A DNA stretch of 64,000 nucleotides from an uncultured Actinomycetes bacterium (GTDB taxonomy: Bacteria > Actinomycetota > Thermoleophilia > Gaiellales > JALYLC01): assembly GCA_963743275.1 (NCBI GenBank), contig CAVUPB010000002.1, positions 168,863 to 232,862 on the forward strand, read 5' to 3'. Under the pieces are notes generated by a model. The model saw nothing but the letters and a program-made list of their open reading frames with translations. It was not told where the DNA came from and ran no database searches. The position numbers and the translations under genes are program-made. This document shows, piece by piece, positions 1 to 64,000 of this stretch; the first letter of the stretch is position 1; the number at the start of each line of letters is the position of its first letter.

Positions 1-4
1 GATC

Positions 5-1888
5 ATGAGCCCCGCCAACACCGTCGCGAATACCATGATGGATGTCGCGATCGACGGCAAGCAGCCACCGAAGAGCTGGGGCGAGTTCTACGACCGCATC
101 GCCGACGACTTCAAGCAGAGCGCCGAGATGGGCGGCGTCATGGTGGCGCTCGCGCACGGCGCCCAGGCGACGCACGGGACGACGGCACCCGCGGGCGAGG
201 GTGCGCCACCGCCGAGGAAGGCGCCTCCGGCGCCCGAGCCCGAGTCGGCCCGCACAGGGCCCGAGCCTGCCCCGGGCGCGCTGCCGGAGCCTGTCCCGCC
301 CCGGACGGGCGCGCCGAGGGGGGCCGCCGCGGTCGACGAGATCGTCGGCATCATGCCGTCCGAGACCGTGATGCAGCCCGCCGATCCGCGGGACGTCGCC
401 GGGGCGCAGGTCATGTACGAGAACTCGATCGTCGGCGAGCCCGGCGGTCCGGTGCGCGAGGCCGCCATGTATCGCAACACGGCGACCGGCGAGGTCATCG
501 TGATCCAGGGCGAGATCGACATCGTCCAGGTCGCGCCCGGCGAGGCACCCGCTCCCGGCGGCAAGGCGCAGCGCTGGAAGGAGATCCTCGACGCCCGGCC
601 GGACATCGGCAGCTGGGAGCTCGTCGCGCACTCCCACCCGCCCGTCATCGACCCGATCACGGGCGCGGAGCTGCCCCACACGCGCCTCCCGAGCGGGGCC
701 GCGGGCGACATTGGCACGCTGCTGGCCGAGGCGCAGGCGAGCGGGCAGGCGCGCAGCTCGCGCCTCGACTACCTCACCGAGGGCCGCGTCGAGCACACGA
801 TGTTCGGGGTCGACCCCGCATCGCAGCGACCGATCTGGATCGAGTTCATCGACCCCGTGACCGGGATCCGCCAGCCGCGCACGTTTGCCTCGATCGAGGA
901 GTACCACACGTTTCTGCTCGAGCGCGGGATCGACCCGGGCCCGATCCCGGACGCGGTCGCGACCGCCCTGCCTCCGCGCGCCGCGAAGGCGGGCGTCGCC
1001 CCCGACCTGCTCTCGGGCGAGGGCATCACGCGGCCACCGGACACGCTCGAGGAGCTCGCCCGCTCGAACGACGAGGTCGCGACCGCGCGCGGCACGCTCG
1101 CAGCGGGAACCGCGCGAGCCGAGCTGCTCGACCAGTCGGTCGTGGCGATCGCCGAGCGTGCGGTGGCCGAGTACCGCGCGGTGCGCGTCCAGGAGTGGGC
1201 GAGGCTGACGCACCGGCCCGCGTCGGAGATCCGCCTGACCGGCGAATCGCTCATGGGCACCTGCGGCCAGGGCCGCGATCTCACCGCGGAGGCGATCGCG
1301 TCGCTCACGATCGGGTCGGCCGTGCCCGTCACGATCGATCGCTACCAGGTCAACAACCTCGGCATCGACGAGCTCCACGGCTTCGCGGTGGTACGAGCGG
1401 GGGACGGAACCCCCTACCTCGTCGACGCCACCTACGCCCAGTTCCCGGGCGATCCCCTGACCGGCGAGGCGGCGCGCGCGGAGCAGGCAGCGAGCCCGGG
1501 GCGGGCGCGTGTGAGCAACGAGCTCCTGCGCAGTGGCCTCGTGGCGCTCGACGAGGTCACCGCGCGCAACTACCTGCTCAACGTGGGCGCGACCCCGGAG
1601 GTCGCGTCCGCCATGGCGCGCGAGCTGATGGCGGGAAAGCGGGCCGTCCTGCGCGAGGTCGTCCAGAACGGCAAGATCGAGCGCCGGGTGCCAGGCGAGG
1701 ATGTCCCCGAAGACCTGCGCGAGGCCGACGAGGGCCTGGGCGAGCACGGGCTGATCACGCAAGTCGACGAGATGATCGTGCTCACGCCCGTCGGCACGCC
1801 GGAATACGAGCTGCTGCGCACCCTGCGCGAGCGGCTGGGGAGGATCTCGCTCGTCACCCGCCCGGTCAAGCCGCGCTCGATCCTCTGA
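5..1888 (+). CDS. Large multidomain hypothetical protein, probably 5'-truncated by the window edge. Pro-rich linkers, a JAB/MPN-like module and a C-terminal Cys-His-Asp papain/transglutaminase-like module
   Basis: Long ORF with GC3-rich codons, open to position 2. Motifs read by eye: WELVAHSHPP...LPSGAAGD; LMGTCGQG...ELHGFAVV...YLVDATYAQF. Linkers such as PPPRKAPPAPEPESARTGPEPAP. Confidence 0.7.
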   Translation: MSPANTVANTMMDVAIDGKQPPKSWGEFYDRIADDFKQSAEMGGVMVALAHGAQATHGTTAPAGEGAPPPRKAPPAPEPESARTGPEPAPGALPEPVPPRTGAPRGAAAVDEIVGIMPSETVMQPADPRDVAGAQVMYENSIVGEPGGPVREAAMYRNTATGEVIVIQGEIDIVQVAPGEAPAPGGKAQRWKEILDARPDIGSWELVAHSHPPVIDPITGAELPHTRLPSGAAGDIGTLLAEAQASGQARSSRLDYLTEGRVEHTMFGVDPASQRPIWIEFIDPVTGIRQPRTFASIEEYHTFLLERGIDPGPIPDAVATALPPRAAKAGVAPDLLSGEGITRPPDTLEELARSNDEVATARGTLAAGTARAELLDQSVVAIAERAVAEYRAVRVQEWARLTHRPASEIRLTGESLMGTCGQGRDLTAEAIASLTIGSAVPVTIDRYQVNNLGIDELHGFAVVRAGDGTPYLVDATYAQFPGDPLTGEAARAEQAASPGRARVSNELLRSGLVALDEVTARNYLLNVGATPEVASAMARELMAGKRAVLREVVQNGKIERRVPGEDVPEDLREADEGLGEHGLITQVDEMIVLTPVGTPEYELLRTLRERLGRISLVTRPVKPRSIL

Positions 1889-1981
1889 GCGCTCGACCCA
1901 AGCGGCTCACGCGCCGGACTCGATCGGATCGGTTGTGGTCCGGGAGGTCGCGGCTTCGAAATCCGGAGCCGCCATAACCGG

Positions 1982-3103
1982 TCAAGAGGGTGGTGCGTGT
2001 GGCTGGTTGGTGGCGATCGCGCGTCCGGCTTCCTCGGTGAAGGCGGGGCGCTCGGCGTTGCCGTGCGCGCGGATGTGGTGGTCGTGCAGCAGTTTGTGGT
2101 GGCGGGGGCAGAGCAGGATGAGGTTGTCGAGCTCGGTCCTTCCGCCGTGCTCGACCGGGATGACGTGGTGGGCTTCGAGTTCGCGGGTGGCGGTGCAGCC
2201 GGGGTACTGGCAGTGGGATGAGCGCTTGTGGAGTGCGCGCTGTTGCGCGTAGGAGGCGCAGCGTCCGACGCGTGTGTGCAGGAGGTCGCGGCCGTTTGGC
2301 TTGATCGCGAGACGGCGCGCGTCGCAGGCGAGCCGCTCGGCTGTCTCGGGGCTGAGTGGGCCGGCGCCCTCGAGCAGCGGCGGCCCATCCTCGCTGATGT
2401 GCACGATCAGGGTCGTGGGGCTGCGCTTCACAACGCCGTCGCCGCCGCTCTGGCGGGCGAGTGTGACGAGCGCGTCGGCGGCGGATTGTTGCCAGTCGAG
2501 GATCGTCCCGGCCTGCTTGTCGGCGGCGCGTTGGGTCTTGGCGATGCTCCAGATGGCCTGCTCGAAGGCGGCGCCCTGCTCGAGTGGCAGGCGCCCGTTG
2601 AAGGCGAGCTCGCGCCGCCCACGCGTCCAGGTCATGCTCAGCGCGCGCCGCTCGTAGAGCTCCTGATCGTCGGTCACTGTCGGCGGGGCGAGTGTGCGCG
2701 CGGCGAGCGCGATCTCGCTGGGCGGCTTGCCGACCGCGAGACGCGCCAGCTTGGCGTCGCTGGCCGGGGTTGCGTACTGGGCGGCGGCTGCGACCTGGTC
2801 GAGCGTCAGTGCGCCGGTGGAGAGGGCGTGGTCGAGTGCGGGCAGGCTGCGCAGCGCGCTGCTCGTGCGTGTGATGCGCGCGGCGCTGCGGTAGTCGCTG
2901 CTTGCGATCTGCGCGAGCCACTGCGCGCTCGAGCAGCAGCCTGCGGCCTGCCAGTCGCCGTCGTCGTCGGCCTCGCGCACGATCTCCGTGACGCGCTGCT
3001 TGATCCGCGCTTCCTGCGCGCAGAGCGAGCGCAGCTCGCGCCGGCGCGCCTCGCGGCGCCGCTCCCGCACCTGGTCGACCGTCCCATCCAGCGTGGCGAA
3101 CAT
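1982..3103 (-). CDS. DUF222 (13E12-repeat type) HNH endonuclease family protein
   Basis: C-terminal HNH signature CQYPGCT...LEAHHVIPVEHGG.T.LDNLILLCPRHHKLLH, with N-terminal DUF222-like helical region. Start set at the internal ATG (MFATLDG) rather than the ORF-track start. Confidence 0.88.
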   Translation of the reverse strand: MFATLDGTVDQVRERRREARRRELRSLCAQEARIKQRVTEIVREADDDGDWQAAGCCSSAQWLAQIASSDYRSAARITRTSSALRSLPALDHALSTGALTLDQVAAAAQYATPASDAKLARLAVGKPPSEIALAARTLAPPTVTDDQELYERRALSMTWTRGRRELAFNGRLPLEQGAAFEQAIWSIAKTQRAADKQAGTILDWQQSAADALVTLARQSGGDGVVKRSPTTLIVHISEDGPPLLEGAGPLSPETAERLACDARRLAIKPNGRDLLHTRVGRCASYAQQRALHKRSSHCQYPGCTATRELEAHHVIPVEHGGRTELDNLILLCPRHHKLLHDHHIRAHGNAERPAFTEEAGRAIATNQPHAPPS

Positions 3104-3270
3104 ACGTTCGTATCGTACCAGCCGGCCAGCCGCCAAAGTGTGCCGACTTTGTGCCGAAATGCAGCGACTTCTAAGCGACAACAACTCCGCGATCTACGGG
3201 CCGGCAGGCACGCTATGTCCCGCGCGCCGCCATTTGCCCGACGCGCGGGATGGCCGCGGCTCGAGTCCGT

Positions 3271-3576
3271 TCAAGCCTGAGTCAGGCAGGTCGCCTCGGC
3301 CTCGCGTTCGCCGGCGGTGCTCTTCGCCGCGTCGGTCATGTACTCCACGAATGTGAGGCCGGCCGCAACGCGACGGGCGATACAGGGAATCTTGGCCGGG
3401 AATTCGTACGTTCTGTAGACGTAGCGGTACATCGCCTGCTCGGACTTCGGGCCGACACATCTGTCGTAGACGGTGCCGACCGTCGTCAGGCGCGCGTTTC
3501 TCGGCACCGGCGACTTGTACATCAGGATCTCGGCATTGCCGATGCGATTTGCGCAACTGCGCTCGGCGGCTGTCAT
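3271..3576 (-). CDS. Small Cys-containing hypothetical protein in a locally lower-GC patch (uncertain gene)
   Basis: 101-codon ORF from an internal ATG (MTAAERSCANRIG...), with moderately GC3-biased codons but three AGA Arg codons. No recognisable domain, signal peptide or clear RBS. Confidence 0.3.
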   Translation of the reverse strand: MTAAERSCANRIGNAEILMYKSPVPRNARLTTVGTVYDRCVGPKSEQAMYRYVYRTYEFPAKIPCIARRVAAGLTFVEYMTDAAKSTAGEREAEATCLTQA

Positions 3577-3707
3577 CGGCAGGTGCAACCTGGCGGCTGC
3601 GACCTCGCGGTACACGGCCCCTGTCAGCCGGCAGGCGCGGAAGATGCCCTCGCAGGCTCGATGCCACGTCGCGCGACTGCTACGACCGGCACGTGCCGTG
3701 TTCGTCC

Positions 3708-4646
3708 ATGCGCTCACCAAGTGCGTGCGTGACGGTGCGCTCGGATAGGCTCGCCCGACCCGACCGCCGGCGACGACGAATTGACCGCCTCGCCCATGCC
3801 CAGCGCTACTTCGACGGGTGGAACGCCCACGACGCCGAGGCGATCGCGGCGACCTTCGCGCCGGGAGGCACGTACACGGACCCGCTCGTCCAGGGTCTCG
3901 ACCCCGGCGCCACGGGCGCGTACGCGGTGGGCCTCGCCGCCGCCTTCCCCGATCTCCGCTTCGAGATCGTCACTGCAGCGCTGACGGACGACGAAGCCGT
4001 CGCCGCGCAGTGGGTCATGCGAGGCACCAACAGCGGGTCGTTCAACGGCCTGCCGCCCACCGGCCGCGAGATCGCGCTCCCCGGCGCCGACTTCATCACG
4101 TTCGCCGACGACGGTACCGGCATCGCCACGGTCACGGGCTATTTCGACGGAGGTCGCGTCCCGCGCGACCTCGGCCTCGACGTCATCGTCCAGCCGTCCA
4201 CGATCGGGCCGTGGACGTTCGGCGTCTCGTCCCGCGCGACGGCTGGTCGCGATGCCCCCGCGGGTGCGCTCAGCGTGACCTTCCTCGAGGCGCGCAGCGA
4301 CGAGGAGGTCGAGGAGGTGCGCAGGCGCTCGCGCGACATCGTGCACGAGCTGCTGGGGGCGCCCGGATTCCTCTCGTTCGTCGGCGTGACCGTCGGGCGG
4401 CGGATGTACACCATGAGCGCCTGGGAGACCCCCGAGGCAGCGCGCGGCATCCGCATGAACCCGGCCCATCGCGAGGCCGTCGCTCAGATGTTCGGGCCGC
4501 GGCTCGCCTCCGGCGGGCAGACCGGGATCTGGGCGCCGTGGCATCTCAACGAGCCCATGGTGCGGTGCACGGCGTGCGAGAAGACGGTTCATGCCGCCGA
4601 CGTCTGCGCGTGCGGCGCGGCGCTGCCCGCCCCGCCGGCCTTCTGA
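3708..4646 (+). CDS. SnoaL-like (NTF2 fold) domain fused to an ABM/Dabb-like domain, with a C-terminal Cys cluster
   Basis: AQRYFDGWNAHDAEAIAATFAPGGTYTDP and NGLPPTGREI..PGADFITF are typical of SnoaL ester cyclases. The second half (MYTMSAWETPEAA..HREAV) is ABM-like. The tail reads CTACEKTVHAADVCACG. The start is uncertain; a GTG downstream is possible. Confidence 0.7.
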   Translation: MRSPSACVTVRSDRLARPDRRRRRIDRLAHAQRYFDGWNAHDAEAIAATFAPGGTYTDPLVQGLDPGATGAYAVGLAAAFPDLRFEIVTAALTDDEAVAAQWVMRGTNSGSFNGLPPTGREIALPGADFITFADDGTGIATVTGYFDGGRVPRDLGLDVIVQPSTIGPWTFGVSSRATAGRDAPAGALSVTFLEARSDEEVEEVRRRSRDIVHELLGAPGFLSFVGVTVGRRMYTMSAWETPEAARGIRMNPAHREAVAQMFGPRLASGGQTGIWAPWHLNEPMVRCTACEKTVHAADVCACGAALPAPPAF

Positions 4647-4803
4647 GCGGCGGCGGGAACGGGCGGCGCGCCGCCGGCTCGTCAGGGGTCATGCCCGACG
4701 GCGCCGCGCGCGGAGTGGTCGGGAAACCCGTGGCCGGCGTCCGTGGCGGCACCGATGTGCCGGCGATGCGGCGGGTGCGATGCTCCGTCATCGGGAGGTG
4801 CGC

Positions 4804-6664
4804 GATGCGCGACGAGGTCACGTTCGAAACCCGCGGGGCTCATGCCTTGCCGGCAGGGGGGCCGCTGCTCGTAGCCATCGTCGGCATCGACGGCTGCGGC
4901 AAGAGCGCCACGTTCCACAGGGCGCTCGAGTTGCTCGCACCGCAGCTCCCGGTCGCGGGGGTCGGCGACGAAGTCTGGAGTGGCGATCCCACGGTGCCTC
5001 TGCACGTACGCAACGACGTCCCGCACGCACGCATTGCCCGATTCGTCGGTGCGCGCGCGAAGGGGACATGGCGGGCCGGGATGTATCGCCGGCTCAAGCT
5101 GGTGGAGCTCGCCGAGCGAGCACGCACCTGCGAGCACCTGGCGCGTGCGGAGCGCCCATCGGTACTGCTGACCGACGGCAGCCCGCTCGTCAACACGGCT
5201 GCGTGGTCCGCGGCCCGCTACTACCGCGACGAGCTTGCGGGGGACTCGTCGGCCCTTCGCGACGTCATCGACTACCTCGGCCGGGCGAAGCCGATCCCCG
5301 CGCGCGAGATCCCTTCGTACCTGCGCCGCGCCTGGCCGCTCGTCGTCCTCAACCGGCTCAGCGGTGTCCGCTTCGCGCCTCCGGACCTCGTCGTGCTGCT
5401 CGAGATCGACCCGGCGGCGGCCCTGGCGCGGATCCGCGCCCGCGGGCGCCCCCTGCAGGCGCATGAGACGGAGCCGTTCCTGGCCGAGCTCGCACGCGCC
5501 TACGACCGCGTCTGTCGGCTGCTGCGAGACGAACGCGGGGTCGAGGTGTTGCGGATCCCGGTCGGCGAGGTCGCGCTCGAGGAGGTGGCCGCGCGGGTGG
5601 ACGCCGCCTGCCGGGAAGCCATCGAGGCGCGGCGCGCGGCGGCACCGTCTGATCGCATCCCGCCGACCTCCATCGAGGTCGTGGCCACGACGATCTCCGG
5701 CTCGCTGGCCGACCAGCGCAAGCTGCCGCGCATCGCGCCCGCGTTCGCCGCGCAAAGCACGCGCGACGTGCACGTCTACCCCGTCGGTAGCCACGCCGAA
5801 GCGCGGGACGTCGCACACCGCATCGTCGCCGCAGGTGGCCGCATACTCGTCTCGGCCGGGGGCGCCGGGACCTGCAACGCCGTGATCGAGGGCACCCACG
5901 TCGCGGGATCGGTACCCGCCGACGTGCGGCTGGGATTCTTGCGCAAGGGCTCCGCGGATCTGATCGGCAAGGCGCTCGGCGTCCCGGACGACCTCGACGG
6001 GGCCGTGTCCGCGATCGTCGACGGCATCGAGCATGGACGCTGCGTCGAGGCGAGCGTGCTCGCCTGCGAAGCGGACGACGTGCAGGGGCAGTCGCAGCTT
6101 CGCCATCTCGTCGGCTTCGGCGGCGTCGGCGTGTTCGGCGATGTGCCGCGCTTCACCGAGACGCGCGTCGTGAAGTACTACAAGGGTGTCCTCGGGCAGC
6201 TGTTCGGCGATCTCGGGCCGTTCTACACCGGGCTCACGCTCGCCACGCTGCGATGGATCTGGCGAGATGCGCTTGGCCGCGTGCCCGACGTCGAGATCGT
6301 GCTCGACGGCGAGCCGCTGCCGGGTCGGCGCTGGGCGACGATCGTCTGGGTGAACGGCGACCTCGGTCGCGACTTCCAGCTCGGCCGCGGGCTGCCTCTG
6401 GGCGCCGACGGCTTCCGGGTGATCGCGTTCCAGGACCGCGGCGTACGCGAAGGCGTGCGGCAGATCCTGGCCTGCCGCGACGCCTCGGTGCTCGACGATC
6501 CTGAGCGGTTCGCCGCGACCGTCCGCACCGTGCGCTCGCTCGAGGTCAGGCCCGCCGGCGATGCGGTGATGATGGTGAACCTCGACGGCCTTCGGATGCC
6601 GTCGCGAGGCACGATCCGCGTCTACGTGTCTGGGCGTATCCGCCTGATCGGCAGCGCGATGTGA
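4804..6664 (+). CDS. Fusion protein: thymidylate-kinase-like P-loop kinase domain plus diacylglycerol-kinase-type (DAGK_cat/LCB5-like) domain
   Basis: P-loop VAIVGIDGCGKS and lid-like LARIRARGRP. The C-terminal half has LVSAGGAGTCNAVIEG (a GGDGT variant) and GFLRKGSADLIGKALGVP. GGGAGG RBS sits before the ATG at 4804. The stop overlaps the next start (GTGA). Confidence 0.75.
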
Positions 6665-9234
6665 CCGTGCCGGTGGGGCGGGAAGGGGCGACGCTCGTCG
6701 ACCTCGTCGAGCAGTCGGCGGGCGTGCATGCCGACCGCGCAGCGCTCGTGACGCGAGTCGGCCTGCGCGACGATGTCTGGACCTACGCGCGGCTGTGGCG
6801 CGCGGTGATGGCGATCGCGGAGTGGCTCGTGGACGACGCGGCGGTGCGGCCGGGCGAGCGGGTCGCTCTGATCGGCCCGAACGAGCCGCGGTTGGTCGCG
6901 GCATCGGTGGGCGTCATGCTGGCGGGCGGGATCGTGGTCCCGGTCGAGCAGCACGCCACGCCGGCTTTCGTCGAGCGTGTGCTCACCCACACCCAGGCCG
7001 TGCTGCTGCTCGCCGGCGGCGACCCACCGAAGACCGGCTGCTGCCCTGTCCGTCCCCTCGCCTCGCTGCCGATCGAGCCGACCCGCCCCATCGTGCGGCG
7101 TCCCGTCGCGGCCGACGTCGCCGAAATCGTCTCGACCTCGGGGACGACGGGACATCCCAAGGCGGTCGTGCTGACGCACGCCAACGTGATGGCGAACGTA
7201 CGCTCCGTTCGCGGCATCCTGCCCCAGCGCGAGGACTATCGCCTGCTCTCGGTGCTACCGCTCTCGCACATGCTCGAGCAGACGGCCGGGCTCTTCGTGC
7301 CGCTGCTCTACGGAGCTTCGATCACCTACCCGTCGAGCCGGCAGCCGGCCGTGGTGCTCGACACGCTGCGGCGCGGGCGGGCGACGACGATGGTGGTCGT
7401 CCCGCAGGTGATGCAACTGCTTCTGGACGGCATCGAGCGGTCCGTCGAGCACGCAGGCGCGGGTCGGCGATGGCGTCGTTCGCAACGTCTCGCCGAGCGC
7501 CTTCCCTTCCGTGCCCGGCGCGTTGTCTTCCGCCCGGTGCTCGGCCGTCTCGGCGGTGCGCTCGACCTCCTGATCTCCGGTGGGGCCAGCTTGCCGGAGC
7601 CGCTCGCCGCCGCCTGGGAGCGCATGGGCGTCGCCGTGCTGAACGGGTACGGCACGACCGAGTGCTCACCGATCATCTCGACCACGAGTCTCGATGATCG
7701 CCCGCTGGGATCGGACGGGCCGCCCGTGCCGGGCGTCGAGGTCCGGATCGACTCGGAGGGCGAGATCCAGGTGCGCGGAGCAAGCGTGACCGCCGGCTAC
7801 TGGCACGACGACGAGGCGACCGCGGCGGCCTTCACTCCGGACGGCTGGTACCGAACCGGTGACACGGGCGCGCTCGACGCGCGAGGACACCTGCACGTCC
7901 GCGGGCGCCTGCGCGACCTGATCGTGTTGGCAAGCGGGCTCAAGGTGCAGCCGGAGGATGTGGAACAGGCGTTGCTCGCCGAACCGCAGATCGCCGACTG
8001 CGTCGTGCTCACCCGGCCCGACGAGCGCGGGACGCCGCACATCCACGCGGCGGTCAGGTGCGACCCCGCCATTCCGGCGGCAGAGCGCCGGCCCCGGGTG
8101 GCCGAGGCCGTGCGGCGTGCCAACGCCGTGCTCGCCGCGCACCAGCGCATCAGCGGGTTCACGCTCTGGGAAGAGGACGACTTTCCGCGCACCGCCGCGC
8201 GCAAGGTACGCCGCGGCGAGGTCGCCGCTCGCCTCGCCGGCGAGCCCGCACACGACCTCGCGCCGTCGTCGCCGCCGGCCCTGGGCGACGAGCGGCTCGC
8301 CCGAGCGCGCGAGCTGCTGGCGAGCGTGTGCGACGTCCCCGAGGAGTCCCTTGCACCCGAGGCGGACCTGGCGCTCGACCTCGGACTCGACTCGGTCGGC
8401 CAACTCGAGCTCGCGGTCGCGCTCGAGGGCGCGCTGGGCATCCGGTTCGAGGACAGCGATCTCGCACGCATCAGGACCGTCGGCGACCTGCTCGGCATGC
8501 TCGACGAGCACGAGCGAGTCGCGGTCGAGGCGGTCACGGAGCCGGCGGCCTGGGCGCGGGCGGCACCGGCGCGGGCCGCGCGCGAGGCGCTCCAGCGGGG
8601 TGTCCTCTTCCCCGCGAGCAGGCTGGCGTGCCGGCCGTTCGTCGTGGACGGGACGCAGCATCTGAGTGGCTTGTCGCCACCGCTCCTGCTCGTCGCCAAC
8701 CACGCGAGCCACCTCGACGCGGTGTCGATCCTGCGGGCGCTTCCGGCGCACCTGCGCCGCCGTACGGCTGTCGCCGCCGCGGCGGACACGTTCTTCACGT
8801 CGCGCCTGCTCGGCGGCGTCGTGTCGCTCGTGCTCTGCGCGTTCCCGTTCTCGCGCACGGGGCGGACGCGCGAGAGCCTCGAAAGCTGCGGCATGCTCGC
8901 CGACGATGGGTGGTCGGTGCTCGTCTTCCCCGAGGGCACGCGCTCGCTGACCGGGGGCATGGGGCCATTCCGCGGCGGCATCGGTGTCCTCGCGTTGGGG
9001 TTGCGGGCGCCCGTCGTCCCGATCTCGGTCACAGGCACGTTCGAGCTCCTGCCGAAGGGTGCGCGGCGCCCCGGCCGCGGGCCGGTGTCGGTGTGGTTCG
9101 GGCCGCCGGTCGAGCTCCCCGCGGGCGTCGAGCACGAGCAGGCGACGGCGCTGATCGAAGACGCGGTGCGCGGTCTCGTGGAGAGAGCCGCGCGCGGGCG
9201 TCGTTCCCGTACCGAACACGCAAGGCACCAGTGA
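6661..9234 (+). CDS. Tri-domain protein: fatty acyl-AMP/ACP ligase, acyl carrier domain and PlsC-type lysophospholipid acyltransferase
   Basis: Adenylation cores TSGTTGHPKAV, NGYGTTE, YRTGDTG and PRTAARKVRR. Carrier motif LDLGLDSVGQLE. Acyltransferase motifs VANHASHLD (HX4D) and VFPEGTRS. Confidence 0.9.
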   Translation: MTVPVGREGATLVDLVEQSAGVHADRAALVTRVGLRDDVWTYARLWRAVMAIAEWLVDDAAVRPGERVALIGPNEPRLVAASVGVMLAGGIVVPVEQHATPAFVERVLTHTQAVLLLAGGDPPKTGCCPVRPLASLPIEPTRPIVRRPVAADVAEIVSTSGTTGHPKAVVLTHANVMANVRSVRGILPQREDYRLLSVLPLSHMLEQTAGLFVPLLYGASITYPSSRQPAVVLDTLRRGRATTMVVVPQVMQLLLDGIERSVEHAGAGRRWRRSQRLAERLPFRARRVVFRPVLGRLGGALDLLISGGASLPEPLAAAWERMGVAVLNGYGTTECSPIISTTSLDDRPLGSDGPPVPGVEVRIDSEGEIQVRGASVTAGYWHDDEATAAAFTPDGWYRTGDTGALDARGHLHVRGRLRDLIVLASGLKVQPEDVEQALLAEPQIADCVVLTRPDERGTPHIHAAVRCDPAIPAAERRPRVAEAVRRANAVLAAHQRISGFTLWEEDDFPRTAARKVRRGEVAARLAGEPAHDLAPSSPPALGDERLARARELLASVCDVPEESLAPEADLALDLGLDSVGQLELAVALEGALGIRFEDSDLARIRTVGDLLGMLDEHERVAVEAVTEPAAWARAAPARAAREALQRGVLFPASRLACRPFVVDGTQHLSGLSPPLLLVANHASHLDAVSILRALPAHLRRRTAVAAAADTFFTSRLLGGVVSLVLCAFPFSRTGRTRESLESCGMLADDGWSVLVFPEGTRSLTGGMGPFRGGIGVLALGLRAPVVPISVTGTFELLPKGARRPGRGPVSVWFGPPVELPAGVEHEQATALIEDAVRGLVERAARGRRSRTEHARHQ

Positions 9235-9260
9235 GCAGGGGCAGCGTCGCGCCCCATACG

Positions 9261-10904
9261 TCAGTGCCCTCCCGAGCGCTCCGCCGCCGCGGCGTTCGCT
9301 TCCACTCGCTGGAGCGCCACCGCGTCGGCCTCCGAGCGCGCCCGCGAATTGCCCGTCACGACGGCGAGGAAGTCGTCGCGCTCGAGCGCATAGAGCCGGG
9401 CGTCGGTGATGGCCCGCACGGTCGCCGTTCGCGGCACGTCCTGGAGCAACGCGATCTCGCCGAAGAAGTCCCCGGGGCCGGCGTCGATGGTCTGGGAGCC
9501 CGCATCGATCGTGAGCCCGCCGCTGCCGACGACATAGAAGCGGTCGCCGGCGTCGCCGGCGTGAATCACGACGTCTCCGGCCGCGACGTCGACCTGGACG
9601 AGATGCGAGGCGATGCGCTCCTTGGCGACGAGTGAGAGCGGGGCGAAGACCGCGACGCGCTCGATCAGGTCGAGCTGCGATGCGGGCGCAACGTCCGAGT
9701 CGATCCCGAGCAGCCGCCGATGAGAGACGAGGACGAGCACGGGGAGGATCGCGCCGACCGCGACGAACGCCGGCCGTAGCCCGATCAGGCGGATGACCGC
9801 AGGCGCGACGAACGAGCCGATCGCCGTCGCACCCATCGCAAGACCCCAGGTCACGCCCAGCACGCGGGTCAGTACGTCGTCGGGGACGGTGCGCTGGAGG
9901 AGCGTGAACCCCGAGACGTCGACGACGCTGTTCGCGGCGCCGATCACCGCGAGGAGGCCGACCATGGCCGCGGCGTACGGGAGCGGCGCCATCAGCGCGA
10001 TCGGGATGCCCCAGAGGACGAGGGCCCACGCGAACGGCGGCGCGAGTCGATCGCCGCGCAGCGAGACCGCGGCGAGCGCGCCGACCAGGCCCCCTGCTCC
10101 GATCGCCGCCGTCAGGTATCCGACCTCCGTCGCGCCGTCGTGGAGCACCTGGTACGCCGCGACGACGATCAGCACGTTCAGGCACCCGCGGACGAACGTC
10201 TGCGAGGCGATCAGCCCCACGAGCAGGCGCGCGCGGGGGACGTCGCCGATTGCCCTGAACCCTTCCAGGAGGCCGACTCCCGACGCGTTCGCGGGAGCGT
10301 CGATGCGCCCCGGGACCGAGACGCGCGCGAGCAGGGCGGCCGACACAAGGAGCGCAGCCGCGCCGGCCGCGAAGACCGCTGCGACATCGGCGAAGGCGAC
10401 GAGCACTCCGGCAGCGAGCGGACCGAGGAGGGTGCCGAGGCTCTCGAGCGTCGAGGTCGCTCCGTTCGCGGCGATCAGCTCCCTCGCCGTGCGCGCCAGC
10501 GACGGCAGCAGCGCGATCAGGGCGGGCCGGAACAGCGTCGTGCAGACGCCTATCGCAGACGCGGCGGCGAAGACCATGATGCGATCGTCCATGAGGGCGC
10601 CCGCGGCCGAGAGCGCGAGCGCAGCCGTGCCCAGGAGCACGATCCCGAGGAGGAACCGCTCGCGCCGGAAGCGGTCGCCGAGCGACGTTGCGAACGGCGC
10701 GATCAGGGCCGCGGGGAGCAGTCGCATGAGGCCGGCGATTCCGACCGCCGTGGATCCGCCGTGGCCGTAGGCGAACACCCCCAGCGCCACGAAGTGCGCC
10801 CACTCGGCGCAGACCGAGGCGCCCCAGGCCAGTTCGGCGCGGCGGATGTCCGCGTTCTGAGCCGTGACGGCGAGGGCGCCGAACGCCTGGCGTGGCCGGG
10901 GCAC
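9261..10904 (-). CDS. MFS transporter with C-terminal cyclic-nucleotide-binding domain
   Basis: About 12 hydrophobic segments, then a cNMP-type beta-roll GDFFGEIALLQDVPRTATVRA. GTG start. Confidence 0.85.
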   Translation of the reverse strand: MPRPRQAFGALAVTAQNADIRRAELAWGASVCAEWAHFVALGVFAYGHGGSTAVGIAGLMRLLPAALIAPFATSLGDRFRRERFLLGIVLLGTAALALSAAGALMDDRIMVFAAASAIGVCTTLFRPALIALLPSLARTARELIAANGATSTLESLGTLLGPLAAGVLVAFADVAAVFAAGAAALLVSAALLARVSVPGRIDAPANASGVGLLEGFRAIGDVPRARLLVGLIASQTFVRGCLNVLIVVAAYQVLHDGATEVGYLTAAIGAGGLVGALAAVSLRGDRLAPPFAWALVLWGIPIALMAPLPYAAAMVGLLAVIGAANSVVDVSGFTLLQRTVPDDVLTRVLGVTWGLAMGATAIGSFVAPAVIRLIGLRPAFVAVGAILPVLVLVSHRRLLGIDSDVAPASQLDLIERVAVFAPLSLVAKERIASHLVQVDVAAGDVVIHAGDAGDRFYVVGSGGLTIDAGSQTIDAGPGDFFGEIALLQDVPRTATVRAITDARLYALERDDFLAVVTGNSRARSEADAVALQRVEANAAAAERSGGH

Positions 10905-10980
10905 GTAGGGGAGTCAACCCGACGACGGCATTCCGCGGGCCGGTAGCGAAGCCGCGCGAGGCCCGGCCCGGGGAGCTGCC

Positions 10981-12132
10981 GTGCATCCGTCGCGCTCGGG
11001 AATCGGGGAAACTACGCGGGTGACGACGTCCCGGAACGGTCGCGAGGGCCTCGGCCCGAGAGCCTGGGCGGACGAGGCCGTGCGTCGCATCGAAGCCGAC
11101 GCGAACCGGTCGGCCGATACGCATCTGCACGCGTTCCCCCTGCCCGGGGACTGGAACGTCGACCTGTACCTCAAGGACGAGTCCGTGCACCCGACGGGGT
11201 CGCTGAAGCACCGCCTCGCCCGCTCGCTCTTCCTGTACGGCCTGTGCAACGGCTGGATCGCCGAGGGGACGACGATCGTCGAGGCCTCGACCGGCTCGAC
11301 GGCCGTCTCCGAGGCGTACTTCGCGCGCTTCCTCGGCCTGCCGTTCGTGGCGGTGATGCCGGCATCCACGAGTCCCGAGAAGATCGCGCTGATCGAGGCC
11401 GAGGGAGGGTCGTGCCACCTGGTCGACGATGCGACGACGGTGTACGACGAGGCGCATCGGCTCGCTTCCGAGCGCGGCGGATACTTCCTCGACCAGTTCA
11501 CCTACGCGGAGCGCGCCACCGACTGGCGCGGCAACAACAACATCGCGGAGTCGATCTTCAGCCAGATGTCACTGGAGCGGCACCCCGTCCCCACGTGGAT
11601 CGTGGTGGGGGCCGGCACCGGCGGGACGAGTGCGACGATCGGCCGCTACGCCCGCTTCGGCCGGCATCCCACGCAGATGTGCATCGTCGACCCGGAGGAC
11701 TCGATCTTCTACTCGGCCTGGTCGGGCGATCCCTCGGCGTTCACCGGCCGGAAGTCCCGCATCGAGGGCATCGGGCGCCAGCGCGTCGAGCCGTCGTTCC
11801 TCCCGGACATCGTCGACCGGATGATCCAGGTGCCCGATGCCGCGTCGATCGCCACGATGCGGCTCGTGCGCGAGCGCACGGGCCGGAGCGTCGGCGGCTC
11901 CACCGGGACCAACGTCTGGGGCGCGCTCCAGCTGGTTGCCGAGATGCGCGCCCGCGACGAGCGTGGCAGCGTCGTGACCCTGATCTGCGACGGCGGCGAC
12001 CGCTACGCCGGCACCTACTACAGCGACGCGTGGGTTGCCGAGCAGGGTCTCGACCTCGCGCCCTACCGAGAGGCCGTGGAGGCGTTCCTCGAGGGTGGTG
12101 CGTTCCGCGTCTCCGGGCCTAGACCTCGGTGA
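10981..12132 (+). CDS. PLP-dependent cysteine synthase/CBS family protein
   Basis: [15 protein letters not shown] (PLP-lysine context) and [15 protein letters not shown]; Gly-rich loop [12 protein letters not shown]. Confidence 0.85.
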
Positions 12133-12292
12133 TCACGTCCCGGATCGCGACGACGACCTCCGGGGGAACCTCGTCCATCCCGTGGGCTTCGCGCGCGTGC
12201 GAGTGGATCTCCTCGAAGAGCGCCGTCTCGTCCTCGTTGCGCGTCACCCAGTCGCACCCGGGCACGACATCGCCGCACTTGAACTGCTTCAT
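12119..12292 (-). CDS. DUF1059 small protein (57 aa), below the ORF-track length cutoff
   Basis: Hand translation: [65 protein letters not shown] upstream of the ATG. Its 3' end overlaps the convergent PLP gene by 14 nt. Confidence 0.75.
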
Positions 12293-12313
12293 CTCAAGGC
12301 TCCTGACCGTCTG

Positions 12314-12323
12314 TTGGCGCCAA
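12314..12323. promoter_or_regulatory. Perfect 10-bp palindrome TTGGCGCCAA in the divergent DUF1059/amidotransferase intergenic region
   Basis: The sequence is self-complementary and lies between two divergent starts. Any function is inferred only. Confidence 0.3.
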
Positions 12324-12380
12324 TAGTAGAGCGCCCGGGGGCCGGCCGGCCGACGGGGCGCCGGGGCACGCGAGCGCGGG

Positions 12381-12386
12381 TACGAT
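12381..12386 (+). promoter_or_regulatory. Putative -10 hexamer TACGAT placed for a leaderless transcript of the amidotransferase gene
   Basis: TACGAT-cgcccg-ATG: six nt separate the hexamer from the start codon, and there is no RBS. Confidence 0.4.
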
Positions 12387-12392
12387 CGCCCG

Positions 12393-13313
12393 ATGTGCCG
12401 GATCCTGGCCTACCTCGGCGAGCCGCTCTCGCTGCAGCGTCTGCTCTTCGACACCGACAACAACCTCGTCCGGCAGTCGTACAGCCCGCGGATGATGAAT
12501 ACGTTCCTCAACCTCGCGGGCTTCGGCATGAAGGCGTGGGATCCGACGTCGTTGCGGCCCGAGGATCCGTTCACCTACCGCGCGACCACTCTGCCGTCGT
12601 TCGACCGCAACCTCCGCGCGATCTCGTCGAAGCTCGCGCCGACGTGCCTGGTCGCCCACGTCCGCGGGGTCACCTACTCCGGCGACGCGGTCGTCGCCGA
12701 GACGAACCTGCACCCCTTCCACTTCGCCGGCGCTCGCGTCGTCCTCGCGCACAACGGGCACCTGCGCCAGTTCTCGCGCATGCGCTACGCGCTGCTCGAG
12801 CACGTGCGGCCGGAGCTTGCCGCGTGCATCGAGGGCACGACCGACTCCGAATGGATCTACGCGCTGGTGCTCTCGCAGCTCGACGATCCCTGCGGGCTGC
12901 CGGAGACGCGCGAGCTGGCCGATGCCACCGCCGGCGCCCTCCGCATCCTGCGCAGCGTGCGCGCGGCGCACGGCATCGACACCTCTTCGCCGGTCAATCT
13001 CTGCGTGAGCACCGGCCGCTCCGTCGTCGCGACGCGCCTCTCGTTCGACTACGGCTGGTACCCGCCGGAGGACGAGATGCTCGAGACCGACCTCCCGTTC
13101 GTGAGCCTCTGGTATGCGATCGGCGGCGAGTACGCCGAGCGCGACGGCGACTGGCAGATGACGGCCGGCGATCCGCCGCGCTCGGTGCTCATCGCCTCCG
13201 AGCCGCTCACGGCCGACTTCTCGACCTGGTTCGAGGTTCCCGAATACTCGATGCTGACTGCCGAGCTGACGCCGGAAGGAGTCGACTTCGAGACGCGAGA
13301 CCTCGATGTCTGA
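12393..13313 (+). CDS. Class II (Ntn) glutamine amidotransferase, EgtC/YafJ-like
   Basis: N-terminal MCRILAY (Cys2 nucleophile), HVRGVT...NLHPF and AHNGHL motifs. Confidence 0.85.
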   Translation: MCRILAYLGEPLSLQRLLFDTDNNLVRQSYSPRMMNTFLNLAGFGMKAWDPTSLRPEDPFTYRATTLPSFDRNLRAISSKLAPTCLVAHVRGVTYSGDAVVAETNLHPFHFAGARVVLAHNGHLRQFSRMRYALLEHVRPELAACIEGTTDSEWIYALVLSQLDDPCGLPETRELADATAGALRILRSVRAAHGIDTSSPVNLCVSTGRSVVATRLSFDYGWYPPEDEMLETDLPFVSLWYAIGGEYAERDGDWQMTAGDPPRSVLIASEPLTADFSTWFEVPEYSMLTAELTPEGVDFETRDLDV

Positions 13314-14281
13314 CCGCGAGACCGCCGACTTCCTCGCCACGGTTCCCCTCCTCGCGGGGCGAGACGAAACGGACCTCGAGGCGCTCGCGCGGGTCGTGCG
13401 GCGGCGGGCGGTACCGGCGGGCGAGACCCTCTGGCACCAGGGGGAGCAGGCGCGGGAGCTGCTCTTCATCGTCGACGGCTCCGTCTCGGCGTCGCTGCGC
13501 CTGCCGGGGGATCGCACGGTGGAGGTCTGGACAGCGGGTCGGGGCGAGGCCGTCGGAGAGATCGCGCTGCTCGACGGCAAGGGCCACACGATGAGCGTGC
13601 GCGCGAACGAGACCGCGACGGTGCTCGCGCTCGGCCGGCTGGAGTTCGCGGCGCTGCTCGCGCGCCAGGATCCATCGGCGTTCAGGCTGAAGCGCGGCCT
13701 GGCCGCGCTCTTCACCTCGCGCATGCGCGCCCAGTTCGGGAACCTCGCCGTCTCGCTCGGCGGCGAGCCGGCCGGCCCGCGGGCCGAGGATGCGGCTCGG
13801 ACGCTCGCCGAGCTGCGGTACTGCGGTCCGCCCGACAGCAAGTACGTGCGTCGCATGGCGACCTTCCACGACTTCGATGCGCTCGCCCTCTGGGGCTTCC
13901 TGACGTCGGGGCGGTATGCCGAGTGCCCTGCGGGGCGCGCGCTGCTCGCCGAGGGCGCGCCGTCGGCGGCCTGCTATCTCACGATCAACGGCGCGGTCGA
14001 GAAGGTGCTGCTGCGCGGCGACCGGCGTATCCGCGTCGGACTGGCGGGACCGGGGAGGACGTTCGGCTACGAGGGCCTCATCGACGGCAGCGCCATCTCC
14101 CGTGACCGCGATCACGCGCGAGCGCGCGCTCCTGCTCGTGTTGCCGCCCGGCCCGTTCGAGCAGCTCTTCAACGGCGAAGACGCCGTCTCGCGCGTCTTC
14201 CTCGACGTGATCCAGCGGGAGCTGGTGACCACGTTGCGCCAGGCGCTGCGCCAGCATGCTCGCCTCGCTGCGAGCCTTTAG
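13306..14281 (+). pseudogene. Protein with two cyclic-nucleotide-binding domains and no evident output domain; apparent 1-nt frameshift near 14088-14100
   Basis: Domain 1 has GEAVGEIALLDGKGHTMSVRA. Domain 2 begins RTFGYEGLIDGS in frame 1 and continues PSPVTAITRERALLLVLPPGPFEQLF in the next frame (ORF 13916-14281). The total length is not a multiple of 3. Confidence 0.75.
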
Positions 14282-14311
14282 CGCACACGACGGTCGCCTC
14301 GAGGTCGCGGG

Positions 14312-15010
14312 GTGCGCTCAAACCACCCTCAGCTGATGGATACGGAGCGGCCCGAGCGGCGCCGATGCCTGTTGGACGGTGAGGGACGACTCTGCATTCC
14401 GAATGACGCAGGCCGCGTGACGCTCGCCGAGGAGCCTGCGGGCGACAGCAGGCGGTCGGCGGCTCTCGATGGTTGGGTCGCGGCATTCGATCGCGAGGTG
14501 GAGCAGAGCGGCGATTTCGCCGCGAGCATCGCAGCGATGACGGCCCACGGCTGCTTCGACGTACGCGCGGTCGTCGAGCGCTGGATCCGCGCGAACCCGA
14601 GCGGCGAGGCGACCGTCGTGCCGTTGCGGCCGGCGCTCCAGGAGCCCGAGCCGCCGCAGCCCGTACCCGAGGAAGCCCCGGTACCCGAAGAAGCCGCCGC
14701 ACCACCGGAGCCGGCAGCGGACGCGGAACGGACGTCGCCGAGGCCGGAGGCCGCGTCGTCCCCGGACGTCGCGTATTTCCACGGGTTGCTGCAAGGCGGG
14801 ATCGAGCGCGCGCAGATCGACGAGGCCTTCCCGGACTTCCGGCTCGTGATCGACGAGGCGGTCCGCCAGTACGAGGCGGCGGCGCCGATCCTCAGCGTCG
14901 TCCCCCCGGGTCCGTCGCGCGAGGATCTCAACGACGAGATCCGTGGCATGCGGCAGGAGCTCCAGGCATCCGGGACACGCGGCCGGTGGCGCCGGCGCGC
15001 GCGCGACTGA
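14312..15010 (+). CDS. Hypothetical protein with a Pro/Glu-rich central linker
   Basis: GC3-biased ORF with no recognisable domain. Start is ambiguous (GTG 14312 or ATG 14336). Confidence 0.45.
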   Translation: MRSNHPQLMDTERPERRRCLLDGEGRLCIPNDAGRVTLAEEPAGDSRRSAALDGWVAAFDREVEQSGDFAASIAAMTAHGCFDVRAVVERWIRANPSGEATVVPLRPALQEPEPPQPVPEEAPVPEEAAAPPEPAADAERTSPRPEAASSPDVAYFHGLLQGGIERAQIDEAFPDFRLVIDEAVRQYEAAAPILSVVPPGPSREDLNDEIRGMRQELQASGTRGRWRRRARD

Positions 15011-15044
15011 CGGGGAGGAGCCCCGGAGCCGATCCGGACGACGG

Positions 15045-15917
15045 TCAACGGTCGGCGCGCGGCCTCGCGACCGTCACGCCGAAGAGCACGAGCGCGATTC
15101 CGGCGATCTGGATCGCGATCAACCGCTCGTCCAGGAACGCGACGCCCCAGACGGCCGCGAGGGCGGGCTGGAGCAGGAGCAGGACCGAGACCGCGACGGC
15201 GCTGAACGACGACAGGCTGCGGGCGATCAGGAGCCACCCGCAGGCCTGGACGGCGACGCCGAGCAGCGCGAGCCACGCGTGCTGGCCGAGCCTGAGGTGC
15301 CACGACTCGCCGAGGGCCAGGGCGCACGCCGCAGACACCGGCACCGCGACAGCGGTGCTCCAGAGCACGGGCGAGATGCCGTCGCGGGCAGCGCCGACGG
15401 CGCGCTCGAAGACCAGGATGTAGGCGCCGTAGATCGCCGCCGCGAGGATCGCGAGCGCGATCCCGGCGAGCTCCAGGCGGTGCTCGCCGGTGCCGCGGAG
15501 CAGCGCGAGGCCGCCGAGCACGACGACGGCGCCCGCGACCGGCCGGAGTCCGACCGGCCGGCGCAGGACGACGACCGTCAGGGCCATCACCCACAGCGAC
15601 GCGGTGTTCACGATCACCGTCGACGGCCCGGCGCCGATGCGCCCGGTCGCCTCGTTCCAGATCACGACCTCGAGGCCGACGAGCACGCCGGCCGAGGCGG
15701 CCGGGGCGAATCCGGGGCCGGGGCGGAGCGCGCCTGCCCGCCACGCGAGCAGCGCGAGGAACAGCGTCGCGTAGGCGAAGCGGAGCGCCGAGCCCACGGC
15801 GGGCGGCGCGCCGGAGAGCTTGTAGAGCGTGGCCGAGAACGAGAACGCGGCGATCCCCGCGGCGGCCGCGGGCCAGGCCAGGCCCGGCGACCGGGGAGAT
15901 GCGTGGTCCGCGTCCAT
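15045..15917 (-). CDS. DMT superfamily (EamA-like) transporter
   Basis: About ten hydrophobic helices with two-repeat EamA-like organisation. Confidence 0.8.
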   Translation of the reverse strand: MDADHASPRSPGLAWPAAAAGIAAFSFSATLYKLSGAPPAVGSALRFAYATLFLALLAWRAGALRPGPGFAPAASAGVLVGLEVVIWNEATGRIGAGPSTVIVNTASLWVMALTVVVLRRPVGLRPVAGAVVVLGGLALLRGTGEHRLELAGIALAILAAAIYGAYILVFERAVGAARDGISPVLWSTAVAVPVSAACALALGESWHLRLGQHAWLALLGVAVQACGWLLIARSLSSFSAVAVSVLLLLQPALAAVWGVAFLDERLIAIQIAGIALVLFGVTVARPRADR

Positions 15918-16015
15918 CGCGACAGTCTCGCCGAGGGCACGGCCATGCGATCGAGCGCCGGCGCTCGGGGGAGCGGCGTTGCGTACCCGAGGCGGATCCG
16001 GCGATAGTCTGAGCC

Positions 16016-16948
16016 ATGGTCGAGATGCCGTCCGGCGGAGTCGTGTGGATCGATCTCGTCGATCCCGACCAGGCTGCGATCGAGCTTGCGCTCGGCCGTA
16101 CGCTGCATGCGCGAGCGCTCGATCAGCTGGTCGCGCCGCACCGGCACCGGGACGATCCGCGACCGGCGCTCGAGGGGCACGACGACTACGTGTTCGGCGT
16201 CTTCCTCGTCCCCGAGCTGCTCGACGACGCGACGGTCCTGTATCGCGAGGTCGACATCGTCGCGGCCCAGGACATCGTCCTGACGGTGCGCAAGAGCGCG
16301 GACGCGCACGGGCCGTTCGACTGCGCGGCCGCCCTCGAGTTGCACCGGGAAGGGCGCGTGCCGTCGCCCGGAATGGTCGTCTACCACCTCGTCGACGACG
16401 TGGCCGAGGGCTATCTCGATCTGACGGACCGGCTGAACGAGCGCATCGACGCGCTCGAGGACCACGTCGACGATTGGGAGGGCGCTCGGGTCCGCGACGA
16501 GCTCTCGGCGCTCCGCCACGACATCCTGCACGTACGCCGTACGCTCTCCCCGACGCGCGACGCGGTGCGCCGCGTCTTCGACGATCGCGTGGACGCGCGC
16601 GTGGGCGACGTCGAGCTGTTCGATCGCAGCACGGAGCTGCATTTCGCCGATGCCTACGAGAAGCTCATGCGCGCGAGCGAGGCGCTCGATCTCAGCCGCG
16701 ACCTCGTCGCGGGCGTGCGCGACTACTACCAGGCCAAGGTCGCCAACGACCAGAACGAGGTCATGAAGCGCCTCACCATCGTCGCGTCGCTGCTGTTGCC
16801 GGCGTCGCTGATCGTGGGCTTCTACGGCATGAACGTCCACGGCGTCCCCGAGTACCACTGGTCGTTCGGCTACGAGTACGTCGTTGCGCTGATCGTGCTG
16901 CTGACCGCCGCACAACTCGTCTGGTTCAAGCGAAAGCGCTGGATCTGA
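16016..16948 (+). CDS. corA: CorA family magnesium/cobalt transporter
   Basis: C-terminal FYGMNV (GMN motif) followed by a second TM helix and a KRKRWI tail. Confidence 0.9.
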   Translation: MVEMPSGGVVWIDLVDPDQAAIELALGRTLHARALDQLVAPHRHRDDPRPALEGHDDYVFGVFLVPELLDDATVLYREVDIVAAQDIVLTVRKSADAHGPFDCAAALELHREGRVPSPGMVVYHLVDDVAEGYLDLTDRLNERIDALEDHVDDWEGARVRDELSALRHDILHVRRTLSPTRDAVRRVFDDRVDARVGDVELFDRSTELHFADAYEKLMRASEALDLSRDLVAGVRDYYQAKVANDQNEVMKRLTIVASLLLPASLIVGFYGMNVHGVPEYHWSFGYEYVVALIVLLTAAQLVWFKRKRWI

Positions 16949-16974
16949 GCGCGCGGACACGGCGAAGCGGGGCG

Positions 16975-17673
16975 GTGCGGAAGCCGCCGGTGAGGTGCGC
17001 CGGCCTCCTCGTTCTCGCGCTGCTCTTCGCCCTTCCCGCCGTCGCCTGCGCGCGCGTGGTGCCGCTGGGCCGCTCCTGGCAGGGACGGCCGATCACGGCG
17101 ATCGAGGTCGGAAACCGCTCGGGGACGCGGGTGCTGGTGGTCGGTGCCGTGCACGGAACGGAGACGGGCGGGATCCCCATCGCACACGCACTGGAGCGGC
17201 TGTCCCCCCGCGACCTCGACCTCTGGATCGTGCCGGACATGAACCCCGACGGCGTCGCCGCCGGCACGCGCCAGAATGCGCACGGCGTCGACCTGAACCG
17301 CAACTTCCCGTGGCGCTGGCGGCCGCTGCACGGCGTCTACGAGTCGGGGGACCGCCCGTTGTCGGAGCGCGAGGCGCGCATCGCGCGCGCGCTCATCCTG
17401 CGCCTGCATCCGCATGTCACGATCTGGTTCCACCAGCACCTCGACATGGTCTGGGCCTCCGGCGGGCGGCGGCGGATCGAGCGGGTGTTCGCGCGCATCT
17501 CCGGCCTGCCCTACCACGCCATGCCACAGCTGGCGGGCAGCGCCATCGCGTGGCAGAACACCACCCTGCGCGGCACGACCGCGTTCGCAGCCGAGCTCCC
17601 GGCAGGGCAGCCGGACGCGTCAGCCGTCGCGCGCTACGTGCAGGCCGTGCTCGCCGCGGCGCGCACGAACTAA
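16975..17673 (+). CDS. Secreted M14 family zinc carboxypeptidase-like protein
   Basis: Signal-like LLVLALLFALPAVACA, HGTETGG (HxxE), DLNRNF and a later WFHQH. GTG start at 16975 or 16990. Confidence 0.75.
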   Translation: MRKPPVRCAGLLVLALLFALPAVACARVVPLGRSWQGRPITAIEVGNRSGTRVLVVGAVHGTETGGIPIAHALERLSPRDLDLWIVPDMNPDGVAAGTRQNAHGVDLNRNFPWRWRPLHGVYESGDRPLSEREARIARALILRLHPHVTIWFHQHLDMVWASGGRRRIERVFARISGLPYHAMPQLAGSAIAWQNTTLRGTTAFAAELPAGQPDASAVARYVQAVLAAARTN

Positions 17674-17699
17674 GGGCCCGAGACGGGCTCTAAGGTCGT

Positions 17700-19166
17700 T
17701 CAGGCGAAGTACACCGTCTTCAGCTCGAAGTACGGGTCGAGGCCTTCGATGCCGCCTTCGCGGCCGACTCCGGACTGCTTGAAGCCGCCGAACGGCATCT
17801 TGAAGTCGACGATCATGCCGTTCACGGTCACGCTTCCCGAGCGCACGCGGCGCGCGACCTCGTAGCCGCGCTCCGGGTCCGCGCTGTAGACGGCGCCGTG
17901 CAGGCCGTAGATGGTGTCGTTCGCCTTGGCGACCGCGTCGTCGACGTCGTCGTAGGTGATGAACGAGACCACGGGCCCGAAGATCTCCTCCTGCGCGATC
18001 ACCATGCTCGACTCGACGTCGTCGAACACCGTCGGCTCGACGAAGTACCCGCGCGGCAGATCGTCGGGACGCCCTCCGCCGGTCACGAGCGTGGCGCCCT
18101 CCGCGAGGCCCTTCCCGATGTACCCCTGCACCCGCGCGAGCTGGCGCGCCATCGTGAGCGGCCCCATCTGCGTCGCGGGGTCGAACGGGTCGCCCACCCG
18201 GATGCTCCGGACCGCCTCGACGTACGCCTCGAGCAGCTCCGCCTTGCGCCGTTTCGGGACGAGCACGCGCGTCAGCGAGAAGCAGACCTGACCCGTGATC
18301 GGCATGGAGAACGGGACGAGGCTCGCGAGCACGTCGCCGACCGCGGCGTCGTCGAGCACGAGCGCTGCGGACTTCCCGCCGAGCTCCAGGCTCACGCGCG
18401 TGAGGCGCTCGGCCGCCGCCGCGGCGATCTTGCGGCCTGCGAGCGTGCTCCCGGTGAAGGCGATCTTGTCGATCCCCCGGTGGCGGATCAGGTAGTCGCC
18501 CACCTCGCGCCCGGCCGGGATCACGTTGAAGACCCCCGGCGGGAGCCCTGCGCTCTCGATGCACTCGGCCAGGATGTAGGCGTCCATCGGCGTCTCCGGA
18601 GCCGGCTTCGAGACGACCGTGCAGCCTGCGGCGAGTGCGGCCGCGACCTTGTAGCAGAGCAGGACGAGAGGCGCGTTCCACGGCGTGATCGCCGCCACGA
18701 CGCCGACCGGCTCCTTCACGACGCGCACGAGCCCGCCGTCGTCTCTGCGGCGCTCGTCGACGAGCGGGTAGTCCTCGATGAGGCTTGCGTAGTACCCGAA
18801 CAGTCCTGCGCCCTGGCCCGAGGCGTAGTTCGTGAACGAGATCGGCGCTCCGACCTGCGTCGTCCAGGCCTCGGCGAGCTCGCCATGCCGAGCGGTCAGC
18901 GCGTCCGCGACCTTGCGGAGATACCCGGCGCGCTCGGCCGGCGACAGCTTCGGCCAGGGACCGCTGTCGAATGCCTCCCGCGCCGCGGCGACGGCGCCGT
19001 CGACGTCGGCCTCCTTGGCCTCGGCGAACGTCATCACCACCTCCTCGGTCACCGGCGAGATGACCGGCAGCGTGTCGCCGGAGCTCGCTGCGACCCAGCG
19101 GCCACCGACGAAGAACGAGTGGGGCTGCCGGATCGACAGGCTGGATTGCTCGTGTGTGCTGCTCAT
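17700..19166 (-). CDS. NAD(P)-dependent aldehyde dehydrogenase
   Basis: ITPWNAPL, FTGSTLAGRKI, ELGGKSA and EEIFGPV motifs. Internal ATG start with a GGAGG RBS. Confidence 0.9.
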   Translation of the reverse strand: MSSTHEQSSLSIRQPHSFFVGGRWVAASSGDTLPVISPVTEEVVMTFAEAKEADVDGAVAAAREAFDSGPWPKLSPAERAGYLRKVADALTARHGELAEAWTTQVGAPISFTNYASGQGAGLFGYYASLIEDYPLVDERRRDDGGLVRVVKEPVGVVAAITPWNAPLVLLCYKVAAALAAGCTVVSKPAPETPMDAYILAECIESAGLPPGVFNVIPAGREVGDYLIRHRGIDKIAFTGSTLAGRKIAAAAAERLTRVSLELGGKSAALVLDDAAVGDVLASLVPFSMPITGQVCFSLTRVLVPKRRKAELLEAYVEAVRSIRVGDPFDPATQMGPLTMARQLARVQGYIGKGLAEGATLVTGGGRPDDLPRGYFVEPTVFDDVESSMVIAQEEIFGPVVSFITYDDVDDAVAKANDTIYGLHGAVYSADPERGYEVARRVRSGSVTVNGMIVDFKMPFGGFKQSGVGREGGIEGLDPYFELKTVYFA

Positions 19167-19206
19167 CGGTTGCCTCCGCTGGGTGCTTGGCTGGGCGCGT
19201 CCCGGC

Positions 19207-20601
19207 TCATGCGTGCCCCGCACGCCACCCGCCGGGCGCATACGACTTCCGCACCGCCTCGACGTAGGGCACCGGGCTGACGATGGCGCCGATCTCCGTC
19301 TGCACGTGGGCTTCGACGGTCGGCTTGGCCGTGCCGCCGTCGCCCTCGCCCCAGACGAACGTCACCTCCGTGCCGGGCTCCGCGTACTCCGCGTCGACGA
19401 CGGCGAGCGTGAGCACCTTGCCCTCGTTGGAGCTGTACCCCACCCAGGTCGAGATGCCGACCGTCTCCCCGTCGACGGTGACGCGGTCGTACGGATGCAT
19501 CGAGTACACGGCCGACGGCCAGTCGATGAACTTCGCGCGTCCGGACTTCTGGAACATCGAGCCGATCGCGCGCGTCACGTCCTCGTCCTCGAGCGCGAGC
19601 GTGACCTTGTGCCGGTGCTCCCCCTCGGCCATCCGCTCGAGCGCCTCGCGCCCGATGAAGTCGTGGTCGAACTTGACGTAGTTCCCGTAGCCGAGATCCC
19701 AGGGCGTGAAGTAGTAGTCCTCGATCCGCGGCGAGGCGAAGCTGCCGCCGATCGAGGCCGAGCCCTCGTAGCCGTCGGCCGGCAGCCACTCGCGGTACGG
19801 CCTGAGGCTCTCGCCGGAGTAGACGGCCGGCAGCGGCGAGGGGATCCAGCCGGACTCGAGCGTGTTCGACGAGTACGCGCGGCCGCCGACCTGCCTGAGG
19901 CCGAACTCCACGCCGGCCGTCACGATCGCCTCGCGCACCGCCTCGCCGTCCTCCCAGGGACCGAACAGCTCCCAGCCGGGCTGGCCGGCCATGCCGTGGC
20001 GGAGCGCGCGCACGCTCCGGCCCGCGATCGTCACCGTCGTCATGTGGAAGAAGCGCAGCTCGGGGGGAGCGTGACCGAGCAGCTTCTCGATCACGTGCAT
20101 CGCGCTCGGGCCCTGCACCTGGAAGCGGTACGACTTGCGGCGCCCGTCGCTGCGCAGCGCCGAACGCTGGTCGAGCTCGACCCGGACGTCGTAGCCGCCC
20201 GTCTCCGCGTGATAGGTGATCCAGTTCAGCGCGGGCGCCCGCCCGACGAGGTTGTACGCGTTCTCGGCGAGCGCGAAGAGGATCACGTCGCCGATCACGT
20301 GGCCGTCCGGGGTGCACGGCACGAAATGCTTCGCGTGGCCGGCGACGAAGCCCTCGAAGCTGTTGACGCCGAGCCGTGAGAGCAGCTTCAGCGCATCCGG
20401 TCCCTCCACCGCGAGGTCGGCCATGTGGAAGGTCTGGTTGAAGAGGACGCAGGTCCTCTGCCAGGCCTGCTGCTCGTCGAGCCAATTCGTGAACTCGGCC
20501 GGGACGCCGGGGTAGACATTCGGTCCCGCCTGCGAGTTGCGCAGCAGCTCGACCGGGCTCTGCCCGGCGCCCAGCAGGTCCTCCAGGTTGCGAGGGCTCA
20601 C
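19207..20601 (-). CDS. ligM: Tetrahydrofolate-dependent aryl O-demethylase of the GcvT family (LigM/DesA type)
   Basis: End-to-end resemblance to LigM as I recall it: LLRNSQ, PEF.NW..EQ.AW, RHGMAG.PG.E..GPW, NTLESGWIPSPLPA.Y, YREWLPA, IEDYY, VKFDHDFIGR.ALE and VSPVPY. AAGGAGG RBS before a GTG start. Confidence 0.85.
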   Translation of the reverse strand: MSPRNLEDLLGAGQSPVELLRNSQAGPNVYPGVPAEFTNWLDEQQAWQRTCVLFNQTFHMADLAVEGPDALKLLSRLGVNSFEGFVAGHAKHFVPCTPDGHVIGDVILFALAENAYNLVGRAPALNWITYHAETGGYDVRVELDQRSALRSDGRRKSYRFQVQGPSAMHVIEKLLGHAPPELRFFHMTTVTIAGRSVRALRHGMAGQPGWELFGPWEDGEAVREAIVTAGVEFGLRQVGGRAYSSNTLESGWIPSPLPAVYSGESLRPYREWLPADGYEGSASIGGSFASPRIEDYYFTPWDLGYGNYVKFDHDFIGREALERMAEGEHRHKVTLALEDEDVTRAIGSMFQKSGRAKFIDWPSAVYSMHPYDRVTVDGETVGISTWVGYSSNEGKVLTLAVVDAEYAEPGTEVTFVWGEGDGGTAKPTVEAHVQTEIGAIVSPVPYVEAVRKSYAPGGWRAGHA

Positions 20602-21356
20602 GATCCTCCTTCTCGTTCGGCGTTGTCCTCGGCGGCGGTAGCGGTGTGGGAATGCTCGCCGAGGTAGCTCGCGATCAGCAGGTGCCGGTCGGCGCGCAAC
20701 TGCTCCGCCTCGTTGTGGAGGACGATCTCCCCGTGTGAGAGCACGTAGCCGCGGTCGGCGACCTCGAGCGCCAGGTGGACATGCTGCTCGACCAGCAGCA
20801 CCGCGCAGCCGCTCTTCTCGGCGAAGCGACGCACCACGGGCAGCAACGACTCGACGATCACCGGGGCGAGCCCGAGGCTGAGCTCGTCGAGGAGCATCAG
20901 CCGTGGCGAGCGCGCGAGCGCGCGCGCGACCGCGAGCATCTGCTGCTCGCCTCCCGAGAGGAGCCCGGCGCGCCGCTCGCGCAGTTCCCGCAGTTGCGGG
21001 AAGTACTCGTACACGGACGATTCGTCGAGTCGCTCGCGGCGGGGGCCGACACGGAAGTGCTCGGCCACGGTCAGCCCGAAGAAGAGGCCGCGCCCCTCCG
21101 GAACGTGGGCGATCCCGAGTTGTGCGCGGCTGCTCGGCGACGTGCGAGCGAGGTCGGAGCCGTCGAACACGATGCGGCCGGCCATCGGCCTGACCAGGCC
21201 CGAGACGGCGCGCAGGGTCGTCGTCTTGCCTGCGCCGTTGGCACCGAGCAGCGCGACGACCTCGCCCGCGGCGACGGTCAGGTCGACCCCCCGGATCACG
21301 GCCGCGTGGTCGTAACCCGCGGTCAGGCCCTCGAGCGAGAGAACGGCGTCAGCCAT
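20598..21356 (-). CDS. ABC transporter ATP-binding protein, LivF-like
   Basis: Walker A GANGAGKTT, signature LSGGEQQ and Walker B LMLLDE. Confidence 0.9.
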   Translation of the reverse strand: MADAVLSLEGLTAGYDHAAVIRGVDLTVAAGEVVALLGANGAGKTTTLRAVSGLVRPMAGRIVFDGSDLARTSPSSRAQLGIAHVPEGRGLFFGLTVAEHFRVGPRRERLDESSVYEYFPQLRELRERRAGLLSGGEQQMLAVARALARSPRLMLLDELSLGLAPVIVESLLPVVRRFAEKSGCAVLLVEQHVHLALEVADRGYVLSHGEIVLHNEAEQLRADRHLLIASYLGEHSHTATAAEDNAEREGGS

Positions 21357-22131
21357 GCCCGCCCTCCTCCAGAGCGGGCGCGAGCTCGGCGGCCGCGCTG
21401 CCGAGATAGGCGGCGATCACCCGCGGGTCGCGGCGCACGGTGTCGGCTGCTCCGCGCGCGATCACCTTGCCGAACTCCAGCACGACGACCTCGTCGCAGA
21501 TCCCGAGCACGAGACCCATGTCGTGATCGACGAGCAGCATCGCCTGGCCCTCGTCGACGAGACGGCGCAGCCGCCTTCCCAGCTCCTCGCTCTCGTGCGT
21601 GTCGAGTCCGGCAGCGGGCTCGTCGAGGCATATGAGCCGCGGCCGCGCGGCGAGCGCCCGCCCGATGCCGACGAGCTTGCGCTGCCCCTGCGACAGCTCG
21701 CCGGGCAGCTCGTCCACGATCGCCTCGAGTCCGAGCAGCTCCAGCACCGAGCCGATCTCCGAGAGGTCGCTGCGGGGCGCCGACACCGCCTCCCGCAGCG
21801 TCCGCCGCAGGGAGGGCCGATGCGCGGCGACGAGGAGGTTCTCGCCGACCGTGAGGTCGTCGAAGAGCTCGATCGACTGCCACGTGCGCGCCAGCCCGCG
21901 CTGGGCGCGGGCGTGCGGCGGCAGGGCGGTGAGGTCGTCTCCGTCGAGAGCGACGCGGCCGCGGGCGTGGACGAATCCGCTGATCGCGTCGATGAAGGTC
22001 GTCTTGCCGGCGCCGTTCGGGCCGATCAGGCCGACGAGCCGACCCGCTCCGACGTCGAGGTCGACGTCCACGACGGCGTGCACGCCGCCGAAGCTCACCG
22101 AGATCCCGGCTGCCCGCAGGACCGGGGTCAC
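21349..22131 (-). CDS. ABC transporter ATP-binding protein, LivG-like
   Basis: Walker A GPNGAGKTT, signature LSQGQRK and Walker B LICLDEP. GTG start. Confidence 0.9.
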   Translation of the reverse strand: MTPVLRAAGISVSFGGVHAVVDVDLDVGAGRLVGLIGPNGAGKTTFIDAISGFVHARGRVALDGDDLTALPPHARAQRGLARTWQSIELFDDLTVGENLLVAAHRPSLRRTLREAVSAPRSDLSEIGSVLELLGLEAIVDELPGELSQGQRKLVGIGRALAARPRLICLDEPAAGLDTHESEELGRRLRRLVDEGQAMLLVDHDMGLVLGICDEVVVLEFGKVIARGAADTVRRDPRVIAAYLGSAAAELAPALEEGGHG

Positions 22132-22146
22132 CGCGCCGTCGCCCCC

Positions 22147-23109
22147 CTAAGGAGCCGGCGAGCGGCGCCGCCATTCGCTCGGCGAGCAGCCGTGGGCCGC
22201 CCGGAACAGGCGGCTGAAATGCTGCGGGCCGGGCAGACCCCAGCGGCTCGCGATCGCGAGGATCGTGAGATGGCCGAGAGCCGGATCGAGCAGGTCGCCG
22301 CCACAGCGCTCCAGGCGAGCCGTGCGAATCCACTGGCACACGCTCGTGCCCTCGTCCTCGAACAGCTTGTGGAGGTAGCGCGTCGAGATGAAGCTCGCAC
22401 GGGCGATCCCCTCGGGATCGAGATCGGGGTCGCCGAGGTTCGCCTCGATGAACGACCGGATGTCGGCGAGGATCTCGGCACGCGAGCGCAGCCGCTTCGG
22501 CTCGTGGCCGCGGGTGGGCACGGCGTACATGCCCCGGACGAGGTCGAGGACGCAGTCGACGGCGTTCGGCGAGTCATCCGGCGTGACCGTCCCGTCTTCC
22601 AGCCCGCCGGCGAGTCCGCGGAAGAACGCCACGGCCGCTCGGGGCAGCCCGTCGCCGCCCGGGATCCGCAGCGCGGTGAGCTTGCTGATTCGCTCGGCAT
22701 CCCGGCCGAGGAGGTGCCTGGGCACCCGCACGCACAGCGACTCGAACGGCTCGTCCGCCCGGCAGGTCACCGGGTGCGAGGTCTCGTAGCTGATCACGTC
22801 CCCGGTCATGGCGGTGCCCGTTCGGCCCTCCTGCGCGGCTTCGAGCCGCCCACGCAGGATCACCGACACGTGCAGGCACTCGGGGTCGCAGGCCGCGATC
22901 CCCTGCGGCGTGCGCATCATCGTGTTCGCCGCCGCCGCGATCCGGAAGAAGCTGAGCGGGCCGAAGCGGTAGCCCCACATCCGCGCGCCGAACTGCTCCT
23001 TCGCCGTGCTCCGGATGTGCACCGGCAGGTACGCGTCGGTCGACGACTGCAGCCAGAAGTCCAACCGCTCGCGGGCCGGAACCATCGCCGTGTCGATGAG
23101 CAGCGCCAT
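22147..23109 (-). CDS. AraC/XylS family transcriptional regulator with an N-terminal AraC-binding-like domain
   Basis: C-terminal double HTH (ISTRYLHKLF...IASRWGLPGPQHFSRLFRAAHGCSPSEWR). Confidence 0.85.
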   Translation of the reverse strand: MALLIDTAMVPARERLDFWLQSSTDAYLPVHIRSTAKEQFGARMWGYRFGPLSFFRIAAAANTMMRTPQGIAACDPECLHVSVILRGRLEAAQEGRTGTAMTGDVISYETSHPVTCRADEPFESLCVRVPRHLLGRDAERISKLTALRIPGGDGLPRAAVAFFRGLAGGLEDGTVTPDDSPNAVDCVLDLVRGMYAVPTRGHEPKRLRSRAEILADIRSFIEANLGDPDLDPEGIARASFISTRYLHKLFEDEGTSVCQWIRTARLERCGGDLLDPALGHLTILAIASRWGLPGPQHFSRLFRAAHGCSPSEWRRRSPAP

Positions 23110-23126
23110 GCGAAGCGGCCTCGGAC

Positions 23127-23154
23127 CTTATGAGGAACCTCGTCCTCGTGTCAA
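23127..23154 (-). promoter_or_regulatory. Possible sigma-70-type promoter for the AraC gene (TTGACA-16 nt-CATAAG)
   Basis: The minus strand reads cgcctcTTGACAcgaggacgaggttcctCATAAGgtccgaggccgcttcgcATG. Judged by eye, no scoring. Confidence 0.3.
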
Positions 23155-23175
23155 GAGGCGCAAGGCCGCTCGCGG

Positions 23176-24401
23176 TCACGCCACGGCCCCCGCGCCGAAG
23201 AGCTCCTTCGTCGCGATGCGCGCGCCCTCCGCGAGCGCCTCGAGCTTGGCCCACTGGATCGTCGGGTGCACGCGCTGGAGGAAGGCGCCCTGCGCGAAGC
23301 CGCAGTCGTTCCCGCCCATCACGCTCTCGCGGCCGACGAGCCGTGCGAGCCGGACGAGCCGGTCGGCGATCAGCTGCGGATGCTCGACGACGTTCGTGTG
23401 GTGCGTGATGACGCCGGGGACGAGGACCTTCCCCTCGGGGAGCTTGACGTCCTCCCAGAGGCGCCACTCGTGCTCGTGGCGCGGGTTCGCCTGCTCCATC
23501 AGGTAGTAGCGGGCGCGCACCCGGAGCACGAGGTCGATCACGTCCGCGAGCGGGGGGTCGAAGGCGTGCGGGCCATGCCAGCTGCCGAAGCAGACGTGGT
23601 AGCGGATCCGTTCCTCCGGAATGCCCGCAAGCGCGTGGTTGAGCGCCTCGACCCGCAGCTCCGCCCAGCGCCGGTAGTCGGCGACCGAGCCGCCGAGCGA
23701 GAGGATCGAGTCGTACTCGTGCATGAGCACGGCGTCGTCGACCTGGAGCAGGAAGCCGGCCTCGACGATCCGCCGGTACTCCTCGTGGAGGGCGTCGGCG
23801 ATGGCGAAGACGAACTCCTCCTCGCTCGCGTAGTACTCGTTGCGCAGCCAGTAGACGCTCGCCGGGGCGACGACGGGCAGGAATGCGTCGGTCACGGTGA
23901 CGCCGGCGAGCGCGCTCTTGAAGCGGGCGACGTCGCGCTCGAGCGCGGAGGGGTCGTACCGGATCGGCCCCGTGCAGTACCAGAGCCTCCCTTCGGCCTC
24001 GATCGCATCGGAGCTCGGCCCGTCGCCGCCCTTGACGCGCACCTGGTTCTCGACCTCGCGGGCGAAGGCGGCGTCGTGCTCGGCGTAGAACTCCGGGAAC
24101 GCCTGCCGGTCGCGGCTGGGCGGGAGGATGTTGCCGCCCTCGAGCGGCACCATGCGCGGCTCGAGCCCGCTCACGCGCTCGTAGAGGTAGGTGATCCAGG
24201 TCGACTTGCCCATCTCGCCGTCGTCGATGACGTCGATTCCGGCATCGGCCTGGCGCTGCACCACATCCGTGACGGCGTCGGCGAGGGTCCGCTCGTAGGC
24301 GGCCTGGTCGTAGGACTCGCCGCGCGCCTCGGCGGCGAGGAAGTCGAGCAGGGCTCGCGGACGCGCGAGGCTGCCGACGTGCGTGGTCAGGATCCTCTCC
24401 A
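23176..24401 (-). CDS. Cobalamin-independent methionine synthase (MetE C-terminal, Meth_synt_2)-like family protein
   Basis: MERILTTHVGSLARP, a GIDVIDDGE region, and C-terminal HVCFG...H and NDCGF contexts typical of MetE-like Zn enzymes. Its ATG overlaps the upstream permease stop (TGATG). Confidence 0.8.
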
Positions 24402-26373
24402 TCACTGCTCCTCTTGGGTGAGAGCAAGGGCCGCGGGGGCCCGCTGTCTGCGCTTCGACGACCGCTTCCGGTAGGCGGCGCCCGCGACGCCGTCCGGGTT
24501 CTGGTAGAGCGTCACGATCAGCGCGGCGCCGCCGAAGAGCAACGCCCAGTTGCCGGACACCCCGAACCACTTCTCGAGCGCGTACGGCAGCAGCGCCTCG
24601 ACCGAGATGAGGCCGGCGAAGATGGCGCCCGAGACCATCGTGATGCCGCCGACGTAGGCGAGGGCGATCAGGCTCAGCGCGGTCAGGGCGGAGAAGCGCC
24701 CGACCGTGACCGAGCTGAAGTTGTAGCCGTAGAGCGCTCCCGCCGATCCCCGCGATGAAGGAGGCGATTCCGAAGGCGGCGAGCTTGACGTTGCGGACGT
24801 TGATCCCGGCGGCGGCCGCGGCACGCTCGTTCGAGCGGACGGCGAGCATCCGCTGACCGAGATCGGTGCGGCGCAGGTTCGCGACCAGCAACCCGAGCGC
24901 GAGCGTGATCGCGACGACGAAGAAGCCGAACACGGGGCTCGGCACCTTGCCGTCGACGCCGCGGAACGATCCGTACGGGCCGAGGTCGAGGCCGAGGATC
25001 TTCGGCTCCGGTACCGGCGAGCTCGAGCTGCCACCGCCCCAGGTCGTGTTGAGGAAGACGAACTGCTCGATCGCGACCGCCGCTGCGAGCGTGACGACGG
25101 CGAGGCTGACGCCGCGGACGCGCAGCGCGGAGACGGCGACGACGAGGCCGCAGACGGTCGCGCCGACCGCGCCGATCAGCATGCCCCAGGGAAAGCCGAC
25201 CCCGTGATCGGTGGCGAGGTGGGAGAGGATGAAGCCCGAGACGCCGGCGAGAGCGAGCTGGACGATCGAGATCTGGCCGACATAGCCGGTGATCACGACC
25301 AGCGACAGGCACATGACCGTTGCCAGCAGCGACGTGATCAGCGCCTGCCTGAAGTCGTAGGGCAGCACGATCAGGGCGACGACGGCGGCCGTCGTGGCGA
25401 TCAGCGCGGAGCGCCACAGCCGGCTCGGGCGCGGCGCGAGCGGAAGCCGCTGCTCGACGAGCTCGCCGCGGGTCGGCAGGTTCGTGCCGCGCAGGAACAT
25501 CGCCACGACCATCAGCCCGAAGACGAGCAGCGGCTGCACGCCGGGCATCGCCACGCCGTTGTCGGTCGGGAACCAGCTGAAGGTCTGGAAGTAGTAGAGG
25601 ACGTTCTCGAGCATCCCGATCCCGAGTCCCACCGCGGTCGCGATCCAGAACGACGTGAAGCGCGCGAACAGCGCCGCCGTCAGCGCGGGCACGACCTGGA
25701 GCGGCAGCGACGTCGAGTCGAGCTGCGTGATCGAGGCGGCGAGCACGCCGAGGCCTCCGGCGACGACGGTGGCGAGCACCGTGTTCGCGAGTGCCAGCTG
25801 GTTCGGCGAGAGCCCCAGGAGCATCGCGCCGACCTCGTTCTCCGAGGCGGCCCGCGTTGCGAGTCCGAAGCGGCTGAGCCGGAACAGGAGCGAGAGCACG
25901 AGCGCGCCGGCGAGGACGATTGCGGGCAGGATGAGCCGGTCGACCGGAACGAGCGAGCCGAGCATGTGCACCGTGTCGCGCGGGAGCACCGGCGGTTGCG
26001 GCTTGGTGGCGATCCCGAACCCGAGCGCGACGCCCGCCTGCGCGACGAGCAGGACTCCGAGCGAGGCCGCGAGCTTGGCGAGCGGCGAGGCGGTGCGCAG
26101 CGGCCGGAACGCGACGAGCTCGATCACCACGCCGAGCGCCACGAGAAACAGGAGCGTGACGATCAGCGCCGGCGCCGTCGGCGCGTGCCACCCGTAGACG
26201 CCGGTCTTGAGCGACCAGTACGAGTAGCCGCCGAGCATCGCGACGGCGCCGGTCGCGAGGTTGATGATCCCCGAGCCGCGGTACGTCAGGACGACGCCGA
26301 TCGCGATGCCGGCGATGAGCGCACCGGTCCCGAGGCCGAGGATCGCGAAGAGGAGGAGTTGGTTCCAGTCCAT
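24402..26373 (-). pseudogene. Fused LivH-LivM type branched-chain/aromatic-acid ABC permease with an apparent frameshift near 24725-24750
   Basis: The LivH-like then LivM-like sequence is continuous to GIASFIAGIGGS. It then continues as ALYGYNFSSVTVGRFSALTALSLIALAYVGGITMV in another frame (ORF 24402-25034). The length is not a multiple of 3. Confidence 0.8.
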
Positions 26374-26440
26374 GCCCTGAGAGCAACACGGGGGCGGGGC
26401 CCGTTGTGCGACCCCGCCCCCTTGGTTGGTCGCCGGTCGG

Positions 26441-27721
26441 CTAGCCCTGGGGCGTGAAGTTGGCGGGCGGACGCAGCCAGCCACTCAGCGGCGTGAAGAC
26501 GCCCTTGCCCTCGTACTGGAAGAACTGCGCCTGGTCGTTGCAGGCGGCGGGCTCGGTCGGGTACTTGCCGCAGTGCAGACTCGGAGCGCCGAGCGCCTGC
26601 GGGCCCTTGAACGCCCTGATGGTGGTCGTGAACTTCGCGGGCGTCAGCTTCGCGACGCCGATCTGGTTCATCATCTTGACGGTCGTGAGGATCTGGCCCC
26701 AGGAGACGATCACCCAGGCGTCCCCGGCGAGCTTCGACTGGCCGAGCTTCGCCATCGCCTTGTTGTAGGGCACGGCGCCCTTGTCCGACTTGTCGCCGGC
26801 GAGCGTCGAGGCGATGCCGTAGACCCATGGCGCGAGGTCGCCGCCCAGGCCCGCCGCGACCTCCCCGCTCAGGCAGAGCGGGTTCGAGACGATCTTGGAG
26901 CCGGGGACGCCGAGCTGCTGCAGCGTCTTGGCGACGTTGACGCAGCCGGCGGCGTTGCTCTGCGGGACGACGATGTCCGCCGTCTGGGCTCCGGCCGCGG
27001 TGAGCGGGCCGGTCAGGTCCGTCGTGTTCGGGTCGAAGCCGACGAGCTTCGTCGAGATGCCGGCGGCTTCGAGGCTCGTCTTCTCGACCTTGGCGCCGAC
27101 GTCGATCCCCGGCACCTGCGGGTAGATCACGGCAGCGGTCGACGCGTGCAGCTTCGTCTTGGCGAACGTGCCCCACGGGCCGAGCACCGAGTCGTTGGTG
27201 CCGAAGAGCGCGAACTCGTTCTTCTGGACCGCGTCGACCGGCAGGAGCGCGACGCCGCTGACGATCGGCTTCTTGCCGTGGAGCGCCGCGTAGAGCGACT
27301 GGTTGCCGAGCGCGACGGCGCCGAGCTCGACGGCCACGACGCGCTTGTCGTTCGCGAACTTCTGGCCGCACTTCGTCCCGTCTTCCTCCGAGTTCGTGAA
27401 GCACTCGCTGAGGACGAGCTTGTGACCCTGCACGCCGCCGAGGTAGGTGTTGACGTACTTGACGGCGAGCTCGGCGCCCTTCGTCCAGTTGGGGCCGATG
27501 AGCACCTGGCCGCCCTGCGTGTTGACAGCGCCGATCACGATCGGCGAGAGCTTCGGGTTCGCCTTGCCGGCCGTACCGCCGACATACGTGAGGTAGTTCG
27601 TGACCGGCCGATTGGCCGTCGAGCGCCCGAGGGCGATCGGGACGGCGGCCGCCAGCACGATTGCAGAGACTCCTACGACGATCGCGAGACGCCCGAGCGG
27701 GCGTCGCTCTCCAGACCTCAT
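26441..27721 (-). CDS. ABC transporter substrate-binding protein, LivJ/Peripla_BP_6 family
   Basis: N-terminal membrane anchor/signal (LAIVVGVSAIVLAAAVPIALG), a type I periplasmic-binding fold-like sequence and a GAAGGAGG RBS. Confidence 0.85.
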   Translation of the reverse strand: MRSGERRPLGRLAIVVGVSAIVLAAAVPIALGRSTANRPVTNYLTYVGGTAGKANPKLSPIVIGAVNTQGGQVLIGPNWTKGAELAVKYVNTYLGGVQGHKLVLSECFTNSEEDGTKCGQKFANDKRVVAVELGAVALGNQSLYAALHGKKPIVSGVALLPVDAVQKNEFALFGTNDSVLGPWGTFAKTKLHASTAAVIYPQVPGIDVGAKVEKTSLEAAGISTKLVGFDPNTTDLTGPLTAAGAQTADIVVPQSNAAGCVNVAKTLQQLGVPGSKIVSNPLCLSGEVAAGLGGDLAPWVYGIASTLAGDKSDKGAVPYNKAMAKLGQSKLAGDAWVIVSWGQILTTVKMMNQIGVAKLTPAKFTTTIRAFKGPQALGAPSLHCGKYPTEPAACNDQAQFFQYEGKGVFTPLSGWLRPPANFTPQG

Positions 27722-27900
27722 GCGCGTTCCAGCCTCCTTCGTCCACCGGCTCGTTTGCTCGAGCAGAAGCGTCCAGGCCGAGCGCGACGTCCGGTGACGC
27801 GGACGGCCCCGGGCAATCGTCGCGGGCAGCGCGGGCGCGCTCTTCGCAACGGGCGCACAGTCTCCGGAACGACTTGACGTTCCGCGCACAGATCGCTTGT

Positions 27901-29672
27901 TCAGCTCGGGAGAGCGCGATCCACGGCCGACTCCCGGAAGGTCGCCATGCCCCGGTGAAGCGCGCCTGCCGCCTCGATGATCGGTAGGGCGAGGAGGCCG
28001 CCGGAGGCCTCGCCGAGACGCAGCCGCAGATCGAGCAACGGCTCGAGTCCGAGCTCGGTGAGCACGAGGTCGTGCCCGGGTTCGGCGGCTCGGTGGCTGG
28101 CGACGAGGGACTCGCCGACGGCAGGGTCGCGGCGCACGGCGAGGAGCGCGGCGGTCGACACGGCGTAGCCGTCGAGGATGACCGGGAGACGGCGTCGCGC
28201 GCCCTCGCCGGCGGCGCCGACGAGGGCGGCGAGCTCGAGCCCGCCCATGGCCACGAGAGCGGCGTCGGCGTCGAGGTGTGTCCCATGCCGCTCGAGGGCA
28301 GCCTCGACGGCGGCGCGTTTGCGCTCGAGACCGGCCGAGTCGAGGCCGCTGCCGCGGCCGACGGTGCGTTCCGCCGGCTGTCCGGTGAGAGCGCAGACGA
28401 GCGCTGCCGTCGTCGCGGTGTTGCCGATGCCGATCTCTCGGACGAGGCAGTCGACGCCCCGCTCGGCGAGCTCGCCCGCGAGGCGCGCTCCGGTCGCAAT
28501 TGCGAGTGCGAGCTGGTCTCGCGTGAGTGCGGCCCTGCGTCATGTCCGCGGTTCCCTCCGCGACCTTCTCCGGGCGCACGCCGTCCGGGGTCGCACCGAG
28601 AAGCCCGACGTCGGCGACGAGGAGGTCGTGACCCCCGTGGCGGGCCAGCACCGCGACCGCTGTCTCGCCTCGCGCCGCCGCCGCGGCGACCTGCGACGAG
28701 ACGGCGGAGCCGAAGAGGCTCGTGCCGTGCTGCACGTGTCCGTGGTCCGCCGCGCACACGAGCGTGCCGGCCCGGATGCGCGCCGGCGGCGCGGCTCCCG
28801 TGATCGAGGCCCAGCGCTCGATGAGACTCTCGAGCGCTCCCAGGCTGCCGGCCGGCTTGACGAGCTCGTCGAGGCGGTCGCGCGCGGTGGCCGCGGCGCT
28901 GCGGTCGACGGTCGGCCTGCGGGCGGCTGCCTGCGGCACCTCGGAGCGCCAGCGCTCGCGCATCACGACGGCGTCGAGCGGGAGGCGCTCGGCCCAGCCG
29001 GCGGATTCGAGACCCGGCCGCAGCGGGCGCTCGTCGGGCCCAGCCGACGCACAGGTAGGCGATCGGATCGACCCGTGCCGGGATGCCGAAGAGCGCGCGC
29101 AGGTCGTCCGGGCGATAGAAGCTACCCAGCCGACGCGGAGCCCCTCGGCACGCGCCGCGAGCCACAGGTTCTCGACCGCGCAGGCGGTGCTGTAGACGTC
29201 GGTCTCCGGGATCGTGCCGCGGCCGAGGATCTCGGCGTTCTCGTCGCCGTGATCGCAGCGAGCAGATGCCGAGCGGCGCCTCGACGATCCCCTCGACCTT
29301 CTGGTCGAGGAAGTGGCGGGCGCGCTCGTCGAAGCGACCGGCCGCCGCAGCCGCTCGCGCTGGGCAAGTTGACGGATTGCTATCCGCGTCTCGACGCCTC
29401 GACGACGATCATCCGCCAGGTGCATGAGGCCGACCGACGGGGCGCGGTGCGCTGCCTCGAGCAGGCGCTGCACGTGTCTCCTCGGGGACCGGGTCGGGAC
29501 GGAAGCGGCGGATGTCGCGGCGGGCGGCGATGACCCGGTGCACCGCCTCGGCCTCCGCCGGCGGAAAGCGCCATCCGCGCGGGTCGGCGGCCCGCTCGCT
29601 GGCGCGCGACGGATCGAAGCCCGCCGGCGTCGGCGGTCGTGGCTGACGGCTGGAGCCCGGCACGCCGGACAC
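27901..29672 (-). pseudogene. bluB-cobT: BluB (5,6-dimethylbenzimidazole synthase)-CobT (nicotinate-nucleotide:DMB phosphoribosyltransferase) fusion, disrupted by at least eight frameshifts
   Basis: BluB-like pieces sit in alternating frames: RRDIRRFRPDPVPEE | LLEAAHRAPSVGLMH | WRMIVVEAS | VEGIVEAPLGIC | PETDVYSTACAVENLWLAARAEGLRVGWV | SFYRPDDLRALFGIPARVDPIAYLCVGW | AGWAERLPLDAVVMRERW. CobT-like pieces follow: LDELVKPAGSLGALE...CAADHGV | EIGIGNTATTAAL...ILDGYAVSTAALLA...LGEASGG. Confidence 0.8.
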
Positions 29673-29687
29673 GGTAGGCGATGCGCC

Positions 29688-30503
29688 CTACTTGCCCATC
29701 CCCATCGTCAGGCCCGTGATCAGGTAGCGCTGGAAGACGAGGTAGACGAGCACGGCGGGGAGTGCGCTCACGAGCGAGCCCGCCATCAGCAGGGGCACGT
29801 CGAGGCCGTGCTGGCCGGGGATCGTCGCGAGGCCGACCGTGATGGGCCGCACCTTGGGGTCCTGCAGGAAGAGCAGGCCGACCAGCAGGTCGTCCCAGAT
29901 CTGGATGAACTGCAGGACGGCGATCGTGGCCATGGCCGGCCGGGCGAGCGGCAGGATCACGCGCAGGTACGCGCGCCCCCAGCCCAGGCCGTCGATCATC
30001 GCCGCCTCCAGGACGTCCATCGGGATGCGCCGGAGGTAGGTCGTCATGAGGAACGTCGAGAACGGCGCGCCGAGGGCGGCGTAGACGATGATCGCCGAGT
30101 CGAGGTGATTGATCCGCCAGTAGTCGACGACGTTGATGAACTCGGGCGCGATGATCGACTGCAGCGGCACCATCATCGCCCCGACGACGAGCAGGAACGC
30201 CGCGGCGGCGCCCCGGTAGCGCAGGATCCCGAATGCGTAGCCGCCCGTCGTCGAGACGAGCAGGATGACGGCGATGCCGCCGACCGACACGATCGTCGAG
30301 TTCAGCAGCTGCCGCCACACGGGCAGGACGTCGAAGAGATTGCGCCAGCTCGAGAGCGAGTAGCCGCCGCTCCCGAGCTGGTACTGCTCGCTCGAGTGCA
30401 GCGACGTCGTGATCATGTAATAGAACGGATAGAGCATCACGACGGTGATGCCCGCGAGCACGGCGTACAGGAGCGGGCGCGAGAGGCGCCGCGTCGTCGT
30501 CAC
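29688..30503 (-). CDS. Carbohydrate ABC transporter permease (MalG-like)
   Basis: Six TM segments and an EAA-type loop (LEAAMIDGLGWGRAYLRVILPLARP). The GTG start overlaps the upstream stop (GTGA). Confidence 0.85.
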   Translation of the reverse strand: MTTTRRLSRPLLYAVLAGITVVMLYPFYYMITTSLHSSEQYQLGSGGYSLSSWRNLFDVLPVWRQLLNSTIVSVGGIAVILLVSTTGGYAFGILRYRGAAAAFLLVVGAMMVPLQSIIAPEFINVVDYWRINHLDSAIIVYAALGAPFSTFLMTTYLRRIPMDVLEAAMIDGLGWGRAYLRVILPLARPAMATIAVLQFIQIWDDLLVGLLFLQDPKVRPITVGLATIPGQHGLDVPLLMAGSLVSALPAVLVYLVFQRYLITGLTMGMGK

Positions 30504-31396
30504 TCGTCCACGCCCCGGAAGAGGCGGACCTGCACGACGCTCACGACCGCCACGGCCAGGAAGAGCATCACGCCCGCGGTCGCGGCCGCGCCGAAGTCGC
30601 CGGTCGCGAAGCCCTGCTGGTAGCCGTAGAACTCGAGCGTCGTCGTGGCGAAGCCCGGGCCGCCGCCGGTCATGATGTAGATCAGGCTGAAGATCGCCGT
30701 GAACGCCGAGACCAGCGTGATGATGAAGGCGAACTGCACGAACCTGCGCAGCAGCGGGAGCGTGATCGAGACGAGCACGCGCAGATGCCCTGCTCCGTCG
30801 ACCCTGGCGGCTTCGTAGAGCGACACGTCGATCGTCGACATGCCCGCGAGGAAGATGATCAGGTTGGTGCCGAACATCCCCCAGATGAACGTGATCGCCA
30901 CGGCCGCGAGCGCCGAGCGCGGATGCGAGAGCATGTCGGGATGGATGCTCCCGAGCCCGACCGACCCGAGCATGCGCTGCAGGATTCCCTCGTCGGCGAA
31001 GAAGCGCGCGGCGATCGCGCCGATCACGACCCACGAGACGGCCGTGGGCAGGAAGAACACCGTGCGGAAGAATCGCCAGCCGGGCAGGTGGCTCGAGAGC
31101 AGGAACGCGATCGCCAGGGGGACGCCGATCGCGACCGGGACCGCGAGCAGCAGCATCGCGTTGTTCTTGAGCACCTGCTGGAAGTCGGGGCTGTTGAGCA
31201 GGCGCGAGTACGTGCTCGTCCCGACCCACGTCGCGGTCAGGCCGTCCCACTGCGTGAAGCTGTAGTAGACGGACTGCCCGATCGGGTACAGCAGCAGCGC
31301 AGCGACGAGCGCCAGCACCGGCAGCGAGAAGAGCAATCCGGCGCGCCGGCGCTTCGCGTCCAGACTCGTGCGGTGAGCGCGGGGGAGGGCTGCCAT
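30500..31396 (-). CDS. Carbohydrate ABC transporter permease (MalF/UgpA-like)
   Basis: EAA loop YEAARVDGAGHLRVLVSITLPLL. Start set at the internal ATG (MAALPRA). Confidence 0.85.
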   Translation of the reverse strand: MAALPRAHRTSLDAKRRRAGLLFSLPVLALVAALLLYPIGQSVYYSFTQWDGLTATWVGTSTYSRLLNSPDFQQVLKNNAMLLLAVPVAIGVPLAIAFLLSSHLPGWRFFRTVFFLPTAVSWVVIGAIAARFFADEGILQRMLGSVGLGSIHPDMLSHPRSALAAVAITFIWGMFGTNLIIFLAGMSTIDVSLYEAARVDGAGHLRVLVSITLPLLRRFVQFAFIITLVSAFTAIFSLIYIMTGGGPGFATTTLEFYGYQQGFATGDFGAAATAGVMLFLAVAVVSVVQVRLFRGVDE

Positions 31397-31445
31397 CGGG
31401 AAAGCAGTGTGGCGCCCGCTGCGAGGCGGGCGCCACACCGGGTGC

Positions 31446-32734
31446 CTACTTGAAGGTCGAGCCCTTGCGGTCGGACGGCACGCCCTTGAGCGCGGCCGCC
31501 ATGCTCGCGAGCGCCTTCTGGGGCGTGGTCGTGCCCGCGAAGGCGGCGACGAGCTGCTTGCCGGCCACGTCGACGACCTCGGACTGGATCACGTTGTCGA
31601 GCATCGGATACGGCTTGAGCCCGCCCTTCGCGGCCAGGTCGAGCATCTGATTCGAGAGCGTGTTGGTCGTCGTCAGGCCCTTGACGTCGGGGATCAGCCC
31701 GGCGGCGGAGATGATCTTGGCGGCCTGCGGGGTCATCATGAACTTGAGGAACGCGACGGCCTCCTTGGGGTGCTTCGAGGCCTTCATGACCGAGAAGCCG
31801 TCACCCGGGTACTGGATGACGCCGCCCTGCTTGGAGTCGCTGTAGGGCGGGGCGAAGGGCGCGAGATTCTTGCCGAGGCCCTTCTGCAGCGTCGCGGTGT
31901 CCCAGCTGCCGTCGACGAACATGGCGGCCTTCCCCGCCGAGAACGCGCTCAGGATGCCGGACTTCGTGAGGACGTCCGGGTTCGTGCAGCCCTTGGTCTT
32001 GAGGGCCGCCCACTTGGTCAGCTGCGACACGATCTTGGGCGACGTCCAGGGCGTCTTGCCCGTGTAGAGCCCGCGCCATTGCGCGGGGGAGAGGATGCCG
32101 GCCATCGCGTAGCTGAAGTCGTAGAACGGGTAGAACGTCTGGCCGAGGCCCTGCGTGTCGACGCCGTAGATCATCGGCGTGATGCCCTTGGCCTTCAGCT
32201 TCGCGCAGTCGGAGTAGAGCTCGTTCCAGGTCGTCGGCGGACCGGAGAGGCCGGCCTTGGCGAACAGCGCCTTGTTGTAGAAGCCGATGTAGAACTGGTT
32301 CTCGAGCGGCATCACGAGGAAGCCGTTGGCGATGTTGAAGTCCGGCGCCATGTAGCTGATGCCGTTGAGCTTGTTCGTCTCGGCGCTCGTGAAGTACGGC
32401 TTGAGGTTGAGCAGGAACTTCGCGTACTTGAGGTCGAACAGGCCCGTCCACATCGTGGCGAGGTCGGGCGAGGTGTGCGAGATCGCCGAGGACTGCAGCA
32501 GCGCGAAGTAGTTGTCGGCCGGCTGGCTGACGACCCGGATCTTGATGTCGGGATGCAGCTTCTCGAAGGCCTTGACCAGGTTGTTGGTCGCGACGGCATT
32601 GCCCTCGGTGCCGTAGTTGTGCCAGAGCGTGAGCTGCGTGGTGCTCCGCTTCGAGCCGGACGCCGCGAATGCGACGCTGGCGGCGGTGACGGCAATGGCC
32701 GCCACCAGCACGCCGATCAGCAGTTTGCGGTACA
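31446..32734 (-). CDS. Extracellular solute-binding protein family 1 (sugar ABC transporter)
   Basis: Signal peptide MYRKLLIGVLVAAIAVTAASVAFA, LTLWHNY and a strong GGAGGAGG RBS. Confidence 0.85.
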
Positions 32735-32748
32735 TGATCCTCCTCCGA

Positions 32749-33684
32749 TCAGGACGTTTGTGACCCGGGCTGCGGGATGCCGAGCCCGGGCGCGTGCGGG
32801 GCGGACTGCTGGAGCGCGGGCGCGAGCCGGCGCAGCCACTCCAGCGCGACCGCAGCCCGGTGGACCTTCTCGCGAGCGATCGCACATGCGTCTGCCACGA
32901 GGTGCTCTCCGCACGGGTAGAGCGACCGCGAGTTGCGCAGACCGAACTTCGCGTACAGCGGGGCGCCGGCGGCGATGAGGTCGCCCACCTCGTTGCCGCG
33001 CACGACGCCGCCGAGCGCGTCGGGCGACTCCACGTAGAGGTCGATCGGCAGATTCGAGGCGGCCCGCATCTCGGATAGCTGTAAGACGGTCGTGTCGGAG
33101 GCGATGTTGACCGTCGTCGCGCCGAGGCGCTCGAGCACGCGCAGGCCGGCCGGGTTCGAGGGTGCGAGCATCACGGAGATCTTCCAGACGCAGTCCGCCG
33201 GCAGCTCCCCGGCGCCCTGCATGTTCCGGAGGACGTCCAGCAGTCCGGCGTCGGCGATCAGGAAGCTGCGGATGCCGGCCTCGCAGGCCCGGGCGATGTC
33301 CTCGACGGCGTAGGCGAGCCCGCGCACGCCGCGCACCTGGCCGGCGTGCGCGGCGCCGTCGGCCGAGCGAGCATGCGCGCCGACGTCCCAGCCCTCGCGC
33401 GGGCCCGTGAAGAGCGAGACCTCGAGGCCCGCCTCGCTGCCCATCGCCGCCATCTCGCGCAGCTCCGACTCGCGCAGCAGCATCGCGCCGGATCCCTGCG
33501 AGACGCGGTTGACGACGATCTCGTGCGCGGCCGCGCTGCGGATGACCTCCTCGAGCACGCGCGCGCCCTCGACGCTCGGGATCTCGACGCGGAACGACGC
33601 GCCGTCGGGAAAGCGCGCGGCGCTCGGCGGCGGCGGCGGCGCCTGTGCGAGCTCGAGGCGCTCGAGCGCGGCACCCGCCTTCAT
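32749..33684 (-). CDS. Conserved-looking protein of unknown function (possibly TIM-barrel-like), translationally coupled to the M24-like gene
   Basis: 312-codon GC3-biased ORF with an ATGA overlap to the upstream gene. I recognise no family. Confidence 0.6.
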   Translation of the reverse strand: MKAGAALERLELAQAPPPPPSAARFPDGASFRVEIPSVEGARVLEEVIRSAAAHEIVVNRVSQGSGAMLLRESELREMAAMGSEAGLEVSLFTGPREGWDVGAHARSADGAAHAGQVRGVRGLAYAVEDIARACEAGIRSFLIADAGLLDVLRNMQGAGELPADCVWKISVMLAPSNPAGLRVLERLGATTVNIASDTTVLQLSEMRAASNLPIDLYVESPDALGGVVRGNEVGDLIAAGAPLYAKFGLRNSRSLYPCGEHLVADACAIAREKVHRAAVALEWLRRLAPALQQSAPHAPGLGIPQPGSQTS

Positions 33685-34871
33685 GCCGCGGCGCCCGTCG
33701 CGATGTCGAGGATCGCGGTGCGCTCGCGCCCGCCCGCGAGCGACGCCTGCGGCCATTCGCCGGTGTGCGTCAGGCAGTGAGCCCCGTCGTCGTCGATCAG
33801 GAACGTGTCCTCGATCTTGCCGCCGCCCGCGACGCTCGGGTTCCAGGCGACGGCGTGGCCGGACTCGATGGGCTGCCCGTACCAGCGGCTCTCGCGCTGG
33901 CTCGGGACGATCTCGAACTCGCGCTGCCGGTAGGCGATCGGGCCGCCCTGGTAGTGCTCGCGCCAGGCGCCGGGATGTCCGACCTCGGCATAGGCGTCGT
34001 CGCAGGCCCGCAGCACGTCGCCGTAGGTGGCCCCGACACGGCTCGCGGCGAGCATGCGCGCCTCGACCGCCACCGCCGCCTCCCGGGCTGCGCGCACACT
34101 GCCCGGGAGCGCGCCGTGGCAGGCGAACCGGGTCGCGGCCGCGTGGAGCCCGCCGCGCTCGGCGACGACGACGGCCATTGCGAGTCGCGTCACGGGCGTG
34201 CCGTTCGCGAGCGGGTGGCGGAAGCGCTCGACGCGCTCGTCGCCGCCGACGATCAGGCACGCGCCGAACGCGCCGGTGCGCTCGAGCTCGGCCGCGATAC
34301 GCGCCTGCAGGTCGAGGTCGCGCTCGCCCGGCCGCCACGAGCGCAACGTCCGCTCGAGCGCCCCCGCCGCGTCCAGGGCGAGCGCCGCGAGGCGCACGCG
34401 CTCGGCGGGCACGAGCGCGAGGCGCAGCGCCGTGAGCGCGTCCTCGGCGTCGATGCCGAACGCGGCGTGACCGTCGCTCGCGAGCTCCGCCTCCGGGTGG
34501 CCGGCGAACGCGCGCGCGGCCGCGACGAAGCCGTCGCCGCCGGCGAACCACTCGACCGTGGCGAGGGCGAGGCCGCGGCCGCTCAGATCGTGCTCGGCGT
34601 CGATGCGCGGGCGCTCGACGTTCGTGGTCAGCGCGAGCGCGTCGCCCGGGGTGACGACGACCCACATCGCGCTCGCGGCCGAGCCCGCCTCGATGCGATT
34701 CTCGAGTCCGGCGGTGAGCCAGGCGACCGCGCCCGCCGTCGTCAGGACGACCGCGGGCGCGCCGAGATCGGCGAGCAGCGCGCGTACCTGCGCGAGCTTC
34801 GCGGTGACCTCCGCGGACGCGGAGCTTTCGGCGGTTCCGAACGGCGAGGCGATGATCGCGAACGCTTTCAC
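33681..34871 (-). CDS. M24 (creatinase/prolidase fold) family protein that appears to lack most metal ligands
   Basis: Pita-bread-fold-like C-terminal half (AVVVAERGGLHAAATRF; HYQGGPIAYRQRE; HAVAWNPSVA; GGKIEDTFLI). By eye, four of the five canonical Asp/Asp/His/Glu/Glu positions are substituted. Confidence 0.72.
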   Translation of the reverse strand: MKAFAIIASPFGTAESSASAEVTAKLAQVRALLADLGAPAVVLTTAGAVAWLTAGLENRIEAGSAASAMWVVVTPGDALALTTNVERPRIDAEHDLSGRGLALATVEWFAGGDGFVAAARAFAGHPEAELASDGHAAFGIDAEDALTALRLALVPAERVRLAALALDAAGALERTLRSWRPGERDLDLQARIAAELERTGAFGACLIVGGDERVERFRHPLANGTPVTRLAMAVVVAERGGLHAAATRFACHGALPGSVRAAREAAVAVEARMLAASRVGATYGDVLRACDDAYAEVGHPGAWREHYQGGPIAYRQREFEIVPSQRESRWYGQPIESGHAVAWNPSVAGGGKIEDTFLIDDDGAHCLTHTGEWPQASLAGGRERTAILDIATGAAA

Positions 34872-34899
34872 GTCGGTCGACCACTGTCAACCTGCGCTT

Positions 34900-34916
34900 G
34901 TTCGGCAGAGCCGAAC
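34900..34916. promoter_or_regulatory. Perfect inverted repeat GTTCGGC-aga-GCCGAAC in the divergent IclR/M24-like promoter region; candidate IclR operator
   Basis: 7-bp perfectly complementary arms with a 3-nt spacer, lying between the two divergent start codons. Confidence 0.4.
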
Positions 34917-34942
34917 GCCATTTGCTAGGCTCGCAGGCCACT

Positions 34943-35743
34943 GTGACGACGCCGGATGACCGCTATCGCGTGCAGAGCGTCGAGCGCGCCGTCTTCGTGC
35001 TCGGCGCCCTCGGAGACGCCGGGCCGGACGGGCTGACGCTCTCGGAGCTCAGCCGTGCGCTCGGCGCCTCCAAGAGCAGCGCGTTCGCGATCCTGCAGAC
35101 GCTGCTCGGCTACGGATTCGTCGCCGATTCGGGTGCGGGCATGTCGCGCCGCTACCGCCTCGGCCTCGCGCTCGCGCGGCTCGGCGACCTCGTCGTCTCG
35201 CAGATCGCGCTGCGCGATGTGGCGCTCCCCGTGCTGCGCGACCTCACCGCGGCCACCGGGCTCACCTCGCGCGTGGCGGTGCTCGAAGCGCCCTACGCGG
35301 TCGTCATCGGCCGCGTCGACGCCGAGAGCAACGCCGTCCGCTTCGCCACGAACCTCTTCAAGCGCGAGCTGATGCACTGCTCCGCGGTCGGCAAGGCCAT
35401 GCTCGCGGCCATCCCCGAGCCGGAGGCGCGCGGCTACCTGCTGCAGGCGGGCATGCCGCAGAAGACGCGCCACACCGTCACCGATCTCGAGGAGCTCATG
35501 CTCGAGCTCGCGGACGTCCGTCACAAGGGCTACTTCCTCGACGACGAGGAGGACGCCGAGGGCGTGTGCTGCATCGGCTCGCCGATCGTGCTCGACGGCG
35601 AGGTCTGCGCGGGGGCGATCAGCGTCACGGGGCTGAAGGTCGACGTCCCGGCATGGCGCCTCCACCAGATCGGCGAGAGCGTGCGCGACCACGCCGAAAG
35701 GGTCTCGCGGCTGCTCGCCGGAGCCCAGGCGGTGCCCGCGTGA
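34943..35743 (+). CDS. IclR family transcriptional regulator
   Basis: N-terminal wHTH (VQSVERAVFVLGALGD...LTLSELSRALGASKSSAFAILQTL) and a C-terminal IclR effector domain. GTG start chosen. Confidence 0.85.
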   Translation: MTTPDDRYRVQSVERAVFVLGALGDAGPDGLTLSELSRALGASKSSAFAILQTLLGYGFVADSGAGMSRRYRLGLALARLGDLVVSQIALRDVALPVLRDLTAATGLTSRVAVLEAPYAVVIGRVDAESNAVRFATNLFKRELMHCSAVGKAMLAAIPEPEARGYLLQAGMPQKTRHTVTDLEELMLELADVRHKGYFLDDEEDAEGVCCIGSPIVLDGEVCAGAISVTGLKVDVPAWRLHQIGESVRDHAERVSRLLAGAQAVPA

Positions 35744-36762
35744 GACGCGCCCTCGTGGTCGAGGGGCCCGGCCGGCTCGCGCTGCTCGAGCGCGCGTCGC
35801 TCGAGCCGGGAGCGGGCGAAGTCGTCATCCGCCCGGCCTTCTGCGGCCTCTGCGGTACCGACGTCGAGTTGCGGGACGGCCTCGTCGATCCGGCCTTCGT
35901 GCGCTATCCGCTCACGCTCGGGCACGAGTGGTCGGGCGTCGTCGAGGCGGTCGGCACGGGCGTCTCGGGGGTCGTGCACGGCGATCGCGTCGTGGCCGAG
36001 TGCATCATCCCGTGCGGCACGTGCGGCCCCTGCCGGGCGGGCGCCACGAACGTCTGCACGACCTACGCCGAGCTCGGCTTCACCCACGAGGGCGGAGCGA
36101 GCGATCAGGTCGTCGTGCCGGCGCGGGTCGTGCACGTCCTCGCGCCCGGGGTGCCGCTGCTCGACGCGGCGCTGGTCGAGCCGGCCTCGGTCGTCATGCG
36201 CGGGCTCGAGAAGGCCACGCCCGAGCCGGGGCAGCGCGTGCTCGTGATCGGCGACGGCACGATCGGGCTGCTCGCGGCGCATCTCGCCTGCCTCTGGTCG
36301 CCGTCCGAGATCGTGATGCTCGGCCGGCGGCCCGAGCAGGCCGCGCTCGCCGCGAGCGCCGGTGCGACGGGCTTCACGACCGACGACGGCGTCGCCGAGG
36401 GCTTCGACTTCGTGATCGAGGCGGCCGGCGCGCCGCCGGCCATGACCCTCGCCGTGGGCGCGGCGCGCCGCGGAGGACGCGTGCTCCTGCTCGGCCTGCC
36501 GCCCGCGGGGCTCACGTTCGAGTTGCCCGCCGACCTGCTCGTGAACAACGACCTGACGCTCGCCGCGAGCTTCGGCTACACCTCGGCGGCCTGGAGCCGC
36601 GTCGTGCAGCTGCTCGCTTCGGGGCGCATCCGTCCCGGGCAGATCGTGACGCACCGCTTCCCGCTCGCGGACCACGCCGAGGCGTTTGCCGCACTCGCCC
36701 GGGCGGACGGCGCGCGCGGCAAGGTGATGCTCGAGATCACCAGCCCCCGACCCAGCCGCTGA
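35740..36762 (+). CDS. Zinc-dependent medium-chain alcohol/polyol dehydrogenase
   Basis: CGLCGTD, GHEWSG and CGTCGPCRAG (structural Zn), plus the GDGTIGLL Rossmann motif. GTGA overlap with iclR. Confidence 0.85.
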   Translation: MRRALVVEGPGRLALLERASLEPGAGEVVIRPAFCGLCGTDVELRDGLVDPAFVRYPLTLGHEWSGVVEAVGTGVSGVVHGDRVVAECIIPCGTCGPCRAGATNVCTTYAELGFTHEGGASDQVVVPARVVHVLAPGVPLLDAALVEPASVVMRGLEKATPEPGQRVLVIGDGTIGLLAAHLACLWSPSEIVMLGRRPEQAALAASAGATGFTTDDGVAEGFDFVIEAAGAPPAMTLAVGAARRGGRVLLLGLPPAGLTFELPADLLVNNDLTLAASFGYTSAAWSRVVQLLASGRIRPGQIVTHRFPLADHAEAFAALARADGARGKVMLEITSPRPSR

Positions 36763-38485
36763 GCAATCCGAGCGGCTCGCTCTCGGCCGGCCTGCCCGGG
36801 ATGGCGCGCAGGAAGTCGAAGTCGCAGCCCTGATCGGCCTGCAGCACGTGCTCGAGGAAGAGCGCCCCGTAGCCGCGCTCGTAGGCGGGCGCGCGCCGGG
36901 GCGTCGCGCCCAGGCGGCGCTCGATCTCGCCGGCCGGGATGTCCAGGTCGATGCGCCGCGCCTCGACGTCGAGGACGATCGGATCGCCGTCGCGCACGGC
37001 CGCGAGCGGCCCGCCGGCAGCCGATTCCGGCGCGACGTGGAGCACGACCGTGCCGAACGCCGTGCCGCTCATGCGCGCGTCCGACACGCGCACCATGTCG
37101 GTCACGCCCTGGGCGAGCAGCTTCTTCGGGATCGGCACCTGTCCCCATTCGGGCATGCCGGGGCCGCCGCGCGGGCCCGAGTTGCGGAGCACCAGCACCG
37201 TCTCGGCCGAGACGCCGAGCGCGGGGTCGTCGATGCGCGCCTGGACGTCGTAGACGTCCTCGAACACGAGCGCAGGGCCGCGGTGGCGCAGCAGCGCGGG
37301 GGAGGCGGCGCTCTGCTTGATCACGGCGCCGCCCGGCGCAAGGCTGCCGCGCAGGATGGCCAGGCCGCCCTGGGTGGCGAGCGGCTCGGCGAGCGTGGCG
37401 ATCACGGCGCGGTCGAGCGTCTCCGCGCTCGCGTAGCCCTGCTCGAGCGTCTCGCCGGTGACCGTCGCCGCCCCGCCGTGCAGCAGCGGGGCCAGCTCCC
37501 TGAGCACGGCCTGGACGCCGCCGGCGCGGTGCAGGTGCTCGAAGAGGTGCTCCCCGGAGGGACGGAGGTTGCCGATCACCGGCGTGCGCCGGGAGAGCTC
37601 GTCGAAGCGATCGAGCGTGAGCGGCACGCCCAGCCGGCCCGCCAGCGCGAGCAGATGGACGACCGCGTTCGTGCCGCCGCCGAGCGCCATCAGGAGCGTG
37701 ATGGCGTTGTCGAGCGACTCCGCCGTGAGGATCCGGGCCGGGGCCAGCCCCTCGCGCGCGAGCGCGACGGCACGCGTGCCCGTCAGCTCGGCCGCGCGCA
37801 TGCGGGCGGCGTCCACGGCGGGGATCGTGGACGTGCCCGGGAGGCACATGCCGAGCGCCTCGACCAGGGCCGTCATCGTCGAAGCCGTGCCGAGCTCGTT
37901 GCAGTGCCCGAACGAGGGCGTCGCGGCGGCTTCGAGCTCGGCGAACGCCTCCTGCGACATCCGGCCCGCGCGCAGCTCGTCGGCGTAGTGCCACAGGTCG
38001 GTGCCGGCGCCCAGCTCGCGGCCCCGGAAGTACGCGGCCTGCGAGGGCCCGCCGGTCACCATGATCGCGGGCACCCCCGCGCTGACGGCTCCCATGAGCT
38101 GCGCCGGCACGGTCTTGTCGCAGCCGCCGAGCAGCACCACGGCATCGAGCGGGTAGGAGCGGATGCACTCCTCGACGTCCATCGCCATGAGGTTGCGGAA
38201 CAGCATCGCGCTCGGCTTCATGAGGTTCTCGCCGAGCGAGATCGTCGGGAACTCGAGCGGCAGCCCGCCCGCCTGGAGGACGCCGCGCTTGGCGGCCTCG
38301 GCCAGCCCGCGGAAGTGCAGGTTGCAGTTGACGAGCTCCGACCACGAGTTGCAGATGCCGATGATCGGCCGGCCGTCGAGCGCGGCGCGCGAGATGCCCT
38401 CGGCGTGCAGCGAGGCGCGGTGGATGAAGCCCGCGAGGTCGTTGGCGCCGAACCAGCGCGCACTCCGCAGGGGATTGCGTTCCAC
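36737..38485 (-). CDS. IlvD/Edd family dehydratase (sugar-acid dehydratase type)
   Basis: PIIGICNSWSE.V.CN.H, LLGGCDKTVP and CGQ/PGTS contexts. GTG start chosen so that it does not overlap the divergent gene. Confidence 0.88.
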   Translation of the reverse strand: MERNPLRSARWFGANDLAGFIHRASLHAEGISRAALDGRPIIGICNSWSELVNCNLHFRGLAEAAKRGVLQAGGLPLEFPTISLGENLMKPSAMLFRNLMAMDVEECIRSYPLDAVVLLGGCDKTVPAQLMGAVSAGVPAIMVTGGPSQAAYFRGRELGAGTDLWHYADELRAGRMSQEAFAELEAAATPSFGHCNELGTASTMTALVEALGMCLPGTSTIPAVDAARMRAAELTGTRAVALAREGLAPARILTAESLDNAITLLMALGGGTNAVVHLLALAGRLGVPLTLDRFDELSRRTPVIGNLRPSGEHLFEHLHRAGGVQAVLRELAPLLHGGAATVTGETLEQGYASAETLDRAVIATLAEPLATQGGLAILRGSLAPGGAVIKQSAASPALLRHRGPALVFEDVYDVQARIDDPALGVSAETVLVLRNSGPRGGPGMPEWGQVPIPKKLLAQGVTDMVRVSDARMSGTAFGTVVLHVAPESAAGGPLAAVRDGDPIVLDVEARRIDLDIPAGEIERRLGATPRRAPAYERGYGALFLEHVLQADQGCDFDFLRAIPGRPAESEPLGLLSGWVGGW

Positions 38486-38526
38486 GGGGTCGGAGCCTAG
38501 CCCGCGGTCTCGCAGGGCCGCGACGG

Positions 38527-38532
38527 TACGAT
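38527..38532 (+). promoter_or_regulatory. Putative -10 hexamer TACGAT positioned for a leaderless transcript of the DapA-like gene
   Basis: ggTACGATcgccgcGTG, nearly the same motif (GGTACGATCGCC) as upstream of gene 12393. Confidence 0.4.
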
Positions 38533-38538
38533 CGCCGC

Positions 38539-39414
38539 GTGACCCGGCTGACCGGATTCGTGCCACCGATCGCGACCCCGTTCCGCGACGGCGCCCTCGA
38601 TCTCGCGAGCCTCGACCGGCTGCTCGATCACCTCGCGGAGCACGTGTCCGGGTATCTCGTCGGCGGCAGCGTGGGCGAGGTGCCGAGCCTCACGCTCGAG
38701 GAGCGCGCCGCGCTCATGCGAGCGGCGGCCGGGCGAACGCCCGCCGGGCACTCGCTCGCGGTCTCGATCTCGGACAACGCGATCGCCAACTCGCGCCGGC
38801 TGTCGGAGGTCGCAGGCGAGGTCGGGGCGGACGTGCTGATGCTCTCGTGCCCGAACTACTACGCCAACGACCTGCAGATGCTGATCGAGTACTTCGGCGC
38901 CGTCGGCGAGTTCGCGAGCGCGGACATCTGCCTCTACGACAATCCGCTCGCCTCGCACACCTTGCTTTCCGTCGCGGACATCCGGGCGCTCGCGGAAGCC
39001 GTTCCGCGCCTCACGCACGTCAAGGTCACCGACACCGCGATCGACAAGGTCGCGGCGCTGCGCGAAGCCACCGGCCTCGTCATCTGCGCGGGCGACGACG
39101 CGGTCGTCTGGAACCAGTTCGCCCGCGGCGTCGACGCGGCGATGATCGCCCTGCCGATGATCGCCCCGGAGATCGCGGCGAGCATGTGGAGCGCGTATGC
39201 GCGCGGTGCGCTGGACGACGCCTTCGCGGCCTACGCACGGGCGGCGCCCTTCCTGCACTGCTCGCTCGGCGCGGCCGACTACGTCGGCGTGATCAAGACC
39301 GTGCTCCACCACCGGGGCATCATCGCGTCGGCCGAGGTGCGCCTGCCGCTCGTCGCCCTGCCCGCGGCGCGCACGGCCGAGGTCATCGCGTCGCTCGCCT
39401 CGCTCGCTCCGTAG
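38539..39414 (+). CDS. Dihydrodipicolinate synthase/N-acetylneuraminate lyase family enzyme (2-keto-3-deoxy sugar-acid aldolase/dehydratase type)
   Basis: VPPIATPF, GGSVGE, and THVKVTD as a candidate Schiff-base lysine context. Confidence 0.85.
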   Translation: MTRLTGFVPPIATPFRDGALDLASLDRLLDHLAEHVSGYLVGGSVGEVPSLTLEERAALMRAAAGRTPAGHSLAVSISDNAIANSRRLSEVAGEVGADVLMLSCPNYYANDLQMLIEYFGAVGEFASADICLYDNPLASHTLLSVADIRALAEAVPRLTHVKVTDTAIDKVAALREATGLVICAGDDAVVWNQFARGVDAAMIALPMIAPEIAASMWSAYARGALDDAFAAYARAAPFLHCSLGAADYVGVIKTVLHHRGIIASAEVRLPLVALPAARTAEVIASLASLAP

Positions 39415-39424
39415 GCCGGAGCGC

Positions 39425-39455
39425 GCGGCGGCGACGCCCGAGGCGCCGCCGCCGC
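39425..39455. terminator. GC-rich hairpin between convergent genes (bidirectional terminator candidate)
   Basis: gcggcggcgacgcc-cga-ggcgccgccgccgc: 14-bp arms with one mismatch and no T tract. Confidence 0.45.
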
Positions 39456-39464
39456 ATCGCCGGT

Positions 39465-40637
39465 TCAGGCGCCGAACAGGTCGCCGAGCTGCCCGGACTT
39501 GCCGATCGAGCAGGTGCTGTTGATGCACCCGAGATGCCAGAGGTTCTCGATCGTGGCGAGCAGCGAGTAGTGGTTCGCGGCCACCGACGAGGACTGGCCG
39601 CCGCCGTTCGAGTTGACGACGATCAGCGGCGCGTGCGCGCCGCCGAGCACGACGCCGTTCTTCCCGGTCGGGCTGCCGCAGCAGCCGTCGATCCCCGCGT
39701 AGTCGTCCTCGTCCCAGACGATGACGATCGACGACGGCTCCTTGCGCCACGTGCGCGAGTGCATGATCAGGCGCACGGTCTTCTTGAGGAACCGGTCGCC
39801 GAGCTGGATCACGCCGTGGTCGAGCCCGGAGTCCGGGAAGCCGCACGTCGGGTTGCCGATCAGCGCGGCGGTCGACGGCGAGATCCCGTGCATGTCGTTG
39901 CACTGGTCGGGGCTGATCCAGACCAGGTTCGGGAGCTTGCGCGAGTGCAGGTCGGCCGCGAAGCGCTTGTACGTGAACGGCACGATGTTGGCGAGCCGCG
40001 GGCTTCCCGGGTAGTTGACGTCCGCGAAGTACATGAACGGATTGTGCTTCTGGGCGTACAGCTTGACGGTGGTGGGACCCGCCGGCGTGTCGAGCACCGG
40101 CCAGTACTCGACCTGGGAGCCGACCTCCGGCATCGACTGCATGTAGGCCCGCCAGCTCAGGTGCTGCGCCTCGAGCTGGTCGACGAGGTTGGCGCCCTTG
40201 AAGAGGTGCGGCGTCGCCGAGGCGCTCGCGATCTGCGCGGGCGTGAGGTAGTCGCCGGCGGTGCCGTCGCCGGACCCCGGGATGAACTCCTCCGGCGCGC
40301 AGAGCACGTCGGCGCCGGCCTTGCAGTCGTCCCAGATGCCCTGGAAGCTGCCCGAGAAGAGCGAGAGATAGTTCGGCAGGCTCGGGTGCGTCACCCCGAA
40401 GTAGTCGTTCGCGACGTTGGCGTGCTTGGCCAGCTTGTTGATGAAGGGGGCGTCCGCCGTGTTGCCGAGGATCTCCGCAGTGCCGTGGTTCTCCATCATG
40501 ATCACGAAGATGTGCTTCGGCGCCGCGCCTCGATTCTGGTGCGTGGCCGGATGCGCCGACGCGGTCTGCGCCAGACCCGCAGACAGTGCGAGCGCAGCGG
40601 CAAGGCCGAGCGCAACCCGCACGAGTCGGTTCTTCAC
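39465..40637 (-). CDS. Secreted phosphoesterase family protein (AcpA/phospholipase C type)
   Basis: Signal peptide LGLAAALALSAGLAQTASA, HIFVIMMENHG, PSLPNYL and VWISPD.CNDMH. GTG start with a GGAGAAGGGAG RBS. Confidence 0.8.
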   Translation of the reverse strand: MKNRLVRVALGLAAALALSAGLAQTASAHPATHQNRGAAPKHIFVIMMENHGTAEILGNTADAPFINKLAKHANVANDYFGVTHPSLPNYLSLFSGSFQGIWDDCKAGADVLCAPEEFIPGSGDGTAGDYLTPAQIASASATPHLFKGANLVDQLEAQHLSWRAYMQSMPEVGSQVEYWPVLDTPAGPTTVKLYAQKHNPFMYFADVNYPGSPRLANIVPFTYKRFAADLHSRKLPNLVWISPDQCNDMHGISPSTAALIGNPTCGFPDSGLDHGVIQLGDRFLKKTVRLIMHSRTWRKEPSSIVIVWDEDDYAGIDGCCGSPTGKNGVVLGGAHAPLIVVNSNGGGQSSSVAANHYSLLATIENLWHLGCINSTCSIGKSGQLGDLFGA

Positions 40638-40899
40638 AGCAGCTCTCCCTTCTCCGTGATACCGGTCGCGCCGCCCACCGCCCGGCTGCGACCCGGCGCG
40701 CCCGCACGTGCAGGCGCGTCTCCTGTGACCAACCGCGTCCGGCGGCCCTGCGATGGGAGCCGCCGCCGGCGCGCATCGAGAGTACACACCCGATCGGCGA
40801 TGCGACAAGCCGTCCGCGCGGGCGCCGAACGCTGCGTGCAGCTCGAGCCTCTAACGTGCCGGCACGCCGCGACGAGTGGGGAAGGGTGAGGTCGAGCTG

Positions 40900-42168
40900 A
40901 TGCCAGGGAGGGCCGCTGTGGACGCCGGCGAGGTGCACTCGTGGCTCGAGGCGCGCGCCGAGCAGATGGCGGAGCTGGTCGAGTCGCTCGTGGCGATCGA
41001 CAGCGAGAATCCGCCGGGCCGCGCGCTCGGCCGCTGCGGCCGCCTGCTCCGGGACGCGATGACCGGCCTGGATCTCTCGCCCGAGCTGATCGAGCTGTCG
41101 CCCAGCCCTGGCCTGGAGGAGCCGTGCATCGTTCGCGGGAGCGCCGGCCAGGGCGCGGGGACGGTCTACTTCCACGGGCACTTCGACGTCGTCCCGGCGC
41201 AGTCGCGGGAGCAGTTCCGGCCGCTGCGCGCGAACGGCCGCATCGTCGGACGCGGCAGCGCCGACATGAAGGGCGGGCTCGTGAGCATGCTCTACGGCGC
41301 CGCCGCGGCGCGCGCTCTCGGCCTGCTCGGCGAGCGCAGGATCGTCCTGCACCTGGTGTGCGACGAGGAGACCGGCAGCGTCGCCGGCAGCGGTCACCTG
41401 CGCGAGGCCGGGATGATCGACGACCGCGCGCTCGCGATGATCACGGCCGAGCCGACCGGCGGCGTCGTCTGGCACGCAAGCCGCGGTGCGATCACGCTCC
41501 GCGTCACCGTGGAAGGCCGCCCGGCGCACGTCGGGCAGGCGCATCTCGGCGTCAACGCGTTCGAGCAGATGGTGCAGATCGCCGAGCCGCTCGCCGACCT
41601 CGCCCACGAGCTGCTCGCGCGCCGCACGGACTATCCCGTCGAGAGCGAGGAGGCGCGCGGGTCGATGCTCGTCGTCGGTGGCGCTTCGGGGAGCGGCGCG
41701 AACTTCAACGTCGTGCCAGGCACGGCGTGGTTCTCGGTCGACCGGCGCTTCAATCCCGAGGAGGACCTGGCCGAGGAGGTCACGCGCCTGACGGCGACGA
41801 TCGAGGCAGCGGCCGCGCGCGCCGGCGCACGGGTCGGCATCGACGTCCTCCAGCGGCAGCCGTCCGCCGGCACGAGCGCGGAGCATCCCGCCGCCGTCGC
41901 GCTCGCGCGCTGCGTCGAGATCGTCGAGGGCGAGCCGCCGCGCTTCGAGCTGTGCCCGGGCGTGCTGGAGACTCGCTGGTACGCCCAGCTGGGGATTCCC
42001 GCCTTTGCGTACGGCGCGGGGCGCCTCGACGTCTCCCACGGCCCCGACGAGTACATCGACGAGGCCGCCATGCGCCGCTGCGCGGCGGTCTACGCGCTGT
42101 TCGCCGGCGAAGCGCCCGGCACGCCTAGCCGGCGCTCTGGATCACGCTCCGGAACTCGTCCGCAGTGA
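40900..42168 (+). CDS. M20 family metallohydrolase (ArgE/DapE/ACY1 type)
   Basis: HGHFDVVP, GRGSADMKGG and DEETGS motifs. Confidence 0.85.
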   Translation: MPGRAAVDAGEVHSWLEARAEQMAELVESLVAIDSENPPGRALGRCGRLLRDAMTGLDLSPELIELSPSPGLEEPCIVRGSAGQGAGTVYFHGHFDVVPAQSREQFRPLRANGRIVGRGSADMKGGLVSMLYGAAAARALGLLGERRIVLHLVCDEETGSVAGSGHLREAGMIDDRALAMITAEPTGGVVWHASRGAITLRVTVEGRPAHVGQAHLGVNAFEQMVQIAEPLADLAHELLARRTDYPVESEEARGSMLVVGGASGSGANFNVVPGTAWFSVDRRFNPEEDLAEEVTRLTATIEAAAARAGARVGIDVLQRQPSAGTSAEHPAAVALARCVEIVEGEPPRFELCPGVLETRWYAQLGIPAFAYGAGRLDVSHGPDEYIDEAAMRRCAAVYALFAGEAPGTPSRRSGSRSGTRPQ

Positions 42169-42418
42169 ATCCGCGCATCGTCGTCGTGCGGAGATTGCCC
42201 TGGGCGCCCAATGCGAGGAGGGCGGCCGAGAGGCTTGCGTCATCGGGCGCCTCGGCGACGCAGACGAGGTCGTAGGCGCCGATCGTCCAGTAGATGTCCT
42301 TGAGCGTGATGCCCTTGGCTGCGAGGGCCGTGCGGGCGCCATCCGCGCGATCGATCGAGTCCTTGAAGCGCTGGACGCCCTGATCCGTCCAGTTCATGAG
42401 CAGGACGTAATGCGGCAT
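42125..42418 (-). CDS. GYD domain protein
   Basis: MPHYVLLMNWTDQG...YWTIGAYDLVCVAEAPDD...GNLRTTTMRGF matches the GYD family pattern. GGAGGG RBS. Confidence 0.8.
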   Translation of the reverse strand: MPHYVLLMNWTDQGVQRFKDSIDRADGARTALAAKGITLKDIYWTIGAYDLVCVAEAPDDASLSAALLALGAQGNLRTTTMRGFTADEFRSVIQSAG

Positions 42419-42598
42419 GGTCGTTCCCTCCGGTCGGCGGTGAGGTACCGAGTCAACAGGCAGGGCCGGCCCGCGTCAACACGGATCGCGGACCGCGGCG
42501 GGAGGGATTGGCCGTGCTCGGGATCGTCCGGTACAGTCGGCGCGCCCTCGTGCACATCGCAACGTGCCGTCCGTGAGCGTCCGAAAGGAACACCCACC

Positions 42599-42874
42599 AT
42601 GGCCCTCGGCTTCTACTTCACGCCCGCCGGGTTCACGCCGGCGATCTACGACGAGGCGGTCGGCAAGCTCGCCGCGGCCGGCGCCGCAGCCCCGCCGGGC
42701 CGGATCTACCACGTCGCCCTCGAGAGCGGTGGCCTGATCCAGGTGTTCGACGTGTGGGAGTCCCAGGAGGCCTTCGAGGCGTTCGGGGCCACGCTGGTGC
42801 CGATCATGGGTGCCCTCGGAGTGGATCCCGGCGAGCCGATGGTCGCCGAGGTGCACAACGTCATCGCCGGCTGA
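42599..42874 (+). CDS. Small alpha+beta (ABM/Dabb-like) hypothetical protein
   Basis: 91-aa ORF with VFDVWESQEAFEAFG, typical of ABM-like proteins, and AAAGGAA upstream. Confidence 0.55.
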   Translation: MALGFYFTPAGFTPAIYDEAVGKLAAAGAAAPPGRIYHVALESGGLIQVFDVWESQEAFEAFGATLVPIMGALGVDPGEPMVAEVHNVIAG

Positions 42875-42909
42875 GCCGCGGAAGGGCGCGTGGGGGAGCG
42901 GATGCTCCC

Positions 42910-42915
42910 TATGAT
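42910..42915 (+). promoter_or_regulatory. Putative -10 hexamer TATGAT positioned for a leaderless transcript of the cupin gene
   Basis: TATGAT-cgcccg-ATG, with the same spacing and spacer as at 12381. Confidence 0.4.
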
Positions 42916-42921
42916 CGCCCG

Positions 42922-43311
42922 ATGCCGGAATGCAGGATCATCCGCGGCGGAGCGGGCTTCCGCGGCCGCCAGGGCCTCGACTACTTCTCCGGCGTCTCGA
43001 GCGAGAGCACCGGTGCGCAGGCGATCTGCATGCACCTGCTCGAGATGCCCCCGGGCGCCAGCGCCAGGCCGCACTACCACGAGGCCCACGAGACCGCGAT
43101 CTTCGTGCTCGCAGGCGCGGCCGAGATGCGCCACGGCCCGAACCTCGAGCACGTCATGCAGGCCCGTGCGGGCGACTTCATCTACATCCCCGCGGGCGTT
43201 CCCCACCAGCCGTACAACCCGAACGACCAGACGGTTCGCGCCGTCATCGCGCGTACGGACCCGAACGAGCAGGAGAGCGTCGTGCTCGTCGAGGGTCCGG
43301 AGCCGGGCTGA
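42922..43311 (+). CDS. Cupin domain protein
   Basis: PHYHEAHETAIFVLAG...GDFIYIPAGVPHQP cupin motifs 1 and 2. Confidence 0.75.
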   Translation: MPECRIIRGGAGFRGRQGLDYFSGVSSESTGAQAICMHLLEMPPGASARPHYHEAHETAIFVLAGAAEMRHGPNLEHVMQARAGDFIYIPAGVPHQPYNPNDQTVRAVIARTDPNEQESVVLVEGPEPG

Positions 43312-43384
43312 CGCCTGCGCGCGCGGCGGGGCCGGCGGAGTGCGGACGCGCACCGTGCTTCCTCGGCGTCCGGCTGCGCGCGGA

Positions 43385-43436
43385 TGCTCGTATTCAGCAT
43401 ATGAAACGCATAATCAACATACGACTAATACGATGA
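43385..43436 (+). promoter_or_regulatory. AT-rich island upstream of tetR containing an 11-codon rare-codon uORF (43401-43436) whose stop overlaps the tetR ATG
   Basis: ATG AAA CGC ATA ATC AAC ATA CGA CTA ATA CGA TGA, with seven of eleven codons ending in A in an otherwise GC3-saturated window. Flanking inverted hexamers CGTATT/AATACG. Translation is unproven. Confidence 0.3.
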
Positions 43437-44074
43437 ACGCTCGGCGTCCCTATCGCTCGCCCGCCCGCGAAGCCCAGGCCCGTGCCACGCGCGCCCGGAT
43501 CCTCGCTGCGACTCGGAGGCTGTTTCTCGAGCGCGGCTACGCAGCGACGACGATGCGGCAGATCGCGCACGAGGGCGCGGTCGCATTGCCCACGCTGACG
43601 GGGCTCTTCCCGAGCAAGCGGGCGCTCCTCGACGAGGTGCTGCGCTCGCTCCGCGGCGACGGCGACGACGCGTCGCCGCACGCCGACGCCGTCGAGGAAA
43701 TCCTGCGAGCGCCCGATCCAGGCGAGCTGATCGCCCGCGTGGCGGCCCTGGATCGCGGTGCGAACGAAGAGGCCTTCGAGCTCCTCGAGATCCTGCGGAC
43801 CGCCGCCGTCGTCGAGCCCGAGATGGAGGCTCGGCGCCGCGCCGGGGCGGACGATCGCCGTCGCGATCGGGCGCGCATCGCCCGCGAGCTCGCGCGCCGC
43901 GGGGCGCTGCCGCCGGAGATCTCGGTGCGGCAGGCGACGGACGTGCTCTGGTTCTACGGCTCGGCCGACACCTATCGCCTGCTCGTCGCCGACGCCGGCT
44001 GGACGCCTCAGCGCTTCGAGCGCTTCGTCCGAGACGCGTTGACGGCCGCTCTCGTCGACGAGGCCGGAGCATGA
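43433..44074 (+). CDS. TetR/AcrR family transcriptional regulator
   Basis: N-terminal HTH RILAATRRLFLERGYAATTMRQIAHEGAVALPTLTGLFPSKRALL. Confidence 0.85.
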   Translation: MNARRPYRSPAREAQARATRARILAATRRLFLERGYAATTMRQIAHEGAVALPTLTGLFPSKRALLDEVLRSLRGDGDDASPHADAVEEILRAPDPGELIARVAALDRGANEEAFELLEILRTAAVVEPEMEARRRAGADDRRRDRARIARELARRGALPPEISVRQATDVLWFYGSADTYRLLVADAGWTPQRFERFVRDALTAALVDEAGA

Positions 44075-44553
44075 TCGCCGGGAGCACGGTGATCTCGCTG
44101 CGCGAGATCACCGCCGCCAACCGGCCCGCGGTCGAGGCGCTGGCGGTGACCCGCGATCAGGAGACCTACGTCGCGGGCGTCGCGGAGTCCCTCGCGGAGG
44201 CCGCCGCCACGCCCGCGGCCCGCCCCTGGTACCGCGCCGTCTACGCCGGGGACGATCCGGTGGGCTTCGTGATGATCAGCGACGGCATCCCCGACGGCCA
44301 TCCCGAGTACCTGGGGCCGTACTTCCTGTGGCGCCTGCTGATCGACGCACGCCGGCAGGGCCGGGGCTTCGGGAGGGCCGCGCTGGACCTCGTCGTCGAG
44401 TACGCGCGGACGCGTCCGCACGCCGAGGTGCTGCTGACCTCGGTCGTGCCCGGGCCGGCCTCGCCGATCGGGTTCTATCTGCGCTACGGCTTCTCCCGGC
44501 CCGGCCGGATGTTCGAGGGCGAGGAGGTTCTCGAGCTGCCGCTGACGACCTGA
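44071..44553 (+). CDS. GNAT family N-acetyltransferase
   Basis: RRQGRGFGRAAL (acetyl-CoA loop) and FYLRYGF. ATGA overlap with tetR. Confidence 0.8.
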   Translation: MIAGSTVISLREITAANRPAVEALAVTRDQETYVAGVAESLAEAAATPAARPWYRAVYAGDDPVGFVMISDGIPDGHPEYLGPYFLWRLLIDARRQGRGFGRAALDLVVEYARTRPHAEVLLTSVVPGPASPIGFYLRYGFSRPGRMFEGEEVLELPLTT

Positions 44554-44578
44554 CGCAGTCCGGTTCGGGGCTGCGTCA
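44551..44578. terminator. Perfect 8-bp hairpin whose arms contain the stop codons of both convergent genes
   Basis: TGACGCAG-tccggttcgggg-CTGCGTCA. The TGA of the GNAT gene and the TCA (the minus-strand TGA stop) of the LLM gene lie within the arms. Confidence 0.45.
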
Positions 44579-45628
44579 GCGCGCGAACTGCTGCTCGAGC
44601 GCCGGCTTGACCTCCGCCGCGAACAGCTCGATCGTGCGCCGCGCCTCCGCGAACGTCATGTCCCCGGTGGGCACCTGGAGCGCGATGTGGTCGATGAGCC
44701 CCGGCTCGAGCACGCCGGCGAGCCGCTCGGTGATCTGCTCGGGCGTGCCCGAGCCGGCCGCGACCGCCTCCTCGATGCCGGCGAGGATGGCGTTCAGCGG
44801 CGCGATCGCGCGTTCGCAGTCGGCCTCCGAGAGGATGAGGTGGTCCCGGGTGTGGACGCTCTTGGCGCGCCGCACGAGCCCGTCCACGCCGCGGCGCGTG
44901 ATCGCGAGCGCTTCCTTCTCGCTCGGGGCGATCGCCATGATCATCGTGCAGCCGACGCGCGGGCGGCTGTCCGGGCCGTCGAGCCGGAGCGTGTCGCCCC
45001 GATGCCGCTCCCAGCTCTCGACGTAGGCGTCGTAGGTGTCCTGCGGCACGTGGCCGGCGCACATCAGGCTCATGCCGTGGCGGCCGGCCGTCACCGGGTT
45101 GCCGGGGTACCAGAACGGGATCGGATCCTGGAAGGGCCTCGTCGAGAGCGGCGCGCTCGGGAAGTCGTGGTAGACGCTGCCGGCGCTCGAGATCTCGCCG
45201 GTCGCCAACGCGTTGCAGATGATGCCGAGCGTGTCCTCGAAGCGCTCGCGCGATTCCGTCCAGCGGCTGCCGAACCACGCGTGCTCGATCGGCGCGACGC
45301 CGCGGCCGACGCCGAAGTCGAGGCGGCCGCCCGTGAGCTGGTCGGCCACGCACATGTCCTCGATGATCCGGAGCGGGTGATGCAGGGGAAGCAGCTTCAC
45401 CATCGGGCCGAGCCGGATCGTCTGCGTGACCTGCGAGGCCGCGGCGAGGAAGATCTCCTGCGTCGGCGCCATGCACAGGCCGGAGCCGTGGTGCTCGGCG
45501 AGGTGGAAGCTCTCGAACCCCGCCTCGTCGGCGAGCTTCGCGAGCGCCAGCCGGTCCTGCAGCAGGCGGTGCGTGGGCGTGCCCGGAATGTCCTCGATGT
45601 GGTCGAAGATCCCGAAGGTCGGCGTCAT
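44576..45628 (-). CDS. LLM class (luciferase-like) flavin-dependent oxidoreductase
   Basis: FGIFDH..., FESFHLAEHH, LTGGRLDFGVGRG. Confidence 0.85.
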   Translation of the reverse strand: MTPTFGIFDHIEDIPGTPTHRLLQDRLALAKLADEAGFESFHLAEHHGSGLCMAPTQEIFLAAASQVTQTIRLGPMVKLLPLHHPLRIIEDMCVADQLTGGRLDFGVGRGVAPIEHAWFGSRWTESRERFEDTLGIICNALATGEISSAGSVYHDFPSAPLSTRPFQDPIPFWYPGNPVTAGRHGMSLMCAGHVPQDTYDAYVESWERHRGDTLRLDGPDSRPRVGCTMIMAIAPSEKEALAITRRGVDGLVRRAKSVHTRDHLILSEADCERAIAPLNAILAGIEEAVAAGSGTPEQITERLAGVLEPGLIDHIALQVPTGDMTFAEARRTIELFAAEVKPALEQQFAR

Positions 45629-45672
45629 TCCCGAACCTTACGGATCGCGCTCCCCGCCCGGCGCGCCGGCGA

Positions 45673-46458
45673 TCACTGCGTGGCCGTCAGGCCGCCGTCG
45701 AGCGTCAGCACCTGGCCCGTGACGAACGCGGAGGCGTCCGAGCAGAAGAACAGCACCGCACCGACCAGGTCGTCGGGGTCGGCGATCCGGTGCAGCGGGA
45801 TGCGCGCGACGAGGCGCTCGTAGAACGCCTCGTCGGCGAGCAGGCTCTCGGTCTGGGCGGTGCGGACGAAGGTGGGGGAGATCGCGTTGACCGTGATCCC
45901 GTGCCGCGCCCATTCGGTCGCGTGCTGGCGGGTGAGCGCGTTGATGGCGCCCTTGGCGGCCACGTACGCCGAATAGCCCAGATCGATGCCGAGCTGTCCG
46001 CGCACGGACGAGAGGTTGAGGATGCGGCCGCCGTTGCCGGCCGCGATCATGGCGCGCACCGCGGCCTGCGAGGGCAGGAGCGTGGTCCGCAGATTCAGGT
46101 CGACGATCCGGTCCCACTCGCGCTCGGGGTACTCCTCGGCGCGGTAGAGCGCCGAGCCCGCGCCGCCGCCGACGGCGTTGACGAGGATGTCCACCCGCCC
46201 GAAGCGCTCGACCGTCTCCGCCACCGCGCGGTCGGCGTCGGCCTTGGAGCCCATGTCGCCGGCGATCGGCAGCGCCTCGGATCCGGCTGCCTCGACGGCC
46301 TGCACCGCGGGGACGAGCCGGTCGGGCGCGCGTCCGACGATCGCGACCCGCGCGCCGACGCCGGCGAGCGCCGCGCACGAGCGCAGGCCGATCCCGCCCG
46401 AGCCTCCGGCGACGATGGCGACCCGGCCGTCCAGTCGAAACCGCTGCAACTCGTCCAT
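45673..46458 (-). CDS. SDR family oxidoreductase
   Basis: VAGGSGGIG, NAVG, S...YSAYVAAK catalytic motif, and GQVLTLDGG. Confidence 0.9.
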   Translation of the reverse strand: MDELQRFRLDGRVAIVAGGSGGIGLRSCAALAGVGARVAIVGRAPDRLVPAVQAVEAAGSEALPIAGDMGSKADADRAVAETVERFGRVDILVNAVGGGAGSALYRAEEYPEREWDRIVDLNLRTTLLPSQAAVRAMIAAGNGGRILNLSSVRGQLGIDLGYSAYVAAKGAINALTRQHATEWARHGITVNAISPTFVRTAQTESLLADEAFYERLVARIPLHRIADPDDLVGAVLFFCSDASAFVTGQVLTLDGGLTATQ

Positions 46459-46673
46459 TCCGCCCCCGATCCGTTGGCCGCCCGCGCAGTCCGCAGAGCC
46501 CGCGCGGACGAGTCTAGTCGTCGACGCGCCACCGTAGTCTGGGGGAAATGACTGCGCCGCAGGCGAGCGGGAAAGCCGAACCCGGGCGCGGTCATTCGCC
46601 GATGCCGGAGCGGGCGCGGAGCGTCATGCTCACCGTGCGAGTTCTCAGCGTCCCTCGAGCAGGAGGTGGAAAC

Positions 46674-46952
46674 ATGAGTACCGCACCGCTGCCGCTCAGC
46701 GCGGGAGGCCGCCCTGAGCACCTCACCCGCACGTGGTGGGGCTCCACGCAGATCTGGGCCGGGCTCTCGACCGTGTCGATGTGGCTCGCCGTCCTCTTCG
46801 TCGGCATCTTCGGCCCGGACTTCACGACGACCACGAACAACGCGTCGACCAACACGACCTCGACGACCATTCCCTCGGTCATCCCCGTCGCGATCTGCGC
46901 GCTGCTCGCCACGATCGCCGTCGCCCACGCTGCGTTCCGCCGGCCGGCGTAG
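46674..46952 (+). CDS. Small membrane protein with two TM helices and a Thr/Asn-rich loop
   Basis: AGGAGGTGG RBS 4 nt upstream of the ATG at 46674; TM helices WAGLSTVSMWLAVLFVGIF and VIPVAICALLATIAVAHAAF. An upstream in-frame ATG at 46548 is an alternative start. Confidence 0.55.
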   Translation: MSTAPLPLSAGGRPEHLTRTWWGSTQIWAGLSTVSMWLAVLFVGIFGPDFTTTTNNASTNTTSTTIPSVIPVAICALLATIAVAHAAFRRPA

Positions 46953-46972
46953 GACGCCGCCCACGCGCGCGG

Positions 46973-48613
46973 CTACGCCGTGCGCGTGGCGGCTGCGCGC
47001 TCGAGCCCGAGTTCGGCGACCGCGATCTCGCGCATGCGGAACTTCTGGACCTTCCCGGTGACGGTCATCGGGAACTCGTCCACGAGCTTCCAGTGCCGCG
47101 GGATCTTGAAGCGCGCGATCCGGCCCTGGCAGTGCGCGGCGAGATCCTCGACCGTGCACGCCGCGCCCGGGCGCAGCACGACCCAGGCCATGACCTCCTC
47201 GCCCAGCCGCTCGTCGGGGATGCCGATGACCTGCACGTCCTGGACGTCCGGGTGCCCGTAGAGATGCTCCTCGACCTCGCGCGGATAGACGTTCTCGCCG
47301 CCGCGGATGATCATGTCCTTGCTGCGCCCGACGATGTTCACGTAGCCGAGCTCGTCCATCGTGGCGAGATCGCCCGTGTGCATGAAGCCGTCGGCGTCGA
47401 TCACCTCGCGCGTGCGCTCGTCGTCGTTCCAGTAGCCGCGCATCACCGAATAGCCGCGCGTGCACAGCTCGCCCGTCTCGCCGCGCCCGGCAAGCGCACC
47501 CGTGGCCGGATCGACGAGCTTGATCTCGAGGTGCGGATGGACGCGGCCGACCGTGGAGACGCGCAGCTCGAGCGGGTCGTCGGGCGAGCTCTGCGTCGAG
47601 ACCGGGGAGGTCTCCGTCATGCCGTAACAGATGGTCACCTCGGCCATGCCCATCTCGCCGACCACGCGGCGCATGACTTCGACCGGGCATGGCGAGCCGG
47701 CCATGATGCCCGTGCGCAGCGACGAGAGGTCGTGCTCGGCGAACTGCGGATGGGCGAGCTCGGCGATGAACATCGTCGGCACGCCGTAGAGCGACGTGCA
47801 GCGCTCGGCCGAGATCGCGGCGAGCGTCGCGCCCGCGTCGAAGCCGGCGCTCGGGATGACCATGCAGGCCCCGTGCGTGGTCGCCCCGAGATTGCCCATG
47901 ACCATGCCGAAGCAGTGGTAGAACGGCACGGGGATGCAGATGCGGTCGAGCTCGCTGTAGCGGCAGCCCTCACCCACCAGGTACCCGTTGTTGAGGATGT
48001 TGCGGTGCGTGAGCACCGCGCCCTTCGGGAACCCGGTCGTGCCGCTCGTGTACTGGATGTTGATGGCGTCGTCGGGGTGCAGCTGCGCCGAGCGCTCGCG
48101 CAGGGCGCTCTCCGGCACGTCCCGGCCGCCGGCCACGAGCTCGTCCCAATCGCCGCTGTCGAGCCAGACCGTCCACTCGAGCGCCGGGATCTGCGCGCGC
48201 ACCTCGGCGAGCACCGCGGTGTAGTCGGTCCCGCGAAAGCCGCTTGCGGCCACCAGCGCCCGGCAGCCCGATTGCCGCAGCGCGTAGGCGACCTCCGAGG
48301 AGCCGTACGACGGGTTGAGGTTGACGAGGATCAGCCCGAGCTTCGCGCTCGCGTACTGCACGAGCGTCCACTCGAAGCAGTTGGGTGCCCAGATGCCGAG
48401 GCGGTCGCCGGCCGCGAGTCCGCGCGCGAGCAGGCCGCGCGCGAGCTCGTCGACGGCGGCGTCGAGCTCCGCGTAGGTGAAGCGGCGACCCTGCTCGCAG
48501 GACACGAGCGCCTCGCGCGTCGCGAAGCGCGCCGCCATGCGCTCGAGGTTCGCGCCGATCGTCTCGTCGAGGAGGGCGGGCTGCGAGGGTCCGCGGGTCT
48601 GGGCTGCGCTCAC
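46973..48613 (-). CDS. AMP-binding acyl-CoA synthetase (medium/long-chain fatty acid-CoA ligase type)
   Basis: [39 protein letters not shown] and TVTGKVQKF. Confidence 0.9.
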
Positions 48614-48619
48614 GGGGAG

Positions 48620-48625
48620 ATCGTA
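48620..48625 (-). promoter_or_regulatory. Putative -10 hexamer TACGAT positioned for a leaderless transcript of the acyl-CoA synthetase gene
   Basis: The minus strand reads TACGAT-ctcccc-GTG, with no RBS. Confidence 0.35.
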
Positions 48626-48705
48626 GTGCCGCGCAGCCCGTAGACGCGCTCAGTCTGTGAGCACGTCGTAGAGTTGGCCGCGCATGACGAAGCCACCCGG
48701 GCACC

Positions 48706-49722
48706 GTGCGCGCGCTTGAGATCGCCGGAGACCGGTCGCTCGCCGTCGTCGAGCGCCCGTCGCCCGAGCCGGGGCCCGGCCAGGTCGCGATCGACATCGC
48801 CTTCTGCGGCATCTGCGGCTCGGATCTGCACTTCCGCGACGTGCCGGCGCTCTTCCCGGCGGGCACGGTGCCGGGGCACGAGATGTCGGGCGCGATCACC
48901 GCGATCGGCGACGGCGTGGCGGGCTGGAGCATCGGCGATCGCGTGTCCGTGCTGCCCTTCGCCCAGTGCGGGGAGTGCGCCGCCTGTCGCGCCGGCGCCG
49001 AGCAGGTCTGCGCCACCGCCGTCGCGAACGGCGTGGGGCTCGGCACGGGCCGCCCGGGCGGCTACGCCGAGCGCGTCGTCGTCGACGCGCCGATGCTCTT
49101 CGCGCTGCCGGACGCCATCGGCGACGAGGCGGGCACGCTCGTCGAGCCGACAGCGGTCGCCGTGCACGCGCTCACGCGCGCGCGCCCGCTCCCGGGCGAG
49201 CGCGTCGCGGTCATCGGCGCCGGGACGATCGGCCTGCTGACGGCGCTCGTCGCGCGCGAGCAGGGCGCCGACGTCGTGCTCGTGTCCCGCAATCCCGGCC
49301 GTGCACGTGCGGCCGAGCGGCTCGGCCTGCGGACGCTGGCACCGGACGAGGCGGCCGCCGCGCTGGCCGCCGCGCCGCCCGCAGCCGTCATGGAGTGCGC
49401 GGGCACGGGGTCCGCCGCAGCGCTCGCGCTCGAGCTCGTCGCGCCGCTCGGCCGCGTCGTCGCCGTCGGCATCGCGCCCGAGCCGTTCACGTTCGACCCG
49501 ATGCCGTTCATCTTCAAGGAGGTCGACATCCGCGGCGCGATCATCTACCGCCGCGACGACTTCGGCGCCGCGATCGCACTGCTCGCGGCGGGGCGCATTC
49601 CGAGCGCCGAGCTGATCAGCGACCGCGTCGGCTTCGAGCGCGCCGAGGAGACGTTCCGGGCGCTGCTCGCACCGGGAAACCAGCGCATCAAGGTGCTGCT
49701 GGATCCCGCGCTCGGCGCCTGA
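48706..49722 (+). CDS. Zinc-dependent medium-chain alcohol dehydrogenase
   Basis: CGICGSD, GHEMSG, CGECAACRAG and GAGTIGLL. GTG start. Confidence 0.85.
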   Translation: MRALEIAGDRSLAVVERPSPEPGPGQVAIDIAFCGICGSDLHFRDVPALFPAGTVPGHEMSGAITAIGDGVAGWSIGDRVSVLPFAQCGECAACRAGAEQVCATAVANGVGLGTGRPGGYAERVVVDAPMLFALPDAIGDEAGTLVEPTAVAVHALTRARPLPGERVAVIGAGTIGLLTALVAREQGADVVLVSRNPGRARAAERLGLRTLAPDEAAAALAAAPPAAVMECAGTGSAAALALELVAPLGRVVAVGIAPEPFTFDPMPFIFKEVDIRGAIIYRRDDFGAAIALLAAGRIPSAELISDRVGFERAEETFRALLAPGNQRIKVLLDPALGA

Positions 49723-49762
49723 GCTCCGTTTCGGGAGCCGGCCCGGCGGGTACGCGAGGCGG

Positions 49763-50878
49763 ATGATCACGCAGCTCTCTCCGAGCGCGATCGAGGAGGC
49801 CCCGCTCGCGGCCCCGCCGGATCGCGAGCCGGCCGGCCGGCGCCGGGTCACGGTCGACGTCAGCGGATCCGCCGTCGCCAAGATCGTGGCCGGCCTGCTC
49901 GCGCTGGCCTTCATCGGCGACCTCGCGGGCCGGATGCGCGACATCTTCATATGGACGCTCGCCGCGCTGTTCCTGGCGATCGCGCTCAACCCGCTCGTCG
50001 AGCGGCTCGAGCCGCGCATCGGCCGGCGGCCCGCCGCCACGGTCGTCTTCCTCGGGTTCGCGATCGGCTTCGTCGCGATCTTCGCCGCGCTCGTCGCCCC
50101 GTTCGTGACGCAGGTCGACCAGCTCTCGACGGGGCTCCCGCAGGCGATCTCCGCCGCGAAGAAGAACAGCACGATCAAGCGCCTCGACAACCGCTTCCAC
50201 CTCGCGAACCAGGCCAAGAAGCACCTCGACGTCCTGCCGACCGTCGTGTTCGGAGCCGCGGGCACCGTGCTCGGGGGCGCCGTCGCCGTCTCGACCGTCT
50301 TCTTCCTGACCCTCTTCCTGCTCTACGAGCTGCCCGGCATCGGGCGCGTCATCCTCGGCCAGATACCACCGAAACGCCGGCCGCGGGTCGTGGCCGCGGC
50401 GCAGCACATGAACCGCACGATCGGGGGCTACGTCGCCGGGAACCTCGTGATCTCGCTGATCTGCGGCGCCGTCACGACGCTCTCGCTGTACCTGCTCGAC
50501 GTCCCGTACTCGCTCGCCCTGGGCGTCTTCATGGCCGTCTTCGACCTGATCCCGCTCGTCGGGGCCACGATCGGCTCGGTGGTCGTGATCGCGTCGGGGT
50601 TCATCTTCGTCGACGTGCGCGCCGGCGTGATCCTGTTCGTGATCGTGAACGTCTACCAGCAGGTCGAGAACCACATCCTGCAGCCGCTCGTGTACGGGCG
50701 CACGGTGCAGATCCCCTCGCTCACGGTGCTGATCGCCGTGCTCTGCGGCGGCGCGGCGCTCGGCCTGATCGGCGCGCTGCTCGCGATTCCGATCGCCGCC
50801 ACGATCCAGGCCGTCGCGAGCGAGCTGCTCGAGGAGCGGGCGGAGCGATTGGAGGGGGCGCCGAGCGCCGCCACCTGA
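49763..50878 (+). CDS. AI-2E family transporter (PerM/UPF0118)
   Basis: Multi-TM protein with FDLIPLVGATIG and QQVENHILQPLVYG motifs. Confidence 0.85.
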   Translation: MITQLSPSAIEEAPLAAPPDREPAGRRRVTVDVSGSAVAKIVAGLLALAFIGDLAGRMRDIFIWTLAALFLAIALNPLVERLEPRIGRRPAATVVFLGFAIGFVAIFAALVAPFVTQVDQLSTGLPQAISAAKKNSTIKRLDNRFHLANQAKKHLDVLPTVVFGAAGTVLGGAVAVSTVFFLTLFLLYELPGIGRVILGQIPPKRRPRVVAAAQHMNRTIGGYVAGNLVISLICGAVTTLSLYLLDVPYSLALGVFMAVFDLIPLVGATIGSVVVIASGFIFVDVRAGVILFVIVNVYQQVENHILQPLVYGRTVQIPSLTVLIAVLCGGAALGLIGALLAIPIAATIQAVASELLEERAERLEGAPSAAT

Positions 50879-50885
50879 GCGAGGC

Positions 50886-51473
50886 TCAGCCGGTCATCGC
50901 GTAGCGGAGCGTGCCGGACGCCGGTGCGAGATCGATGCCGCCGCCGGGCCCCTGCGTCATCTCGCGCGCCGCGGCGACCGAGAAGGCGAACCAGGTCGCC
51001 TTGCCGAGGGTGCGGCGTGGGATGGAGAACGTCAGGCTCGCGCCGCGCGTGGCGATCTTGAAGCGCGCGATCTGGCGCGACTCGACGGGAATCCCAGGGC
51101 CCCCCTGCTTCACCATGAGGCCGGTCGCGGACGGGCCGTGCGTGCCCAGGGCGAAGTTCGCGCCGGGCCACTCACCGCCGGGTAGGAGCGGTCGCGGCCC
51201 GAGCGGCGGGACGTCGATGCTGATCAGCAGCATGTCGACCCCGCCGGCGCGGGTTGGGGCGCGCAGCGGGGGAGCGGTCGCGAACCTGACCTGGAACGTG
51301 ACCGCCGACCTGGTGTTGGAGATCCGCAGCGCGACGAGGTCGGGGCCCGCTCCGCCCTTGACGTCGCCGCTGCGGTCGGGATACGTCCTGGCCGCGAACG
51401 CCGCCCCGGAGCCGAGCGACAGGGCAGCGAGCACCGCTGTGCCCACGAGTGCGCTTCGCCAGATCGCCATCAT
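50886..51473 (-). CDS. Secreted hypothetical protein
   Basis: Signal peptide MMAIWRSALVGTAVLAALSLGSGAAFA and a GC3-biased ORF. No known domain recognised. Confidence 0.6.
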   Translation of the reverse strand: MMAIWRSALVGTAVLAALSLGSGAAFAARTYPDRSGDVKGGAGPDLVALRISNTRSAVTFQVRFATAPPLRAPTRAGGVDMLLISIDVPPLGPRPLLPGGEWPGANFALGTHGPSATGLMVKQGGPGIPVESRQIARFKIATRGASLTFSIPRRTLGKATWFAFSVAAAREMTQGPGGGIDLAPASGTLRYAMTG

Positions 51474-51572
51474 CCCACCGCTTTCGCCGTTGTCGCAGGC
51501 ATCGTGCGCGGCGGCCGGCGACGGGTCATCGGGGTCGGCACGCGAGCGGGCTGCGCGCTTCCCGCAGTCCGC

Positions 51573-52040
51573 CTAGATCTCCCCGTCCCAGTAGCCGACG
51601 TCGTCGCTCAGCCGCAGGCGCTTGCCGGGCCAGGGCCACACCCCGACCTTGCCGCTGTCGGGGTAGACGGAGATGCTGAGCTCGTTCGCGGGCTGCGTCG
51701 AGAACATCACGATGCGGGCGACGGCGCCGGAGCGATTCGCCAGCTTGTGGCCGCCGGCGGGACCCGCGACGAAGCAGACGAGGTCGCCCGGCGCGAGCTC
51801 GTGCTCGCCCTCGGGGTCGCGCAGGGTCGGCGTCCCGCTCAGGACGAGCAGCCACTCCTCCTCGACGCCCTCGTAGTGGTACGGGAAGAGGCTCTCGCCG
51901 GGGTCGATCTCGTAGACCGAGCCTCCCAGCCGCGCTGCGCCGATGGCCTCGCCGAACGAGGCCATGCGCTTGCGGTAGCCGGGCGGGTCGGAGGCGCTGC
52001 CCTCGACCGGCAGCGTGGTGAGGTTGACCGGCTCCGTCAT
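51573..52040 (-). CDS. Cupin domain protein
   Basis: PYHYEGVEEEWLLVLSG...GDLVCFVAGPAGGHK. ATGA overlap with the upstream cupin gene. Confidence 0.7.
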   Translation of the reverse strand: MTEPVNLTTLPVEGSASDPPGYRKRMASFGEAIGAARLGGSVYEIDPGESLFPYHYEGVEEEWLLVLSGTPTLRDPEGEHELAPGDLVCFVAGPAGGHKLANRSGAVARIVMFSTQPANELSISVYPDSGKVGVWPWPGKRLRLSDDVGYWDGEI

Positions 52041-52456
52041 CGGCCCTCCGGCCCACCCGTGCCGCGGAACGTCCTGCCCGAGGGACGCAGCTCGATCGTG
52101 CCCTCGCCCGGGTACTCGACGACATCGAGATCGCGGTTCTCGGACACGATCAGGACCGTGCCCGGGCCGGAGACCTGGTGGGCGCCCGCGGGCCCGGCCG
52201 GGCAGCACAGCACGTCGCCCTGCGCGAGCACGCGCTCGCCGTCCGGCGTGCGCACGCGCGGCGCGCCGGCCACGACGATCAGCCACTCCTCGGCGCCGTG
52301 GTGGAAGTGGTAGGGCGGGCCCTGCTCGCCCTCGGCGAGCGCGTAGAGGCGCGCGCCGATCTGCTCGGCGCCGACGGCCTCGGCGACGGGCTGTCCGCCG
52401 CCGGCGCCGGCCGTCGCGCGGCCGGGAGCGGGCGCGAGGACGTTGAATCTGCGCAC
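52037..52456 (-). CDS. Cupin domain protein (tandem paralog)
   Basis: PYHFHHGAEEWLIVVAG...GDVLCCPAGPAGAHQ. GTG start. Confidence 0.65.
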   Translation of the reverse strand: MRRFNVLAPAPGRATAGAGGGQPVAEAVGAEQIGARLYALAEGEQGPPYHFHHGAEEWLIVVAGAPRVRTPDGERVLAQGDVLCCPAGPAGAHQVSGPGTVLIVSENRDLDVVEYPGEGTIELRPSGRTFRGTGGPEGR

Positions 52457-52591
52457 CGCGGCATCGTGCCAGGTCTGCAGCGACGTTCACGGGAACGTCA
52501 CCGAAGCTTTACCACCGGCGCGCACGCGCGCGCCGACGCGCGCCTAGTCTCGGGTACGACCGGCTCGCACGCCTCCACGGGAGGACGTCGC

Positions 52592-53182
52592 ATGTCGCAG
52601 GCGAATGCTGCACGGCAGATGGCCAGGGTGCTCGGAACGCCCACGCGCGACGAGCGGGCGGCACGGCGCGATGCCGTGCCCGACCGCGTCATCGTCGTCC
52701 TCGGATACCACGAGCTCGGCGACGACGGCTCGCACGGGATCAGCCGGATCTGCCGCGCCGCCGTCCGCCGCGCCGAGGCGCTCGCGGCGGAGGTCCCGCC
52801 GCGCGCCGTGATCTTCACCGGCTGGTCGTCGACCGGCGGGCCGCCCGAGGCGGAGCAGATGGCCCGGCAGTGGGACGGGCGGCGCGACGTTCCCCTGCTG
52901 TGCGAGCCGCGCGCGGTCAACACCGCCGAGAACGCCGTCCGCTCGCTCGAGCTCGTGCGCACGATCGAGGGGGCCTCGGAGGTCGTGCTCGTGTGCTCGA
53001 TCCGCCACTTCCCGCGCGTGCGCTTCCTGTTCGACCGGCTCTACCGCAGGCATGGCTACGCCACGCGCTATCGCTACGTCCTGCGGCCGCTCCCGTCGCT
53101 GCGGCTCGTCGCCCACGAGCTGAGCTCGCTCACGCGGATGGTGCGGGACCGGCGGCGCGCGCTCCGGCTGCTCGACGAGTGA
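52592..53182 (+). CDS. DUF218 (YdcF/ElyC/SanA-like) domain protein
   Basis: VIVVLGY..., IFTGWSS...EAEQM and NTAENA...VLVCSIRHFPR. GGGAGG RBS. Confidence 0.75.
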   Translation: MSQANAARQMARVLGTPTRDERAARRDAVPDRVIVVLGYHELGDDGSHGISRICRAAVRRAEALAAEVPPRAVIFTGWSSTGGPPEAEQMARQWDGRRDVPLLCEPRAVNTAENAVRSLELVRTIEGASEVVLVCSIRHFPRVRFLFDRLYRRHGYATRYRYVLRPLPSLRLVAHELSSLTRMVRDRRRALRLLDE

Positions 53183-53251
53183 CCTGCCGGGCGGAGGCGC
53201 CCGGCAGGGGCTACGCTGCCTCGCCTGGCAGGCGATGACAACTCCGTTGCG

Positions 53252-54652
53252 ATGGGTCTGCTGTTCTATCCCCGCGGTGGGTCCGCGCTCGTGGCCGCGT
53301 ACCTGTCGCGCGCGCTGAACGCCGAGGGCTGGCACGTGACGCTCGCGTGCGGGTCGCTCGGCCCGCCCGGCGCGCTCGGGAACGCCGAGCGGTTCTTCGA
53401 CGGCATCGACACCGTCGCCGCCCGCTACGACGACGCGGTGGCGCGCTGGGAGCGCGGCGAGGACCCGATGGACGCCCCGTTCCCGATGCAGCCGTCGTAC
53501 GAGCAGCGGCCGGGCGTCCCCGACCGCTCGTTCCCGCGCGTCTCGCCCGCGCAGGGCGAGCGGATCGTCGCGGCCTGGGCGCGGCTGATCGGCGCATCGG
53601 CCGAGCTGCGGCGCGCGCGGATCTTCCACCTCCATCACCTCACGCCGATCCACGACGCCGCAGCCGCGGTGCTGCCGGGCATTCCCGTCGTGACCCACCT
53701 GCACGGCACCGAGCTCAAGATGCTCGACAAGATCGAGCGCGGCGAGGCGGGCGACGGCCAGGGCGCCCACGCGGCCTGGTGGGCCGCGCGCATGCGCGCG
53801 GCGGCGCACCGCGCGGCCGCGACCATCGTCATCTCCCCGCATCAGCGCGACGAGGCGGTGCGCTTGCTCGGCCTGGCGCCCGCGAGCGTGCACCTGATAC
53901 CCGACGGCGTCGACAACCGGCGCTTCGCGGTGCGCCGCGCGCGCGCCGGCGAGCGCCGGGCGCGCTGGCTCGAATGGCTCGTGCACGACCCGCAGGGCTG
54001 GGACGAGGCGAGCTGCAGGCCCGGCAGCGTCCGCTACGGCGAGGACGAGGTGTGCGCCGCGTTCGCGGACGAGCGCACGGGGGAGCCGCTCCCGGTCCTG
54101 ATCTACGTCGGGCGCTTCCTCGGGTTCAAGCGCGTGCCGCTGCTCGTGCGCGCCTATGCCCGGGCACGCGCCCGCATGTCCGTGCCGGCGCCGCTCGTGA
54201 TCTGGGGCGGGGCGCCCGGGGAGTGGGAGGGGGAGCACCCGCACACCGTCGCCGTGCGCGCCGGCGTCGAGGGCGTCTTCTTCGCCGGCTGGCGCGGGCA
54301 CGACGACCTCCCGCTCGGCCTCGCCGGCGCGGATTGCTTCGTCGCCCCCTCGACGGACGAGCCGTTCGGCCTCGTCTACCTCGAGGCGATGGCCTGCGGC
54401 CTGCCGGTGATCGGCACGCGCAGCGGTGGCCCGCCGAGCTTCGTCAACGTCGTGCCGGGCGAGCCCGACGGCTGGCTCGTCCCGCCCGACGACGAGGCCG
54501 CACTCGCCCTGGCGATCGCCCAGGCGATCGACGACCCCGCCGAGCGCAGGCGGCGCGGCGAGCTCGCAGCCCGGCACGTGCGCGAGAGCTACTCCTGGCA
54601 CGGCCTCGCGGGCCGCTTCACGCAGCTCTACGAACAGGTCGCCGCGGCCTGA
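53252..54652 (+). CDS. Glycosyltransferase family 4 (GT-B fold)
   Basis: N-terminal GG.. loop (FYPRGGSA) and C-terminal EPFGLVYLEAMACGLPVIGTRSGGP (E-X7-E region). Confidence 0.85.
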   Translation: MGLLFYPRGGSALVAAYLSRALNAEGWHVTLACGSLGPPGALGNAERFFDGIDTVAARYDDAVARWERGEDPMDAPFPMQPSYEQRPGVPDRSFPRVSPAQGERIVAAWARLIGASAELRRARIFHLHHLTPIHDAAAAVLPGIPVVTHLHGTELKMLDKIERGEAGDGQGAHAAWWAARMRAAAHRAAATIVISPHQRDEAVRLLGLAPASVHLIPDGVDNRRFAVRRARAGERRARWLEWLVHDPQGWDEASCRPGSVRYGEDEVCAAFADERTGEPLPVLIYVGRFLGFKRVPLLVRAYARARARMSVPAPLVIWGGAPGEWEGEHPHTVAVRAGVEGVFFAGWRGHDDLPLGLAGADCFVAPSTDEPFGLVYLEAMACGLPVIGTRSGGPPSFVNVVPGEPDGWLVPPDDEAALALAIAQAIDDPAERRRRGELAARHVRESYSWHGLAGRFTQLYEQVAAA

Positions 54653-54707
54653 TCGGCCGGCGAACGGCCCCTCGTATGGGGCTGCGACACGCCGTATCAT
54701 CGGCCGC

Positions 54708-56036
54708 ATGGCGTCCCACGACAGCGCGAGCCCGGCAAGCGATCTCGAGACGCCCGTGAGTGCCACACCGCTCGCCGGCGGCGTCTCCGGCGGGCGCCTC
54801 GCGGCCGCGCGTGCCCTGCAGGGCAGGATCGGCAACGCCGCGGCCGCACGCGCGCTGATGCGGGAGCCCGAGGGCAGCCCGCCGCCGGCCGCCGTGGCTC
54901 CCGCCGGGGCCGCGCCCCCGCCGGCGGCGGCCCCGAGCAACGTGAAGGGCTCCTACAAGCTCACCTACACGCATACGTTCGATCAGACGCCTCCGACCAA
55001 GATCCCTCCGATCTTCGAGTACGAGGGCGTCAAGATCGGCGGCGAGCTGGAGTTCGAGCCCGAGGGGCCGGGCGGCGGCGAGGAGAACAAGGGCGCGAGC
55101 AGCTCGACGAAGATCGCGCCGATCGCGGGCGCGAGCTCGAAGAGCGGTCATGGCGCCGGGCCCAACGTCGGCGGCGAGGTCAAGCAGGAGAGCGCCCTCG
55201 ATCCGGTCGTGGGCGGCATCCTCGACGGCGTCCAGCCGAAGTTCGACCGCGGGATCCAGTTCACGAGCCGGGACGGCCTCGAGGCCGGCGGTGGCGTCGA
55301 GTTCGAGGGCAAGGCCCACAGCTTCGCGGTCCACTTCAAGATCGTCGAGTGGGAGCCCGGCAGCAAGCCGAAGTTCGGCGTGGTCGAGCCCGAGTTCAAA
55401 GAGGTCGAGTTCAGCAAGCCGCACGTATCGGTTCCCGGCCTCGGAACCGGCACGCTCAAGTTCTCCGGCAAGGTGGCGCTGATCGTCGGGCCCGATCTCG
55501 TCAAGCTCGTCGAGGAGCTGGTCGAGCGCTTCGGCAAGGAGGTCGTGATCGACGCCGCGTTCGACGCCGGGATCGCGCTCGTCGGCGTCGCGACGGTGGC
55601 GGCGACCGTGTGGGAGATGCTGTACGCCGAGCAGGAGGGCCGCGAGGAGATGGACGCCGTCCTGGCGGCGCGCGACGACATCGTCGCCTACTGCAGCGCC
55701 TACGCCGCCGTGTCGCAGGGCTACGAGCACAAGGGTGGCGGAAAGGCCGCCGAGGAAGGCGCCGCAGCGGCCAGGGCTGCGCTCAAGAAGGGCGCCAAGG
55801 GCACGAAGCCCGAGGGCCTCGTGGCCGACGCGAAGCGCGCCGCGGGCGGGGACATCAAGATGGAGGTCTACCCGCTCTTCCGCGCCGAGGCGCGCAAGAA
55901 GCTCGTGGCCGACTGGAACCGCAACCACCGCGTCAAGAGCGCGCTCTACAGCATCGTGCTGATGGGCGACATCGACGGCGGCCCGCTCGGCGGCTACTTC
56001 GACCAGGTGATCTGGGCCGACCGCTTCCCGGGCTGA
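54708..56036 (+). CDS. Hypothetical protein: N-terminal LQxxxGNxA leader-like motif, Pro/Ala linker, Lys/Glu/Gly-rich beta-like region and a helical C-terminal part with one hydrophobic segment
   Basis: ALQGRIGNAAAARALM near the N-terminus, then PPPAAVAPAGAAPPPAAAP, and the hydrophobic AAFDAGIALVGVATVAATVW. TATCAT-7 nt-ATG upstream. No catalytic domain recognised. Confidence 0.65.
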   Translation: MASHDSASPASDLETPVSATPLAGGVSGGRLAAARALQGRIGNAAAARALMREPEGSPPPAAVAPAGAAPPPAAAPSNVKGSYKLTYTHTFDQTPPTKIPPIFEYEGVKIGGELEFEPEGPGGGEENKGASSSTKIAPIAGASSKSGHGAGPNVGGEVKQESALDPVVGGILDGVQPKFDRGIQFTSRDGLEAGGGVEFEGKAHSFAVHFKIVEWEPGSKPKFGVVEPEFKEVEFSKPHVSVPGLGTGTLKFSGKVALIVGPDLVKLVEELVERFGKEVVIDAAFDAGIALVGVATVAATVWEMLYAEQEGREEMDAVLAARDDIVAYCSAYAAVSQGYEHKGGGKAAEEGAAAARAALKKGAKGTKPEGLVADAKRAAGGDIKMEVYPLFRAEARKKLVADWNRNHRVKSALYSIVLMGDIDGGPLGGYFDQVIWADRFPG

Positions 56037-56054
56037 GCTTCCAGGCGCGCCCGG

Positions 56055-57257
56055 TCAGCCCGGGATCGTCAGGCTCTCGAGGTCCCGTGGGTACTCGGTG
56101 AGCACGTCGATGCCGTCCGGGGTCACGGCCACGGTGTCCGAGTGCCGGAACCCGCCGATGTCGGAGGCGTACAGGCCGGGCTCGATCGTGAACACCATTC
56201 CCGGCTCGATCCGCGTGTGATCGCCGAGGTCGAGGAACGGTGCCTCGTGGTTGCGCAGCCCGATCGCGTGGCCGGTGTGCTGGCGCCAGTACGGCAGGAG
56301 GTCGTGCTGCTCGAGGTAGCGCATGACGGCGTGGTCGACGTCGGCGCACGTCGCGCCCGGCCGCAGCGCGTCGAATGCGGCGCTCTGCGCCGCCACGGTG
56401 TGGTCGAAGAGGCGGCGCACCTCGTCGTTCGCGCGGCCGATGACCATCGCGCGCTCGAGCTCGGCGTTGTAGCCCCAGATCGGCGCGCTCGTCTCGCTCA
56501 CGAGCACGTCGCCCGTCCGGAACTCGATGTTGTGGGCGACCGCGTGCGCCCACGAGCTGCGCAGGCCGATCTGCCCGCGGTAGCCGGCCGACACGCCGTC
56601 GGCCGAGGACAGGCCCCCGACCTCGCCGTGCGCGGCGAGCATCGCGAGCGTGGCCTCCTGGCCGGCGCGCAGGCTCGCCTCGGCCTCGGTCGCTCCCGGC
56701 CGCGTGTACTCCTGCAGCAGGCGGTGGGCGTGCTCGCACCAGCGGGCGCTCTCGCGGATGAGCGCGATCTCGCTCGTGCTCTTGCGCACCATCATGCCCT
56801 CGATCACCGCGGTGAGCGGCGTGACCGTGCCGGCCGCGGTCTCGCTCAGCGGCGGGCCCTGGTAGCCGAGGATGCCCGGGTAGCCGTCCTGGTCGGCGCC
56901 GATCGAGCCGCGCACGCCGAGATCGGCCAGCGCGCGCGCGAGGATCCGCATCGGGTGCTCGATGCCGGGGTATTCGGTGTACGACTCGACCCGCTCGAAG
57001 GCCGTCTCGGCGCGCACGCGCTCGACCTCGAACTCGGGCACGAGCACCAGCATCTCGCCGCCCGCGGCCTGCGCGAAGATGACGGGGCGCTCCGTGGACA
57101 GGAAGCCGAAGCCGGTGAAGTACTGGATGTAGTCGGCGCCGAAGAGGACGTAGCCGGCGAGACCGTGGCGCCGGACGTGCTCGAGCAGGCGCTCGCGCCG
57201 CTCCTGCAACTCGGCTGCCGGGATGCCCGTCCGCGCGTCCGTGCTCTGCCCCACCAT
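56055..57257 (-). CDS. M24 family peptidase (Xaa-Pro dipeptidase type)
   Basis: HTGHAIGLRNHEAP, MVFTIEPGLY. Internal ATG start with a GAGGAG RBS. Confidence 0.85.
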   Translation of the reverse strand: MVGQSTDARTGIPAAELQERRERLLEHVRRHGLAGYVLFGADYIQYFTGFGFLSTERPVIFAQAAGGEMLVLVPEFEVERVRAETAFERVESYTEYPGIEHPMRILARALADLGVRGSIGADQDGYPGILGYQGPPLSETAAGTVTPLTAVIEGMMVRKSTSEIALIRESARWCEHAHRLLQEYTRPGATEAEASLRAGQEATLAMLAAHGEVGGLSSADGVSAGYRGQIGLRSSWAHAVAHNIEFRTGDVLVSETSAPIWGYNAELERAMVIGRANDEVRRLFDHTVAAQSAAFDALRPGATCADVDHAVMRYLEQHDLLPYWRQHTGHAIGLRNHEAPFLDLGDHTRIEPGMVFTIEPGLYASDIGGFRHSDTVAVTPDGIDVLTEYPRDLESLTIPG

Positions 57258-57386
57258 CGACTCCTCGCTTCGGCTCCAGGGTTGGAGCACGTGCAGGGTA
57301 GCGCGCACCCGCCGCGCGAAAGTGGTCCATGAACGTGCAGGGTGATTGGCCTCAGCGGATGGGCCATTACGGCCTACGCTGGCCCC

Positions 57387-57743
57387 ATGAACGCATCCGA
57401 ACGACTGAGGACGAAGAACCTGGCGCGCGAGGCGCTGCGCCCGATGGACGAGACCCTCGAGGGCTACGCATGGCTCCCGCGGATGATCGACAAGGCGCGC
57501 GCGGCGAGCGCCGGGACGCTCGGCGACTACGTCCACCCATGCCCGGTCGATCGGCGCTGCCTCGCGCTGCTCGGCGTGGGTGCGCGGCGGTTCGGCGAGA
57601 TCGCGAGCGGCGCGCGCACTGCGGCCGACGTGCTCGCGGGGCTCGAGCGCGCCGGCGCGCGGCCGGCCGCGGAGGCGTGGTTCGACGCCGTCGCCTTCGA
57701 AGAGGGGCTGATGCGGGCCGAGGAGGCGCGGACCGCCGCCTAG
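57387..57743 (+). CDS. DUF5069 domain protein
   Basis: GYAWLPRMIDKARA...GDYVHPCPVDR matches my recollection of DUF5069. TACGCT-6 nt-ATG upstream. Confidence 0.6.
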   Translation: MNASERLRTKNLAREALRPMDETLEGYAWLPRMIDKARAASAGTLGDYVHPCPVDRRCLALLGVGARRFGEIASGARTAADVLAGLERAGARPAAEAWFDAVAFEEGLMRAEEARTAA

Positions 57744-57810
57744 AGTTGGTCTCGATGGCTGCGCGCAGAGAGAGCGAGCTCTTCGAGACGATCGTCCGCG
57801 GGTCCGCGCC

Positions 57811-58795
57811 GTGATCATCGACAGCGCCGTCTACCGCAACGGGGCGCGCGACCCCGAGCTCTCGTCGTACGAGGACCTCTTCACCGCCTGCCAGGGGGGC
57901 GACGCCCTGGCATGGCTCGGGCTGTACGAGCCGACGGGCCTCGAGCTCGAGTCGGTCGCGCACACGTTCGGCCTCCACGAGCTCGCCGTCGAGGACGCGG
58001 TCAAGGCCCACCAGCGCCCCAAGCTCGAGCGCTACGGCGACACGCAGTTCCTCGTCCTGCGGCCCGCGCGCTACGTCGACGAGACCGAGACCGTGGTCTT
58101 CGGCGAGGTCGACATCTTCGCCGGGCCGAGCTTCGTGATCACCGTCCGCCACGGCGAGGCGCCCGATCTCGAGTCATGTGCGGCGCGCGCTGGAGGCACG
58201 CCCGGCGCTCCTGGCACGCGGGCCGCTCGCGATCGTCTACGGCGTCCTCGACCACCTCGTCGACTGCTACCAGCCGGTCGTCGCCGGGCTCGAGAACGAC
58301 ATCGACGAGATCGAGGACGAGGTCTTCAGCGGCAGCGCCACGGTCTCTCGCCGCATGTACGAGCTGACGCGCGAGGTCATCGAGTTCCAGCGCGCGACGA
58401 AGCCGCTCACCGGCATCCTCGCCCGCCTGATCGACCTCCCGGGCGTCGACGACGAGGAACGCCGCTACCTGCGCGACGTCCAGGATCACGCCATCCGCAT
58501 CGAGGAGCGCGTGGACGAGTTCCGCACGCTGCTCCAGAACATCCTCTCCGTCCACCTGACGCTCGAGACGAAGGCGCTCACCGAGGTGGCCGTCAGCCAG
58601 AACGAGCAGGTGCAGAAGATCTCGGCCTGGGCGGCCATCCTCTTCGCCCCGACGCTCATCGGCACGGTCTACGGCATGAACTTCAAGGACATGCCGGAGC
58701 TCGGGTGGCGCCTCGGCTATCCGATGGCGATCGCGCTGATGGTCGCCGTGAGCGTGGCGCTCTACCTCATCTTCAAGCGCCGTCGCTGGATCTGA
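57811..58795 (+). pseudogene. corA: Second CorA family transporter with an apparent 1-nt frameshift near 58171-58180
   Basis: The N-terminal part runs to VRHGEAPDLES in one frame. VRRALEARPALLARGP...VYGMNF...FKRRRWI follows in the +1 frame (ORF 58178-58795). Confidence 0.8.
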
Positions 58796-58930
58796 CCGCC
58801 CGCCGCGGCCGGAAAATTCCCCCGTCGGAGTGGTTTCGCCGCGGCCGGCGCATCTCACACTTGGGCATCCCACGTACAGGGCCGCCACACCGGGCGTCCC
58901 CCGACCACGAGTCGCGAACAGAGGCGGCGA

Positions 58931-59356
58931 ATGCCCGGCAGGAAGATGCTCAGTCGCGGGTACACGACGTTCATCGCGTTGCTGTGCACGGCTGCGGTCG
59001 CGTATGCGATCCACGCGAACGGCGAGGCGGCCAAGGCCGGTCGCGCCGAGGCGCGCGCGCAGAAGTGGGAGCGCTACGCCCGCGCGACCCGGGCGCACCG
59101 CAAGCAGACCGCGAAGAGCTTCGCGGTGCTCGTGCGCCAGTACAACAAGCTCGCGCGCAACGCGACGGCCGAGCAGCGCCGGCTGCTCGCGACGCTTTCG
59201 CGTGCGCGCAAGCAGGCGGCATCCGCGCGCCCGAGCGGCGCTCCGCCCGTCACCTACGCGACGCAGTCGCTCACGATCTCCCAGCCCACCGTGCAGGCGC
59301 CCGCGCCTGCGGCGGCAGCAGCCGCGCCCTCCGAGCCCATGACGAAGACGAGCTGA
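58931..59356 (+). CDS. Membrane-anchored coiled-coil protein; paralog of the N-terminal part of gene 60224
   Basis: TM helix YTTFIALLCTAAVAYAI, then a charged helical region. It aligns by eye with gene 60224 (AAK.G...ARA..WE......F....RQY..LAR.....QRRL). Confidence 0.6.
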   Translation: MPGRKMLSRGYTTFIALLCTAAVAYAIHANGEAAKAGRAEARAQKWERYARATRAHRKQTAKSFAVLVRQYNKLARNATAEQRRLLATLSRARKQAASARPSGAPPVTYATQSLTISQPTVQAPAPAAAAAAPSEPMTKTS

Positions 59357-59360
59357 TCCG

Positions 59361-60220
59361 ATGGCTGACCTCTCGAAGCACCGTGGTATCGCGTCCGCAC
59401 TGCTCGCCGCCGGGGCCATCGGCGGGGGCGTGATCGGCGGCGCAAGCGTGATCGTGAAGGCCCGCGGCGCGGGCACGCCGGCGGCGGCCGCCGGCGCGAC
59501 CGCTCTGCCTGCGACGGCCGGGGCGGCGCCGGCGCCCGCGGCCAAGCACGTCGTGGTCAAGGGCCTGCGGAAGTGGCGGCCCGCGAAGCTCCCCAAGCGC
59601 CTCGAGCTCGCGCCCGTCGTGCGTCACGGGCACAAGGTCGTCACCGTCGTGACGCCGGTCGCCGTGGCCGCTGCGGCGCCGAGCGCGAGCACGCCCACGC
59701 ACGCGAAGAAGGCGGCGAAGCCGCACAAGCGCCGCGCACGCACGCACAGAGCCACGCGAAGCCGGCCAAGAGCGCGAAGGGGGCGGCGCCCAAGAAGGCC
59801 GCGCCGAGCACGCAGCCGTCCACGGATCCCGGGACCGGCAGCACGTCCTCGCCCGCGCCGGCTCCGTCGGCGCCCGTGGCGCCGGCGGCTCCGGCCGCGC
59901 CGCCGGCACCGCCGGCGCCCGCGCCCGCCGCGCCGCCGCCCCTGCCGCTGGTTCCCACCGGGGCGGTCGTGATCACGGGCAAGGCCGTCGCGGGGAAGAC
60001 CCTGACGGCGTCGTGGACGGGCGCCGACCCCGCGACGACGACGTACCAGTGGCTGCTCTGCGACAAGGACGGCAAGGCCTGCCAGCCGATGCCGGGCGAG
60101 ACGAACGCGACCTACGTGCCGAAGTCCGCCGACCTCACCCTGACCGTGCGCGTGAGCACCGTCTGCGGCACGTACACGTCGACCTCCAGGGCGACCGACC
60201 AGATCGAGCAGGGCGGCTGA
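59361..60220 (+). pseudogene. Membrane-anchored Pro/Ala-rich protein ending in a YQWxxC Ig-like module; apparent frameshift in a (CGCA)3 tract near 59735-59748
   Basis: The first frame gives the TM helix ASALLAAGAIGGGVIGGASVIV ... THAKKAAKPHK. The next frame gives SHAKPAKSAKGAAPKK...GKTLTASWTGADPATTTYQWLLCDKDGKAC...TVRV. Confidence 0.6.
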
Positions 60221-60223
60221 GCG

Positions 60224-61157
60224 ATGGGTCGCTACACCAAGGCCTACACGGGGACGCTCGCGATCGTGTGCGCCGGGTCGATCGCGGTCGCCGTGCGGGC
60301 CAGCGACAAGGCCGCGAAGGTCGGCGAGCTCGACGCCAGGGCCGATCGCTGGGAGACCTGGGCGAACAACGAGCGCCTGCGCGACGAGCGCGCCTACGCG
60401 CGCTTCAACGAGGTCGCACGCCAGTACCGCCAGCTCGCCCGCCGGGTCGAGCGGTCGCAACGGCGGCTGCAGCGCGAGATCGCCGCGACGCGCTCGATCG
60501 CACCGCCGCGTCGTCGTCGGCCAGCCGATCATCACCTACGTGCGCGTGCGCAAGCTCGTGCCCGTCGTCAGCGCGCCCTCTGCGGCGGTGCCCTCGCCGT
60601 CGACGGGCGGGGCGCCCGTGGCCGTCACCGCGACGCAGCAGAAGGCGGCGACCGGCAAGGGGCAGAAGCCGCTCACGCCGACGAAGCCGAAGAAGGCGTC
60701 GCCGCCGGCGCCGGGCGGCTCGGGCAGCGGGAGCGCGCCCGCGACCGGCACGGGCACGCCGGCCGATCCGGGCGGCGCTCAGGGCGGTGGCAGCGCGACC
60801 GCCGGCCCGCCGCCCCCGGCCGCCAACCCGCCGGGCGGCGGGACGACGACGACGCCTCCGGCGACGGTCACCGCCCCGGTCAACACCAAGCTGCCCGCGA
60901 TCATCGGGGTGGCGCAGTCGAGCAAGACGATCTCGGCCGATCCGGGCTCGTGGACGGGCACTCCCACCAGCTTCACGTACCAGTGGCAGCGCTGCGACGC
61001 CGCCGGCGCGAACTGCGTCGTGGTCGGCAACGGCCAGTCCTACACGTGCGTGCCCTCCGACATCGACAAGACCATGCGGGTCGCGGTCGAGGCCAAGAAC
61101 AGCGCCGGCTCCGCCGTCGCCGTCTCGGCGGCGTCGCCGAAGACGAAGCCGAGCTGA
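60224..61157 (+). pseudogene. Membrane-anchored coiled-coil plus Pro/Ala/Gly-rich linker plus YQWxxC Ig-like module; apparent frameshift near 60503-60520
   Basis: The first frame gives the TM helix GTLAIVCAGSIAVAV and a coiled coil, running to RSIAPP. The next frame (ORF 60540-61157) gives PIITYVRVRK...SWTGTPTSFTYQWQRCDAAGANC...MRVAVEAKNSAGS. Confidence 0.6.
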
Positions 61158-61160
61158 GCC

Positions 61161-62021
61161 ATGGGGCATCCGGCCTGGGAGTGGTATGCGATGGGGACGA
61201 CGTGGCGCGTCTTCCACAGCGGCGGCATGGATCAGGCGGATGCCGGCGCGCTCGTCGCCCAGGTGGCGGCCGACGAGCAGCGCTGGTCGCGCTTCCGCGC
61301 CGACAGCGAGCTTTCGCACATCAACGAGGCGCGCGGGGCGCCCGTGCGCGTGAGCGCCGAGACGCTCGACCTGCTGACGGCGTGCGATCACTGGCGCGAG
61401 GTCACCGACGGTGCGTTCTCGCCGCTCGTGGGCGATGCGATGGCGGCCTGGGGGTACGCCGCGAGCCGCGACGAGCACGCGCTCGGCGCGGGCACGAGCC
61501 CCGGTGCCGTCACGATCCCGCGCGACCGGCTCGTGTTCGACCCCGATTTCCGGCTCGCCCGGGTTCCCCCGCAGGCCCGCCTCGACCTCGGCGGCATCGC
61601 CAAGATGTGGTCCGCGCGGCGGGCGGCGGCCCTGCTCGTCGAGCGCTGCGACGATCCGTCCCTGCTCGTCGAGGCGGGGGGCGACATGGTCGCCGCGCGC
61701 GGAGACCACCTCGTCCGCGTCGAGGCGCCCGGCGATCACGCGATCACGGTGCGGGCGGGCCAGGGCATCGCGACGTCGGGCTGGAGCCGCCGTCACTGGA
61801 CGAACGGCGACGGCGAGCAGGCGCACCACCTGATCGATCCCGAGACCGGCGCCCCCGGCCCGCGCGTGCAGGCGACGGTCTGCGCCGACGATCCGATCGA
61901 GGCCGAGATCGAGGCGAAGGTGCTGGCGCTGCGCCCGCACGAGCTGACGGCGACCGCCAACGCCGCCCTGCTCTGGGACGACGAGGTGCACTGCAACCAG
62001 GCCTGGAGGGACGCCGCGTGA
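61161..62021 (+). CDS. apbE: FAD:protein FMN transferase (ApbE family), without an evident signal peptide or lipobox
   Basis: AMGTTWRV, FSRF..DSELS..N, DLGGIAKMW, GIATSG and HHLIDPETG motifs. Confidence 0.85.
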   Translation: MGHPAWEWYAMGTTWRVFHSGGMDQADAGALVAQVAADEQRWSRFRADSELSHINEARGAPVRVSAETLDLLTACDHWREVTDGAFSPLVGDAMAAWGYAASRDEHALGAGTSPGAVTIPRDRLVFDPDFRLARVPPQARLDLGGIAKMWSARRAAALLVERCDDPSLLVEAGGDMVAARGDHLVRVEAPGDHAITVRAGQGIATSGWSRRHWTNGDGEQAHHLIDPETGAPGPRVQATVCADDPIEAEIEAKVLALRPHELTATANAALLWDDEVHCNQAWRDAA

Positions 62022-62617
62022 TCCTCTGGGAGGTGACCCGGGCGAGCGCGTTCATCGCCTACGCCTGCTACACGATCGCGGTCGTGTGGGGGATCGCGCT
62101 GACGGCGCGCTCGTTCCGCCCGCCGGTCGCGCCGCAGTTCGACTACCACCGCTTCGTCGCGGTGCTCGGCCTGCTCGCGCTCGCCACGCACGTGACGACG
62201 CTGCTCGCCGACCGCTTCGCGCACGTCGAGGTCGCGACGCTGCTGGGAATGGGCGCATCGTGGTCGGTGCGCGCGGGCGTCGCCGCGTTCTGGCTCGCCA
62301 TCGCGATCCCGCTGAGCTTCCGCCTGAAGCAGCGCAAGTGGCTCTCGCAGCGCTTCTGGCGGCGCTTCCACTACTTCGGCTACAGCGTCTGGGCGCTCGC
62401 GCTGACGCACGGCGTGTGGGTCGGGACCGACACCGGCTCGACCTATGCGCTGCTGGCCTACGGCCTCTCGGCCGCCGCCGTCGCGGGCACCGCCTGGTGG
62501 CGCTGGTTCGAGGTCGTCCCGAAGTCGGCGCAGAGGAGCCGGCCGGCCGCGGTGGCGGCCGCACCGGCCCCGCGGGTCATCCGGCCCGAGGGCGAGCCCG
62601 AGCGACAGGCGGCGTGA
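62018..62617 (+). CDS. Ferric-reductase-like transmembrane domain protein (MsrQ/YedZ-like)
   Basis: Six predicted TM helices with paired His in helices (HRFVAVLGLLALATH; FHYFGYSVWALALTH). The GTG start overlaps the apbE stop (GTGA). Confidence 0.75.
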   Translation: MILWEVTRASAFIAYACYTIAVVWGIALTARSFRPPVAPQFDYHRFVAVLGLLALATHVTTLLADRFAHVEVATLLGMGASWSVRAGVAAFWLAIAIPLSFRLKQRKWLSQRFWRRFHYFGYSVWALALTHGVWVGTDTGSTYALLAYGLSAAAVAGTAWWRWFEVVPKSAQRSRPAAVAAAPAPRVIRPEGEPERQAA

Positions 62618-64000
62618 TCAGCGCACGGCGACGTGCGCGTAGGCCGTCGTCGCACCGAACTGGTCGAAGCCCCACCGCGTCACGTTCTTGCTCGTGACGT
62701 TGTGCGTCGAGGCCCAGAGGTACGGCACCCACGGGACGATCTTCGTCGTGAGCTTGCGGTCGAGGGCCGCGTAGCAGCTCACGCGCTGCGGCCCGACGAG
62801 CGCGCTGCAGCGGTCGAGATCGGCGTCGACGCTCGGCACGCCTCGGACGCTGCCGGTTGCGCCGACCTTCTTGGCCGACGCGGGCGTGATGCCCACGAGC
62901 GAGTAGTTCGAGTTGCCCTGCGGGTAGATGGTGCGCCCGTCGAAGAGCGGGCTGAAGAACGTGAGCGCGTCGGCGTAGTCCTTGCCCCAGCCCGGATGCG
63001 TGGAGAAGGCGACGTTCAGGCGCGGGGTCGCGAGCGGGGTCGAGGCGTCCTTGAGCAAGCGATCCTGGAGCTTGATCCCGATCGCCGCGAGGTTCTGCTC
63101 GAGGCTCGGCACGAACGCCCTCTCGGCGCCGATCGCGCCGGTGACCGTGGTCACGCGCTCGCACGCCTTGGCGTCGCAGATGCCGTCGTGATTCGCGTCG
63201 TAGCGCGAGAGCTTCATCTCGGCCCGCGCGCGGGCGACGTCGCCCCGGCCGTTGGCGCCGTACGGCGCGTAGCCCTTGAGCTTGTCGAGCAGGATTCCGT
63301 TGGGCGCGATGTGCGTCGCGATGGCTCCCGCCGCTACCCCGCCGCGCGCCTTGCGCAGGGCGTCGCGGTCGACGACGAAGTTGACCGCGCGGCGCACGTG
63401 CACGTCGTCGAACGGCGGCTGCGTCAGGTTCATCGTGAGGTAGCCCGTGAAGTCGCTCGCGTTGGTGTGCAACTGCGGGGAGTGCCGGTACCGGCGCAGG
63501 ACGGTGGGCGGCTCCTGCGCGATCTCGTCGTCGGCGGCTCCGCGGGCGACGCGCGCGTAGATGTCGTCGGTGTTCGAGTTGACGGCGAACGTGAACTCGT
63601 CGGGCAGGTTCTCGCGTGCCTTGGGGCTGTCGCTGCGGGCGTCGTACGCCGGGTTGCGCACGAGATCGAGCGTGCGCTCGCCGTCGAACCCGGAGATCGG
63701 GCCGGAGGCCGTGAGCGCGGCGCAACCCGTCGCGTCGAGCTTGTCCGAGCCCGCGATCATGTACGGGCCCGACGAGATCAGGTAGCGCCCGTACGCGCCC
63801 GGCTTCGTGAAGCAGCCCGCGACCTCGCGCGGAATCGGCCCGGCCGCCGGCATCGCGAGGCGGTAGCGGAAGTCGCCGGTCGGCGCGGTGAGGTTGAAGA
63901 CGATCGTGCGCGCGTCCGGCGTCGCGATGCCCGAGATCGTCTTGGCCTCGCCGTCTGCGAACGCCGCCATGCCCTTGATCGCGTCGTAGTAGAAGCCGTA
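62618..64000 (-). CDS. ABC transporter substrate-binding protein, family 5 (peptide/nickel type), 5'-truncated by the window edge
   Basis: YLTMNLTQPPFDDVHVRRAVNFVVDRDAL is typical of SBP_bac_5. The reading frame stays open beyond the listed Met to position 64000. Confidence 0.85.
   Translation of the reverse strand, partial: YGFYYDAIKGMAAFADGEAKTISGIATPDARTIVFNLTAPTGDFRYRLAMPAAGPIPREVAGCFTKPGAYGRYLISSGPYMIAGSDKLDATGCAALTASGPISGFDGERTLDLVRNPAYDARSDSPKARENLPDEFTFAVNSNTDDIYARVARGAADDEIAQEPPTVLRRYRHSPQLHTNASDFTGYLTMNLTQPPFDDVHVRRAVNFVVDRDALRKARGGVAAGAIATHIAPNGILLDKLKGYAPYGANGRGDVARARAEMKLSRYDANHDGICDAKACERVTTVTGAIGAERAFVPSLEQNLAAIGIKLQDRLLKDASTPLATPRLNVAFSTHPGWGKDYADALTFFSPLFDGRTIYPQGNSNYSLVGITPASAKKVGATGSVRGVPSVDADLDRCSALVGPQRVSCYAALDRKLTTKIVPWVPYLWASTHNVTSKNVTRWGFDQFGATTAYAHVAVR

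Follow-up and report, generated by a model that had tools for sequence, protein, structure and literature searches.

The gene pair

Two overlapping genes lie on the forward strand of the window, i.e., the whole 64-kb stretch of DNA that was analysed. Gene 1 (4805–6664; 619 aa) encodes a TMK-like P-loop kinase fused to a domain of the DAGK/SphK fold, an assignment drawn from the ORF, its start codon, Pfam, homologues and AF2 modelling. Gene 2 (6661–9234; 857 aa) encodes, by Pfam, an adenylation-ACP-AGPAT tri-domain protein. A previous reading of the DNA without database searches, hereafter the sequence-only reading, had placed gene 1 at 4804–6664. An ORF check upheld the end and moved the start by one base, as the frame ending at 6664 matches ATG 4805 and not 4804. 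The sequence GGGAGG is found 7 nt upstream of this ATG; further in-frame ATGs at 4766 and 4691 are possible alternative starts. The proposed overlap of the gene 1 stop with the gene 2 GTG was borne out: GTGA at 6661–6664 contains TGA 6662–6664 over GTG 6661–6663. GTG 6667 and GTG 6673 are alternative gene 2 starts, and coupling is tight either way. All of the motifs quoted in that reading were located with coordinates in the two genes. Full-length homologues of gene 1 number 228, with identities of 50–58%, and gene 2 shares its architecture with over 1200 homologues, each about 840 aa long. Transmembrane segments are absent from both proteins. The AF2 models used had pLDDT values of 90–91; that of the two-domain gene 1 protein had a pLDDT of 90.4 and a pTM of 0.71.

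Gene 2: ligase, carrier and acyltransferase

The three activities proposed for gene 2, a ligase, an internal carrier and a PlsC-type acyltransferase, each scored above the Pfam cutoffs (AMP-binding, PP-binding and Acyltransferase), with predicted folds supporting the acyltransferase. The fatty-acid adenylation (ANL) domain spans residues 17–526 (6709–8238; AMP-binding 223 bits, 5.6e-66, plus AMP-binding_C_3) and carries the motifs TSGTTGHPKAV (7135–7167), NGYGTTE (7642–7662), YRTGDTG (7849–7869) and PRTAARKVRR (8185–8214). In NCBIfam it is matched best by models for long-chain fatty-acid CoA ligases. The carrier domain (8308–8499; PF00550, 51 bits) contains the motif LDLGLDSVGQLE at 8374–8409, with Ser578 at 8392–8394, and its top NCBIfam matches are FAS-type ACPs. 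The PlsC/AGPAT-type acyltransferase (8674–9030; PF01553, 68.5 bits) has the HX4D motif ANHASHLD (8695–8718) and the FPEGTRS motif VFPEGTRS (8923–8946), and is matched best in NCBIfam by AGP_acyltrn and Aas-type models. Among 32 homologues the adenylation core residues, carrier S578, and acyltransferase N680, H681, H684, D686 and P757–R761 are invariant, and K515 is nearly so. This conservation of catalytic residues in all three domains is consistent with the suggestion that gene 2 would load its acyl group in cis and then transfer it.

Gene 1: the TMK-like domain

The N-terminal half of gene 1 (residues 21–285; 4865–5659) had been read as a thymidylate-kinase-like module. The fold bears this out: in Foldseek searches the predicted structure retrieved thymidylate and deoxynucleoside kinases (TMPKs and dNKs; E 4e-8 to 5e-6, TMt up to 0.74), and profile comparison also matched dNK/TMPK. 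The Pfam score does not, as Thymidylate_kin (PF02223) reached 20.8 bits in the window protein, below the cutoff of 27, versus 38.3 bits, above it, for the orthologous domain at locus L078. Shared with the thymidylate and deoxynucleoside kinases are the overall fold, the P-loop GxDGxGKS and the lid arginines. The P-loop, VGIDGCGKS, lies at 4880–4906; G.DG.GKS is conserved at ≥90% in 74 domains, and D29, G30, G32 and K33 are invariant. A lid-like segment, ARIRARGRPLQAHE (5426–5467), aligns to the E. coli Tmk lid segment, KRARARGELDRIEQE, with R209, R213, Q218, H220 and E221 invariant among homologues. With P-loop and lid arginines invariant, the domain looks like an active kinase. TMPKs have Asp-Arg in a DR(Y/H/F) motif; the gene 1 domain has Asp-Gly at this site, along with about 80 extra residues, which leaves it uncertain whether the substrate is a nucleotide. 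An insertion in the domain carries the conserved basic residues K86, K98 and R105. The TMK-like family is small, with 192 representatives, whose lengths fit standalone, AT::TMK and TMK::DAGK forms. It is essentially confined to these architectures and, unlike the thymidylate and deoxynucleoside kinases, to lipid-gene contexts; the domain is fused to the acyltransferase (AT) or to the DAGK-like domain, and never to CdsA.

Gene 1: the DAGK-like domain

The DAGK-type module proposed for the C-terminal half (residues 288–619; 5666–6661) is supported by both Pfam and the predicted fold. DAGK_cat scored 36.4 bits (cutoff 23.6) over residues 297–408, and Foldseek retrieved SphK1 (3vzb, E 1e-14), the structure 4wer (TMt 0.77), and DgkB (2qv7) and YegS over 336–396 columns; the SphK1, DgkB and YegS matches cover both subdomains. 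E values for SphK1, DgkB and YegS ran from 1e-14 to 1e-9, versus about 1e-7 for NAD kinases, and by fold match the domain appears closer to a lipid kinase than to an NAD kinase. Identity to DgkB, YegS and SphK1 is only 12–16%.

The GGDGT Asp is near-universal in the DAGK/SphK/NADK/PFK superfamily. Alignment to DgkB and YegS confirmed that its equivalent here is SAGGAGT (5852–5872), with Ala for Asp, as the sequence-only reading had it. Among 78 DAGK-like domains the position is Ser in 37, Ala in 34, Gly in seven and Asp in none, and ATP-dependent kinase activity of the domain is therefore not assured. The second loop, LRKGSADLIGK (5939–5971), aligns to MGTVNDFGR of DgkB, sharing the pattern G(S/T)x(N/A)D, and FLRKGSADL.GK is conserved at ≥90% in the 78 domains. 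The glycine-rich loops of the N-subdomain (ATT.SGS..D..K, SAGG.GT and KGSADL.GK) are invariant across phyla. VNLDG (6575–6589), in which N, D and G do not vary among the 78 domains, is putatively equivalent to the acidic C-terminal motif of DgkB-type kinases. The possibility raised earlier that the module is a degenerate remnant is ruled out by this strong conservation. Judged from the alignments, these domains are a distinct subfamily in which the GGDGT Asp is gone and the neighbouring motifs are invariant.

Conservation of the module

A PlsC-type acyltransferase adjoins the kinase domains in 57 of 63 judgeable related loci (about 90%), the distance being about 3 kb at most and usually no more than 250 bp; the remaining six loci, with adequate flanks, have no acyltransferase near the kinase fusion. 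The gene pair is thus not a chance neighbourhood, and the expectation that the two genes, or the domains that make them up, would be neighbours in relatives held. Adjacency of the three domains, namely an acyltransferase of PlsC/AGPAT type, a P-loop kinase of the TMPK fold and a domain of the DgkB/SphK fold without the GGDGT Asp, spans more than ten phyla, and the TMK-like and DAGK-like domains occur together in essentially every locus. The window acyltransferase scored a median of 71 bits against kinase-associated acyltransferases of distant phyla, versus 39 bits against the E. coli PlsC and Aas acyltransferases. Two arrangements were seen. In type II, found in Actinomycetota and Chloroflexota, TMK::DAGK is followed by A-ACP-AT, as in the window. 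In type I, found in Bacteroidota, Gemmatimonadota, Zixibacteria, Aminicenantes, Planctomycetota and Amphritea, the order is cdsA-like, AT::TMK, DAGK-like. One carrier of the module, Amphritea sp. HPY, is in culture.

A CdsA-like gene adjoins the module in 32 loci; the type I protein is without the canonical KRxxxxKD and GHGG CdsA signature. In four lineages (L025, L029, L039 and L094) the cluster holds a canonical CdsA and a CDP-alcohol phosphatidyltransferase that is PIP-synthase-like, its 88.7 bits being well below the equivalog cutoffs of 180. The L094 and L025 clusters also encode a membrane protein that is weakly VTT/DedA-like. The transferase is absent from 30/30 type I loci and from most type II loci, the window included. 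The tri-domain protein is also found apart from the kinases. In Betaproteobacteria and Binataceae it comes after a different, conserved 240-aa partner, and in Binataceae a PIP/AIP-synthase-like transferase adjoins its gene. The conserved unit is the acyltransferase with the TMK-like and DAGK-like domains, often with a CdsA-like protein, and the ligase-ACP portion is a lineage-specific addition. For this reason the window pair is not the self-contained module that had been proposed: neither a CdsA-like nor a CDP-alcohol transferase gene is found in the 64 kb. Of the other genes around the pair in the window, among them an MFS gene that adjoins gene 2, none is conserved beside the module. SnoaL-like genes occur both upstream in the window and close to the homologous locus L092.

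Relation to known systems

The claim that neither the gene pair nor the kinase fusion has a characterised example stands, as nothing that covers the module turned up among characterised pathways, curated family models, solved structures or papers. It is a widespread, unstudied module built from enzyme families already known. E. coli Aas, the 2-acyl-GPE acyltransferase/acyl-ACP synthetase that works with LplT, likewise has a PlsC-type acyltransferase and an ANL ligase in one polypeptide, a combination that serves lyso-lipid re-acylation with free fatty acid and would do so in gene 2. Identities to Aas are 30% for the ligase part and 27.5% for the acyltransferase part. The two differ in domain order (A then AT in gene 2, AT then A in Aas), in carrier (embedded in gene 2, whereas Aas uses free ACP), and in partner (a two-kinase fusion rather than the LplT transporter).

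Myxococcus xanthus ElbD, an ether-lipid biosynthesis protein compared here by description, also joins ACS, ACP and AGPAT-like acyltransferase domains. Its order is an N-terminal FAR1-like domain followed by the ACS, ACP and AGPAT-like domains (PMC9131029), and not ligase-ACP-reductase-acyltransferase as the sequence-only reading gave it. ElbD-like homologues lacking the FAR1 domain have already been noticed in other phyla, without lipid data (PMC9131029), and gene 2, which by Pfam has no FAR1-like reductase domain, fits that description. The window shows no recognisable neighbours of the elbB, elbC or elbE type.

The clusters at L094, L025, L029 and L039 resemble the canonical bacterial route from PA through CDP-DAG to PIP (PlsC, CdsA, PIP synthase) in having an AGPAT-type acyltransferase, CdsA and a PIP-synthase-like transferase. 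The module departs from that route in its two extra kinase domains, in the low transferase score, in the type I CdsA-like protein lacking the CdsA signature, and in an acyl donor that would be made in cis from free fatty acid.

Proposed function and alternatives

Our preferred reading, offered tentatively, is that the gene pair may be the version, in Actinomycetota and Chloroflexota, of a conserved module for the assembly or salvage of a phosphatidate-type lipid. Most likely a lipid alcohol and a free fatty acid would be converted to a phosphatidate-type lipid that is then CDP-activated. The DAGK-like domain would bind a membrane lipid alcohol, the likeliest candidate being a mono- or diacylglycerol-type lipid, and the kinase fusion would turn it into a (lyso)phosphatidate-type product. 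Gene 2 would adenylate a free fatty acid and load it on the phosphopantetheinyl carrier of the same protein, whose AGPAT domain would esterify the lyso-acceptor to phosphatidate. CdsA, dedicated in other lineages and presumably housekeeping here, would make the CDP-lipid for head-group attachment. The TMK-like domain would carry out a second ATP-dependent phosphotransfer, perhaps on a cytidine nucleotide (CMP to CDP) in support of CDP-activation, which is the weakest assignment. Both window proteins would work as peripheral membrane enzymes. The HMM domain identities, predicted structures, co-occurrence and alternative fusions (AT::TMK and TMK::DAGK) argue for phosphatidate-type lipid assembly. 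So do the invariant catalytic residues of gene 2, the likeness of its acyltransferase to those beside the kinases in distant phyla, the CdsA-like, CDP-OH transferase and weakly DedA-like neighbours, the closer fold match to lipid kinases than to NAD kinases, and the invariant P-loop and lid arginines and narrow distribution of the TMK-like family. Against it are the loss of the GGDGT Asp, the Asp-Gly and about 80 extra residues of the TMK-like domain, its lack of fusion to CdsA, the six loci without an acyltransferase, the kinase-free tri-domain proteins, and the absence of CdsA-like and CDP-OH transferase genes from the window.

An unlikely but credible alternative is a division of labour, in which the TMK-like domain is the sole catalytic kinase and phosphorylates the lipid, while the DAGK-like domain, having lost its Mg-ATP Asp, extracts or presents the lipid or is regulatory. 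The loss of that Asp in 78/78 domains and the near-constant pairing of the two domains, fused in type II, agree with it, and the pTM of 0.71 suggests a defined mutual orientation. The dNK-type relatives found by structural match phosphorylate hydroxyl groups. However, such invariant glycine-rich loops usually mark a site at which a phosphorylated ligand is still bound, N-x-D-G does not vary either, and no earlier case of a lipid kinase with the TMPK fold is known to us.

It is improbable that the domains act in sequence, the DAGK-like domain making a lipid monophosphate and the TMK-like domain a lipid pyrophosphate of the diacylglycerol-pyrophosphate type, handled by the divergent CdsA-like protein. 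NMP kinases, whose fold is matched here, do phosphorylate a phosphomonoester, and the fusion partners of the TMK-like domain are lipid enzymes, not nucleotide enzymes. Gly in place of the DR(Y/H/F) Arg and the basic K86, K98 and R105 point the same way, and a CdsA-like protein without KRxxxxKD or GHGG would be in keeping with an altered substrate. The proposal is wholly conjectural, though; no bacterial pathway that makes such lipid pyrophosphates is known to us, and the clusters with a canonical CdsA and PIP-synthase-like enzyme fit ordinary CDP-diacylglycerol chemistry.

Head-group supply, in which one or both kinase domains would phosphorylate a soluble alcohol (inositol or glycerol) for the PIP-synthase-like transferase while the acyltransferase uses ordinary lyso-PA, is quite improbable. 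The transferase is clustered in four kinase-bearing lineages and beside the Binataceae tri-domain gene, the DAGK_cat superfamily includes sugar and ribose kinases (as in the NAD kinase matches), and dNK relatives phosphorylate a ring hydroxyl. Set against this, the transferase is missing from all type I and most type II loci, where the acyltransferase is nearly always present; the acyltransferase, not the transferase, is the fusion partner; and the fold matches lipid kinases better than NAD kinases.

A role outside membrane lipids (secondary-metabolite lipoinitiation, anti-phage defence or chance adjacency) is disfavoured as very improbable, even though lipopeptide pathways typically start with A-ACP didomains and SnoaL-like genes occur nearby, given that the loci examined in detail hold no NRPS or PKS genes, PADLOC gave no significant matches, the window's other neighbours are not conserved, the pairing is kept across more than ten phyla, and the genes recurring beside the module encode CdsA, a CDP-OH transferase and a DedA-like protein.

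The gene pair and its surroundings

Gene 1 (4805-6664, + strand) encodes a 619-aa fusion of a thymidylate kinase (TMK)-like domain to a DAGK/SphK-fold domain, and gene 2 (6661-9234, + strand) an 857-aa adenylation-ACP-acyltransferase (A-ACP-AT) protein, in a window whose G+C content is about 72%. The sequence-only reading had started gene 1 at 4804, which is out of frame; the ORF that stops at 6664 shares its frame with ATG 4805, and GGGAGG lies 7 nt 5' of this codon. In-frame upstream ATGs at 4766 and 4691 are possible alternative starts, but homologue alignments begin only at about residue 20. The GTGA overlap was as that reading had described, with the gene 1 TGA (6662-6664) over the gene 2 GTG (6661-6663), and every motif it had quoted was located in the window. 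A scan of 3000-9600 for promoters and terminators gave nothing exceeding chance, and hydropathy revealed no convincing transmembrane segment in either protein.

Within the window the conserved unit consists of the two overlapping genes and nothing else. Searches of the 64 kb for CdsA-like, PIP-synthase-like, DUF2157 or VTT-like genes found none, and the other neighbours, SnoaL-like, HNH, MFS-cNMP and PALP genes, were absent near the module across 80 loci of related genomes. The gene convergent with gene 2 (9261-10904, -) encodes an MFS transporter that carries a fused cyclic-nucleotide-binding domain, and 4 kb further along is a gene for a protein with two cNMP-binding domains (13306-14382, +); neither is conserved with the module. 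Upstream of the module lie a gene for a 400-aa protein with an HNH nuclease domain at its C-terminus (1982-3184, -) and an ORF of 627 aa that has no Pfam match but a codon bias like that of coding sequence (5-1888, +).

Gene 1 joins two kinase folds with altered motifs

Gene 1 has 228 homologues, of full length about 620 aa and 50-58% identical. Invariant in the TMK-like part of this fusion family are the P-loop G.DG.GKS, DG.P..N...W and the lid RI..RG...Q.HE; in the DAGK-like part they are ATT.SGS..D..K, SAGG.GT, FLRKGSADL.GK, G.GG...FG, YKG......GD.GPF, NG.LG and N.DG. Compared with its two parent families, gene 1 misses one defining feature of each, the GGDGT aspartate and the arginine of the TMPK DR(Y/H/F) motif.

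The DAGK-like half was the more readily placed by Pfam. DAGK_cat (PF00781) matched residues 297-408 at 36.4 bits against a gathering cutoff of 23.6. An AlphaFold2 model of the whole protein, built on 82 homologues, had a pLDDT of 90.4 and a pTM of 0.71, and in Foldseek searches its C half matched SphK1, DgkB, 4wer and YegS across both subdomains (E down to 1e-14, TMt 0.65-0.77, 336-396 columns); NAD kinases matched much more weakly. The predicted model thus has the two-subdomain fold of DAGK_cat lipid kinases, but not their GGDGT aspartate, the window reading SAGGAGT. This segment aligns unambiguously with DgkB and YegS, and among 78 domains from all phyla the aspartate position was Ser in 37, Ala in 34, Gly in 7 and Asp in none. 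By hhalign, convincing alignment with YegS was limited to the GGDGT and second-loop regions. An invariant N-x-D-G is a putative counterpart of the C-terminal acidic catalytic motif (DGE-type); details of the DgkB catalytic residues were not found in the papers searched. The sequence-only reading had allowed that the DAGK-like module might be a degenerate remnant. Because its motifs are invariant and the aspartate is missing family-wide, it is no remnant but a distinct subfamily, with the Asp-less GGDGT motif as a hallmark of the family.

The TMK-like half falls short of its Pfam model. PF00501, PF00550, PF01553 and PF00781, all proposed by the sequence-only reading for an HMM check, scored over their cutoffs, but Thymidylate_kin (PF02223), also on its list, reached 20.8 bits in gene 1, under the gathering cutoff of 27. 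The orthologous domain of locus L078, from Amphritea sp. HPY, scored 38.3 bits, over the cutoff. Modelled alone, the N half of gene 1 gave a pLDDT of 91.1 and a pTM of 0.89, and the model matched thymidylate and deoxynucleoside kinases (TMt up to 0.74, 14-22% identity), which the domain exceeds by about 80 residues. The P-loop, the lid arginines and, in the model, the TMPK fold of thymidylate kinases are present. The arginine of DR(Y/H/F) is missing; gene 1 has an invariant D124-G125 after strand 3, which we take, from its position, to be the equivalent of that motif. Convincing hhalign alignment with E. coli Tmk was limited to the P-loop and lid. When 1.84 billion representatives were searched by phmmer with the TMK-like domain as query, just 192 proteins were recovered; judged by their lengths and by where they matched, they are consistent with standalone, AT::TMK and TMK::DAGK forms (:: denotes fusion). 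Outside the module the TMK-like kinase domain is essentially absent.

No solved structure is near by sequence, NCBIfam has no model dedicated to any of the components, and a literature search for the kinase fusion or the operon found nothing relevant.

Gene 2 is a tri-domain ligase-carrier-acyltransferase

AMP-binding and its C-terminal domain, PP-binding and Acyltransferase were all found in gene 2 over Pfam cutoffs. The adenylation domain (PF00501, E 5.6e-66) has the conserved ANL core motifs TSGTTGHPK, YGTTE, YRTGD and PRTAARK, including the A10 lysine. The carrier domain (PF00550, 51.2 bits), which best matched FAS-type ACPs, has an invariant serine in its DS motif, S578, the predicted phosphopantetheine site. 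The acyltransferase (AT) domain (PF01553, 68.5 bits against a cutoff of 23) has the LPLAT blocks ANHASHLD, FPFSR, VFPEGTRS and VVPISV, which include HX4D and FPEGTRS, and in isolation best matched AGPAT and Aas-type models. Among 32 full-length homologues the adenylation cores, Ser578, HX4D and the FPEGTR block were invariant and the A10 lysine, K515, nearly so.

Aas has an N-terminal AT and a C-terminal acyl-ACP synthetase and uses free ACP. The ligase and AT parts of gene 2 are 30% and 27.5% identical to those of E. coli Aas, and the likeness would be in how gene 2 works; gene 2 is not a member of the Aas family, since the domain order is reversed and the carrier is embedded. ElbD has a FAR1-like reductase domain beside ACS-ACP-AGPAT (PMC9131029), and gene 2 resembles ElbD minus that domain, no reductase domain having been found in its Pfam scan. 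ElbD-like homologues without FAR1 have been noted in other phyla, their lipids not having been analysed (PMC9131029), and FAAL fusions with lysophospholipid acyltransferases have been mentioned as uncharacterised (PMC8460268). The module supplies a functional context for both kinds of protein, which these papers mention only in passing.

The module across phyla

Taking one genome per species gave 122 relatives, from which 80 loci were fetched and their domains mapped by iterated profile searches. Two main arrangements were found. Type II, as in the window, is a TMK::DAGK fusion followed by, or adjoining, an A-ACP-AT gene; its 26 loci are from Acidimicrobiia, Thermoleophilia, Chloroflexota and Dehalococcoidia, with one Omnitrophota locus and one MAG labelled Pseudomonadota. 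Type I, in 30 loci, is a tight three-gene operon of a cdsA-like gene, an AT::TMK fusion of about 480 aa and a DAGK-like gene of about 335 aa, carried by Bacteroidota, Gemmatimonadota, Zixibacteria, Aminicenantes, Planctomycetota, KSB1-related groups, Gammaproteobacteria and others. In one type I carrier, the cultured Amphritea sp. HPY, Pfam finds Acyltransferase together with Thymidylate_kin on a single protein, and DAGK_cat on the protein that follows. The type I operon was also present in the called-gene tables of three further contigs, and the protein collection holds 344 AT::TMK clusters. One type I AT::TMK fusion is on a 6,959-bp contig (P0263) of a MAG labelled 'Candidatus Hodarchaeota archaeon', which may reflect contamination or transfer into an Asgard archaeon.

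An AT was adjacent in 57 of the 79 loci bearing a DAGK-like domain and in 6 there was none for 3 kb or more to either side; in the other 16 a contig end within 3 kb precluded a judgement, so that adjacency holds for 57/63 (90%) of judgeable loci. The kinase and acyltransferase domains are thus co-conserved as neighbours, a test that the sequence-only reading had set. The window AT scored a median of 71 bits against type I ATs and 39 bits against E. coli PlsC or the Aas AT, and the kinase-associated ATs therefore form one lineage. The window pair thus represents one of the forms taken by a widespread module, AT + TMK-like + DAGK-like (+ CdsA-like), in which the ligase-ACP part is lineage-specific.

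Partner genes

The CdsA signature is S-x-[LIVMF]-K-R-x4-K-D ... G-H-G-G-x-x-D-R-x-D. The membrane protein of the type I operon is related to CdsA but divergent, and its CTP_transf_1 matches were faint or weak; it lacks KRxxxxKD and GHGG and retains just D-L-G...P-G-x-G...D...S. Four type II lineages, L025 (Dehalococcoidia), L029 (Limnocylindrales), L039 (Omnitrophota) and L094, have a canonical CdsA within the cluster, together with a CDP-alcohol phosphatidyltransferase. The CdsA partners of L025, L029 and L039 retain nearly the full signature, and the Omnitrophota CdsA links the type I protein to canonical CdsA. The best NCBIfam matches of the transferase were archaetidylinositol-phosphate synthase and PIP synthase, both under equivalog cutoffs. 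In L094 the order, on one strand, is DUF2157, TMK::DAGK, CDP-OH transferase, CdsA, a weakly VTT/DedA-like protein and A-ACP-AT; in Binataceae the tri-domain gene adjoins CdsA and a transferase of the PIP-synthase-like type, without kinases. Every recurrent partner is an enzyme of phospholipid synthesis that depends on CDP-diacylglycerol.

The DUF2157 membrane protein directly 5' of the kinase fusion (L094 6943-7923) was also seen in L002, L009, L012, L013, L015 and L040; the loci bearing it include several of Anaerolineae type, among them those without a nearby acyltransferase. The VTT/DedA matches (L094 11697-12299, L025 7996-8898) are sub-threshold (E 0.002-0.004) in a conserved membrane protein, a hint of a lipid-transport component.

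Proposed function

At the level open to computation, the proposal of a coupled kinase fusion and ligase-ACP-acyltransferase as a lipid acylation module was largely borne out in its domain identities, catalytic-residue conservation and cross-phylum adjacency, to which the survey added the alternative fusions and the association with CdsA and CDP-alcohol transferase. The module is a new combination of known kinds of enzyme, and its predicted role is to make or salvage a phosphatidate-type lipid. Gene 2 would activate a free fatty acid, carry the acyl group on its own ACP and esterify a lyso-acceptor; the lipid-kinase-fold domain would handle the lipid alcohol that becomes this acceptor, and the TMK-like domain would perform a second phosphotransfer.

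Given the chemistry of the fold and the CTP/CMP-handling partners, we tentatively suggest that the TMK-like domain acts on a cytidine nucleotide in support of CdsA. Two alternatives stay in view because the domain is fused to AT or DAGK-like domains, lacks the DR(Y/H/F) arginine and has an insertion: it might be the real lipid kinase, with the Asp-less DAGK-like domain as a lipid-presenting subunit, or it might turn a lipid phosphate into a pyrophosphate. A head-group kinase role, to which the CDP-alcohol transferases might point, is less likely because these occur in few lineages and the AT is nearly universal. Defence and secondary-metabolite roles are disfavoured: PADLOC gave just weak generic P-loop matches to anti-phage systems, and the window neighbours that might mark a secondary-metabolite cluster or an LplT-like partner (SnoaL-like, MFS-cNMP, HNH, PALP) do not recur with the module.

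A bolder reading, which we think improbable, is that the module encodes a hitherto unrecognised way of making activated phospholipid precursors, centred on two kinase folds whose active sites have been altered. Under one version of it, a lipid or lipid phosphate would be phosphorylated by an enzyme of TMPK fold, possibly yielding a pyrophosphate lipid; under another, an enzyme of DgkB/SphK fold would be active despite lacking the universal GGDGT aspartate, its phosphoryl donor perhaps being a different one. Either way the product would be coupled to in-cis fatty-acid activation and a dedicated CdsA-derived enzyme. If so, the former would be the first lipid kinase of the TMPK fold, and many uncultured phyla would have a phospholipid pathway running in parallel and fed by salvage.

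If the module does lead to phosphatidate and CDP-lipids, by salvage or in parallel, bacterial membrane biogenesis gains a pathway. The groups bearing the module (Chloroflexota, Acidimicrobiia, Thermoleophilia, Gemmatimonadota, Zixibacteria, Aminicenantes, Bacteroidota) dominate soils, sediments and groundwater, and to our knowledge almost nothing is known of their lipid biochemistry. The module also presents two kinase folds whose catalytic motifs are altered, and Amphritea sp. HPY, being cultured, makes it directly testable.

Occasional neighbours

In a Betaproteobacteria MAG (L081 7268-8017) and in Binataceae (L082/L083 7295-8008), a conserved protein of about 240 aa with no Pfam match precedes the tri-domain gene, stop and start overlapping; the two copies are homologous and 41% identical. 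We considered whether it is a stand-alone TMK-like domain and rejected this, as it has no similarity to that domain; nor is it related to the VTT-like protein of 200 aa in L094. For the same tri-domain enzyme it is an alternative partner, just as uncharacterised. In one Gemmatimonadota locus (L084 9456-11725) two more genes follow the type I operon in the same orientation. One encodes a protein of 186 aa that matches no family, the other a FadD-type long-chain acyl-CoA ligase, which may be an unfused counterpart of the gene 2 ligase. Two further neighbours are lipid-related and not conserved, a 4HBT thioesterase directly 3' of the tri-domain gene in a single MAG of Chloroflexia (L092 12560-13054) and a fatty-acid desaturase near the module in an actinomycete MAG (L091 14384-15487). 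In Amphritea sp. HPY, and at this locus only, a ceramidase-family (PF05875) gene lies two genes 3' of the type I operon (L078 12877-13629).

Follow-up and report, generated by a model that had tools for sequence, protein, structure and literature searches.

A leaderless ApbE operon in an uncultured Gaiellales bacterium, with a four-histidine ferric-reductase-domain cytochrome and conserved protein tails as candidate flavin acceptors

Introduction

The FAD:protein FMN transferases of the ApbE family act at a motif of the form D-x-x-[ST]-G-A-[ST], for which seven residues are enough; changing the Asp to Ala has only a minor effect, Ser is tolerated, flavin tags perform best at a protein terminus, and cytosolic ApbEs are known (PMC12052999). 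The known substrates are folded flavin-binding domains and not disordered tails (PMC11334425). Among the closest described systems to the locus reported here are the MsrQ-like flavinylation clusters (Meheust et al., 2021; PMC8238504), which are common in Actinobacteria, in which ApbE adjoins a haem membrane protein of the PF01794 type, and which are presumed to carry out transmembrane electron transfer. These clusters were gathered only where ApbE or FMN-bind carried a signal peptide and, as leaderless ApbEs were dropped from the survey, the clade considered here fell outside it (PMC8238504).

The locus lies within the window, by which we mean the whole 64,000-nucleotide stretch of DNA that was analysed. 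Like the MsrQ-like clusters it pairs ApbE with a haem membrane protein, but its operon is without FMN_bind, an NAD domain or a leader and has proteins bearing a C-terminal tail motif. An export signal is likewise missing from the cytosolic ApbE in Klebsiella pneumoniae and from the ApbE domain in the trypanosomatid fumarate reductase; however, these target a soluble fumarate reductase with the canonical motif in an FMN_bind domain (PMC12052999), whereas the partners in the window are membrane proteins. A further parallel is the engineered Flavin-tag (Tong et al., 2021, as described in PMC12052999), for which, by that account, an unstructured terminal peptide of seven residues ending in Ser/Thr is enough; it differs in being synthetic and in using the canonical DxxSGAT, whereas P-x-[ST]-x-[TAG]-S is the form of the natural tails, which are candidate sites. 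The operon may well be a variant, with the C-terminal tail as acceptor, of the "MsrQ-like" module, a ferric-reductase-domain system for transmembrane electron transfer that is associated with flavinylation; to this reading we give a little less than an even chance.

Results

The five genes, all on the forward strand with starts at 58931, 59361, 60224, 61161 and 62018 in the ORF listing (g1, g2, g3, ApbE and g5), are one operon. The g1/g2, g2/g3 and g3/ApbE junctions read agcTGAtccgATGG, ggcTGAgcgATGG and agcTGAgccATGG, and ApbE and g5 share a GTGA overlap, all at the positions given in a first-pass annotation of the sequence. Conservation of the neighbourhood, which that annotation had proposed as a check, was found at two levels: the five-gene cluster recurs in three related loci (L002, L003 and L004) with different flanks, and ApbE is followed by the cytochrome gene in 57/64 related loci, which span 40-76% GC and 32-81% ApbE identity. 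In L003 a Ferric_reduct+NAD_binding gene also stands apart from the cluster, at a distance of 4 kb.

The fourth gene (61161..62021) encodes an ApbE-family FAD:protein FMN transferase of 286 aa, which scores 141 bits against PF02424 (cut-off 25.6; E 6.8e-41) and has PDB relatives 1vrm, 3pnd and 4xgw, with ApbE and Ftp chains matching at E values from 4e-18 to 4e-6. DLGGIAK, AGGD, ATSG and HxIDP are invariant among 25 homologs (48-100% identity), in agreement with the intact motifs first reported, and the protein starts 10 residues ahead of AMGTTW, with no signal peptide or lipobox, again as first described. No secretory or lipoprotein leader was found in the window ApbE, in 120 homologs or in 74 related loci; the only outgroup locus, L001, has a signal-peptide-like ApbE N-terminus, together with DAISGAT. 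Judged by its motifs the leaderless enzyme appears catalytically intact, with FMN transfer its putative activity.

The product of g1 (58931..59356; ORF and AF2 model) is a bitopic protein of 141 aa, in which an anchor at the N-terminus leads into a long basic helix and a disordered Ala/Pro tail that closes with PMTKTS-COOH; its AF2 model comprises a single helix over residues 3-98 followed by the disordered tail (pLDDT about 45-58). The terminal P-M-T-K-T-S (59336..59353, forward strand; translation checked) ends in Ser141, a candidate FMN acceptor, and all 11 of the intact g1 orthologs end in T[KR]TS. At g3 the C-terminal P-K-T-K-P-S (61137..61154, forward strand) is encoded immediately 5' of the ApbE start and is identical in L002, L003 and L004. 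In g2 a weaker, possible second acceptor of the form [ST]-x-A-[ST] is found eight residues before the C-terminus (S-R-A-T; 60185..60196, forward strand), within a conserved TSR[AT]TDQIE.

Across the related loci the tail is a recurrent feature of the protein encoded directly upstream of ApbE. Among 51 such non-redundant proteins, [ST]xxS stands at the very end, as [ST]-x-[GAT]-S-COOH, in 42 (P about 2e-51, given an internal [ST]xxS frequency of 3.7% per position) and no more than three residues from the end in 50. A profile search with the g1 family against 1.84 billion database representatives, in which gene order was not used, returned P-x-[ST]-x-[TA]-S-COOH at the very end of 34/54 matches and near the end of 7 more; seven family members end in [ST]-G-T-S and one in E-P-T-S-G-T-S. 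Both TCN and AGY codons are used for the terminal Ser, and the Thr/Gly codons differ at third positions; this variation argues for selection on the protein, beyond the ribosome-binding site of ApbE alone. Furthermore, the motif persists where ApbE is not the next gene: g1 sits before g2, and in L021 the tail-bearing protein, ending in TTTSSPHP, precedes the cytochrome gene and not ApbE. The tails of the window clade, T-K-T-S and T-K-P-S, deviate from G-A at both central positions. Synteny and motif resemblance together link ApbE to the tail, and from these we infer that the conserved Ser/Thr motif may well be a site, not described before, at which flavin is covalently attached.

The absence of FMN_bind and of the canonical motif had been noted from the outset, and it extends to the flanks and the related loci. 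At E<=1 Pfam gave no match to FMN_bind in the five operon products, for which such an HMM search had been suggested, or in ten flanking genes, and none to a DUF2271 or DUF3570 substrate gene in the operon, its flanks or the related loci scanned; no coding frame of the window or of L002-L089 (about 567 kb) contains D-x-x-[ST]-G-A-[ST]. The two look-alike acceptors that the first-pass annotation had put forward are not conserved, as AAGATAL is missing from the orthologs of g2, and in the GTDTGSTYA loop of g5 the final T of TGST becomes P, R, V, I, S and others in homologs. The tail motif of g1 and g3, with SRAT near the end of g2, is the better candidate acceptor. It is unlikely, in our estimation, that the acceptor is instead a protein with a known domain (canonical FMN_bind, DUF2271 or another) whose gene lies in some other part of the genome, with the anchored proteins serving the cytochrome as structural partners or scaffolds and the tail used for partner docking, O-glycosylation or phosphorylation. 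The search covered 64 kb of a 627-kb contig, the ApbE substrates known so far are folded domains (PMC11334425), the cytosolic ApbE of K. pneumoniae serves an unlinked soluble reductase (PMC12052999), and the separate reductase gene of L003 would suit such an arrangement; however, ApbE is tied to a tail protein and a cytochrome in dozens of loci across lineages, the canonical motif occurs in no coding frame of those loci, and the tail is like the ApbE motif in both register and residue class.

The remaining anchored proteins carry additional modules. The g2 product (59361..60220, forward strand; IG_AIR9 match, orthologs) consists of an anchor joined by a Pro/Ala/Lys linker to a single Ig-like module of the A9 type. 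That of g3 (60224..61157, forward strand; tblastn, paralogy) is a paralog of g1 to which a Pro/Gly/Thr linker, a single Ig-like module, again of the A9 type, and the PKTKPS-COOH tail are added. A hydrophobic N-terminal helix is present in each of g1-g3, and the shared module first seen in two of the products corresponds to the paralogy of g1 with the N-terminal part of g3 (33% identity over 131 aa, E 6e-17). The N-terminal part of g2 is similar to a "smallTM" protein of distant loci. The Ig-like C-termini initially proposed for two of the products, those of g2 and g3, match Pfam IG_AIR9 (PF23197), as do those of their orthologs (7/7 modules, best E 3.7e-7), although the window copies fall under the curated cut-off of 27.5 bits (g2 module alone 24.6; full-length g2 21.1, g3 15.3). 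Their YQWxxC...C pattern fits the profile of the AIR9 A9 domain, but here the module is single and ends a bacterial anchored protein. These modules are absent from the wider family of related loci and, being an addition specific to this sublineage with a putative binding function, cannot be the general acceptor, contrary to the earlier suggestion that the Ig-like surface proteins may be flavinylated.

Although first taken as unbroken ORFs, g2 and g3 are each frame-broken in the window sequence. By GC3 phase and three-frame translation the reading frame of g2 switches near 59,720-59,750, and a single extra base at 60,500 breaks that of g3, where tblastn with the L003 and L004 orthologs yields HSPs at 60224-60499 and then, in the next frame, at 60501-61154. 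The ORF listing splits g2 into 59361-59972 and 59573-60220, and g3 into one ORF from 60224 and another at 60540-61157, whereas the orthologs are single ORFs of 293 aa (L003) and 285 aa (L004) for g2 and of 306 aa (L003) and 293 aa (L004) for g3. With intact orthologs in other loci and a break in the neighbouring CorA gene as well, assembly indels are the likely cause. That the frame shifts are real and the module is decaying in this genome, leaving only g1, ApbE and g5 functional, is distinctly unlikely: two breaks inside 0.8 kb and a third in the adjacent CorA gene would favour decay, but GC3 is at least 0.9, the coding level, on either side of each break and stops do not accumulate, about four more candidate breaks are spread across the window, like errors occur in other genes of sister contigs that come from an assembly of the same kind ("contig_N" records), among them L002 g2 and several L089 genes, and a fusion of the same error type in L007 is contradicted by short-read data.

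The last gene, g5 (62018..62617, forward strand; alignment, AF2, Foldseek, codon check), encodes a 199-aa ferric-reductase-domain cytochrome b. Its haem-ligand histidines, His44/His58 on TM2 and His118/His131 on TM4, are invariant in 32 sequences, in agreement with the bis-His pattern first described; the AF2 model (pLDDT 87) has five membrane-length helices, not the six first counted, and lower-GC homologs have an additional N-terminal helix. Against Ferric_reduct (PF01794) the window protein reaches only 13.1 bits (E 0.1; cut-off 28), but positional orthologs exceed the cut-off (L038, 42.2 bits; L065, 30.2 bits) and homologs P0157 and P0161-P0163 carry a precomputed PF01794 annotation. Ranks 1-4 in Foldseek are taken by the NOX5 TM domain, STEAP1 and STEAP2 (probability 0.94-1.0, TM 0.45-0.54, with weak E values of 0.05-0.35), and the top matches also include STEAP4 and DUOX1. 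The best structural match, the NOX5 TM domain/short bacterial FRE (PDB 5o0t; PMC3591440), shares with g5 an inner-site His-Arg pair and, on each of two helices, a His pair spaced by 13-14 residues; g5 differs in having five helices against six, in lacking a dehydrogenase domain and in carrying an additional conserved outer loop with G-T-D. E. coli MsrQ (YedZ) and STEAP1-4 share the fold, and JGI annotators call g5 homologs YedZ; in those proteins, however, one inner His is lost (Arg77 in MsrQ) and flavin is found there (PMC12525009), whereas g5 keeps four His. An MsrQ/YedZ identity was rejected, the inner His not being replaced by Arg and His44-Arg45 being as in NOX, and no MsrP-type molybdoenzyme was found in the operon or ten flanking genes. 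g5 is a di-haem, four-His ferric-reductase-domain cytochrome of the NOX/bFRE type, for which "six-TM MsrQ-like" is an inexact label.

The G-T-D of g5 (residues 136-138) lies in a predicted outer loop. Across 32 homologs, and in distant lineages as well, G136 does not vary, and nearly all have Thr (or Ser) at T137 and Asp (or Glu) at D138. This conservation, the ApbE-g5 pairing as the most conserved feature, and the flavinylated membrane subunits NqrB and RnfD as precedents (PMC11334425) would fit a self-contained flavocytochrome in which FMN is placed on Thr137, beside the outer haem ligand His131. We consider this very improbable, as x-G-T-D is out of register with [ST]-G-A-[ST], the loop is predicted to be outside, so that the topology problem is equal, and the equally conserved tail motif is left unexplained. 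There is similarly little to recommend an ApbE homolog that modifies no protein and acts as a cytoplasmic FAD-binding or FAD-hydrolysing flavin-trafficking partner, giving the cytoplasmic face of the cytochrome a non-covalent flavin (cf. FMN in E. coli MsrQ and FAD in STEAP) or docking as a flavin module, for although ApbE is leaderless clade-wide, FRD-family members with a cytoplasmic-face flavin are known (PMC12525009) and the ApbE/Ftp family, according to PMC4767422, includes FAD pyrophosphatases, the transferase motifs are intact, cytoplasmic FMN is not limiting, and g5 retains the complete set of four His, with the His44-Arg45 pair that is characteristic of NOX-type proteins with two haems, and should therefore hold haem at the inner site where MsrQ and STEAP have flavin (PMC12525009).

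Discussion

Taken as a whole, the first-pass annotation was right in its gene positions, anchors and ApbE but not in its intact g2 and g3 ORFs, six TM helices and look-alike motifs; its core idea of a flavinylation/electron-transfer module without a recognised acceptor holds in the window and in the related loci, whereas the look-alike acceptors, the Ig-like acceptor and the MsrQ type do not. We tentatively propose, as a possibility that is on balance doubtful, that ApbE has a new class of substrate in the small anchored proteins, which would be without a flavin-binding fold and carry FMN on the C-terminal Ser of a disordered tail, added by a cytoplasmic ApbE before export, and that the membrane-tethered flavin "on a string" relays electrons from the di-haem FRD cytochrome to cell-envelope targets.

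In the favoured reading of the operon ApbE would take FAD and put FMN on the terminal Ser (Ser141 of g1, the last Ser of g3 and perhaps the Thr of SRAT in g2), and the tail would be nature's equivalent of the engineered C-terminal flavin-tag. Electrons would pass between the tethered flavin and the cytochrome's outer haem, and from the flavin on to some extracytoplasmic acceptor. Metal ions as the terminal acceptor are a guess, made because the companion proteins in some relatives have acidic, His-rich tails. The window operon itself encodes no electron donor; in distant relatives of the two-component-system/ferredoxin type, the cytoplasmic donors would be the Pyr_redox_2 reductase and ferredoxin encoded directly downstream.

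The topology of the system presents a paradox. The charge bias of the g1-g3 anchors suggests an N-in/C-out orientation with the tails outside the cell, which conflicts with a leaderless ApbE predicted to be inside. Because ApbE is without an export signal and the acceptor would be the last residue of a short protein, the tail would most likely be modified in the cytoplasm ahead of translocation. We know of no precedent for an exported FMN-bearing tail.

After the 2021 survey about 4% of ApbE-bearing genomes were still without a known substrate (PMC8238504). Should the tail motif prove to be the acceptor, a set of "orphan" ApbEs in several lineages (metagenome contigs, 40-76% GC) would be accounted for, and a minimal terminal flavin-tag would be in use in nature. 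The question would arise by what route a tail that carries flavin, or an ApbE with no leader, gets to the outer face of the membrane, and the small FRD cytochrome with its tethered flavin would then constitute a new minimal transmembrane electron-transfer unit.

Operon layout and frame breaks

The five gene starts (58931, 59361, 60224, 61161 and 62018, all on the forward strand; genes g1–g5, of which g4 encodes ApbE) and the four junctions claimed for this operon by the first-pass annotation were matched exactly on re-examination. The observation was largely right, but two frame breaks had been overlooked. As open frames alone mean little at the 72% G+C of the window, coding frames were located by the phase of third-codon-position GC (GC3). 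By this measure, g2 runs in a first phase from 59361 to ~59,720–59,750 and then in another up to its stop at 60220, and g3 occupies 60224–60499 and then 60501–61157, one base out of phase. The orthologs on other contigs are unbroken (g2 and g3 products of 293 and 306 aa in locus L003, and of 285 and 293 aa in L004).

A gene for a CorA Mg2+ transporter just upstream of the operon (57811–58795) is split in two frames by a break of the same type near 58172, its C-terminal portion (58178–58795) matching Pfam CorA at 1.4e-36. The GC3 phase also switches at about 7493, 14076, 15912 and 24741 with no stop codon nearby; these four scattered candidate indels or frame shifts suggest an error-prone, long-read assembly, and comparable errors were found in other genes of related contigs from long-read-style assemblies. 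We therefore read the breaks as probable consensus indels rather than biology. Alignment of the window with its closest relative, L089 (81.5% identity), which has assembly errors of its own, aided the placement of an indel only at 60,500. Elsewhere in the window, two sizeable ORFs that follow the coding phase lack a Pfam match: 54720–56036 (+), encoding a 438-aa Gly/Ala/Lys-rich protein, and 50886–51473 (−), whose 195-aa product begins like a signal peptide.

Conservation of the module

The conservation of this neighbourhood, which the first-pass annotation had put forward as a check, is borne out by loci on other contigs matched via ApbE: the whole five-gene order recurs in L002, L003 and L004 amid unrelated flanking genes, and a g5 homolog directly follows ApbE in 57 of the 64 loci with enough downstream sequence. 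The source names of a few hits suggest Thermoleophilia for the lineage of the window (Gaiellales, Solirubrobacteraceae, Conexibacter). At ~50–55% ApbE identity the order becomes a two-component system, a small anchored protein (ending ...VTRTSP...GGDDGG), a g1-like protein (ending TTHTS), ApbE, a g5 homolog, a Pyr_redox_2 reductase and a small ferredoxin, and no Ig modules were found in these operons. At 32–40% identity, on contigs of 40–67% GC, it comprises a coiled-coil anchored protein, an 80–110-aa anchored “tail” protein, ApbE and a six-helix g5 homolog.

Several loci have further genes beside the module. In the distant relatives L005, L006, L008, L010, L011 and L019 an OmpR-type response regulator and a histidine kinase lie upstream and a Pyr_redox_2 reductase and Fer4_15 ferredoxin downstream, with genes for a P-type ATPase, rubrerythrin, cytochrome c, cytochrome bd and Usp proteins nearby, which hints at regulation and at a redox or metal-stress function. 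In the lower-GC lineage an HtrA-like serine protease gene (trypsin-like and PDZ domains, as judged by eye) repeatedly sits upstream of the coiled-coil/tail genes (L054, L064, L078, L040, L055). In several lineages a companion small anchored protein has a long Asp/Glu/His-rich C-terminal tail, e.g., DDDHDDDDEDEHEDEHEDEEDHEDED, as seen at L046:2482–3156, L070:5139–5630, L079:4055–4576 and L005:5221–5607. Metal ions may bind to these tails; one of the proteins also bears a PepSY domain.

A leaderless ApbE with no canonical acceptor in its neighbourhood

The product of g4 is unambiguously an ApbE (PF02424, E 6.8e-41), with the invariant motifs of the family present. In all 120 homologs listed (48–100% identity) the conserved AMGT/ATGT lies no more than about 20 residues from the start, except that one has a 46-residue non-hydrophobic extension, and in 74 related loci the start lies 5–20 residues ahead of the fold, mostly overlapping the upstream stop as TGATG. 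A 493-aa ApbE–cytochrome fusion (P0097, L007:6001–7482) was considered as topology evidence and rejected as the artefact of a 1-nt assembly error at the overlapping stop and start, because its 98%-identical counterpart in 48 short-read records has a normal end.

No FMN_bind domain (PF04205) was detected in the five operon products at E≤1 or in ten flanking genes at E≤0.01, and the canonical D-x-x-[ST]-G-A-[ST] occurs in no coding frame of the window or of 88 related loci (~567 kb in total); the one exception is the outgroup L001. This Planctomycetota locus, whose ApbE is 31% identical, was the only match in a scan of genome contigs with ApbE. Its ApbE ORF (6191–8284 of L001, from MAG contig JAWKUN010000005.1) begins with a signal-peptide-like N-terminus, carries DAISGAT in a C-terminal extension, and is thus probably a fusion of enzyme and substrate domain; the clade of the window, in contrast, is leaderless and motif-less. 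The earlier interpretation, a flavinylation/electron-transfer variant with no recognised acceptor, was right in outline but wrong in its specific acceptor candidates, as neither AAGATAL nor TGST is kept in orthologs. The D-P-G-T-G-S-T of the g2 linker was likewise rejected, being without conservation in orthologs.

The small anchored proteins and their tails

An AlphaFold2 (AF2) model of the 141-aa g1 product shows a single long helix (residues 3–98), in which the anchor continues into a very basic helix; the Ala/Pro tail behind it is disordered. In g3 the N-terminal part, paralogous to g1 (33% identity, E 6e-17), leads into a Pro/Gly/Thr linker with a single Ig-like module behind it; g2 has an anchor unlike those of g1 and g3, a Lys/Ala/Pro linker and an Ig-like module of the same kind as g3. 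Pfam IG_AIR9 was matched by seven of seven Ig-like modules from four loci (best E 3.7e-7), those of g2 and g3 in the window scoring slightly below the cut-off; a sequence search of the PDB with the Ig-module profile found no solved relative, and neither Pfam nor NCBIfam has a model for the small proteins. A short, conserved, strand-like V/I-x-Y motif follows the basic helix in g1 (PVTYAT, 59240–59260) and g3 (IITYVRV, 60520–60545), and in many of their relatives (VVYxTT, TVYRTV, VIRYTP).

The protein directly upstream of ApbE has near-constant last residues: TTHTS, TTKTS or TTRTS in the high-GC group and RTGGS, RTRGS, TRTRAS, SKAS or ...SSR outside it. Among 51 non-redundant tails, [ST]-x-x-S forms the very end in 42 and lies within three residues of the end in 50, compared with 3.7% at internal tail positions (binomial P about 2e-51). 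By position, −1 is Ser in 43/51, −4 is Thr or Ser in 45/51 and −2 is Gly, Thr, Ser or Ala in 50/51. The last codons overlap the ribosome-binding region of ApbE and their nucleotides were therefore examined, since the motif could be a mere Shine-Dalgarno sequence in which Gly-Gly is GGNGG. This reading was rejected because both Ser codon families (TCN and AGY) are used, the third positions of Thr, Gly and Arg vary freely, and the motif is retained where the next gene is not ApbE, as in g1 before g2 and in an L021 protein before the cytochrome gene. All 11 intact g1 orthologs end in T[KR]TS.

A g1-family profile was also run against 1.84 billion representative proteins, a search in which gene order plays no part. 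It gave 54 matches, 34 of which end in P-x-[ST]-x-[TA]-S (Pro at −6 in 33/34, [ST] at −4 and Ser at −1 in 34/34); in seven others the motif lies no more than four residues from the end, and most of the remainder look truncated, frame-shifted or like long multi-stretch false positives. Endings in the family include [ST]-G-T-S in seven proteins and E-P-T-S-G-T-S in one. In the window, g1 ends in PMTKTS and g3 in PKTKPS, while g2 has SRAT eight residues before its end, inside a conserved TSR[AT]TDQIE.

The cytochrome

Two pairs of invariant His (44/58 and 118/131) are present in the 199-aa membrane protein encoded by g5; six helices had been claimed for it, but its confident AF2 model (pLDDT 87) has five. 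Structurally it comes closest to the NOX5 transmembrane domain, STEAP1/2/4 and DUOX1, and its Pfam Ferric_reduct score falls below a threshold exceeded by positional orthologs from other lineages. The retention of all four His, including His44-Arg45, puts g5 with the di-haem NOX/bFRE-type proteins. The inner haem is replaced by flavin in MsrQ and STEAP (PMC12525009); by the His/Arg criterion, g5 is not an MsrQ.

A proposed mechanism and its topology

According to a 2025 review, ApbE places FMN on the final Ser/Thr of D-x-x-[ST]-G-A-[ST]; a stretch of seven residues is enough, the Asp is almost dispensable, the changes G to A and A to V merely reduce yield, Ser is tolerated as acceptor, and the best place for engineered tags is a protein terminus (PMC12052999). 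The conserved tails match this pattern both in register and in the class of their residues, and they are the sole conserved Ser/Thr feature tightly linked to ApbE, the G-T-D loop of the cytochrome excepted. Our best reading is that the tails serve as ApbE acceptors, and from this modification onwards we infer each step. FMN tethered on the tail would act with the outer haem of g5, in the position that classical MsrQ-like clusters give to an FMN_bind protein (PMC8238504). Electrons would enter from the cytoplasm, in the two-component-system/ferredoxin-type relatives via the reductase and ferredoxin encoded downstream.

The predicted topology does not fit readily. From the charge bias around the anchors, an N-in/C-out orientation is predicted for g1 and g3 and above all for the lower-GC tail proteins (MKxxKxxLR before the helix), which would place the tails outside; the g5 loop charges (+3 for loop 1, +7 for loop 3) likewise predict the G-T-D loop outside, as supported by the extra N-terminal helix of six-helix homologs. 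ApbE, however, has no leader anywhere in the clade. In principle the tail could be modified in the cytoplasm ahead of translocation, since the acceptor would be the last residue of a short protein, although we know of no precedent. ApbE could also be exported by an unrecognised route, or the topology predictions could be wrong; strongly basic helices, such as g1 and g3 have, would favour the cytoplasmic side.

The module shares its working principle with the MsrQ-like flavinylation systems, but both of their defining features, an FMN_bind substrate and an exported ApbE, are missing. Leaderless ApbEs are known, but their targets are soluble fumarate reductases with canonical motifs (PMC12052999). 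In the literature searched we found no account of the tail-protein family, nor of any pairing between a leaderless ApbE and a ferric-reductase-domain protein. The finding deserves follow-up, and there is a fair chance that the module will reveal a new class of ApbE substrate.
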